IMG/VR virus record: IMGVR_UViG_3300037790_000063
Coordinates: 1 to 38,059 of that record
Length of the DNA stretch: 38,059 nt
Origin: a virus
Lineage: Duplodnaviria; Caudoviricetes
Direction: 5' to 3' (one strand)
Shown here: one piece after another, positions 1-38,059 of the stretch
How positions within the stretch are numbered: the stretch's first letter is position 1
Layout: each line of letters starts with the position of its first letter
Program-made: the position numbers and the translations under genes
Notes under the pieces: generated by a model
Database searches by the model: none
What the model was told of the DNA's origin: nothing
What the model saw: the letters and a program-made list of their open reading frames with translations, nothing else

Positions 1-208
1 TGGCCTTCTTTTTCTTCTTCTTCATCTTCGGCAGTTCGTTGGACACCTTGTTCTGATCAGCAAGGAGCATGATGCTGCGCTGGGAGACGCTCATCCGCTT
101 CCAGTCGAAAGGCATCCCGGGTGAAAACCGACGACCGTTGGCGATGAACGGGCGCGTTGCGTAAACGGGAAGATTGGGGTCGAAAACGTTCTTGATCTGT
201 CGGGGCAT
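1..208 (-). CDS. Small protein downstream of major capsid gene (3' end runs off the window)
   Basis: Manual translation: GGAG RBS then ATG at 208, MPRQIKNVFDPNLPVYATRPFIANGRRFSPGMPFDWKRM...KMKKKKKKA, open to the window edge. Confidence 0.7.
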   Translation of the reverse strand, partial: MPRQIKNVFDPNLPVYATRPFIANGRRFSPGMPFDWKRMSVSQRSIMLLADQNKVSNELPKMKKKKKKA

Positions 209-320
209 AGCGATCTCCACAGGGATTGTCTGTGCAGATGATAGCGGTACTTGACGAATCACACAATCCTATGGTTCATTGTTTGCACTCAACTAACAAC
301 CCGAACAAAAGGAACCCAAC

Positions 321-743
321 ATGTTCGCGAAGATGAAAGAAAAACTGGCAGGTGGCGCAAAGCGTATGCAAGGACGCACCGATCTTCTGGAAGCAATCTG
401 TGCAGCCTGTGCGCTTGTGGCTGCGGCCGACGGCGACGTTGACGACGCGGAACTCGAAGCGACGGTGAAAGCTGTCACCGCCAATGAAAACCTGCGGGTT
501 GCATTCAAACCGAATGAGATCGAAGCATGCATCGACAAGATGCTTCAGCGTGCAAGCGGTGGCCGTGTCGGTCGCATGAACTTGATGAAAGAACTCGACG
601 ACATTCCACAGGATGACGGCGAAATGGTCCTTCTTTCTGCTCTGGATATCGCCGAGGCCGATGGGAATATCGACGACGACGAGATGGTCGTGATCGAAAA
701 GATCGCTGGTAAGTTCGGACTCAAGGCGAGTACCTACCTCTGA
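321..743 (+). CDS. terB: TerB-family (tellurite resistance-like) protein
   Basis: AAAGGA RBS; motifs LEAICAACALVAAADGDVDDAE and ALDIAEADGNIDDDE typical of TerB. Confidence 0.85.
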   Translation: MFAKMKEKLAGGAKRMQGRTDLLEAICAACALVAAADGDVDDAELEATVKAVTANENLRVAFKPNEIEACIDKMLQRASGGRVGRMNLMKELDDIPQDDGEMVLLSALDIAEADGNIDDDEMVVIEKIAGKFGLKASTYL

Positions 744-901
744 TGCTTGATTGGTTTCGGTCTCACGCTCTGGCCTGGACCACCAGCGCGGCACTCACGT
801 TGACGCTCGCGCAAGTCGTCACACCTTCGTTCATGGATTGGGTTTTCGACTTTATCGTCGTCGGTCTGGTGTGGATGGCTGCTAAGTTGTCAGCCAAATA
901 A
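743..901 (+). CDS. Small membrane protein (52 aa) coupled to terB
   Basis: TGATG overlap with terB stop; MLDWFRSHALAWTTSAALTLTLAQVVTPSFMDWVFDFIVVGLVWMAAKLSAK has two hydrophobic stretches; below the ORF track cutoff. Confidence 0.65.
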   Translation: MLDWFRSHALAWTTSAALTLTLAQVVTPSFMDWVFDFIVVGLVWMAAKLSAK

Positions 902-931
902 AAAAAAGACCCGCCGTATTTGGCGGGTCTT
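900..931 (-). terminator. Intrinsic terminator after major capsid gene (possibly bidirectional)
   Basis: Stem AAGACCCGCC(906-915)/GGCGGGTCTT(922-931); A-run 900-907 is the U-tract on the minus strand. Confidence 0.85.
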
Positions 932-955
932 CCAGTTCTGAGTAAGGTATCCTGA

Positions 956-1957
956 TCAGGCTGCGATGCTGTCCCAGAAGTAACCCATTTCGGGAGCGAC
1001 AACCTTGTGGGTATAGGCGCTTTGCACCTCGATCCGCGTGGATTCCAGACGGTCTATATAGAACCGTTTGGTCGCGATGCCGAAAGCGTTCGACTGACCC
1101 ATGAAGCCGTTCCAGGAGAACGTGTAACCGGCCGAAGGCATCATCAGCGCCGGGGTCGGAGCGGCATAGCACAAGAGCGCGTTTTTACCACCGATGAAGC
1201 TGACAGATGCGGTCTGACCCTGTGCTGCCGTGTTTTGGACGGCCTCGGCGACAAGGATCCGTTCCAGGCCGAACAGTGCCGCAAGGGTTTGTTCGTTCAC
1301 CTTTGCCGGATTGCCGTTGCCGACACCGCCGGAATATTTCACCCGGTCAACGATGTCGGGGTGATCTTCCAGCGCATCCATCACGTGACGTTGCAACACC
1401 AGGGTGTTCGGACGACGACCAGTGCTTTCCAAAACAGCGGTTTTGGCTGCACGGATGTCACCGATGGGGTCACCGCTGGTTGTGTCAGACCACTTGATTG
1501 TTTCGCCGGTACCGGGAGACGACGCAACGCCGGAAACATCGGTACCCCAGACGCCGGTACCGAAGTAACTGGACATCCAGCTGGCCTCTTGCGAGATCAT
1601 CATGTCCTGCATGGCGAGCTCTGCGGCAACCCGTTCGGGGTCGACGACCGGATCGGCGTTCGCCATCAGTTGGTCGGAGACATCGTGGTGAATCGCGTGG
1701 ACGTCAGCATAATAGTTCGGCGTGTTGTCCACGGAGTAGTCGCGACCGGCGGATTCGGTATTCGGTGCCCGCTTTGCGGTCTCGCTGCGGAAGAAATCAC
1801 CGCGATCGAACACATAGTAGCGATCCGATTGTTTCATCACCGGAACGTTCGGGAAGACACGGGAGGCGACGAACGCATCCTGCGACTGGCGAAACGCGAC
1901 AGAGATGTTGGTGAGGGCCGTATCGACGTGGACCTGACCGGGGGTTGGTTTAGACAT
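956..1957 (-). CDS. Major capsid protein
   Basis: 333 aa; HVDTALTNISVAF N-terminus and GRRPNTLVL...LEDHPDIVDRVKY motif typical of phage MCPs; follows scaffold and cement genes. Confidence 0.9.
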   Translation of the reverse strand: MSKPTPGQVHVDTALTNISVAFRQSQDAFVASRVFPNVPVMKQSDRYYVFDRGDFFRSETAKRAPNTESAGRDYSVDNTPNYYADVHAIHHDVSDQLMANADPVVDPERVAAELAMQDMMISQEASWMSSYFGTGVWGTDVSGVASSPGTGETIKWSDTTSGDPIGDIRAAKTAVLESTGRRPNTLVLQRHVMDALEDHPDIVDRVKYSGGVGNGNPAKVNEQTLAALFGLERILVAEAVQNTAAQGQTASVSFIGGKNALLCYAAPTPALMMPSAGYTFSWNGFMGQSNAFGIATKRFYIDRLESTRIEVQSAYTHKVVAPEMGYFWDSIAA

Positions 1958-1974
1958 GTCTCAGTCCCTCCTTA

Positions 1975-2340
1975 TTACGCCGCGCCGCGCGGCTGGAACA
2001 GGATCGCGCAGATGTCGCCATCCGACGCGCCTTCGAGGGCGGTACCGAGGATCACATCCCCTGTTGCCGCCGTTACGGCTTCGCCAGCTGCGTCGGACGC
2101 AACCGCTGCACCAGCAGCAATGGTTCCGCCTGCGCTGACCATCGTGCGACCGCCGATTGCGACCTCGGCTGCACGACCGGCAGCAGCCGGATCGTTCTGC
2201 AGAACGCCGATCGCCGAGGCGCCGTCGCCGGTGGGATCAACCTGGCCATCGGACGACATGCTGACAAAGAAATACTGCTTCGTCGACAGGTCGGCACCGG
2301 CTTCAAGAGTGATGCATGTTACTGCTTCATCGCGTGCCAT
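1975..2340 (-). CDS. Capsid cement/decoration protein (DUF2190-like)
   Basis: 121 aa, Ala/Gly-rich; AIGVLQNDP...AGGTIAAGAAVASDAAG...LGTALEGA pattern; directly upstream of MCP. Confidence 0.8.
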   Translation of the reverse strand: MARDEAVTCITLEAGADLSTKQYFFVSMSSDGQVDPTGDGASAIGVLQNDPAAAGRAAEVAIGGRTMVSAGGTIAAGAAVASDAAGEAVTAATGDVILGTALEGASDGDICAILFQPRGAA

Positions 2341-2341
2341 A

Positions 2342-3067
2342 TCAGTTTGCCTCCTGACGTGCTTCCCGCATCAGGCGAGAGCCTTCTGCGGATTTGGTGA
2401 CTTCGGCGAAACCCTGTTCTTGGGTGACGCCATGCTCGGCGGCATAATCCGTTGCCATCTTGTTCAAACGGAAAGTGGCCGAAGATTCGTCGGACAGCGG
2501 ATTGTCGCCGAGTTCGGTCATCTGTTTCGCAATGGCTGCGTCGGCCGCCTTCAGCGATTTCATGATTTCTTCGTTGTCGCCGACGGCGGCAAGAAGTTCA
2601 CCTTTGGCCAGATCCGCACCGGGCAGGTTCGGAAGTTCGGTTTTGCCGCGCTTTTCGAGAATTGCGTTCTCGCCTGCCTTCTTCAGCGTCGCCAGGTCGG
2701 CAGCTTGTGCTTCAAGCTGCTTCAGGATCGGCGCCGGAACTGCGGATTTTTCGAACTTTTCGCCATTGATTTCGACGAATTCGGGTTCGGCCCGTTTAGT
2801 GAGAATGTGCTCGTCGGACACATCAAAACCGGCCTCATCGGCGGATTTCTTCAGTGCTTCAAGAGCGGTTTCAGAACCTTCGGCGCGTTTGGTCAGATCG
2901 GAGACCTGGCCTTCAAGCTCCTTCAGTTTTTTGGCGAGTTCTTGAGGGTCCATGTCGCCTCCTTTCGTGTTTGCTCGCTTGTGGAAAGTCATCTTTGCAT
3001 TCGGATCAGCCGGGATGTCGACTGCCGAAATTTCATCCAACTTGATGCCTTTGAGCTTTCGGGGCAT
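2342..3067 (-). CDS. Head scaffolding-like protein
   Basis: Coiled-coil, E/K-rich; N-terminal LDEISAVDIPAD motif; between protease and capsid genes. Confidence 0.7.
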   Translation of the reverse strand: MPRKLKGIKLDEISAVDIPADPNAKMTFHKRANTKGGDMDPQELAKKLKELEGQVSDLTKRAEGSETALEALKKSADEAGFDVSDEHILTKRAEPEFVEINGEKFEKSAVPAPILKQLEAQAADLATLKKAGENAILEKRGKTELPNLPGADLAKGELLAAVGDNEEIMKSLKAADAAIAKQMTELGDNPLSDESSATFRLNKMATDYAAEHGVTQEQGFAEVTKSAEGSRLMREARQEAN

Positions 3068-4686
3068 CAGTAATCCTCCGTGTCTGCGGCCTTACCGCCG
3101 ATTGAGAAGCCGGTGAACTTACCGGATTTCACCATCTCCCAGACCTTGTCGTCACGGACCTTATAACCAATGATCCAACCTTCGCGATCAGATTTGATAC
3201 CGAACGCCTTCATGAGTTCTGCGGTCAACGGCAGGGAATGAATGATGGTACCACGGTCTTCGCCAGCATGCATTGCTTTCCCTGATCGGGAGCCAAGCAT
3301 GAAGTCGTTGGCCATTTTTTCCATCTCGGCGGGTTCAATACTGTCACCCTGTGTGTCAGAGAGCAGTTCTCCGTTCTCAGTAGACACGTAGGCCCAGCCC
3401 CAGACGATGCGTTGTTCGTCGTCCAGTTTGAGAATTTTCGCCTCGTTGGCGGATTTATGAATTTCGGTGCTTCCCATGATGGTGCTGATAATCGCCGAAA
3501 TTCCCCGCTCAAGCAACCCTTTCTCTTGACATGGTTCATTTAAGAACTCGGATTGATTCGCCCCGGGCATAAAAACACGTTGATTTCCAGCCTCTGCAAT
3601 GTGAATCTCACCACCGAAACCGAGGTCCACGCTGCGCGCCTGAGCCTCCTGTGGCATAGAGAATGCATCGTCAGACACGGCGTACTTCTTCACTTGTCGT
3701 TGTGCCCAATTTACACCACTGTCTCCGCCCCATCCCAACCACGCAACGTAACCTGCATCTTTCCACGGTTCGTTTTTGTATTTCGGGTCAACCTCGGAAT
3801 TTTTACGATGGCGTGCAAACTGAGACATTCGTCCAACTGTTTCACGAGACAGTTTTTCGCCTGACGCAAGTTGGTTTGCTCTCGCCCATCCTACTTGCGT
3901 CATGCCCTTGACGTCGTCCCCGTGTTCCTTTTTCCACCGAAGCACTTTACGTGCGTTGTTTCGAGCAGATTCTGGCGGATCATATGATTCCGAGGACTTT
4001 GACAGGGAAACTTCCTCCAAATCATCCTGCCAGTCTTCGTCCAGGACTGACGCTTTCAATGCACCGAGGACAATATTGCCCATGAATGGTTCAATCGATT
4101 GAACGTCAAGATCAGAGGCATTCCAACTGATCGTAATGTGAGCCTTGTAGTCTGGCCAGCTGCTGGACGCACCCATAGACCGATACATGGCGTTCTCGGC
4201 GGAAAGCTCGGGACATTCAATTCGTAAAACAACCGCTTCACCTTCGTCACCAAGGCGTTCGACAGAACGATGCCCGCCGCGCACGACAACGTTATCCCAG
4301 CTGGCGGTACGACTGCCGATGCTTTCAGCAATCTCGGTGAGTTCCACGGAGAACGGATCTTTGCTGTAGACGACCGTGACATGCATGTCGTCAACGGGCA
4401 GGGCCGTAGTGAAACCTTGCTCGGCGGCCCATTCGTGGATCCGTTCGGCGTTCAAGACTTCACGCTTCAAATAGATCGGTTTGGCACCAGACGCTTTTTT
4501 GATCCACTTGCCGTCGTCGCCTTTGCTGTATCCAGCCCGGTCCAACGCCGCCCAGGCAGACGCAAAAGCCACGCTCTCGGATTCGCCTGCTTCGAGTTGA
4601 CTGTTGACGACATTTCGAAACATTTCCTGACCTTTGGCGCTCGGGATCAGGTCTTTCAGACGGTCAGGCAAGGTGTCGTACGGCAT
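3067..4686 (-). CDS. Multidomain head protein: ChaB-like + 2H phosphoesterase (Acb1-like) + unknown domain + XkdF-type prohead protease
   Basis: N-term MPYDTLP...AFASAWAAL...GKW (ChaB-like); two HxT motifs (MHVTVVYS, AHITISW); C-term QRIVWGWAY...DTQGD...AMH...GFSIGG (XkdF-like). Confidence 0.8.
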   Translation of the reverse strand: MPYDTLPDRLKDLIPSAKGQEMFRNVVNSQLEAGESESVAFASAWAALDRAGYSKGDDGKWIKKASGAKPIYLKREVLNAERIHEWAAEQGFTTALPVDDMHVTVVYSKDPFSVELTEIAESIGSRTASWDNVVVRGGHRSVERLGDEGEAVVLRIECPELSAENAMYRSMGASSSWPDYKAHITISWNASDLDVQSIEPFMGNIVLGALKASVLDEDWQDDLEEVSLSKSSESYDPPESARNNARKVLRWKKEHGDDVKGMTQVGWARANQLASGEKLSRETVGRMSQFARHRKNSEVDPKYKNEPWKDAGYVAWLGWGGDSGVNWAQRQVKKYAVSDDAFSMPQEAQARSVDLGFGGEIHIAEAGNQRVFMPGANQSEFLNEPCQEKGLLERGISAIISTIMGSTEIHKSANEAKILKLDDEQRIVWGWAYVSTENGELLSDTQGDSIEPAEMEKMANDFMLGSRSGKAMHAGEDRGTIIHSLPLTAELMKAFGIKSDREGWIIGYKVRDDKVWEMVKSGKFTGFSIGGKAADTEDY

Positions 4687-4868
4687 ATCGAGGTCTCACT
4701 TAAAAGGAAAACGCTGCGCTACAGATAGCACAGCGTCAACTTCAAGCGCAATGTTGGCTTACAGAGATGCGTCAGGGTGGGAACAAAAGACGGAGTGTGT
4801 TGATACATCGTTCGTCTTGCAGGAACATGGCGTCCTCCTGATCGGGGTGACACGTTCAGTTGATCACG

Positions 4869-5630
4869 TCACGAAGGTTGGATCAAGTCCTCAATCCAGC
4901 CGAGGGCCCCGGCGGCAGCACGTGATGTCTTGTCGTGGTTCACTGTGAATGCAACCCATTCGCCCTCATTTACGGGAAACGGTCCGATGTCACTCAGTTG
5001 ACCTGAGCCATCCTGGAGTACGATTGCACTGAGAGGGAAAAAATAACCCTGGTTCGCAAACGAATACCCGTTTGACTGCGTGGTTTGGATCTTGATGGTG
5101 ACCTGCGAGTTATTCGATCCGGAGACAGCCGATCCGTATATCGCATTGATCATCACTCTCTTTCCAGCAGGTACGCGATAAAGTGCCGCGTCGAACTGAA
5201 TGGAGCCAGCAGGTATCAACGCATAGGTCACGCCGCCATTGGTCATTGTAACCAACCCAGAAACCGGACCGCCGATACTGTACGCCTTATTGATTGCACG
5301 AATGTCGGTGGCCGCTGTCAGAACAGGTGTTGTCCCGGTGAGGGTGACGGTTTCAACCTGTTCGTTTAGGTTGCCGTCGAGATAGACGATATGAATGTCC
5401 TGCGTGTCCCCTGCGTCGGTCGACACTACGGTCAACTGAATACTGTCAGGTACGGTGAGCCCCGTCGGCATTCCTGTTTCCCAGATGATTGCGTCACTTT
5501 GATCGTTCCCGGTCAGGCTTATCTCACCGAACATGCTGAACGGTTTCGATCCAGGGACATCACCGCGAGCGATTGCTGCGTGGTTATTGGACCGCCACAG
5601 TCTATCTGGCCAGCCGCGCCCTCGGGTCAC
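4869..5630 (-). CDS. Hypothetical beta-rich, possibly virion-associated protein
   Basis: 253 aa; start overlaps the portal stop; T/G/V-rich. Confidence 0.7.
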   Translation of the reverse strand: MTRGRGWPDRLWRSNNHAAIARGDVPGSKPFSMFGEISLTGNDQSDAIIWETGMPTGLTVPDSIQLTVVSTDAGDTQDIHIVYLDGNLNEQVETVTLTGTTPVLTAATDIRAINKAYSIGGPVSGLVTMTNGGVTYALIPAGSIQFDAALYRVPAGKRVMINAIYGSAVSGSNNSQVTIKIQTTQSNGYSFANQGYFFPLSAIVLQDGSGQLSDIGPFPVNEGEWVAFTVNHDKTSRAAAGALGWIEDLIQPS

Positions 5631-6859
5631 TTCGAGTCTCCTGTTCTTGACGGCAAGCCGGCCACGTTTCGGGCGTGATCTTCGAGCGCGTCGTCCGGGA
5701 AGAGGTTGCCGCCCGCGAGCGACAAGCGTTGAATGAACTGACCGAGTTCTTCAATATCGATTGGCGCCACGTTACCAGCTTTGAATTTCGGCATTTCATC
5801 TGAGAAGCCGTTCAACTGCCACAGGTAGGGGACCAGTCGGCGGTTCAAGACACCGGCAATGATCCCGAGATAGCCTTCGAGTGCTTTCAGGAACAGGTCA
5901 GCCTTGGACTTCGACAGCGCAAAGGAACCGCGGTCGTTCGCACCGAGCATGACGAAGTCGGCCATGACAGACCGCGCCATGTCTTGCTGGTAGCGCAAGA
6001 TAACCGCCGATGTGTCAATATCTCGGGTACCCCTTGACGCGATCAGATCAAACTCAACGAGGTTTTTACTCGTCGGGTTGTTTTCGCCGTCCATGTAAGG
6101 GTCGGACGGGATAATGATATACCCTTGTTCGTTCCGTTTGACGTCGCGGGCGATTTGTTTGACCGAATTGAGGAACGCCTTCTGGTCCTCAGTAGCACTT
6201 TCGGACAGATACTCAGCCGGTACGCGAACGATTGGTAGGCCGTTCAGTTCACGTTCGATGCCGACGCCCTCGAAGTATTTGATGTTGTTTTGCGCACGCC
6301 ATGAAGTGTACGCACTCCGCAATACTGAGCGTCCGCTCGGCTCACCGTTGTTCGCCGTGGTCTTGAAGTGCAGCAGTTTACCGTAAGGAATGAACGCCTG
6401 ACGCCGGGTTGCGTTCTGATGGACACCGACAATATCATCGGTGTCATTGGTTTCGAACCGGTCGATGGTCCACTGTGCACGTGGTGCCAGTTTCTTCAAG
6501 CGAATGGTACCATCGGCGTCACGTCGCGGTACGATCTCGAAGATCGAGAAACCATACGGTAGGAATGACAAGACATCTGAGATGAACTCTTCCCACGTGG
6601 CGTTTTCCATGTTGTCCATGGTTTCACGAAGATAGGTTTTACCTGCGTCTGTACCACCCTCGATGCCCCAGGTTACCGAACGCAGCATCATGTCCATCGC
6701 CATCAGAATTGCGCCAATGACGGGATCATTTTCACGCATTTCGCGATACTTTTTGATACCCTGTGTCCCGCGTAACTGCAGGATGAATTCGTCCTGTCGG
6801 AGACCCCACGATGGGTCGTGGTCGGAAGAAACGCCGAGCTCTTTATAAGTTCGTGCCAT
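5627..6859 (-). CDS. Portal protein (DUF935-like)
   Basis: 410 aa; YREMRENDPVIGA, GRSVLRSAY, EGVGIERELNGLP, GSFALSKSK motifs; head-module position. Confidence 0.88.
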   Translation of the reverse strand: MARTYKELGVSSDHDPSWGLRQDEFILQLRGTQGIKKYREMRENDPVIGAILMAMDMMLRSVTWGIEGGTDAGKTYLRETMDNMENATWEEFISDVLSFLPYGFSIFEIVPRRDADGTIRLKKLAPRAQWTIDRFETNDTDDIVGVHQNATRRQAFIPYGKLLHFKTTANNGEPSGRSVLRSAYTSWRAQNNIKYFEGVGIERELNGLPIVRVPAEYLSESATEDQKAFLNSVKQIARDVKRNEQGYIIIPSDPYMDGENNPTSKNLVEFDLIASRGTRDIDTSAVILRYQQDMARSVMADFVMLGANDRGSFALSKSKADLFLKALEGYLGIIAGVLNRRLVPYLWQLNGFSDEMPKFKAGNVAPIDIEELGQFIQRLSLAGGNLFPDDALEDHARNVAGLPSRTGDSK

Positions 6860-6909
6860 GTGTCGAGATCCCTTGTGCTTGGGCGGATAGTACGACGGTC
6901 AAAGAATCA

Positions 6910-6948
6910 TTGCAAACGCGGACTTCAACAGGTAGTAAAGTTCTAACA
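6910..6948 (+). promoter_or_regulatory. Sigma70-like promoter with overlapping TAG-N7-CTAACA box
   Basis: TTGCAA-17 bp-TAGTAA, then CTAACA and AAGGAG RBS. Confidence 0.6.
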
Positions 6949-6963
6949 GAAGGAGAATCAGAT

Positions 6964-7131
6964 ATGGATTTAACGTCACTTTGGGTCGCCGCGAATGTTC
7001 ACTCTGCTACAATCATCGGGGAGTTCCTTTGCGACAACGAAATCAATAACGTCACCGGCGTCCCAGTTATGCCGGACGATCCAGATGAAGTCATTCGTCT
7101 CGTAACGGAATATCTGAGGGGTGCGGTGTGA
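6964..7131 (+). CDS. Hypothetical protein (55 aa)
   Basis: AAGGAG RBS upstream of ATG 6964; stop overlaps next start. Confidence 0.7.
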   Translation: MDLTSLWVAANVHSATIIGEFLCDNEINNVTGVPVMPDDPDEVIRLVTEYLRGAV

Positions 7132-7622
7132 TGAGGGGCCTCTCTTGGACGAAAACAAAAGGCGGTGCGTTTGAATGCGGACCTTACTTGCTCGCAGAAC
7201 GCATTGACGGCGGCTGGAACGCGACGGCACTGTTCGAGTTTAAAGGTGAACCGGATCCCGAAAACACCAGTGTAACTATTGAACTTGACTGCCCGACACT
7301 CGACGACGCTATTTCCGCTGCTGAAAAATTCCACCGGAATGTCACTACCGGCCTGTTCCGTCATGGACTCCTATCACATCAGGACGAAAGCGTCCTTGCT
7401 GCCCGTATGCTCATATGCCGTGAGTTCAAATGCGAATATCGTAATTACCGCGGAGAAATCGCGGTTCGTTGTATTTCACCACTAGGGGTCAGCCACGGGT
7501 CGACAGAATGGCATCCGAAGTCAGGTCTCATTCTCACCGGAGTCGACACGGAACGTAACGTCAATCGTGACTTTTGTGTCGCCGATTTCAACCCTGACAC
7601 ATTCGAAGTAATTAAAGAATGA
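7128..7622 (+). CDS. Protein with C-terminal WYL-like domain
   Basis: YRNYRGEIAVRCISP...GSTEWHP...GVDTERNVNRDF pattern of phage WYL-like domains. Confidence 0.6.
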   Translation: MMRGLSWTKTKGGAFECGPYLLAERIDGGWNATALFEFKGEPDPENTSVTIELDCPTLDDAISAAEKFHRNVTTGLFRHGLLSHQDESVLAARMLICREFKCEYRNYRGEIAVRCISPLGVSHGSTEWHPKSGLILTGVDTERNVNRDFCVADFNPDTFEVIKE

Positions 7623-8149
7623 CCGACAAGATCATCACACGGGAGCGCATCGTTGCGCTCAGCCACGTCAGTCATTGGCGTGGTTGGACGAAGCGTCCGT
7701 ACTCGGTTGGAGAACACACGGCTGTCGGGCTGCACGCCATGAATTGGTTCAAGCGACCTGTTGAACAGATGCGTCGGTGGTGCCTTCATGATATCCATGA
7801 GACTGAAGTTGTCGGTGATGTCCCAACGCCCGACAAGCGCGAGTATATGAACGAAAAATATTTCACCGCCGTCGAGGAATTTGATTTCCGTCTCGGGGTA
7901 GAAGCGGGATGTACTGACTTCTTCTGGTGGGAAGACCAGGGTGTAAAAGACGTCGACTGGAAGATCCTGTTGGTCGAAAACGATTTAATCAGGTTCGAAC
8001 CGAGTCCTTCTATTCCGTCGCCAGATTACAGTGACCCGTTCCAGCACCACATTCGCAACTGCATCCAGAGACAGACATTCGCGACTTCAGACCGTGTGAT
8101 CATCATGTGGAACAAGCTGGCGTATAGGTTCGGCTGGGACGAAATTTAA
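7619..8149 (+). CDS. HD-domain phosphohydrolase (YfbR-like)
   Basis: YSVGEH...LHDIHE...GDVPTP motif. Confidence 0.75.
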   Translation: MTDKIITRERIVALSHVSHWRGWTKRPYSVGEHTAVGLHAMNWFKRPVEQMRRWCLHDIHETEVVGDVPTPDKREYMNEKYFTAVEEFDFRLGVEAGCTDFFWWEDQGVKDVDWKILLVENDLIRFEPSPSIPSPDYSDPFQHHIRNCIQRQTFATSDRVIIMWNKLAYRFGWDEI

Positions 8150-8186
8150 GACACCCTCTTCCCCCGACACGCAGGGGGCGGGGGCA

Positions 8187-8507
8187 GTGATGGAGAGCAG
8201 AGAGGAAAATGAGATGAGTTTCAAAAACATCATGGCAGTAGCGGGGCTTGGTTTTGCGATGGCTGCGACGCCCGGCATTGGCCACAACATGGCGCCAGTA
8301 AGTACACTGCAGACCCCGACTGAAAACCGGGCAGTCCTTCCGCGTCGTATCGCGGACGAAAACCGCCGCAACCAAAAACTGAAACAGCGATTGCGCCGAA
8401 AGAAACGCATTGAACGCTTGCAGAAATATACGCGCTTCCAGCGGAAAGCACAGAAGTTCGGAGCAGATTATCGCCCCGGCAAGCTGTTCAAAGGCCATCG
8501 CATTTAG
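8187..8507 (+). CDS. Hypothetical basic protein (start may be 8214)
   Basis: ORF track; hydrophobic N-terminus followed by R/K-rich helix. Confidence 0.6.
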   Translation: MMESREENEMSFKNIMAVAGLGFAMAATPGIGHNMAPVSTLQTPTENRAVLPRRIADENRRNQKLKQRLRRKKRIERLQKYTRFQRKAQKFGADYRPGKLFKGHRI

Positions 8508-8516
8508 GAGAACACC

Positions 8517-8623
8517 ATGACTGACCTGAGCCTGACCGAACAGTACGCAACATTAGATGAGGCCAAAGCCGCAGCCAAGCCGACTATTCCGCGCGCATCC
8601 TCGCAGCGTTGGGGGTGAAGTGA
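8517..8623 (+). pseudogene. Short, apparently frameshifted gene
   Basis: AGGAG RBS; MTDLSLTEQYATLDEAKAAA continues in another frame as QADYSARILAALGVK*, whose TGA overlaps the next ATG. Confidence 0.5.
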
Positions 8624-8931
8624 TGGAAACCTGCGACAAAAACCTTCGACCGATCCGAGTTGGCGACGTTCTGAAAGTTTTCCACTTCACTGGCGCCCGC
8701 CGGAAAAAGCACTTCATGTATAAGCAGGTCACGCGCACTCAGTGGCTTGGCGGGTACGGCGGCAAACCGAAGGTGCTTTACTTCTTCGTCAGTCACCTGA
8801 GCCTAAAGCCAGAGAGTGTCGATGGTGATGGTGGTTACTGGCTCGGGATGCATGAAGGGAAACTCGAAGATTATGAAATAGTGCAGAGCGTTAAGTGCGA
8901 CCACGAAGAGCGTGAGAAGGTAGCAGCATGA
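8623..8931 (+). CDS. Conserved phage hypothetical protein
   Basis: METCDKNLRPIRVGDVLKVFHFTGARRKKHFMYKQV; stop overlaps next start. Confidence 0.7.
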   Translation: METCDKNLRPIRVGDVLKVFHFTGARRKKHFMYKQVTRTQWLGGYGGKPKVLYFFVSHLSLKPESVDGDGGYWLGMHEGKLEDYEIVQSVKCDHEEREKVAA

Positions 8932-9719
8932 CCCCACAAACCACAGACACGAGCCAAGAGGCCAGATTTTTCATCCGCAAAAGTGGAGCGTATTACCGCC
9001 CAAATTCACGCGGGTACACGACAAGCGCCATCTGCGCCGGACTTTACACACAGGAAGAGGCCGAAAAGTTAACGCACCCAAACGGGCCTGACGGGCCAAG
9101 GGACGGAATGTCTTATATCTCTGAGCATATTTGTCCTGATGAGGACTGGCAAAAATACCGCACTCTCATTGCCGAGCGCGACGCCCTGCGCGACCAACTC
9201 GCAGCGGCCCGGAATGAGGCGCTTGGTGACGATAAAATCTTGGCCGCCGCAAACACCGCAATTCAGGGATATGTGGATGGTAGGGATAGCTACGCGAGGG
9301 GCGTACAGGCTGGCGTAAGTCGAATGTCCGCCGCCCTCAAGTACACCACCCCTGCCCCGCGCTGTGATGTTTGCGGTGACAGCGGGTCTGTATCCACCTT
9401 CGATATCGATCAGAATGGTGAGCATATTGAAATCGCATGCCCGGAATGCACCGCTTCCGCGCCGCACCAAATTGATCGAGTGTCGCTTGCTGATATTGAA
9501 GGGTACGGGACAAACACCACCCCTGCCCCGCGCGAAGTAACCGTGCAGGAGGCGGCGCGGGTGTTGCTGGATAACTCTGCGCACATGGATGACAAAGCAC
9601 TGTTTTCACTAACCCAAGGCATCCGAAATGAATCCGAATGGTCTTGGGAGCCAACGATAAGAGGGTCATCAGAAATCGCATGTCGGTTCCTCCGTGCCCT
9701 AGGAGGGGCAGAGCGATGA
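8928..9719 (+). CDS. Mosaic hypothetical protein with CxxC zinc-ribbon module
   Basis: YYRPNSRGYT...AGLYT N-terminal module; CDVC...CPEC module; VTVQEAARVLL C-terminal module. Confidence 0.7.
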   Translation: MTPQTTDTSQEARFFIRKSGAYYRPNSRGYTTSAICAGLYTQEEAEKLTHPNGPDGPRDGMSYISEHICPDEDWQKYRTLIAERDALRDQLAAARNEALGDDKILAAANTAIQGYVDGRDSYARGVQAGVSRMSAALKYTTPAPRCDVCGDSGSVSTFDIDQNGEHIEIACPECTASAPHQIDRVSLADIEGYGTNTTPAPREVTVQEAARVLLDNSAHMDDKALFSLTQGIRNESEWSWEPTIRGSSEIACRFLRALGGAER

Positions 9720-9913
9720 GTGATTGCACACACTGTGCGGGTATCGGCTGGGTATGCGAAGGACACCCGCATTTGCCGTGGGACGAAGTGAAGGGCTGCG
9801 AGTGTAGCGCCGGTGAGCCCTGTCCATATTGTAACAGTACAGACGGAGAAGTTCCGCGCATGCCTCCGGGAACGACCATTATATCCAGTGCCGAGGAGAA
9901 TGGCGATGACTGA
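9716..9913 (+). CDS. Cys-rich hypothetical protein
   Basis: CTHC..GWVCEGHP..W...CEC..G.PCPYC; ATGA overlap with upstream gene. Confidence 0.7.
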   Translation: MSDCTHCAGIGWVCEGHPHLPWDEVKGCECSAGEPCPYCNSTDGEVPRMPPGTTIISSAEENGDD

Positions 9914-10289
9914 TGCACCGGAACTGAAACCGTGCCCGTTCTGTGGCGGCGAGGCAGATTTCGAAAGTGTAGGCATGGACAGTCGGACTGTTTGGTATCG
10001 CGTTGTGTGCAGCACAGGTTGCTGCGCTGGCTCTGCGCCCCATGAGACATGCGAAGAGGCTACCGTTGCATGGAACACCCGCGCCGACACCATCACCGCC
10101 CTAGAGGCCGAGAACCAGAGGCTGCTGGATGCGCTGAGCGTGGCTATGAAAAAACTAACGCCGGGTATTCCTGGTGACAGCAGGGCTGTCCCGGACTGGT
10201 TTGTCGCGTGCGCTGCGGTCCAATGCGGACTCGATGACGATGACGGCAGGGTGGCCGAATGCCTGCGCGCAGCACTGGAGGGCGAATAG
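9906..10289 (+). CDS. Lar-family restriction alleviation-like zinc protein
   Basis: GAGGAG RBS; ELKPCPFCGGEA...WNTRA motif. Confidence 0.7.
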   Translation: MTDAPELKPCPFCGGEADFESVGMDSRTVWYRVVCSTGCCAGSAPHETCEEATVAWNTRADTITALEAENQRLLDALSVAMKKLTPGIPGDSRAVPDWFVACAAVQCGLDDDDGRVAECLRAALEGE

Positions 10290-10607
10290 ATGGCGTGCAA
10301 GTGCATCAGCTATAACCAGCCGCAGCCATGGCAGAGCGAACCCGAGCGCGTCCTGGAATGCCCGGAATGGGCGGTGTCCGGCGGCGCCAAACCGACTGTC
10401 TGCGTTGACGCCTGCATTGCTGACGCGGTTCAGGCGCTGTGGGATGCACGAATCTGGACCTATGGTTCGTGCTGTGGGCACGGCGATCCGACCAAACGAA
10501 CCGTAATTGTGGATCAGGCAGATCGTGACAAAGCCCGCAATGTGTTGGACCGGACGGATGCCTCAATCCGCGTCGGGGCTTGGGAGCTTATTTTTGACGG
10601 AGGTTAG
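10290..10607 (+). CDS. Conserved hypothetical protein
   Basis: VCVDACIADAVQALW..IWTYGSCCGHG motif. Confidence 0.7.
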   Translation: MACKCISYNQPQPWQSEPERVLECPEWAVSGGAKPTVCVDACIADAVQALWDARIWTYGSCCGHGDPTKRTVIVDQADRDKARNVLDRTDASIRVGAWELIFDGG

Positions 10608-12091
10608 ATTGAACGCGCCGTATTCTCCTGCTTCTCACCAACGGCGACGAGGCGAGGCTTGGCGCGATCTTTGCGACTCAAGAAAGCCAGGCGATTGAAT
10701 GCAGACGCAGCAGCGTCAACCTGATCTTTCAATTTCGCCTTCGGGAAGAACCGGAGCTCGTCGAGGAACGGCTTGGTCCAAAGACGCTTCAGGATCTTCA
10801 CCCTGTTTACTTCAACCTGCGCCGAGAAAGGTTCCGCGCGGGTTTCCTTGCTGCCGGACTGCACCTCGATCCGGGCGTTATAACCGGTCAGCATGGCCAC
10901 ATAATCCTCGGCTTGTACCTTGCCGGCTGAACCGGGATCCTGTGGGATCATGATGCCGCACGCGACGCCGTCGTCCTCGGCCGCCTGAGACACTTTCTCT
11001 CGGACTTTGCCGCCACTCCACTGCCCGCGCCGAACGTCTGCGATGATGAACTCCTTTGACTTGAGGCCGTAAAGCATCTTCACACCGGCACTGTACGCAC
11101 CGGTTCCGCCAGAACCCGCAAAGTCCCAGGCACGCACTTCAATGAACGGCTCATCAGGCAGTTCGTCAATCTGCTGAATGTTATCCACCGCGAACATGCC
11201 GCCTTTGCGCGGTGCTGGTCGCTGCTGGTTTTGCGCCGCAGTTGCGTAAGCACCCATATTGCTTTCCAGCTGGTCGAGCTCTGTCTTCGGGAAACGTTCG
11301 GGCCACATCAGTTCGCCGTCGTTCGACCGCGGGTCCGTCCACCCGATCGTCGTGTACTTGCGAAGTTCCTCTTCCCACCGCATGGGAATGCAGAGATGGT
11401 CGTACCCCATTTCCAGTGCAATCGAGGATACGTCTTCCTCGTGAACACGCTGCATGACGACTACGATGACCGAATCGACAAGGCTGTTCAGACGGTTCTG
11501 GGCAGATTCCATGAACCATTTCACCGCATCCGTTCGTCTCGCATCAGATTCAGCCTTTGACACGTCATGGGGGTCGTCAATCACAAACATGTCGCCACGA
11601 TAGCCGGTCGTGGCACCGTCAACAGAAATTGCCCGCATGACACCGTACTTGTCGTTGCTGAAGTTCACCTTCCCGCCCTCTTCGGTCGAGATTCCGACCC
11701 CGAATGTATTCGTGTACCATTCGGACTGAAGGATTCGGCGAGCTTCGACGTTATTTCGTTCGGCCAGGTTTAGAGCATAAGACGATGACAGGAATTTCAG
11801 GTGCCCCCGGTTCGTCCAGCACCATGTGGGCCAAAGAACCGATGTCAGCTTGGATTTCATCGACCCTGGTGGGACATTGATCACGAGGCGTTTGATCTGG
11901 CCGTCATTACAAGCTTCCAGATGCTCGCAGATTGCGTCAATAACCCAACCCCAAACAAGCGGCGTCCCAGGCTCGATTACCGGCCACGCCTGCTTTACGT
12001 ACTCGGCGAACGATCGGCGAGCGAGTTCGGCGCGGACTTTTTCCAGCGCCTCGGGTCCGACATTACGGATCTGATCGGGTGTGAGCATCAT
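10604..12091 (-). CDS. terL: Terminase large subunit
   Basis: LVINVPPGSMKS Walker A variant, FVIDDPHD Walker B, VVVMQRVHEED, RAWDFA and KDQVDA nuclease motifs; start taken at ATG 12091 (ORF is open to 12169). Confidence 0.92.
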   Translation of the reverse strand: MMLTPDQIRNVGPEALEKVRAELARRSFAEYVKQAWPVIEPGTPLVWGWVIDAICEHLEACNDGQIKRLVINVPPGSMKSKLTSVLWPTWCWTNRGHLKFLSSSYALNLAERNNVEARRILQSEWYTNTFGVGISTEEGGKVNFSNDKYGVMRAISVDGATTGYRGDMFVIDDPHDVSKAESDARRTDAVKWFMESAQNRLNSLVDSVIVVVMQRVHEEDVSSIALEMGYDHLCIPMRWEEELRKYTTIGWTDPRSNDGELMWPERFPKTELDQLESNMGAYATAAQNQQRPAPRKGGMFAVDNIQQIDELPDEPFIEVRAWDFAGSGGTGAYSAGVKMLYGLKSKEFIIADVRRGQWSGGKVREKVSQAAEDDGVACGIMIPQDPGSAGKVQAEDYVAMLTGYNARIEVQSGSKETRAEPFSAQVEVNRVKILKRLWTKPFLDELRFFPKAKLKDQVDAAASAFNRLAFLSRKDRAKPRLVAVGEKQENTARSI

Positions 12092-12095
12092 GTCG

Positions 12096-12127
12096 AAAAA
12101 AATACCCCGGTTTTGACACCGGGGCAA
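12096..12127 (-). promoter_or_regulatory. Terminator-shaped hairpin coinciding with a possible leaderless promoter for terL
   Basis: Minus strand CCCCGGT-gtcaaa-ACCGGGG then TATTTTTTT; the same bases read TTGCCC-17-TATTTT, 7 nt before the ATG. Confidence 0.55.
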
Positions 12128-12155
12128 GGCAGATTTCAAGCAGTGAGCTTTCAGT

Positions 12156-12692
12156 TTAGCTCGTGCCATCCTGATTCGTCAAGGATTTCACGACAGGTAT
12201 CAGTTGCGCTTCGGTTCCGTCATTCAACAGCATGACGTCACCAAGATTAGGGCGAAACTTCACGCCATTTTCACTGACATGGCTACCTTCAATTCCGCCG
12301 CGGCCCTGGACGTGGATGATTTTTCCGCCCATGTCGCGTATCATCGTCGCTTCGTTCTCAAACCTGACATCGTCGATGACCACATCGGTGATCTGAAGGA
12401 TGTCGCCCAGGCGCAGACGCATGTGTTTGACCCACAAGTCGGGGTCAACAGCGTTACGTCCCCATTCGGTCCCCAAGGTCTGCATCAGAAAGCGCGGGGT
12501 TGCACATCCGAGGCCGGGGATCGCGACCTCTTTTTCGTCACCGTCGATCTGTGCTTCAGTGAGCCCGAAGGCGCGCAACATGTCTTTCAGTGGCTGGGCG
12601 AACCGGAGGCGCCGGTACCCTGTCATCTGTGCGGCCGTAGTCTTTCCGGATCCGGCGGGCCCTGTGAATGCGATGAGTTTGTGCTGCGTCAT
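12156..12692 (-). CDS. Deoxynucleoside monophosphate kinase
   Basis: LIAFTGPAGSGKTT, FAQPLK, TPRFLMQTLGTEWGR, IDDVRFENE, HVSE motifs. Confidence 0.9.
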   Translation of the reverse strand: MTQHKLIAFTGPAGSGKTTAAQMTGYRRLRFAQPLKDMLRAFGLTEAQIDGDEKEVAIPGLGCATPRFLMQTLGTEWGRNAVDPDLWVKHMRLRLGDILQITDVVIDDVRFENEATMIRDMGGKIIHVQGRGGIEGSHVSENGVKFRPNLGDVMLLNDGTEAQLIPVVKSLTNQDGTS

Positions 12693-12949
12693 TTGTCTTC
12701 CCAACCTTGTGCGTCTGCGATGATGTTGGCGATTTCTTCCGAGACGGGGACGCAGGAGTACGTGGCGATCACAGATGCGCCACCCGTCGTGCTGAACAGT
12801 TTCGACAGTGTCTCGCCTCCCTTCTCGCACACGTCCTCGGTCGCCGCGTAGCCGAGCGTGCCAGAATCGATCACGTGACCGGGGATGGTCCCGTCATCGG
12901 TGTACTTCGTCGACAAGATGACGAATGCCAGTAGCCATACAGTGTTCAT
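12689..12949 (-). CDS. Hypothetical protein with N-terminal hydrophobic segment
   Basis: MNTVWLLAFVIL; two Cys; overlaps next start. Confidence 0.65.
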   Translation of the reverse strand: MNTVWLLAFVILSTKYTDDGTIPGHVIDSGTLGYAATEDVCEKGGETLSKLFSTTGGASVIATYSCVPVSEEIANIIADAQGWEDK

Positions 12950-12950
12950 T

Positions 12951-13337
12951 TCAGATGTCCTTGATGTATTTACATTCTTCGGAACGTAGGATCGCAAGTG
13001 TATCTTCGTTCGGGGCGAATGTTGGATCCGCCCGATACTGTTCTGCTTCCTCTATTTGATCGAGAAACGCCAATTGCGACGTGCATTGCGCGCAGAGACT
13101 AACTGCCGGACGAAGCTCAATTGACGCATCGGAGTCAGGGAGAACACCAACGCAGTACAAGTGTTCGCCGCAAAAGTATCCCTCGCATGAACAGCCCCCT
13201 TGATTCCCAACATCGCTCCCGCACGCGTACGACATTCCGCGGTCGATCTTGGTTTCGCACCCCGGGTGGTCGCATGTTGCTTCAACGAGATACCCTGCCT
13301 CTTTGCCGCTCGGTAACGTATATCGTCCGTACCCCAT
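12951..13337 (-). CDS. Cys-rich hypothetical protein
   Basis: GGAGG RBS; GY..ATCDHPGC..IDRG..Y.CG...GYFC..HL motif. Confidence 0.7.
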   Translation of the reverse strand: MGYGRYTLPSGKEAGYLVEATCDHPGCETKIDRGMSYACGSDVGNQGGCSCEGYFCGEHLYCVGVLPDSDASIELRPAVSLCAQCTSQLAFLDQIEEAEQYRADPTFAPNEDTLAILRSEECKYIKDI

Positions 13338-13338
13338 G

Positions 13339-13635
13339 TCACTTGGCCTCCAAAAGTTTACCTTCGTCAGTGGCAACGAGTGGTCTGCGCCCCTCGCCGT
13401 TGTTCACGCACAGACGACCAAATCGGTCCTTGAACAGTGGACCATCGTACTCCAATTTCTCTAACCTCACCTTCACCTTGCTTGCACTTCCGTCTGCTTT
13501 CAGACGGGCGTATTTCCCTTTTGACAGTTCAATGAAGAGTGACCCATCCATTTCAACGAGACCGACTTCCTGGTACACGCCACTTGTCGAAATGATTGCA
13601 CTTCCGTCTTCGATGTCTCTGAAACCCATCACCAT
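13339..13635 (-). CDS. Hypothetical protein
   Basis: ORF track; tightly packed in operon. Confidence 0.65.
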   Translation of the reverse strand: MVMGFRDIEDGSAIISTSGVYQEVGLVEMDGSLFIELSKGKYARLKADGSASKVKVRLEKLEYDGPLFKDRFGRLCVNNGEGRRPLVATDEGKLLEAK

Positions 13636-13838
13636 ACCTCATGGTCTTGCCAGCTGTACTGGCTGATTACGTTCGGATCCGCCTTTGGTCCGAACACTAT
13701 GATGTCGTCTTCACCGACGTCACCATACATGCGATGATCGTGGATCAGATGAATGAAATCCGGCGGCCCGAACACTCGAATGGCGCGGATGTACTCATCA
13801 CCACGGAACCCGACGAAATGTACGTGAGCCGCCGTCAT
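13629..13838 (-). CDS. Conserved phage hypothetical protein
   Basis: GAGG RBS; VHFVGFRGDEY..A.RVFG.PDFIH motif. Confidence 0.7.
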   Translation of the reverse strand: MTAAHVHFVGFRGDEYIRAIRVFGPPDFIHLIHDHRMYGDVGEDDIIVFGPKADPNVISQYSWQDHEVW

Positions 13839-13973
13839 GTCAGAACCTCGGTTCGTCGCCATCGAAAAGTGCTGACGGGTTCGGAACGATGCGTCCGTCA
13901 TCTCCATAAACCCACACGGCCTGTCGGTTGTCGATGATCCCGGCGGCGTGCAGGTCTGCGCTCATTCGCGGGG

Positions 13974-14243
13974 TCATTTCCGGACCTCCCTGTAGACGCG
14001 CACGCGCTCGTCCTCACGGAATGTCGCCAGCCGCTGATTTGCTGCGCTTACGGTGACGTGGCCGTCCCTGCGGGACCATCCGTTGACGGGAAGTCGCGCT
14101 GCGTTGCCCGGGAACTCGACGATGTCACCGGCAGTGAGGTTCTTCGCCATCTTGTTGATGACCCGGGGCCGCGGTCGCTTCTCGGGCTCGTCGACGATTT
14201 TCATCAGGTGGCTGACCTGTTCTGACGTCAGTGTAATCTGCAT
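13974..14243 (-). CDS. Hypothetical protein
   Basis: GAGGAGGG RBS; ORF track. Confidence 0.7.
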   Translation of the reverse strand: MQITLTSEQVSHLMKIVDEPEKRPRPRVINKMAKNLTAGDIVEFPGNAARLPVNGWSRRDGHVTVSAANQRLATFREDERVRVYREVRK

Positions 14244-14256
14244 TTTATTGCCCTCC

Positions 14257-14583
14257 TCAGTTGAACTCGGTAACCTTCGGATGCGGCCACAATTTGTGCT
14301 CCCATCCGTGTACCTCCGTATCGTTCAGCAGGCCGTCGCAGATGGCCCGCCAAATGACGGCCGCACGCGTCCCATTGAACTCTCCTGATGTCAGTCCTTC
14401 CCACCCGGGGAACACTTCTCGAAACCGCGGCGCCTCTTCCGCTGTCCAAGAAAACGGCGGGATGCTGACGTCGCCGTCGTTAACCATCCCGGCAGTCGGG
14501 TTTCGCAACTCTTTGATCAATGCTTCTGCCTGAGCATAATCAACACCCGCACGATCGGCAGCAGTTCTCAAAATATCGTTCAC
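14257..14583 (-). CDS. Hypothetical protein
   Basis: AAGGA RBS, GTG start; ORF track. Confidence 0.65.
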   Translation of the reverse strand: MNDILRTAADRAGVDYAQAEALIKELRNPTAGMVNDGDVSIPPFSWTAEEAPRFREVFPGWEGLTSGEFNGTRAAVIWRAICDGLLNDTEVHGWEHKLWPHPKVTEFN

Positions 14584-14594
14584 GTCCTTGTTCC

Positions 14595-14951
14595 TTATCT
14601 GGATAGTTTCGACAACACGTCAGCCGCCAAGGCGCGGGGGTCATTGTGTCCGTCCTTGATTGCCGTAAGCGCTGCCAGCAACTCGTCTTGCGAAATCTGC
14701 ACTGTGATGACCGGAGGATAGATACGCCTGAATGCGGCTTGCATATCCCCCATTGATGGCTGTGAAGCGAGGCGCTCCCTTACGTCCTCCGCCGCTCCCA
14801 TCAAGGCTTCTAGTTCGCTTTCACCGGCCGCCCGCCGCGCTTGCTCAAATTCACGCCTCCATCGGTTCACAGTTCCCCAATCCCAAGGATTATCCGGGAA
14901 AACATCACGATACGTTAGTTTGCGATTGTGCAGCGCAACCAATGCCCTCAC
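14595..14951 (-). CDS. Hypothetical protein
   Basis: AAGGAG near start; ORF track. Confidence 0.6.
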   Translation of the reverse strand: MRALVALHNRKLTYRDVFPDNPWDWGTVNRWRREFEQARRAAGESELEALMGAAEDVRERLASQPSMGDMQAAFRRIYPPVITVQISQDELLAALTAIKDGHNDPRALAADVLSKLSR

Positions 14952-14958
14952 TCCTTTG

Positions 14959-15390
14959 TCAGACCCCGTTCACGGCCGGTAAGAGCGGAATCCTGGCATC
15001 AAGGTGGTGTCGTACCCCATTGCGGACCGCCCCGTGGAAACAAACCCTTCCGTCTCGACAGCTGAGATCCCAATGTGCGCTTGCTGCTTCCGCCGCGGCG
15101 ATTGCCACTGTGCATTCCGCGATAAAGAATGAACGATTGTCGGTAACGATCAGGTTCGTGTCACCGTTGCGCCACGATCGGAAAGCCGACGGATAAAAGC
15201 TTTCGTCCAAATCGGGTTTGAAACCAAGAGCGGTGAGTTTTTGTTCGTCGGCATCACCGAGAAGCACCAGGAAGTCCCAATCATTACCGGCGCCTAGGCC
15301 GACGATGCGTTTGGACCCGACGAGGCAAACGCGGTTTTCGTTGATCTTCAGAGCAGCGGCAAGTTCGAGTTCATTACGATATGATTGCAT
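14959..15390 (-). CDS. Minimal nucleotidyltransferase-like protein
   Basis: hGS...DxD motif (LVGSKRIVGLGAGNDWDFLVL) of the Pol-beta superfamily. Confidence 0.55.
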   Translation of the reverse strand: MQSYRNELELAAALKINENRVCLVGSKRIVGLGAGNDWDFLVLLGDADEQKLTALGFKPDLDESFYPSAFRSWRNGDTNLIVTDNRSFFIAECTVAIAAAEAASAHWDLSCRDGRVCFHGAVRNGVRHHLDARIPLLPAVNGV

Positions 15391-15391
15391 C

Positions 15392-15658
15392 TCACATCCC
15401 CAATGCTTCTTTGTACATGTCGAGGACTGCTTCTTCCTCGCTGAGATCGTCCTTGTCGCGCTTGCGCATGGCGATGACCTTCTTCATCACCTTCGTGTCA
15501 TAGCCGCGTGCCTTGGCTTCGGCGAAGGATTCCTTGATCTGCTCGGCGATGTCCTTTTTCTCGGCTTCCAGGCGCTCGATGCGCTCGATGAACTGACGAA
15601 GCTCGGCTGCAGTGACACGATAGTTCTCCGACGGTTCTTCAGGTACGGTTGGTAGCAT
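15392..15658 (-). CDS. gapR: GapR/DUF2312 (UPF0335) nucleoid-associated protein
   Basis: ELRQFIERIERLEAEKKDIAEQIKE.FAEAKARGYDTK.....IAMRK...EEEAVLDMYKEALGM matches alphaproteobacterial GapR. Confidence 0.88.
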   Translation of the reverse strand: MLPTVPEEPSENYRVTAAELRQFIERIERLEAEKKDIAEQIKESFAEAKARGYDTKVMKKVIAMRKRDKDDLSEEEAVLDMYKEALGM

Positions 15659-15679
15659 TTCGGGTTTCTCCTGTTGATT

Positions 15680-16003
15680 TTACCACGCGACCCTTACGGT
15701 CACGGATTCGTTAAACCACGTACGTTCGTGATCGGTACGAAGCGGTGTTTCGAGGATCGCGCGGCGGAATTTACGACACGGGACCATACATCCGGGCTGG
15801 ACGTACCATGTGTCACCGTCACGAGTGCCGCTTTTTTTGGTTCTGGTGACAACAAGGATTTCACCTTCCGGTGTAGGCTCGTAGTGTTCTCCATTTACCA
15901 TTACGACGTCCGGTTGCCCTTCCATCAGGACGTTGAGAACGAGTTCCCTGGTTCCGACATACGGCTTCTTGTTGCCTTTCGTCGTGTACATTCTGTCAGT
16001 CAT
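15680..16003 (-). CDS. Hypothetical protein
   Basis: GAGAGG RBS; ORF track. Confidence 0.65.
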   Translation of the reverse strand: MTDRMYTTKGNKKPYVGTRELVLNVLMEGQPDVVMVNGEHYEPTPEGEILVVTRTKKSGTRDGDTWYVQPGCMVPCRKFRRAILETPLRTDHERTWFNESVTVRVAW

Positions 16004-16153
16004 CGAAAAGTGCCTCTCGTAGCAGTGTCTTCACGTAACGTTGTGTGGTGCTGTGGCGGTGGGCCAGGATGACCACAGTGGGGCGGGGGGTTGTGGACTC
16101 GTAGTCCCGCAGGATCTTCAGGTCGCGCTCGTCACGCTGTCGTTCAGTCATCT

Positions 16154-16363
16154 TCATTTCAGCGCAACCATCTTCACGGTCTCCATGTTGACAAGATATG
16201 CCGTGTCCTTGCCGATGACGATGCGTGCGCAGGGGCCGATGAGTTCCAGAGAGGTTGCGTTGTGAATTACGGTTTTCTCTCCGTCAATGAAGTCGATTAC
16301 AATGTCGAACTCGCGTTCTCCCTTGGCATCTTCGAGCAGCGTTACGTTATCCATGCGAATCAC
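16154..16363 (-). CDS. Hypothetical protein, first gene of the leftward operon
   Basis: GGAG RBS; start at 16363 or 16354. Confidence 0.65.
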   Translation of the reverse strand: MIRMDNVTLLEDAKGEREFDIVIDFIDGEKTVIHNATSLELIGPCARIVIGKDTAYLVNMETVKMVALK

Positions 16364-16364
16364 T

Positions 16365-16657
16365 CCGTTATTTCCGGTTATGGTAGCAGATTGCTATCGG
16401 ATTTTGAAATTTTCTAGCGAAATATTTTGTAAACAGAGTTTTTAAAGTTGCGTTGGGTTCTGGGGGCAGCAACGAACGCGACGATCCGAATCGGTTCGGG
16501 CTTTTTTGAAACCAGGCGTGTCAAGGGGATTGACAAAAGAAACCAACCGCAGCCGATGATTCTTTTTGTTTCGCACACATTGTGAAAGAAAATGCTTGGC
16601 GAGCGTGACGAATCAGACGATATTGTTAGCAGACGGCAAACAACTAGGAATGACACA
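16365..16657. promoter_or_regulatory. AT-rich divergent control region
   Basis: Non-coding between divergent operons; back-to-back TGTCAA/TTGACA (16519-16535), CACATTGTG, CGAATCA and TGTTAG-N7-CAAACA motifs. Confidence 0.65.
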
Positions 16658-16834
16658 ATGTTCACTTTCGCTCTTATCGTTATCACCTGGAACGCAGACG
16701 GTAGCTCTGCAGACGCATACGTTATGGACTCCGGCATGACCGGCGAAGACTGCATTCAAGCGGCCATCGACTATGACCCGACGGCAAACGCCATGGGTTG
16801 GACCGTTTCTTGCGAGTTGGAGGCAGCACAATGA
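16658..16834 (+). CDS. Small hypothetical protein
   Basis: AGGA RBS; MFTFALIVITW...YVMDSGMTGEDC. Confidence 0.65.
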   Translation: MFTFALIVITWNADGSSADAYVMDSGMTGEDCIQAAIDYDPTANAMGWTVSCELEAAQ

Positions 16835-17055
16835 AACTCACCATCAACCGTCAGGCCCCGAATTTCGTAACGCTACACAATGAGGATGGCGCGTGGGTCG
16901 GGCCCGGTCTGGGTGACTTCCGCACCGCACGTGACGCCATCAAGTGGGCGCATGCAAACGGTCACAGTGTGGACGGCGTTAAACAGGTTCCGATTTGTCT
17001 TATGGACATTGTAAACCGTATCAACGAAACCGCCGCAACTGTGGCAGTAGTGTAA
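16831..17055 (+). CDS. Hypothetical protein
   Basis: GGAGG RBS; ATGA overlap. Confidence 0.7.
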   Translation: MKLTINRQAPNFVTLHNEDGAWVGPGLGDFRTARDAIKWAHANGHSVDGVKQVPICLMDIVNRINETAATVAVV

Positions 17056-17067
17056 GAGGGCGGAACC

Positions 17068-17391
17068 ATGATAAAAAAGCCCATTAACCTGTCACCGGAA
17101 GAATCGCACGCAGTCGAAGATTTGACGTTGTACACTGTCAACACTCGCGAATTATACCCGTTCGCCCAGCGGATCATGCACGGCCTTAAGACGCGAAACC
17201 TCAAAAGCTACAATGCCACCGAAGTTCACCCTTGGTGGGTGGGCCATGCAAAACGTGGGCACCGTTACTATGAGAACGAAATGGGCGCTTGTACCCATAC
17301 CGCAATCATGCGCGCGGATCATGTTTTGCGGGTCGCAGCGTGGCAAATCGCGGATCACTATGAAGACGAATTGAAGGAACTGGAACAATGA
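17068..17391 (+). CDS. Hypothetical early protein
   Basis: ORF track; LYTVNTRELY motif. Confidence 0.7.
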   Translation: MIKKPINLSPEESHAVEDLTLYTVNTRELYPFAQRIMHGLKTRNLKSYNATEVHPWWVGHAKRGHRYYENEMGACTHTAIMRADHVLRVAAWQIADHYEDELKELEQ

Positions 17392-17942
17392 AAAACGGTT
17401 ACACTAAAAGCACCACAACTTGTAGTTTCTGTGGCCCGCTGACCGAGTTTACCGTACCGGCGGGTACCCAGGTTCAGTATAGTGATGAGGCGGGATCGTG
17501 GGTGCTATCGCAAGAAACCGCCGCGAGACTGTCCGACAACGAACATGACGCAAAATACCGTTTCGCGCGCATCGCAGATGATAACGTCCAGCCGCTCACC
17601 ATGAGGAAAGACTATCTGGATGGTAACGCTACGTTCGCAGAATACTACGGGGAAGTCATCACGGCAGCAAAGTGTCGAGCGTCATTTAGCGATGAATTCA
17701 AGGCGTTACTGCGCGCCGAATTCGACAAAGGCAACACATCCTTTAACCGCGCAGACGGTGGCCCCCGTGATTTCGACTTGTCGCATTGGGACGCAATGGT
17801 GTTGCGTATGGACCGGGGTTCTCTTGACGCGGAACTACGCAAGCGCGGAGATTATACAACGCAGGCAGGTCTTGTTTGTGTGATCAAGGAACTCGCCCGC
17901 ATGGCCATTGGTGAACGCCACCGGAGCAAGAAACCCGCTTGA
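17388..17942 (+). CDS. Hypothetical early protein
   Basis: ATGA overlap; ORF track. Confidence 0.7.
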   Translation: MKNGYTKSTTTCSFCGPLTEFTVPAGTQVQYSDEAGSWVLSQETAARLSDNEHDAKYRFARIADDNVQPLTMRKDYLDGNATFAEYYGEVITAAKCRASFSDEFKALLRAEFDKGNTSFNRADGGPRDFDLSHWDAMVLRMDRGSLDAELRKRGDYTTQAGLVCVIKELARMAIGERHRSKKPA

Positions 17943-18004
17943 CGTTTCACAGCGTCGCGCCACGCGCGCGACGTCACTAAACGCCAACAAAGGAGGTCGA
18001 AATA

Positions 18005-18334
18005 ATGCCCCGCAATCTGTTTTTAGATGAGAACCTTATCGCTGCCAGGACATGGTTCATTGATGCGTGTTTTGCGTCACAAGCCTATGACGCCGCGTTA
18101 CGCGACGCGTTGGACACATACGGTGACCACGGCGCTGACATATCCGGTGCAGGCCGCGATCACTTTCCCGCACACGTCAAGGAAAGCCTGCGTATGCGCG
18201 CGGCGCGCGTAGTCGAATATTCGCGCCTCGCGTGGGACCGCAAACCCCCGCGTTACCGTGACAGCACAATGCGGGAACTGGCGCGCCAATGCGCGCGGCG
18301 CCACGGCAGCGGGTTTTATGGGCCCCAGCCGTGA
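18005..18334 (+). CDS. Hypothetical early protein
   Basis: AAGGAGGT RBS. Confidence 0.7.
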   Translation: MPRNLFLDENLIAARTWFIDACFASQAYDAALRDALDTYGDHGADISGAGRDHFPAHVKESLRMRAARVVEYSRLAWDRKPPRYRDSTMRELARQCARRHGSGFYGPQP

Positions 18335-18420
18335 ATCGCCCCGGAACAATCCGCGCGGCGCTATGCGTGCCGCTCCTGCTAATTGCCACACTGTGGCCCT
18401 TGTTTCTGTGAGGTGACGAA

Positions 18421-18675
18421 ATGAAACTCCCCGACAAACGATATTCAGCGGACCCCGAATTCTGCGGATACGAAACACCGCGCTATGTCGCACGGTTCTG
18501 TGGTGAATGGTTGCGTGACTCCGAGCTATGGTCGGACCGTGCCGGGAATCAGGCACCGGCTTTCAAGACGCGCGCTGAAGCTGTTACCGCCTGCCGTGAG
18601 TATGAAAGAATGCGTCAAAACCTTATCGAACAGGGTGCGAAACAGCAGGCACGCGCCACATTCTACCAAGACTGA
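18421..18675 (+). CDS. Hypothetical early protein
   Basis: GAGGTG RBS; EFCGY..PRYVARFCGEW motif. Confidence 0.7.
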   Translation: MKLPDKRYSADPEFCGYETPRYVARFCGEWLRDSELWSDRAGNQAPAFKTRAEAVTACREYERMRQNLIEQGAKQQARATFYQD

Positions 18676-18771
18676 CCACCAAACGCGCCGCGCAGCAATG
18701 TGCGGCGCTTTTCTATGCCTTGCCGTGCGCGCCGTTGTGGCGCGTATCGTTTAGCATAGGAGTCTATCACA

Positions 18772-19170
18772 ATGAGCCTTGAACGATTCACACAATCCTG
18801 CATCACGGCGGCGCTAGGGTCGTCGTTGGATGACGACGGCAACCCGCTCTACTCGAACTATGACGAGTCGGACATTACACCCGAAACGCTGGCACAAATG
18901 AAGGCCGATTGCCGCACGTTCTATGACGCGAACAAAGCGCACATTCACTGTGACGGCGCGCCGATGGCTGAATTTTGGGACGGATCGTCCGAGTCAGAAC
19001 GTCAAGCGGCAATGGCTGGCCATGATTTTTGGCTCACACGTTGCGGCCACGGTGCGGGGTTTTGGGATGGTGACTGGCCAGAACCGGCGGCAAGTGCGCT
19101 GGACGCAGCAAGCGAGAAAGCCGGAAACATCGACCTATACATCGGCGATGACGGATTGATTTACGCGTGA
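18772..19170 (+). CDS. Acidic conserved phage protein
   Basis: AGGAG RBS; AGHDFWLTRCGHGAGFWD motif. Confidence 0.75.
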   Translation: MSLERFTQSCITAALGSSLDDDGNPLYSNYDESDITPETLAQMKADCRTFYDANKAHIHCDGAPMAEFWDGSSESERQAAMAGHDFWLTRCGHGAGFWDGDWPEPAASALDAASEKAGNIDLYIGDDGLIYA

Positions 19171-19188
19171 CACGCAGGCGCGGGCGGC

Positions 19189-19364
19189 TGACGTGCGCCT
19201 GCCTGGACGTGCGGCCGGTCGCTGGCCGGTGACGTGCGCCTGCCTGGACGTGCGGCCGGTCGCTGGCCGGTGACGTGCGCCTGCCTGGACGTGCGGCCGG
19301 TCGCTGGCCGGTGACGTGCGCCTGCCTGGACGTGCGGCCGGTCGCTGGCCGGTGACGTGCGCCT
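19189..19364. repeat. 41-bp perfect tandem repeat, 4 copies plus 12 bp
   Basis: Unit TGACGTGCGCCTGCCTGGACGTGCGGCCGGTCGCTGGCCGG at 19189, 19230, 19271, 19312; partial copy at 19353. Confidence 0.97.
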
Positions 19365-19371
19365 AACACCG

Positions 19372-19432
19372 CCGAGGGAATTGTTCACCCCACCGAGGGA
19401 ATTGTTCACCCCACCGAGGGAATTGTTCACCC
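19372..19432. repeat. 21-bp tandem repeat, about 3 copies
   Basis: CCGAGGGAATTGTTCACCC(CA) at 19372, 19393, 19414. Confidence 0.97.
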
Positions 19433-19852
19433 GTCCCCCGCCGGGGGAATGGGCAGCAGCTGGACGGCGTCCTCGATCGACTCGTCCTCGTCCGGCGTGA
19501 CGTCCAGCGTCAGCGCCTCCTGACTGACGAATCGACCCAACGCATCAGCGAGCGCCATGAGCTCCGAGGTACCTGCAGCGGAAATAGCCGCAGGGGAAAT
19601 CGGGGATTGCCGCTCGTCGGTGATGATCTTCTCCACAATCTGAGTGCTGACTGGGGTGCCGAAGCCCCGGTTCAGGATGTCGTTTGCCGCCTTCAGGCGA
19701 ACGGCCTTGTCTGCCGATTCGTCGCGCATGATCACCAACATTGTGTCCAGTGCCTCCTGCCCGTGCTCCTGAAACATCTCCTGGACTTTACGAATGTTGC
19801 GCCGCGTCGGGCCCTGTTGGCCTAGTGGGCGTCCTACTTTCTTTCCTGACAT
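19427..19852 (-). CDS. Putative terminase small subunit-like protein
   Basis: GRP N-terminal motif and ALDT..IMRD.....VRLKAANDILNRGFGTP helix pattern seen in TerS-like proteins; function inferred. Confidence 0.55.
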   Translation of the reverse strand: MSGKKVGRPLGQQGPTRRNIRKVQEMFQEHGQEALDTMLVIMRDESADKAVRLKAANDILNRGFGTPVSTQIVEKIITDERQSPISPAAISAAGTSELMALADALGRFVSQEALTLDVTPDEDESIEDAVQLLPIPPAGDG

Positions 19853-19988
19853 TTTTACTTGACTTTCTGATTTCTACTGGAATTTCCACAGGTTACGGGT
19901 GATTCGAAAAAAGCTGCACCATACGCACCCCGAGAACCTTCAAATTCCCTTTGATAATCACGGTACATCTTATCGTTTTCATTGACAA

Positions 19989-20309
19989 TTAACGCCCATA
20001 CTTTCTTTTTAGTTCTTTCACGTAAGCGTCAAGTTCACCTTCCGCCTCCACCGGTATCCTATAGTTCTTCTGGATCGTGTTATCCTCCTCCTTCATTCTC
20101 TCAACGCCGCTCATTGTGACCCAAACGTCACGCATCGGGCCAATAGCCACATACCCGTTCTCGACAAGCTCTCTTACGGTTGCACGCCTGCATTTTATCA
20201 GAGACGAACCGCCAGGGAATTCCACGATACGATCATCGATCAGCAACGTTTGCTCACCAGCAATCTGACGCCCCTGAATATACCGTAACAATTTCTGATC
20301 AGCGTACAT
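19989..20309 (-). CDS. Hypothetical protein (winged-helix-like)
   Basis: GAGGTG RBS; RATVRELVENGYV...VTMSG pattern. Confidence 0.6.
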   Translation of the reverse strand: MYADQKLLRYIQGRQIAGEQTLLIDDRIVEFPGGSSLIKCRRATVRELVENGYVAIGPMRDVWVTMSGVERMKEEDNTIQKNYRIPVEAEGELDAYVKELKRKYGR

Positions 20310-20350
20310 ATTCACCTCTCGTCGTTCTGTCGCCACTTTTGGCACCTCAT

Positions 20351-20470
20351 TTCATTTGAAGCCGTTAAACGTGATTATTGTCAACTATAGAATACACTAT
20401 AGATTATATACCCCCTCTTCTATCTTTTAATAGAAGAAAGTATAATAGAGTAAAGACAAACAACCGCATC
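20351..20470. other. AT-rich non-coding segment, candidate replication origin
   Basis: TATAGAATACACTATAGATTATATA...TTCTATCTTTTAATAGAA...TATAATAG, far more AT-rich than the flanks. Confidence 0.4.
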
Positions 20471-20609
20471 CCATCGAAACCAAACGATTTTTTCAGTCCG
20501 TCGTTGACACATTGTGTGACGGCAAAATGCGAAAGTGCCTGACAGACCTGACTCTTTTACTCAACTTTGTCGCCACTTCGTCGTCACACATTGTGAGTCC
20601 CGACAAGAG

Positions 20610-20933
20610 TCACGACAAGCCTGCAGCATACTTTTTCAACTCCTCCACGCGCCCCGCAGGAACCCAAAGTGTCACCTGAATATCCCCCGCAGCTTTACGT
20701 GCCTGATAGTACGAGCGGTTGGATCTGCGTGCCCGGAGAACCGCGCGCCCTGCATCTGTCAGAGAAACGCGCCTGTCGGCATCCACCGCAATCTTGCAGC
20801 CCATGATAAGTCCTGCGAGAGTTTTTCGGTGCATTTTCACCTGAGTGTGGTCAACGCTGGCGCGAATCGCTCCATCCGCGTCCAGGTAGCATGGCAGGTT
20901 GTCAGCAATGCGTTGCAAAGCAGCTTTAGACAT
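20610..20933 (-). CDS. Small putative DNA-binding protein (C-terminal ribbon-helix-helix-like)
   Basis: GGAGG RBS; YQARKAAGDIQVTLWVP...EELKKYA pattern. Confidence 0.55.
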   Translation of the reverse strand: MSKAALQRIADNLPCYLDADGAIRASVDHTQVKMHRKTLAGLIMGCKIAVDADRRVSLTDAGRAVLRARRSNRSYYQARKAAGDIQVTLWVPAGRVEELKKYAAGLS

Positions 20934-21004
20934 GTCGGGTACCTCCATAGAGTATGTTACGCAAACTTTCTTACACAATGTGATAGAAAAATGCAAGCAC
21001 CCCA

Positions 21005-21043
21005 TTGACCCGACTCACCCACAATGTTAGAAAACATCTAACA
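21005..21043 (+). promoter_or_regulatory. Promoter with CGACTCA and a perfect TGTTAG-N7-CTAACA palindrome
   Basis: TTGACC-17-TAGAAA; CGACTCA 21011-21017; TGTTAGA-aaaca-TCTAACA 21025-21043. Confidence 0.7.
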
Positions 21044-21064
21044 ACAACGGAAGGACAACGTCAC

Positions 21065-21712
21065 ATGCCTGTCGAAATCAAAAACCGCTTCACCGGACAA
21101 ATCATCAAAATTGTCGACGCGTCGAACCTGTCCGGCGCCTACCTGTCCGACGCTGACCTGTCCGGCGCCTACCTGTCCAACGCCAATCTGTCCGGCGCCT
21201 ACCTGTCCGACGCTGACCTGTCCGACGCTGACCTGTCCGACGCTGACCTGTCCGGCGCTGACCTGTCCGACGCCAACCTGTCCGGCACCAACCTGTCCGA
21301 CGCTGACCTGTCCGACGCCAACCTGTTCGGCGCCAACCTGTCCGGCGCCAATCTGTCCGACGCTGACCTGTCCGACGCTGACCTGTCCGGCGCTGATCTG
21401 TCTGACGCTGACCTGTCCGGCGCTGACCTGTCCGACGCTGACCTGTCCGACGCTGACCTGTCCGACGCTGACCTGCTCTGCACCGGTGACATGACGTACA
21501 TCAAGACGCTTCAGGTTGAGAAATGGAGGATCGGGTACACAGTCGACACGCTCCAAATCGGATGCCAGTGCCACGCCATCGAAAAGTGGCGCAAGTGGAA
21601 CACGCCCGCCGGGAGGAAATGGATCGCCAGTATGGATTCAGATGCGACGGAATGGGCCGAAAAATACCTCGACCTCATCTTGCAACTTATCGACGCGGGG
21701 AGGACAGAGTGA
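21065..21712 (+). CDS. Pentapeptide repeat protein
   Basis: About 23 A(D/N/Y)LS(D/G) repeats encoded by 15-bp DNA repeats; C-term [11 protein letters not shown] domain. Confidence 0.92.
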
Positions 21713-21819
21713 TGAAAGAGTTCGCACCACTTATCGCATTTCTCGCGATCATGGCGATGCTGCTTGTAACGGCCGTTGTCATAAGATGGATCGAAGTCAC
21801 ACAAGGGGTGTGTATGTAA
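21712..21819 (+). CDS. Small membrane peptide
   Basis: TGATG coupling; [26 protein letters not shown]. Confidence 0.5.
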   Translation: MKEFAPLIAFLAIMAMLLVTAVVIRWIEVTQGVCM

Positions 21820-21862
21820 CACTCGCAATGTGAATTCGACTGAAAAAAAAAGGACAAACAGA

Positions 21863-22261
21863 ATGACCACTTGGATCACCGACGAAAACGGAAACCGCGC
21901 CAGTATCGAATATTGGGGCAGCAAAGAAAAAGCGCGTGAAGCGCTCGCAACTCTCGACTCTCTGGAAGCTTTGGCCGCTGTGAAAGCAGGGGAACACGAT
22001 GTCAAAATCGACCCCACCGACAATTCCACTCGCGCCGAACGTGCCTTCCGCGCCATCTGGCCAGCATACGACGACGCTGACCCAAAAACCGCCGTACGCG
22101 ACGTTCTGGCCGACCTCCGCCACCTATGCGACCTCATGGGCTGGGACATGGCCACAATTGATCGCGAGGCGCATGACGCATACCAATACGATCTGTTGGA
22201 CGCCGACGGTACCGCCAGGAACGAAACGCTGCAGGGTCGTATCAGTGCGTTGGGTGGCTGA
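21863..22261 (+). CDS. Hypothetical protein
   Basis: AAGGA RBS; DVLADLRHLCD motif. Confidence 0.7.
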   Translation: MTTWITDENGNRASIEYWGSKEKAREALATLDSLEALAAVKAGEHDVKIDPTDNSTRAERAFRAIWPAYDDADPKTAVRDVLADLRHLCDLMGWDMATIDREAHDAYQYDLLDADGTARNETLQGRISALGG

Positions 22262-22395
22262 CGATGGCCGCACATGGTCGGACCCGGGCGACGGAAACAT
22301 ACCGAGGGTCAGCGACACTCCGCTGCCTGTAATGGCGGCCATTCGGAATGGCGCAACGGTCACAGATACCTGCACCGACATGGAGATCACCCACG

Positions 22396-22929
22396 ATGGG
22401 ACAAAATACGTTGTACAAAGGGCACGATTTGAAGACTCTGGTCGATGCCGGGAAAACTACACGAGAGATCGCTGAGATAATCGGCGGCTCCGTAACCCAA
22501 TCTGGGGTTAGAACTGCGCTCAACAGACGCGGCTTGACGTCGGTCAGAAAACCGCCTGAAACCATCCGAAAGATTGCGGAAGAAATGCGACCATCGGATG
22601 CGGTACAATATCTTCTCGGAATCATCGACGAGATTGTACCCGGCCTATCAGGTGATGATCACGAGATTGACGATCTTGATGTCAATTTCACACCCCAGCA
22701 GCGCAGAATCCTGATCTACCTGGTTGAAGCTGAAGGCCGAACGGTAACGAGACGGGCAATCGCTGAAACTCTCTACTCGACGCGAAGCGATGACGATTAC
22801 CCAGACGAGAAAATAATCGACGTCCACATATCCCATATCAGGAAGAAACTCCCGGAAACATTCGGAGTAATTGAGACCGCCTGGGGCCGTGGGTATCGGT
22901 TCGTACTTGCCGAATCACTAGGCGAATGA
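22396..22929 (+). CDS. Transcription regulator: N-terminal HTH plus OmpR/CtrA-type winged helix, no receiver domain
   Basis: GGAG RBS; G.T..EIA..IGGSVTQSGV....NRRGL; LY.....PDEKIIDVHISHIRKKL....IETAWGRGY; start may be 22348. Confidence 0.8.
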   Translation: MGQNTLYKGHDLKTLVDAGKTTREIAEIIGGSVTQSGVRTALNRRGLTSVRKPPETIRKIAEEMRPSDAVQYLLGIIDEIVPGLSGDDHEIDDLDVNFTPQQRRILIYLVEAEGRTVTRRAIAETLYSTRSDDDYPDEKIIDVHISHIRKKLPETFGVIETAWGRGYRFVLAESLGE

Positions 22930-22945
22930 TAGAAAATATCTAACA
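22907..22945 (+). promoter_or_regulatory. Promoter with CGAATCA and TGATAG-N7-CTAACA box
   Basis: TTGCCG-17-TAGAAA; CGAATCA 22911-22917; followed by AAGGAG RBS. Confidence 0.65.
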
Positions 22946-22963
22946 GCTAAAGGAGCACCCGAC

Positions 22964-23203
22964 ATGCTTACAGCCGAGCAAGTGAAAACCGAAGTTGCCG
23001 AACGTGGCAGCAAGATTGCAACCGTTGTCTTTATCAAGGCGAATGGCGACGAGCGCACCGTCAACGGTTTGTTCAAACCGACGTCACACATGGAATGCGG
23101 CGACGCGCCGCGCAAGCTGGCACCTGGTCAGATCCCGATCTGGTCCATCGCCGAACGGAAATGGAAGTCCTTCAAGGCCGACCGCGTCGTGGAGATTCGG
23201 TGA
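22964..23203 (+). CDS. SH3/Sm-like beta-barrel protein (WYL_2/DUF2693-like)
   Basis: VVFIKANGDERT....IWSI...KWKSF motif. Confidence 0.65.
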   Translation: MLTAEQVKTEVAERGSKIATVVFIKANGDERTVNGLFKPTSHMECGDAPRKLAPGQIPIWSIAERKWKSFKADRVVEIR

Positions 23204-23460
23204 TGCGACGCCTGCTGTTGATCGCGCTTTTTACTGTCGCCGGTTGCGCTACCCCGCCGGGGAAAATTGAACCGTTTGGTGAGCGAACCGGAACCTGTGA
23301 TCGTGACGCTTTGGAACAAGCGACCAAACAGCAGAAGCGCGCCGTCGAAACGGACATACTCTCCGTTGCCCTGATCGGCGTGCCTGTTTCACGAATCGCC
23401 GGGACCGACCGCGCCGGAGAAATCGCCCAGATGAAAAGGAACTGCCAAGATGAAAACTAA
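23203..23460 (+). CDS. Putative lipoprotein
   Basis: MRRLLLIALFTVAG-C lipobox. Confidence 0.7.
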   Translation: MRRLLLIALFTVAGCATPPGKIEPFGERTGTCDRDALEQATKQQKRAVETDILSVALIGVPVSRIAGTDRAGEIAQMKRNCQDEN

Positions 23461-23890
23461 GCTTGCAATCCTGTTGTCCGTCATGCTGTCAACCTCATCG
23501 GTTGCTGCTGAAACCTTGGTTATCGGACCCGGAAGTGGTTGGTCAGAAGGTGGTTCACCGCGACGCTACATGCGTGAACGTGATGCCGTTGACCGCGTGG
23601 AGGTACGAACCAGATGCGTATCGTCGTGTGTCCTGCTTTTGGGCGCCGAGAGTGCATGTGTTGAACCTGAAGAGAGGATCGGCTTTCATCCCGTAAGGTG
23701 GTTTCACGTAAAGGTCGCCGACCGGCATATCCAGCGACTTTTCGCAGACGAACTGAACCGTGTCGGTAACGGCACTTTGGGCGAATGGTACTTCAACAGC
23801 AAGGAAGTTCACAGCCTCCCCGCCAGCGGAAAATACAAGTACCTTTCCGGCCAGACCCTCATCGAAACCTTTGGAGTGGAAGAATGCTGA
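23450..23890 (+). CDS. Exported protein with signal peptide
   Basis: MKTKLAILLSVMLSTSSVAA signal; GG...C.SSC...IGFH pattern. Confidence 0.7.
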   Translation: MKTKLAILLSVMLSTSSVAAETLVIGPGSGWSEGGSPRRYMRERDAVDRVEVRTRCVSSCVLLLGAESACVEPEERIGFHPVRWFHVKVADRHIQRLFADELNRVGNGTLGEWYFNSKEVHSLPASGKYKYLSGQTLIETFGVEEC

Positions 23891-24270
23891 AGAAATGGTT
23901 CAACCAGATCACCGGAAAGTCGATGCTCAACGACGCACTTGACGAAGTGGAGCGTCAAGCTGAAGAAATCGCGCGTCTCCGCAAGCAACTTGATGTCATG
24001 CCGCGTTTCGAACAGGTTGCGACGTCACACATGTCACCGGGACTTGTGAAAGACATCCACGAGGCGGTCATTACCGATCTCAAACCAATTCTGCGCCGCG
24101 AGGTGATGCAGTTCGTCTATCAAGTGTTCGGTTCCCTCGGACGGAATGGGCCTGAACAGACCGCTCGCGTGAGGATGGCCGGCATAGCAGGCTGTGCGGC
24201 AATAGAGGTACGTGTCGAACTGTCCGGTGCCGGGACAATCGTTCAGGTTTACGACAATGCCCGTCTGTAA
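23884..24270 (+). CDS. Hypothetical protein
   Basis: Overlapping operon packing; coiled-coil N-terminus. Confidence 0.6.
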   Translation: MLKKWFNQITGKSMLNDALDEVERQAEEIARLRKQLDVMPRFEQVATSHMSPGLVKDIHEAVITDLKPILRREVMQFVYQVFGSLGRNGPEQTARVRMAGIAGCAAIEVRVELSGAGTIVQVYDNARL

Positions 24271-24589
24271 AATGAACGGTTGCCGCGAACAGGCCGTTTA
24301 TGGTGGCTCCGATTGGGGCCACAAACGGTACTGTCAGTTCCACGGGTCAGAATACGCTCGAAAGAAACGGGAGTTCAATGAGCGTCAAAAGCTCCTACCG
24401 GAATGTGAGAACTTCAGCACGTGCCGAAACAAGGTTCCGCCTGGACGCGAAAGGTTCTGTACCGAGTGCCAGAAGCAATACGACGCACGCGTCGCGGCGC
24501 AACAGATCGAGGATGAACGCATCGGTGATCTTCACCGCTGTCAGACCGTCGATCATCTGAAATGGTGGATCGAAAAATGGGTATTGTGA
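24257..24589 (+). CDS. Cys-rich zinc-binding hypothetical protein
   Basis: CxxxGC...YCxxH...C....C...FCxxC. Confidence 0.6.
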   Translation: MPVCKMNGCREQAVYGGSDWGHKRYCQFHGSEYARKKREFNERQKLLPECENFSTCRNKVPPGRERFCTECQKQYDARVAAQQIEDERIGDLHRCQTVDHLKWWIEKWVL

Positions 24590-24783
24590 TGGACAAAGAT
24601 TGGCGTTGGCTCGGACCGGAGAGAAAGAACCGTTCAGATGCCGAAAAAGACAAGATGTCCGTCGACAACCTGAAATTTCGCCCTGAAGTGGTGACAATCA
24701 GACGTATATTTCGCGAGTCCGTGTACCGCGCGCGAGCACGCAAGGTGTGCGTTACGTGCAAAGGGGACTGCGGACAATGTTGA
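24589..24783 (+). CDS. Small hypothetical protein
   Basis: TGATG coupling; C-terminal CVTCKGDCGQC. Confidence 0.55.
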   Translation: MDKDWRWLGPERKNRSDAEKDKMSVDNLKFRPEVVTIRRIFRESVYRARARKVCVTCKGDCGQC

Positions 24784-25079
24784 CCGAATGGAAAGACGCA
24801 ACGAGCTATCGGCAAGGCGAACGCGGAAAGAAGAAACCGACAGCATGGGAGACAACCATCGCCGGTTACCGCGTATGGGTGTCGTGCCAGCACCTGCACT
24901 ATCCTGACCGCTGGGTGTGGACGTGCCGCGATCTTGGGGTAACGGAACCGAAAGTCATCGGCAGTTTGATCGACTTCCCGACAGAGACAGCGCAATCCCG
25001 CGCACTCATGGCGGCACGTGAAGTCGCCGCCAGCAAAATCAGCAAACTGAAGGAATTTATTGATGGAAGATCATGTTAG
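24777..25079 (+). CDS. Hypothetical protein
   Basis: WKDATSYRQGER...H.HYPD.W...C motif. Confidence 0.65.
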   Translation: MLTEWKDATSYRQGERGKKKPTAWETTIAGYRVWVSCQHLHYPDRWVWTCRDLGVTEPKVIGSLIDFPTETAQSRALMAAREVAASKISKLKEFIDGRSC

Positions 25080-26193
25080 GAAGAAACTTTTGGAAGCGAT
25101 GCAGCGACGACTGACGGTCACCGACTTCGAGGTGTACACACCCGCCTCCTCGGGTTGGTACGGACTGCCGAACCCGAATACAACCAACACCGCATCGCGT
25201 CCGTCGCACATGTCGTCCCCGTATCGCAGCGCCGTGAAACAGCACATCGTCACTGCCCCCGAGCAGTCATTCGACGACATCATCGGTAACGAGGATGCGC
25301 TGGCAATGCTCAAGGACGCGATTACCGCCCCCGTGGAAAATGCGGAGCTTTACGAGGTTTACGGCATGACTGTTCCCAAAGGCGCGGTGCTGCATGGCCC
25401 ACCTGGTTGCGGCAAGACGATGTTTGCCCGGGCGGCCGCGACGGAAATGCGCAGGCTCTACGGTTCCGATGTGGAATATCTCGTAATGTCGGGCCCGGAA
25501 CTTCAGTCGACGTACATCGGGCAGACCGAACAGAAAATCAAGGCGATTTTCAGCTACGCACACGACTACAAGGAGTCGACAGGTCACCCTCTCCTGATCT
25601 TCATCGACGAGGCTGAAACGATCTTGCCGGATCGTAACGGAACCATGCGTCACGTTCACTCCTATGAGGAATCTCAGGTCGCTGCGTTTCTTGCCGAGAT
25701 GGACGGGGTTGTTGAAAGCAGTGCTTTCGTCATGCTGGCGACCAACCGCATCGAAGCGATTGATCAGGCACTTCTTCGCGACGGTCGGTGTGACTTCAAG
25801 ATCGAGGTCAAACGCCCTGATATGGGCACCGCCGAGGAAATCCTGCGCCGTGGTTTCAGTGACGCGTCGCTTCTGGCTGAACCTATCGCCGACCTGATCT
25901 TCGCCGCGGTCGAATGTTTCGCGGATCCGTCCAGGGTACTGATGGCGGGCACCCACGACGGAAAAGCGGTTCACTTCACGCTGAAGGACATCGTGTCCGG
26001 CGCCATGGTTGCATCCGTGGTCAAACGCGCCACCCGCCGTGCGTTCACCCGCGACAAGAAATCTGGCGTCATCACTGGGATCACCACAGGGGATGTTGTC
26101 GGCGCGGTCGACGATATCTTTACCGAGAACAAGAACATCCCGCACACCTACGCACTGCGTGATTTCGTCAAGAACGAGGTGATGGGGAAATGA
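25063..26193 (+). CDS. Classic AAA ATPase, ARC/Mpa-like
   Basis: Walker [13 protein letters not shown] pore region, Walker B LIFIDE, SRH ATNR...D.ALLR.GR.D, KD.VSGAM and F.ENKNIP motifs. Confidence 0.88.
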
Positions 26194-26372
26194 TACTTGT
26201 CATTGGAATCGCAATGCTGATCGCCCCGCCACTGATCGGAATGGCCTACGCCGTTCGGTTTACGTCGATCACCGGAATCATCCTCATTTCAACGATGATC
26301 TTTGGTATTGCATTGGCGGCCCACCACAACTCGCAAATTGTCTATCACGAAGAACCAGGATGTCCGAAATGA
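26190..26372 (+). CDS. Small membrane protein
   Basis: Two hydrophobic helices; ATGA overlap. Confidence 0.6.
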
Positions 26373-27148
26373 AACAGTACCACGACGCGCTTCACAAAAT
26401 TCGCACAGAAGGGTCGATCACAACGGACCGCACCAGCACCGGGACGATTTCGTATTTCGGTATGCAGATGCGTTACGATCTTGCTGACGGCTTCCCACTC
26501 CTGACGACAAAACGGGTCCACCTGCGGTCCATCATTCACGAACTTCTGTGGTTCTTGTCGGGTGGCACAAACGTCAAGTACCTGCGTGAGAATGGCGTGT
26601 CGATCTGGGACGAATGGGCCGACGAAGACGGAGACCTCGGTCCGATTTACGGTAAGCAGTGGCGCGACTTCGGGGGTACCGACCAAATTGCTCAGCTGGT
26701 ACACGACATCAGGGCGACGCCGGACAGCCGACGACTGATCGTGTCCGCCTGGAACCCACCTGAAGTGCCTGACATGGCTCTACCTCCATGTCATACCATG
26801 TGGCAGGTGAAAATCCTCGACGGAAAGCTTCACCTGCATCTGTACCAGCGATCGGCTGACATGTTCCTCGGCGTCCCATTCAACATCGCATCCTATGCAA
26901 TCCTGACGCACATGCTGGCACAGGTGACCGGATATGAGCCCGGAACGTTCGTCCACACCATCGGGGACGCTCACATCTACCGGAACCATCTCGATCAGGT
27001 GAACGAACTGATGGAGCGTGATCTGCGCCAGCTTCCCTGGCTGGAACTGAACCCCGATGTCACATCCATCTTCAAGTTCACATACGACGACGTCAGCATC
27101 CACGGGTACGACCCGCACCCTCCAATCACAGCACCGGTAGCAGTATGA
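26360..27148 (+). CDS. thyA: Thymidylate synthase
   Basis: [58 protein letters not shown] end. Confidence 0.97.
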
Positions 27149-27333
27149 CGGAACAGACACTCGATGAATTCGTGGACGAACAGAAGGAACTTCTCGACAA
27201 GTTCGAGAAGGAATGGCTGAACGCTCACGCAAAGGCACCAGAATCGTTCCCAATGACAATGTTGAAAGGCGACTGGGACGAATCCCTGTACGACTTTGAG
27301 GGCAAACCCTATGACACGGAAGGACTTGACTGA
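27145..27333 (+). CDS. Small acidic protein
   Basis: ATGA overlap with thyA. Confidence 0.6.
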
Positions 27334-27334
27334 G

Positions 27335-27877
27335 ATGACGCTCCTGATACCCGATTTGAATTCCCTCGCTGCTGAAATCCACCAGCAAAACGTCGACGCC
27401 GGTTGGTGGGACGAACATCTTCCTGACAACAAGGCCGACCGGTACGAAGACGCCATGATGCTCGTCGTTACCGAACTGTCCGAGGCCACCGAGGGTGCCC
27501 GCAAGGACTTGATGGACGATAAGCTCCCCGCCGAGAAAATGTTCGACGTGGAGATGGCCGATGCCATGATCCGCCTGCTGGATTTGGCTGGAGCCTACAA
27601 GGTTGATTTAGACTTCGTTGAAGGCGCCGTACCTAATGCTCGCGCGGCCATGAAGTATTTCAAGACACCGCTTCAACACATTCGATGCGCCGTTCGCATG
27701 TCTTGTCTCGCAAGAAAAGAGAACGCGATCACCTCGACAATCGAGGCAGTAATTGCAATCGCCGACACCTACGACGTCGACCTGTGGCGCCTGGTCGCCG
27801 AGAAGCGCGCGTTCAACCGGACACGCAAGGACCACACCCGTGAAGCGCGGGCGGCAGAGGGAGGAAAGAAATGGTGA
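27335..27877 (+). CDS. MazG-like nucleotide pyrophosphatase
   Basis: AGWW...LVVTELSEATEG.RK..MDDKLP....VEMADAMIRLLDLAG...EK..FN..R.DH. Confidence 0.75.
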   Translation: MTLLIPDLNSLAAEIHQQNVDAGWWDEHLPDNKADRYEDAMMLVVTELSEATEGARKDLMDDKLPAEKMFDVEMADAMIRLLDLAGAYKVDLDFVEGAVPNARAAMKYFKTPLQHIRCAVRMSCLARKENAITSTIEAVIAIADTYDVDLWRLVAEKRAFNRTRKDHTREARAAEGGKKW

Positions 27878-28212
27878 ATCATTCCATAACAAGCGAGGAA
27901 TTTGATACTTTGCTGAGAGGTTTCGCTCTCGCCGTTCCACGTGCGAACCTGTCACTTGATCTGAGTGATGTATTGTTGACAAAACTCAGAGATTACCTGG
28001 GGTCGGAAAACATACCCGTTGATCGAACCGGCCTCGCTACAGACGAAGAGCTCGGCGAGACTGCGGCACGTTGCCTTCAGGAACTGACGGACCGCGGGTA
28101 CAAGGTCAGCACCTTCGAGGAAATCACGCCACCTACAGTTGGTCGTGAGGGAAAGTCGGAATTTACCGTAACAGTCGCCAAGACGTTCCAAGCTGATGCT
28201 CCTGCCAAATAG
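27871..28212 (+). CDS. Hypothetical protein
   Basis: GGAGG RBS; ORF track. Confidence 0.65.
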   Translation: MVNHSITSEEFDTLLRGFALAVPRANLSLDLSDVLLTKLRDYLGSENIPVDRTGLATDEELGETAARCLQELTDRGYKVSTFEEITPPTVGREGKSEFTVTVAKTFQADAPAK

Positions 28213-28399
28213 CGTTGATCTCGACATCATGGCCGTTTTGGACAGCTATCTTTGCACGAGCCTGAACATATCGAAGGTCGATGACCAGTACCGTGCGACA
28301 GCCATGCGCCGCGACGGCTCCAAATGGGATGTGGGTTTTGGCCCCATCCCTGCACTTGCTTTGAAGGATCTCCTGAATGCTTCTACCACCCGTACCTGA
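28196..28399 (+). CDS. Hypothetical protein
   Basis: ORF track; overlapping packing. Confidence 0.5.
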   Translation: MLLPNSVDLDIMAVLDSYLCTSLNISKVDDQYRATAMRRDGSKWDVGFGPIPALALKDLLNASTTRT

Positions 28400-28562
28400 A
28401 CCTGATGCTGAACCAAAGGGTCCGATCATCCATATCTACCGCCTGGACGAAACGGAAAGCACGCCGGGTGGCCACAAGTTCTTCGGCATCAAATACGAAG
28501 GAACGCGGCCCACAACGGCATTCGACGACAATATCGAATCTGTGAAAGCGAGACTGAAATAA
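28377..28562 (+). CDS. Hypothetical protein
   Basis: AAGGA RBS; ORF track. Confidence 0.5.
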   Translation: MLLPPVPEPDAEPKGPIIHIYRLDETESTPGGHKFFGIKYEGTRPTTAFDDNIESVKARLK

Positions 28563-28599
28563 ACTGTTGCGAATCACAACAGAACTATGCCATACAGTT

Positions 28600-28676
28600 A
28601 TTGCCAATCGTGGCGAAGCGTTCGGTTACTTCTTTGGATGAAACTACACCGAACGCGCTTATTCCCGATTGGCGAT
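28600..28676 (+). ncRNA. Short Y RNA-like hairpin (Ro-binding module only)
   Basis: Outer stem GCCAATCG/CGATTGGC, internal loop, inner stem GCGTTCGGT/ACCGAACGC; shares GTG.CGAAG...TCGGTTACTTC and GCTT(A/G)TT motifs with the next RNA; upstream of Ro60. Confidence 0.7.
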
Positions 28677-28677
28677 C

Positions 28678-28821
28678 TAGATCAGCGAGTGCCGAAGGTA
28701 TCGGTTACTTCGCCTGCTAAGCGAGAGGTCGCGGGTTCGAGTCCCGTCAGCACTTCGGTGTTGTAGCTCAGATGGTTAGAGCGCTTACATTTCCGGTATC
28801 GCTTGTTGCCTCGCTGATCTA
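28678..28821 (+). ncRNA. YrlA-like Y RNA with circularly permuted tRNA domain
   Basis: Terminal stem TAGATCAGCGAG/CTCGCTGATCTA; T arm GCGGG-TTCGAGT-CCCGT; acceptor CAGCAC-TTCG-GTGTTG closed by a tetraloop; D arm GCTC-AGATGGTTA-GAGC; adjacent to Ro60. Confidence 0.88.
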
Positions 28822-28852
28822 ATCGCCAGTCGGTCTGACACGGAGATACCCG

Positions 28853-30145
28853 ATGCGACTGAACACGGCACCCAAATCCATCAAGACACACGAAGGCGCA
28901 AAGGCGAAGCATATCACTGCCGAGCAGTCCCTTCGTCGTTCCGTTTTATCCTGTATGTTGTGGGAGCGCGAATTTTACGAAGACGGGCAAGACATTGCGG
29001 CCCGCATCGAAACATTGGCCGATCAGGTTGACAAAGACGTGCTGTCCCGTCTCGCGATTGAAGCGCGCACCGAGTTCAACCTGCGTCACGTCCCCTTGCT
29101 TCTTCTGAACTCCCTCGTCAAACGCGGCGGCCCTGGGGTAGCCGACACGATCGCTAATGTCGTGCAGCGCCCCGACGAAATGATGGAGCTCCTTGCGATC
29201 TATTGGCGCAACGGCCGGAGACCTCTTGCCAAGCAGTTGCAGCGCGGTCTCGCAAAGGCAATCCGCAAGTTCGACGAATATCAGCTGGCGAAATATAACC
29301 GTGACGGGGTCGTGAAGCTGCGTGATGTGCTGTTTTTGTCGCACGCGAAACCCACATCCTCCGAGCAGGCAGAACTGTTCAAGAAAATCGCCGAAAACCG
29401 GCTCACTGCACCCGATACGTGGGAAGTTGGTCTATCCGGTGGTGCGGACAAACGTGAGACATTTGAACGTCTCCTGCGTGAGCAGAAGCTCGGCTATCTC
29501 GCCCTATTGCGGAACCTTCGTGGAATGACGGAAACCGGCGTGGACGTTGATCTGATCCGTGACGCCATCATTGCACGGCGCGGTGCTCATCGCGTCCTGC
29601 CGTTCCGCTATGTAGCGGCGGCTCGCGCCTGCCCTCAGATGGAACCCTATCTTGACCAAGCGCTTTGCGAAGCAGTTCAGTCTGGACCGAAGCTGGAAGG
29701 AAAAACGATCATCCTGGTGGACGTATCCGGATCCATGGGAGTGAGACTGTCACAAAAGTCCGACATGAACCGAATGGATGCTGCTGCGACACTTGCTTCC
29801 GTTGTAAATGCGGATCGTCGGGTTCTGACGTTCTCGAACCATCTCGTTGAAGTCCCTCCGCGCTTTGGTATGGCTGGGGTCGATTCAATCATTCGATCTC
29901 AACCGCACGGTGGGACAAATTTGGGTGAAGCGATACGATACGTCAATGCCATGACTCATGACCGTCTGATCGTCATCACCGACGAACAGTCGCATTCACT
30001 TGTACCTGACCCTGTCGTTGACAAGGCATACGTGATAAACGTTGCCTCGTATCGGAACGGCGTTGGTTACGGGAAATGGACCCACATTGACGGTTTCTCC
30101 GAATCGGTACTACGGTTTATTCAGGAAAGTGAACGTGACGGGTGA
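28853..30145 (+). CDS. rsr: Ro60/TROVE-domain RNA-binding protein (Rsr) with vWA domain
   Basis: THEG, FYEDG, R...NLRHVP, RPDE..E.LA, FDEYQLAKY, LRDVLFLSH.KP, ALLRNL, LPFRY, MIDAS DVSGSM, ITDEQ. Confidence 0.93.
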   Translation: MRLNTAPKSIKTHEGAKAKHITAEQSLRRSVLSCMLWEREFYEDGQDIAARIETLADQVDKDVLSRLAIEARTEFNLRHVPLLLLNSLVKRGGPGVADTIANVVQRPDEMMELLAIYWRNGRRPLAKQLQRGLAKAIRKFDEYQLAKYNRDGVVKLRDVLFLSHAKPTSSEQAELFKKIAENRLTAPDTWEVGLSGGADKRETFERLLREQKLGYLALLRNLRGMTETGVDVDLIRDAIIARRGAHRVLPFRYVAAARACPQMEPYLDQALCEAVQSGPKLEGKTIILVDVSGSMGVRLSQKSDMNRMDAAATLASVVNADRRVLTFSNHLVEVPPRFGMAGVDSIIRSQPHGGTNLGEAIRYVNAMTHDRLIVITDEQSHSLVPDPVVDKAYVINVASYRNGVGYGKWTHIDGFSESVLRFIQESERDG

Positions 30146-30335
30146 GGAACTGAAAAAACAAGCCATTGAATGGTTTGGTGAGCGCGGCTGGCAATCAAAG
30201 CTGGCCGCGCTTCTTGGCATTGGTCGAACCGCACTATGGCGGCAAATCAGCAATGATCGCGTCAGTGGTCCGGTTGCCGCCGCCGTAACAAGTTGGCAAC
30301 GGCACGGTCTTCCCGATCACACCACATACCCCTGA
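30135..30335 (+). CDS. Small HTH protein overlapping the Ro60 stop
   Basis: GTG start; MTGEELK.....FGERGWQSKLAALLGIGRTALWR. Confidence 0.7.
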   Translation: MTGEELKKQAIEWFGERGWQSKLAALLGIGRTALWRQISNDRVSGPVAAAVTSWQRHGLPDHTTYP

Positions 30336-32569
30336 GCGCGCAAGTATTGGTCGGTCACGTCGACCTCTGGCTGAACGGACGAGTGCATATAGATTGTCGG
30401 GCGCAGATTATCTTCCCAGACGAGTGCCATCTTTGCCCGACCAACATCACGATACCCGAGCGACTCAAGCATGGCCTTGCGTTTGTTTGTCGCCAGTCGT
30501 AGCCCACGTTCCTTGATCAATTTGTCAAGCATCCGGCTCGAAAGCATGCCGTTACGGAAACCAAGCGTACCGTTGGCTGCTGCCTCCAACACTTCGGCCT
30601 CGATACCTCCAATGGATTTAGCAATCGCCTCGTCTGTCGTGGATGTGTCAGGCGCACGGTGGCAGCTGGTGGCCGGGTTCAGATGATCAGGGATCTGATA
30701 GTGCATCAGGTAGTGTGCCACGGCGGAATAACCGCCCGCCTTGGCCCAATTGTACAGGTTCGGGAAGTATTGACCACCCATGCCTGCCGCTTCGATGTCG
30801 GCTGCTGATTGCTGAGCCGTGAAGAAGATGGCATACCGACGGTCATTTCGGGACTTGATGATCGCGTCCTGATGGTTGGTGCAGAACAACCAGTTCGTGT
30901 AGTTCCGAGCCATACGCTTTTCCTGCTGCATGCCACGAATTTCGATGTAATCGTTGGTGATCTTGTCCTTCAGATCATCAAGCATCTCGCGACGATCACC
31001 CATGTGGATCTCTTCGACGATCACAAACAGAGAACGTTCCAGGAAGCTGTTGAACTTCTCTCCCATCTCTTTTGCGCGCGGGCGGTGGACGTGGTTCAAC
31101 CCAACAGCATGTGCGATACATTCGGCAACGAAAGTCTTACCGTTACCTTCCGCACCCTGAAGCACAGGGGCCCAGCGAAATTTGACGCCGCGGTTCTGAA
31201 CCACGGCTGCGCTGTATGCCAGCAGGATCTCTCGGTCACGCTGGTTTGGCAGGATACGCTGAAGGAAATCCAGATACGGCGTGACGTCTCCCTGGACCAT
31301 CTCCACAGGATCTGGACTGAAGGTGTTCACTGAGTCCCCGTCAACCTCCCCGGGTTCCTTATTTGGGTCAAAAATGCCGTACTTCACCTTGGGGAACCGA
31401 TGCGTCCGGTTCTCGGTGAAGGCGATGAATGCGTTCTTCTCAGGCTGGGTGCCATCCGGGTTCATCTGGAAGATTGAACCGCCGTAGAACGCTTTGAATT
31501 GTTCCGGTTTGTACAACGCCCCGTCAGGCGTCAGCATCCGGTGTTGGTCCGCGATGTAGACACATCCCTTGAAGTGCTCGATCATCTCATGGATGCCCAT
31601 ATAGACTTCCGGCGCAACGACAGCATTCTCTGTGTCACTCGTTGCCGCGGGAACCGTAGGGAACGGGTTATCTTGACGCCGGGGACGGTCGTACACTCGG
31701 CTGCACATTCGCGCGGCGTCACCGACCGTTTTGTTCCGGTAGTCATCGCGCCTTTCGTACTTTTCACGCATCAGGGCGCTGCGACGGAATAGCCTGTCCA
31801 TGCGGGGCATGTCCTTGCCGGTCCAGAACGCGAGGTGAGCCATGAGTGCGGCATCTGCAGAACTGTGATCGAAGCTGTTCGGATCACCATTATAATCCGG
31901 GTACAACCGGCACAGCACAGGGTCAGCCTCCCACAGCTGACGAACCGTGGCCTTTCCGCCAAATGCTGCAGCGGCGCCGCCGGACGACGACAACATGCGT
32001 GAGATGAGTTCGTCGTCGTCATCGGGTCCAGTGTAAGCCGGATCTCGACCTTCCGGGAGCTCACCGAGAACGGTCCTTTCCGGCACCAGGTAACGCAGTG
32101 TTGGGGTCCAGTCGAGGTCAAGGTTCAACGCACCACCGATTGGGTTCCAACCTTGCCCGAACGCAATGAAACGACCCTCGGTGTAGAACTCCAACCAACC
32201 GGCCCATTTGTGCTTTCGGTCCTGCAGTTGCGACGGGTCACACTTGCCGAGAATGTGCAGCCCGGTCCCGGATTGCGACACCTCGCCCCACGCTCCGTTG
32301 AACGCACTGAAGATTGCTGTTGCCTCGGCAGTCCACTGTCCGGTCATTTGGTCAAGACATTTGTCTAGGTCGACGAAAAAGAACGGATCGTTTGCCGTCA
32401 GGACAAACGCCACCGGGAGACCACTTGCTTCTGCGTCCGCGTAGCATAACCAATTCGCCGGATTGTGGGCATCGACGACCTTGCCTGTATGATCACACGG
32501 AAGCTTATCGCCGTCCGCCGTCAGAATGTAATTCATGAACTGCGGTGGCAGAGTTTCACTTATGTGCAT
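30317..32569 (-). CDS. NrS-1-like primase-polymerase fused to SF3 helicase (DUF5906-like)
   Basis: FVDLDKC, EVSQSGTGLH, EFY..GRF; DHSSADAAL..HLAFWTG; GAEGNGKT Walker A; TNH.DA....DRR. Confidence 0.88.
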   Translation of the reverse strand: MHISETLPPQFMNYILTADGDKLPCDHTGKVVDAHNPANWLCYADAEASGLPVAFVLTANDPFFFVDLDKCLDQMTGQWTAEATAIFSAFNGAWGEVSQSGTGLHILGKCDPSQLQDRKHKWAGWLEFYTEGRFIAFGQGWNPIGGALNLDLDWTPTLRYLVPERTVLGELPEGRDPAYTGPDDDDELISRMLSSSGGAAAAFGGKATVRQLWEADPVLCRLYPDYNGDPNSFDHSSADAALMAHLAFWTGKDMPRMDRLFRRSALMREKYERRDDYRNKTVGDAARMCSRVYDRPRRQDNPFPTVPAATSDTENAVVAPEVYMGIHEMIEHFKGCVYIADQHRMLTPDGALYKPEQFKAFYGGSIFQMNPDGTQPEKNAFIAFTENRTHRFPKVKYGIFDPNKEPGEVDGDSVNTFSPDPVEMVQGDVTPYLDFLQRILPNQRDREILLAYSAAVVQNRGVKFRWAPVLQGAEGNGKTFVAECIAHAVGLNHVHRPRAKEMGEKFNSFLERSLFVIVEEIHMGDRREMLDDLKDKITNDYIEIRGMQQEKRMARNYTNWLFCTNHQDAIIKSRNDRRYAIFFTAQQSAADIEAAGMGGQYFPNLYNWAKAGGYSAVAHYLMHYQIPDHLNPATSCHRAPDTSTTDEAIAKSIGGIEAEVLEAAANGTLGFRNGMLSSRMLDKLIKERGLRLATNKRKAMLESLGYRDVGRAKMALVWEDNLRPTIYMHSSVQPEVDVTDQYLRAQGYVV

Positions 32570-32810
32570 CCGTCACCCCCAGAGCCACGGCTTGATCCCA
32601 CAAGTTCTCACGGTCATGTTTGGCTACCGCGAGCCACAGCGCCCGGTAGTTCTTGAAATGGTAACGAACAGTAGCGGCACTGGTATCGACGGCGCATTCA
32701 CGCGCCAGGTTGTCGTAAGTGACCTCAGACAATCCGATTCGAACCGCCAGTTTTACCCCGGCTTGAATGATCATCGCGCGCCGATGGTCTTTATGGAGTC
32801 GCTTGCTCAT
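32556..32810 (-). CDS. TetR-like HTH protein
   Basis: IIQAGVKLAVRIGL..VT...LA..C....S.ATVRYHF. Confidence 0.7.
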   Translation of the reverse strand: MSKRLHKDHRRAMIIQAGVKLAVRIGLSEVTYDNLARECAVDTSAATVRYHFKNYRALWLAVAKHDRENLWDQAVALGVTDAHK

Positions 32811-33199
32811 TTGCCGTGTCCTCTGAAGTCATAGGTCCATACGCCGTTCTGCTGAAGGCGGTAGAACATATCGTTTGTCCCCCTTCCGCCTGGCATTGCG
32901 ACCCCAAAGTCTGGTCGACCTTCATCAATCATCTGTTGGTTTCGGATGCTGCCTGCCGAACGACCGTGTGTGCCCCAATCGGCGGGGAACCCTTGGTACT
33001 CGAAGCCGTATTGTTTCGCGAGACAACGACAGAGGAAATCAGCACCTTTTGCTTCACCAGCGATAAACTTTATGTCGCGTGTCGGGTCGATCCCGCGGCA
33101 CTGATCAATTGCATGGCTCATGGCCATTTGAATAAGCGCCAGATCATCGAAATCCCGACCACCGAATACGACAATCACCCACGGTAGTTGCTCGGTCAT
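32807..33199 (-). CDS. SLOG-family DUF2493 protein
   Basis: VFGGRDF, GEAKGAD, FPADW..HG.SAG.IRNQQM, AMPGGRGT.DM. Confidence 0.85.
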   Translation of the reverse strand: MTEQLPWVIVVFGGRDFDDLALIQMAMSHAIDQCRGIDPTRDIKFIAGEAKGADFLCRCLAKQYGFEYQGFPADWGTHGRSAGSIRNQQMIDEGRPDFGVAMPGGRGTNDMFYRLQQNGVWTYDFRGHGK

Positions 33200-33684
33200 T
33201 TGCCAAAAATCCTCGTGTAGTCGGCGACGCTCTGAGCGAATAGTCCAATCCCGCCCATCGACCGCACTGTGGAAATGAACGCAGCCTGCGCCCGCTCTCG
33301 TTTGTTTTTCGGTGCAGTCCATCCAGGCTCTTTCACCTCGACTGCCGTGAACACGCCGAACCTTTGACCCGGTGCGGTGCTGACACACTCGGTGATCCCA
33401 ATGAGGTCGCTGGATTTCCACACCTCGGATAGTCTTTTGCTGTCGTTTCCGAGGCCAAAACGAATCAGTCGACCCGTTTCGTCCGTCGTCGCCCCGTTGT
33501 TATTCCGCCAGAGACTTGCGCCATTTTTCGGCGCCTCTACACGCAGTTTCGCCTGAACGTCTGCCTCGGACGTGTCACCGCTTGCGGAGATCGCCGTCTC
33601 TTGTGGGTGCAGGATGGCAAGGAGCTCTTGATACGCCTGAAGTGACACACCGTGGCGTTGTGCCCACTGGTTTACTGATTGCAT
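33196..33684 (-). CDS. VRR-NUC nuclease
   Basis: SEADVQ, LWRNNNG, RFGL, SSDLIG, AVEVK, Q.AFI..V...GG. Confidence 0.85.
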   Translation of the reverse strand: MQSVNQWAQRHGVSLQAYQELLAILHPQETAISASGDTSEADVQAKLRVEAPKNGASLWRNNNGATTDETGRLIRFGLGNDSKRLSEVWKSSDLIGITECVSTAPGQRFGVFTAVEVKEPGWTAPKNKRERAQAAFISTVRSMGGIGLFAQSVADYTRIFGK

Positions 33685-33715
33685 TTGATGAACTCCACTG
33701 CCTGATAGTATGCGG

Positions 33716-35353
33716 TCATGTCCAATAGTGCTCCTGTACTTTTAAGGTCAGCTTCTGGACATCTGCAGTTGAATCAAGCGCCTGTGCTGTGCCGATGTCG
33801 ACATCGAACATGTGGTAGAACCTCCGGTAAATCTCGCTATCCGACATGCCCTGCTGGCGCCGCACGCCAGCCCATTGTGAAATGGCGTCCTTCAAATATT
33901 CCCGGGCTACGGCTCGTTCGTCGTGTTTCCTCCGGATCGCGCTCTCCGCCGGGGTGTTCTTGAGGTGCCGTGGCACCACGGGATCGCCTTCCAAGCGCTG
34001 CGCCTTCTCACGTAATTCTTTCAGTAGTTCGGGCCCGTATTCACTCAAATCGCCATCGACGAACTTCGGGTCCGACCGACTTGATGGTTCTTCAATGTGA
34101 CCGCAGAACGGACAGGCTTTGTGGATGCGCTCGTAAGTCCGGAAGCATGCGGTGCAGCTGGTGGTTGGAAGTACATTCGGATCAGTCAGTACACCGCGGC
34201 GCCCCTTCTCCTCGGCAAGCAGTTGCCATCCGCGAATGGCATCTGGTAGGCCGTGACGCTTTACGTTCCCGACGTGGTCAATGATGATGCCGTGCGTCTT
34301 GCCGTCGAAAATACGGAGCGCGCGTCCAAACTGCTGAATGTAAAGGCCCAGCGATTCTGTTCGACGCCCCATGGAAACAACTTCGACAGCCGGAACGTCG
34401 AAACCTTCACCGAACAAGTCAACGTTGACCAATTGAAGGAGTTCACCGCGGCGAAATTTGTCGATCACTGAGTTTCGCACTACGTCAGGCGTCTTCGCAC
34501 TGACCGCAGCAGCCGGAACGCCCACTGCGTTGAATGCAGCTGCCACTTTTGTCGCAGCGTCCACGTCGTGCACGAAAGTGATCCCGCGTTTGCCGGGAGC
34601 GATCCGTAAGTAGTGCTCGACGATATCCCCGTAGAGTGTGGACTTCTCAGCTGCCTTTTTCATCGAAGGTGCTGTGACCTCACCTGTTGACTTCGAGATC
34701 GTCAGGTCGGCGTCGTTAATCGATTGCGGCGGTCCGTAAATTTGGTAGTCGGCGAGGAACCCCATGTCGATAAGTTCACGCATGGTTGGACCGATCACCA
34801 TGTCGCTGAAAACACCACCTTGATCGACGTGTAGTGACTTACGATCACAACGAATTGGGCTTGCCGTGAAACCAACGCCTCGCGCATTCGGGAACATTTG
34901 TACCGCTGTCCCCCACTTGTTGTTGGACAGGAAGTGATGACATTCATCGCCCTCCCAATAACGAATCGTATTGGCCCATTGCTTCACGTCGCGATCGTCT
35001 TTGCGACGAATCAGCGTGTCGACGCCAGTCACTGACATGCGACCGTTTCGGTCAACATATGACATTCCGCACTCTTTGATGTGCTGCTGAATGATGATAC
35101 TGACAACCTTATCCGGCGCAACGATGCGGTGAGGTAAGTCCATCCGCGCCATGGCGATACTGATCTGCTGAACGAGTTCTTGCCTGTGTGCGATTGCGGC
35201 TGTAGGCTCAGCGAAATCCACAGCCATAGAAGCCATTGTCGCCGTTTTACCAGCACCGGTGGGAGCAACCGCGACCACATTTCGGTAACCTTGTTGCCAC
35301 GAGGCATATACGTCGGTCTTGAGTTTCGTCTGGTACTGTCGGAGCTGAATCAT
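33716..35353 (-). CDS. SF2 DEAD/DEAH-box helicase with C-terminal zinc ribbon
   Basis: LRQYQ, APTGAGKT, DECHH, GFTASP, EGFDVP, QQFGRALR, CxxC...CPFCG. Confidence 0.92.
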   Translation of the reverse strand: MIQLRQYQTKLKTDVYASWQQGYRNVVAVAPTGAGKTATMASMAVDFAEPTAAIAHRQELVQQISIAMARMDLPHRIVAPDKVVSIIIQQHIKECGMSYVDRNGRMSVTGVDTLIRRKDDRDVKQWANTIRYWEGDECHHFLSNNKWGTAVQMFPNARGVGFTASPIRCDRKSLHVDQGGVFSDMVIGPTMRELIDMGFLADYQIYGPPQSINDADLTISKSTGEVTAPSMKKAAEKSTLYGDIVEHYLRIAPGKRGITFVHDVDAATKVAAAFNAVGVPAAAVSAKTPDVVRNSVIDKFRRGELLQLVNVDLFGEGFDVPAVEVVSMGRRTESLGLYIQQFGRALRIFDGKTHGIIIDHVGNVKRHGLPDAIRGWQLLAEEKGRRGVLTDPNVLPTTSCTACFRTYERIHKACPFCGHIEEPSSRSDPKFVDGDLSEYGPELLKELREKAQRLEGDPVVPRHLKNTPAESAIRRKHDERAVAREYLKDAISQWAGVRRQQGMSDSEIYRRFYHMFDVDIGTAQALDSTADVQKLTLKVQEHYWT

Positions 35354-35368
35354 GTCGGGCTTTTCTTG

Positions 35369-35410
35369 TTGACAGTTCTTAGCGTATGTTATCTTATGTT
35401 AGCACGTCAA
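35369..35410. promoter_or_regulatory. Overlapping divergent promoter region for the replication genes
   Basis: TTGACA (+) and TTGACG (-) facing each other across an AT-rich spacer. Confidence 0.5.
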
Positions 35411-35434
35411 CACGAAAAAATGGAATCACCCGAT

Positions 35435-36169
35435 ATGACAAAAGTCCTCATCGAAACATCCAGCCCCTTCATTCTTCGCGCGCTGGCCGACCTACTGGAA
35501 CAAGGCGGTAATTCGGCAGGCGACCCCATGTTGCAGGAAGCGCCCGTTACCCCCCCTTCTCCCGCGCCGGTCGAAGCTGCTGCCGCCGCTCCGGCCCCTG
35601 TCTCCAATACTGCGCCGCAGCCCGCCGCTGACGTCGACGACGACGGCATGCCTTACGATCCCGAAATTCATGCATCCACGAAGACCAAGACGCAGGATGG
35701 TAAGTGGAAGTCGCGTCCAGGCAAGGCCGACGAAGCCAAAGCTGCACGTGAAGCTTTTCTGAGTGCCGGGGGAAACGTCACCCCGCCGACCAATTTGCCC
35801 GACACTCCCGTTGCCGAAGCTGCGGCGGCGCCTGCGCCCCAGGAAACTCCCGCTGCGGGAGCTCCCGGTGCCACCGCCGGTGATGTGGTACAGATGCCCG
35901 GTGTCGCTCCGGCGGCGCCTGCTGCGATGCAGATGCCCGGTGTCGCTCCGGCGGCGCCCGCTCCGGCTGACGTCACCTTTGACATGCTCGCCGAAAAACT
36001 GATGGGTATGATCCGTCGCAAGACGCTGGATCAAACCACGAAGTACCCGGCGTTGCTCGACGAGCTTTCCATTCCGCGTTCCGATCCGAATGCTGCGCTC
36101 CAAAATGACCCGGCGTTGCGCGTCGCGCTCTACGCGAAACTGTGTGAAATCGAACCGGACATGGTGTAA
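35435..36169 (+). CDS. Pro/Ala-rich hypothetical replication-module protein
   Basis: DDDGMPYDPEIHASTKTKTQDGKWK motif; duplicated QMPGVAPAAPA. Confidence 0.75.
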   Translation: MTKVLIETSSPFILRALADLLEQGGNSAGDPMLQEAPVTPPSPAPVEAAAAAPAPVSNTAPQPAADVDDDGMPYDPEIHASTKTKTQDGKWKSRPGKADEAKAAREAFLSAGGNVTPPTNLPDTPVAEAAAAPAPQETPAAGAPGATAGDVVQMPGVAPAAPAAMQMPGVAPAAPAPADVTFDMLAEKLMGMIRRKTLDQTTKYPALLDELSIPRSDPNAALQNDPALRVALYAKLCEIEPDMV

Positions 36170-36173
36170 CGAC

Positions 36174-37256
36174 ATGATCCAACTTCGCCCATCATCTTCG
36201 TCTATCTGGACGAACTGCGCGGCGATGCCTCGGTTTGCGGCTTCTCTTCCCGAGGAGGAGCCGTCCGACCCGGCTCGCGAGGGAACTTGCGCGGCTTGGG
36301 TCGCCGAGATGGTTCTGATAGGCCAAGTGAACCGTGCCGCTGATATGATAGACCTCAGTCACGAGAACGGATGGCTGGTCGACACGGAAATGGCGTACCA
36401 TGTTCAGGGGTACGTGGATCGTTTACGGTCACGAGGAGGTCGCGTTATCGCTGAGCAGTTCGTCAGGCTCAACGAAATGATCGGTGGGACACCAGATGCT
36501 GTGGCCGTGGTCGACGAAACCGGGACGCTTTACGGAGATGACCTGAAATACGGTTTCTCTCCTGTCGATCCTTACCGTAACACGCAGGTGGCGATCTATC
36601 TTGCTGCAGTCCTAGCGACGCTGAACACCCCGATCAATAAAATCGTGATCGGAATTTACCAACCGCGGTCCATGCACCCGCAGGGTATTCATCGGACATG
36701 GGAGACGACGCCGGAAGAGCTTCTGTCTTTCGTGGAATGGATCAAGGCGCGAGGGAACGAGTGCCAGGATCCGAACTCTATCGCCACACCTGGGACGCAC
36801 TGTGAATACTGTCCTGCGGCAGGATCGTGTGTTGCTCTGACGCAAAGCGTTTACAAGGCGTTTTCCGTGCTTACCGAAACGCGTCAAATGCAACTGACGG
36901 GCCCTCAGCTGGCGAGAGAACTTGATTTTATCAATCAGGTCGAAAAGATGCTCAAGGCTCGTAAGAATGCCATCGAGGCCGAAACGACAGAACGTATGAA
37001 GGGAGGCGATTACGTTCCAGGGTACGGACTCGAACCACGCCTCGGCCCACGAAAATTCAGCGCGTCACCGGGAGAAATTGCGGTGGCGACAGGGATCAAT
37101 CCATATTCTGAACCAAAGCTTTGCACCCCTGCCGAACTCGAACGTCGGGGTGCGAATAAGGAAGTCGTCCAAAGGATGTCCACACGGCCGCACATCCAAC
37201 CAAAGCTGACGAGGCTTGGCGACAATCACTACACGCGGCTTTTTGAAGGAAAGTAA
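36174..37256 (+). CDS. Cas4-like PD-(D/E)XK exonuclease (DUF2800)
   Basis: LRPSS...W..C, AREGT.A, GGTPDA, DLKYG, IYQPR, PG.HC.YCPA...C. Confidence 0.85.
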   Translation: MIQLRPSSSSIWTNCAAMPRFAASLPEEEPSDPAREGTCAAWVAEMVLIGQVNRAADMIDLSHENGWLVDTEMAYHVQGYVDRLRSRGGRVIAEQFVRLNEMIGGTPDAVAVVDETGTLYGDDLKYGFSPVDPYRNTQVAIYLAAVLATLNTPINKIVIGIYQPRSMHPQGIHRTWETTPEELLSFVEWIKARGNECQDPNSIATPGTHCEYCPAAGSCVALTQSVYKAFSVLTETRQMQLTGPQLARELDFINQVEKMLKARKNAIEAETTERMKGGDYVPGYGLEPRLGPRKFSASPGEIAVATGINPYSEPKLCTPAELERRGANKEVVQRMSTRPHIQPKLTRLGDNHYTRLFEGK

Positions 37257-37261
37257 ACCTC

Positions 37262-38059
37262 ATGGCACAGCACTCCATCCCGACACTCTCGAACCAATTC
37301 AGCCCTCCGGGTCGGTTGGTCATGGGCAGTCTGACCGAGAAGCAAGACAAGGACATGGACGGTAACCCGATCGCACCCGACGATCAGGAATATTTCTTCG
37401 GTCTTGCCGTCCGTAAGGACCAGCCGGGGATGAACGAAATGTTCAATACCGTCTTCCAGTACGCGATGAACGGTTACCAGAGCAGCCCAGCAGTCACCCA
37501 GCGCATTCAGCAAGGTCTCGGGGCACAGGGTTTCTCCTGGAAGATCGAAGATGGCGATGTCCAGAAGGCTGACCGACGCACCGGTCAGCTGCGCGACGTC
37601 CCCGATCACCTCAAAGGTTGCTGGGTGATCAAATTCAAGACCAAATACCCCATCGGTGCCTGCGATGTTAACGGTGTGGACATCAACGTTGCCGACATCA
37701 AAATCGGTGACTACGCGGACGTGATGTTCTCTCTGTCCGTCAACGGCCGAGTCGACAATAACGCTGGCGTCATTTTCTACCCGAATGCGGTACGGCGTCT
37801 CGGGTTTGGCGACCCCATCGCCGGTCAACAGAGTGCGTCGAACGCATTCGCCAATCACGCTGCTTATGTCCCCGATGGCGCTTCTGCTGTACCGACTGCC
37901 GGTGGCGCGATGCCGCCCGCTGCTCAGGGGCAGATGCCGCCCGCTGCTCAGGGGCAGATGCCGCCCGCTGCTCAGGGGCAGATGCCGCCCGCTGCTCAGG
38001 GGCAGATGCCGCCCGCTGCTCAGGGGCAGATGCCGCCCGCTGCTCAGGGGCAGATGCCG
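37262..38059 (+). CDS. Putative single-stranded DNA-binding protein (DUF2815/gp2.5-like), 3' truncated
   Basis: Manual translation MAQHSIPTLSNQFSPPGRLVMGSL...FSWKIEDGD...GCWVIKF...GDY; follows the Cas4-like gene; open to the window end. Confidence 0.7.
   Translation, partial: MAQHSIPTLSNQFSPPGRLVMGSLTEKQDKDMDGNPIAPDDQEYFFGLAVRKDQPGMNEMFNTVFQYAMNGYQSSPAVTQRIQQGLGAQGFSWKIEDGDVQKADRRTGQLRDVPDHLKGCWVIKFKTKYPIGACDVNGVDINVADIKIGDYADVMFSLSVNGRVDNNAGVIFYPNAVRRLGFGDPIAGQQSASNAFANHAAYVPDGASAVPTAGGAMPPAAQGQMPPAAQGQMPPAAQGQMPPAAQGQMPPAAQGQMPPAAQGQMP
37910..38059 (+). repeat. 24-bp coding tandem repeat (MPPAAQGQ), at least 6 copies
   Basis: ATGCCGCCCGCTGCTCAGGGGCAG repeated perfectly to the window end. 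Confidence 0.95.

Follow-up and report, generated by a model that had tools for sequence, protein, structure and literature searches.

The gene at positions 22396 to 22929 (+ strand) of the DNA analysed here, a 38-kb virus record about 50% complete that is referred to in its whole length (38,059 nucleotides) as the window, encodes a protein of 177 residues in which a helix-turn-helix (HTH), a helical middle part and a winged helix related to CtrA follow each other without a receiver domain (Table 1). The recognition helix of this winged helix is changed from that of CtrA, and the window carries five copies of a palindrome, GTTAG-N7-CTAAC, which take two fixed positions at predicted promoters. 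Our tentative reading, to which we give a little less than an even chance, is that this CtrA-related regulator works independently of phosphorylation, likely binds the palindrome as an altered CtrA box, and acts as an early-to-late switch on promoters activated by the GcrA of the host.

The window contains portal, capsid-type, terminase-type, thymidylate synthase and primase-type genes (all but portal named from translations alone), together with a GapR-like gene and a TerB gene recognised by Pfam search, and GANTC is under-represented (91 sites against 131 expected). From this gene content, the scarcity of GANTC and the hosts of relatives, we infer an alphaproteobacterial host. Most of the region is present in three public runs labelled pond metagenome, the contigs of three of four public runs match the regulator gene without listed differences, and no sequence variant of the region was detected in the public runs checked; no RNA run is listed for it. 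With respect to the other genes, the GapR-like nucleoid protein is encoded at 15392-15658 (-; Pfam, 113.7 bits), and at least 12 of the phage loci fetched have a GapR-like gene no more than 10 kb from a CtrA-type gene. A TerB-like gene and a small membrane-type ORF (321-901, +) interrupt the block of structural genes on its opposite strand, and at 28680-28853 and 28853-30145 (+) a TROVE/Ro60-like gene follows a tRNA-like sequence, possibly its Y-RNA-like partner.

Table 1. Location of the regulator gene, its protein domains, and the predicted promoters and candidate sites in the window.
Positions	Strand	Feature	Basis
22396-22929	+	Regulator gene, 177 aa: HTH, helical middle part and CtrA-related winged helix, without receiver	ORF, Pfam, homologue search, AlphaFold2
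22414-22536	+	N-terminal three-helix HTH, residues 7-47; GcrA-like shape without the GcrA base readers; optional in the family	Model and profile comparisons
22558-22671	+	Conserved helical middle part, residues 55-92, occupying the place of the receiver	Model and alignment
22681-22902	+	OmpR/PhoB-type winged helix, residues 96-169, grouping with CtrA	Pfam, NCBIfam, tree
22810-22848	+	Recognition helix, residues 139-151, altered relative to the invariant CtrA helix	Comparison with 78 bacterial CtrA loci
281-297	.	Palindrome, 1 mismatch; 14 nt upstream of a leftward -35; between GcrA-type motif and terB-like gene	
238-266	-	Predicted promoter TTGTGT-N17-TATCAT, GANTC at start of spacer; serves the post-capsid gene (ATG at 208)	
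6931-6947	.	Palindrome, 1 mismatch; over a rightward -10, and 15 nt upstream of the leftward portal promoter's -35	
6887-6915	-	Predicted portal promoter TTGCAA-N17-TACTAT, GANTC in spacer	
16605-16641	+	Predicted promoter GTGACG-N16-TAGCAG; GcrA-type motif 16609-16615; palindrome 16625-16641 (1 mismatch) over -10	
21005-21042	+	Predicted promoter TTGACC-N17-TAGAAA of the regulator's operon; GcrA-type motif 21011-21017; perfect palindrome 21026-21042 over -10	
22907-22944	+	Predicted promoter TTGCCG-N17-TAGAAA of downstream genes; GcrA-type motif 22911-22917; palindrome 22928-22944 (1 mismatch) over -10	
20982-20998	.	Weaker candidate site, best non-training matrix match (12.1), just upstream of the 21005 promoter	
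16382-16398	.	Weaker candidate site, 2 mismatches, matrix 10.8, ahead of a leftward operon starting near 16354	

Domain anatomy, protein family and the CtrA-related winged helix

The reading frame of the regulator, which contains the amino acid strings quoted in the preliminary description, is preceded by a GGAG ribosome site, and this site and the matching public contigs support it as a gene. An AlphaFold2 model built with a 90-sequence alignment (mean pLDDT 93.6) placed three N-terminal helices at residues 12-17, 22-29 and 35-44, four helices of the middle part at residues 57-62, 66-80, 82-85 and 90-94, and the winged helix at residues 100 to 171. The lack of a receiver domain, proposed before from the sequence, was confirmed both by Pfam, which gave no match to Response_reg, and by the model, which holds no such domain. 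In the family alignment M64, A69 and L73 of the middle part are nearly invariant, and dimerisation may take place through this part. A PHROGs search of the regulator returned only winged-helix families and weak HTH matches; in the Atlas it came closest, at 0.89, to a viral Trans_reg_C cluster, which we take as a lead only.

The full homologue search yielded 166 representatives at E<=1e-10, and among the best 150 of these the middle part together with the winged helix was found in 139. All three parts were present in 103 of the best 150, 36 gave a score for the middle part and the winged helix alone, and 11 for the winged helix only, a division between long and short forms that is partly circular because the long forms had served to make the N-domain profile. 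Of these 36 relatives, about 26 start at the middle part; the short forms measure 114-142 residues with one exception, and one of them sits in a complete genome. Judging from these counts, the family core consists of the middle part joined to the winged helix, with the HTH as an optional addition. Cell genomes seldom encode a member (a match in 1 of 401 and in 4 of 401 sampled, at the thresholds used), and the relatives make up a large phage family, uncharacterised so far. A single-protein scan of viral contigs gave no relative of the regulator, and the same scan of metagenomes gave an identical short contig only. In G579:C2 (L343 and L347), two family genes, one of the short and one of the long form, stand in tandem directly after lysis-type genes.

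The CtrA-like nature of the C-terminus, also noted before, was substantiated by three lines of evidence. Pfam Trans_reg_C matched residues 96-169 with 61 bits (cut-off 26.2). The top NCBIfam match of the regulator was CtrA (NF045991), covering only residues 77-167 with 41.6 bits against a cut-off of 350, and CtrA was likewise the top match for all seven proteins tested, all far below the cut-off. In a tree of 79 domains and 87 columns, of which the bootstrap had not fully settled and the outgroup was not chosen for alphaproteobacterial paralogues, 25 other OmpR-type domains fell all on one side of a branch supported at 100/98, and 25 family members formed a 99/94 group with nine receiver-less viral proteins. 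A scan of viral contigs identified 80 loci with CtrA-type domains, many of them receiver-less and with varied partner domains; six phage loci (L010, L015, L018, L019, L049 and L057) encode CtrA-like proteins with a full-length but strongly degenerate receiver.

The regulator shares with CtrA the winged helix, the KIIDV start of the recognition helix and the IETxWGRGY wing, and differs from it in the missing receiver and in the rest of the recognition helix. The helix KIIDVF[IV]CKLRKK was invariant in 78 of 78 bacterial CtrA loci (recovered from 80), whereas the regulator departs from it at four positions, F to H, C to S, K to H and L to I. Most family members keep the CtrA-like residues (K in 62, D in 52, V in 70, C in 52, K in 52 and R in 90 of 90 members), as would be expected if the protein were mainly a host-takeover factor, that is, an unphosphorylatable mimic of CtrA that occupies or blocks host CtrA sites and thereby stalls division or motility. 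Carriers of the gene without boxes of their own leave host DNA as a possible target, and the window encodes with the GapR-like protein another host-chromosome factor. For the regulator itself we hold this explanation quite improbable, since it has lost the F, C and K of the CtrA helix and the window offers matching phage sites.

The palindrome and the predicted promoters

The preliminary description had named four promoters, at 251, 16605, 21005 and 22907, as carrying both a GcrA-type motif and a CtrA-like box. The GcrA-type motif, YGAKTCK as given in the available text of PMC4647560, was present at all four. The canonical CtrA box TTAA-N7-TTAA was absent from them (with up to one mismatch it occurs once in the window, against 4.04 expected, and not at the named places), but alignment of the four places gave the palindrome GTTAG-N7-CTAAC at each, and a fifth copy was then found at 6931. 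Selected, like both promoter patterns described below, after the sites had been seen, the palindrome occurs with up to one mismatch in 5 copies against 0.37 expected, a number reached in 0 of 100 shuffles, and each of 15 spacers other than 7 gives 0 or 1 copy. Scanning of all 16,384 palindromic dyads gave it a p value of about 1e-6, or about 0.016 after correction, and the dyads that matched or exceeded it were attributed to coding repeats (one was checked). In four of the five copies the left half overlaps the 'TA' of a -10, which inflates the apparent symmetry; sites with two mismatches, taken together, do not exceed chance.

Four copies (6931, 16625, 21026 and 22928) lie over the -10 of predicted sigma70-type promoters that read rightward. 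The named promoter at 251 does carry the GcrA-type motif and the palindrome, but it reads better leftward (TTGTGT-N17-TATCAT, from 266 to 238). The pattern TTGnnn-N17-TAnnAT has only three matches in the window, and two of the three, both holding GANTC and both pointing at structural genes, have a palindrome 14 and 15 nt upstream of the -35 (binomial about 7e-5, post hoc). Taking the start about 7 bases past the -10, the centres of these two sites lie near -58 (281) and -59 (6931). The portal promoter and the rightward promoter at 6910-6938 use one common -35 hexamer; these back-to-back promoters span 6887-6938, and the common hexamer TTGCAA is self-complementary. The site noted earlier at the 3' end of the regulator gene does exist, but belongs to the promoter of the next gene; the candidate site for autoregulation could be that at 21026, the one perfect copy, which heads the regulator's own operon, with no + strand terminator listed between 21005 and 22396. 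The first gene of this operon encodes a pentapeptide-repeat protein (21065-21712, +). A small gene at 20610-20951 (-) diverges from the 21005 promoter and the weaker site at 20982-20998 overlaps its promoter region; its product has no Pfam match, and its C-terminus presumably resembles a ribbon-helix-helix.

The palindrome keeps the 7-base spacer of the CtrA box and differs from TTAA-N7-TTAA in two inner bases. It might be bound as a degenerate box by the CtrA of the host, in which case the phage would follow the cell cycle of its host (GcrA on, CtrA off) and use its CtrA-like protein for something else. A GcrA motif with a site at -10 copies the layout of ctrA P1, a promoter turned on by GcrA and shut off by CtrA from the -10 (PMC11264516, available text). 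Binding of host CtrA to sites in several phages of alphaproteobacteria is described in PMC9437464, and at fliQ a half-site CTAA is tolerated by CtrA (PMC11264516). We nevertheless consider host CtrA an improbable reader of the palindrome, since a TTAA half-site is found in none of the five copies and all five deviate in the same way, and since the altered box is not enriched in the bacterial loci examined: over 1.4 Mb, the counts of TAA-N-TTAAC have their maximum at spacer 7 (48 against 12-29 at others), TAG-N-CTAAC shows no such peak (4 against 2-9), and GTTAG-N7-CTAAC is absent.

The palindrome was also searched for in other phages. Among eight other carrier records, none held more than one copy or an excess of CtrA boxes (exact boxes, 0 or 1), so that the gene needs no such box; the box is missing also from G449, the helix of which likewise reads ISHIRKK. 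Palindromes in G449 and G739 were rejected as regulator targets because they adjoin a cro-like gene, where operators of phage repressors are expected; that of G739 sits between cro-like and cI-like genes, and both are likely repressor operators. A palindrome in G448 was rejected as a coding repeat. A scan of a sequence collection for the combined GANTC and palindrome pattern proved too loose, the matches being mostly single ones. Five phages related to that of the window by capsid protein (46-58% identity, all fragments) have neither the gene nor an excess of the box, and are too distant to inform.

Inverted repeats of such spacing are typical of HTH repressors. The palindrome could be the operator of another phage protein, either a cI/Cro-type repressor encoded in the unsequenced half, or one of the TetR-like or small leftward proteins of the window, and the regulator would then be an accessory early regulator with other targets. 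The record being about 50% complete, a repressor may be missing from view, and a TetR_N-like ORF is present at 32556-32810 (E 6e-4). Five carrier phages (L006, L166, L025, L340 and L342) have the family gene in an early operon, positioned downstream of a cro-like gene, and there it has no box of its own. Furthermore, six unrelated phage loci (L218, L228, L268, L271, L275 and L283) contain 6-14 copies of GTTAG-N7-CTAAC each, five of the six in the form GTTAGTG-N3-CACTAAC and often immediately ahead of ribosome sites; the fetched 6-20 kb contained no CtrA-like gene. We regard this explanation as unlikely, though it deserves weight, because the box departs from that of CtrA by two base changes and retains its spacer, the only CtrA-type gene of the window has a changed helix, and the constant upstream distance of two copies to structural promoters is left unexplained by a plain repressor.

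The N-terminal domain compared with GcrA

The N-terminus had been described as parallel to the GcrA DNA-binding domain, with the caveat that its recognition residues differ. Concerning the fold, the parallel holds: the model has the same small three-helix HTH ending in R-x-G-L as GcrA of Caulobacter crescentus (PF07750, 5yiu), and the DNA-binding domain of the latter ranked first of 48,161 chains (Z 4.9), in a tie with DosR (4.4) and VirB (4.3). Foldseek with the N-domain model gave nothing at E<=0.001 and no GcrA among 45 rows, a result that rules out nothing. By hhalign the N-domain matched GcrA at 97.8% (19 domains excised via a GcrA motif, hence canonical ones), with the controls nearly equal at 97.1% (24 HTHs, namely 23 of ECF sigma region 4 and one LuxR-like). 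The regulator scored 14.8 bits on the GcrA profile against 8.5 on that of sigma region 4; set beside true GcrA domains it gave 10.6 bits against their 81-105, and the GcrA score exceeded the sigma region 4 score in only 24 of 90 family members. Pfam GcrA did not match the regulator at E<=10, and PF07750 was seen in at least 7 of 117 homologues among the matches listed, the best (23.9) below the cut-off of 26.9, as were all matches seen.

With respect to function the parallel fails. GcrA reads bases with R33, N34, I37, G38, H41 and R42 (PMC5887438, available text), and the regulator has Q, S, R, T, N and R at these six positions, keeping R42 alone. The corresponding family columns hold Y in 29, D in 20, R in 74, S in 17, R in 25 and R in 73 of 90 members, so that the position of I37, which belongs to the methyl pocket, is Arg in 74 of 90. 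The CCCH zinc finger through which GcrA interacts with sigma70 is absent, since the regulator contains no Cys and the motif was found in 0 of the 150 best relatives. Taken from these comparisons, the GcrA likeness of the N-domain appears real but weak, extending to shape and probably not to base reading.

The preliminary description had gone further and proposed that one protein reads both cell-cycle motifs, the N-domain methylated GANTC and the C-domain the CtrA-like box. Besides the top structural row and the preference for the GcrA profile over sigma region 4 given above, the position of YGAKTCK is in its favour, as it lies 15-28 nt left of 5 of 5 palindromes against 3% of window positions, only the copy at 6931 being independent because the other four had been picked for the motif. 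The spacing between the two motifs is, however, not constant. In two carriers (G446 and G448) GANTC is almost missing, with 3 and 6 sites against 47 and 80 expected, and the latter is a complete provirus with a gene 46% identical to that of the window; the persistence of the gene in phages nearly free of GANTC leaves the double reading unsupported. Considering in addition the five replaced base readers, the replaced methyl-pocket residues, the missing zinc finger, the low scores beside true GcrA domains and the relatives without HTH (about 26 of the best 150), we judge the dual reader most improbable. From the earlier description there thus remain the CtrA-related winged helix, the lack of a receiver, the GcrA-like shape of the HTH and the two-motif signature of the promoters, but not a hybrid of GcrA and CtrA that reads both motifs. 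No GcrA gene above the cut-off was detected in the window or in four carrier records.

Known phage regulators and the proposed switch

A receiver-less CtrA of roseophage RDJL-Phi1, placed beside gafA, is already published (PMC6363796, available text). The protein, gp37 (151 aa; present also in RDJL-Phi2 and RDJL3), is annotated as receiver-less CtrA in the RDJL-Phi1 record, and like the regulator it is a phage CtrA-type winged helix without receiver; unlike the regulator, it has a near-host helix, scores 85.7 against 41.6 bits on the CtrA model, and lacks the N-terminal HTH and the middle part. Receiver-less CtrA-type winged helices are likewise encoded by Rhodobacter RcD-type phages, Paracoccus phage vB_PmaS-R3 and Rhizobium phage RHph_X2_30, where the genes are annotated as HTH or 'CzcR-like response regulator' and the N- or C-terminal partner domains differ; the accessible text of PMC8601537 makes no mention of the gene in RcD phages. 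GcrA homologues are encoded by phiCbK-like phages (PMC9437464, in the portion available). In the literature searched, which included few subscription journals, we found no paper on the three-part family or on the GTTAG-N7-CTAAC box; in the literature searched we likewise found neither phosphorylation-free sequence-specific DNA binding by a receiver-less phage CtrA-like regulator nor a target of any phage CtrA-like protein. The circuit had been called possibly undescribed, which applies to the architecture and the box, but not to a receiver-less CtrA in a phage. The protein alone is unsurprising, and what is new is the candidate shift of specificity together with the geometry of the proposed switch.

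In the switch that we tentatively favour, host sigma70 and host GcrA would start the GANTC-bearing promoters, as their motif suggests. The regulator, made from the 21005 operon, would dimerise through its middle helices without phosphorylation and, bound over the -10 at 6931, 16625, 21026 and 22928, would shut off the early promoters that read rightward, among them its own. From the sites some 58 bases upstream (6931 and 281), it would activate the leftward portal and post-capsid promoters, and at 6931 one site would serve both repression and activation. The N-terminal HTH may provide an optional extra contact with DNA or polymerase, and would not be a reader of methyl-GANTC. Joining the changed helix to the changed box gives the simplest account of the mechanism. 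As in CtrA, two half-sites would be placed 7 bases apart and repression, as proposed for the phage, would be exerted from the -10; the differences lie in the sequence, GTTAG-N7-CTAAC against TTAA-N7-TTAA, and in the candidate activating sites, near -58 against -35. Against the switch stand this distance, as activation by CtrA takes place from the -35 position, not from -58 (PMC11264516, available text), the 0 of 8 carriers with the box, and the record being about 50% complete.

A bolder version, which we consider possible though rather doubtful, is that of an orthogonal CtrA built on a DNA-binding domain captured from CtrA, in which helix and box have changed together (TTAA-N7-TTAA to TTAG-N7-CTAA) and binding is free of phosphorylation. 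The S phase of the host would then start infection via GcrA-activated promoters, and the phage variant of CtrA, not that of the host, would use one shared site to silence early genes and to turn on the structural ones.

Sites for host CtrA and truncated CtrA genes have been described in alphaproteobacterial phages, to which the window adds a concrete candidate pair of protein and site in two geometries, repression at -10 and activation near -58. If the proposal is false, the regulator gene adds one member to an accessory family that is already widespread. If it is true, the phage copies the GcrA-on/CtrA-off logic of its host while escaping host CtrA, and the regulator would be a natural specificity mutant from which to learn how CtrA reads its box.
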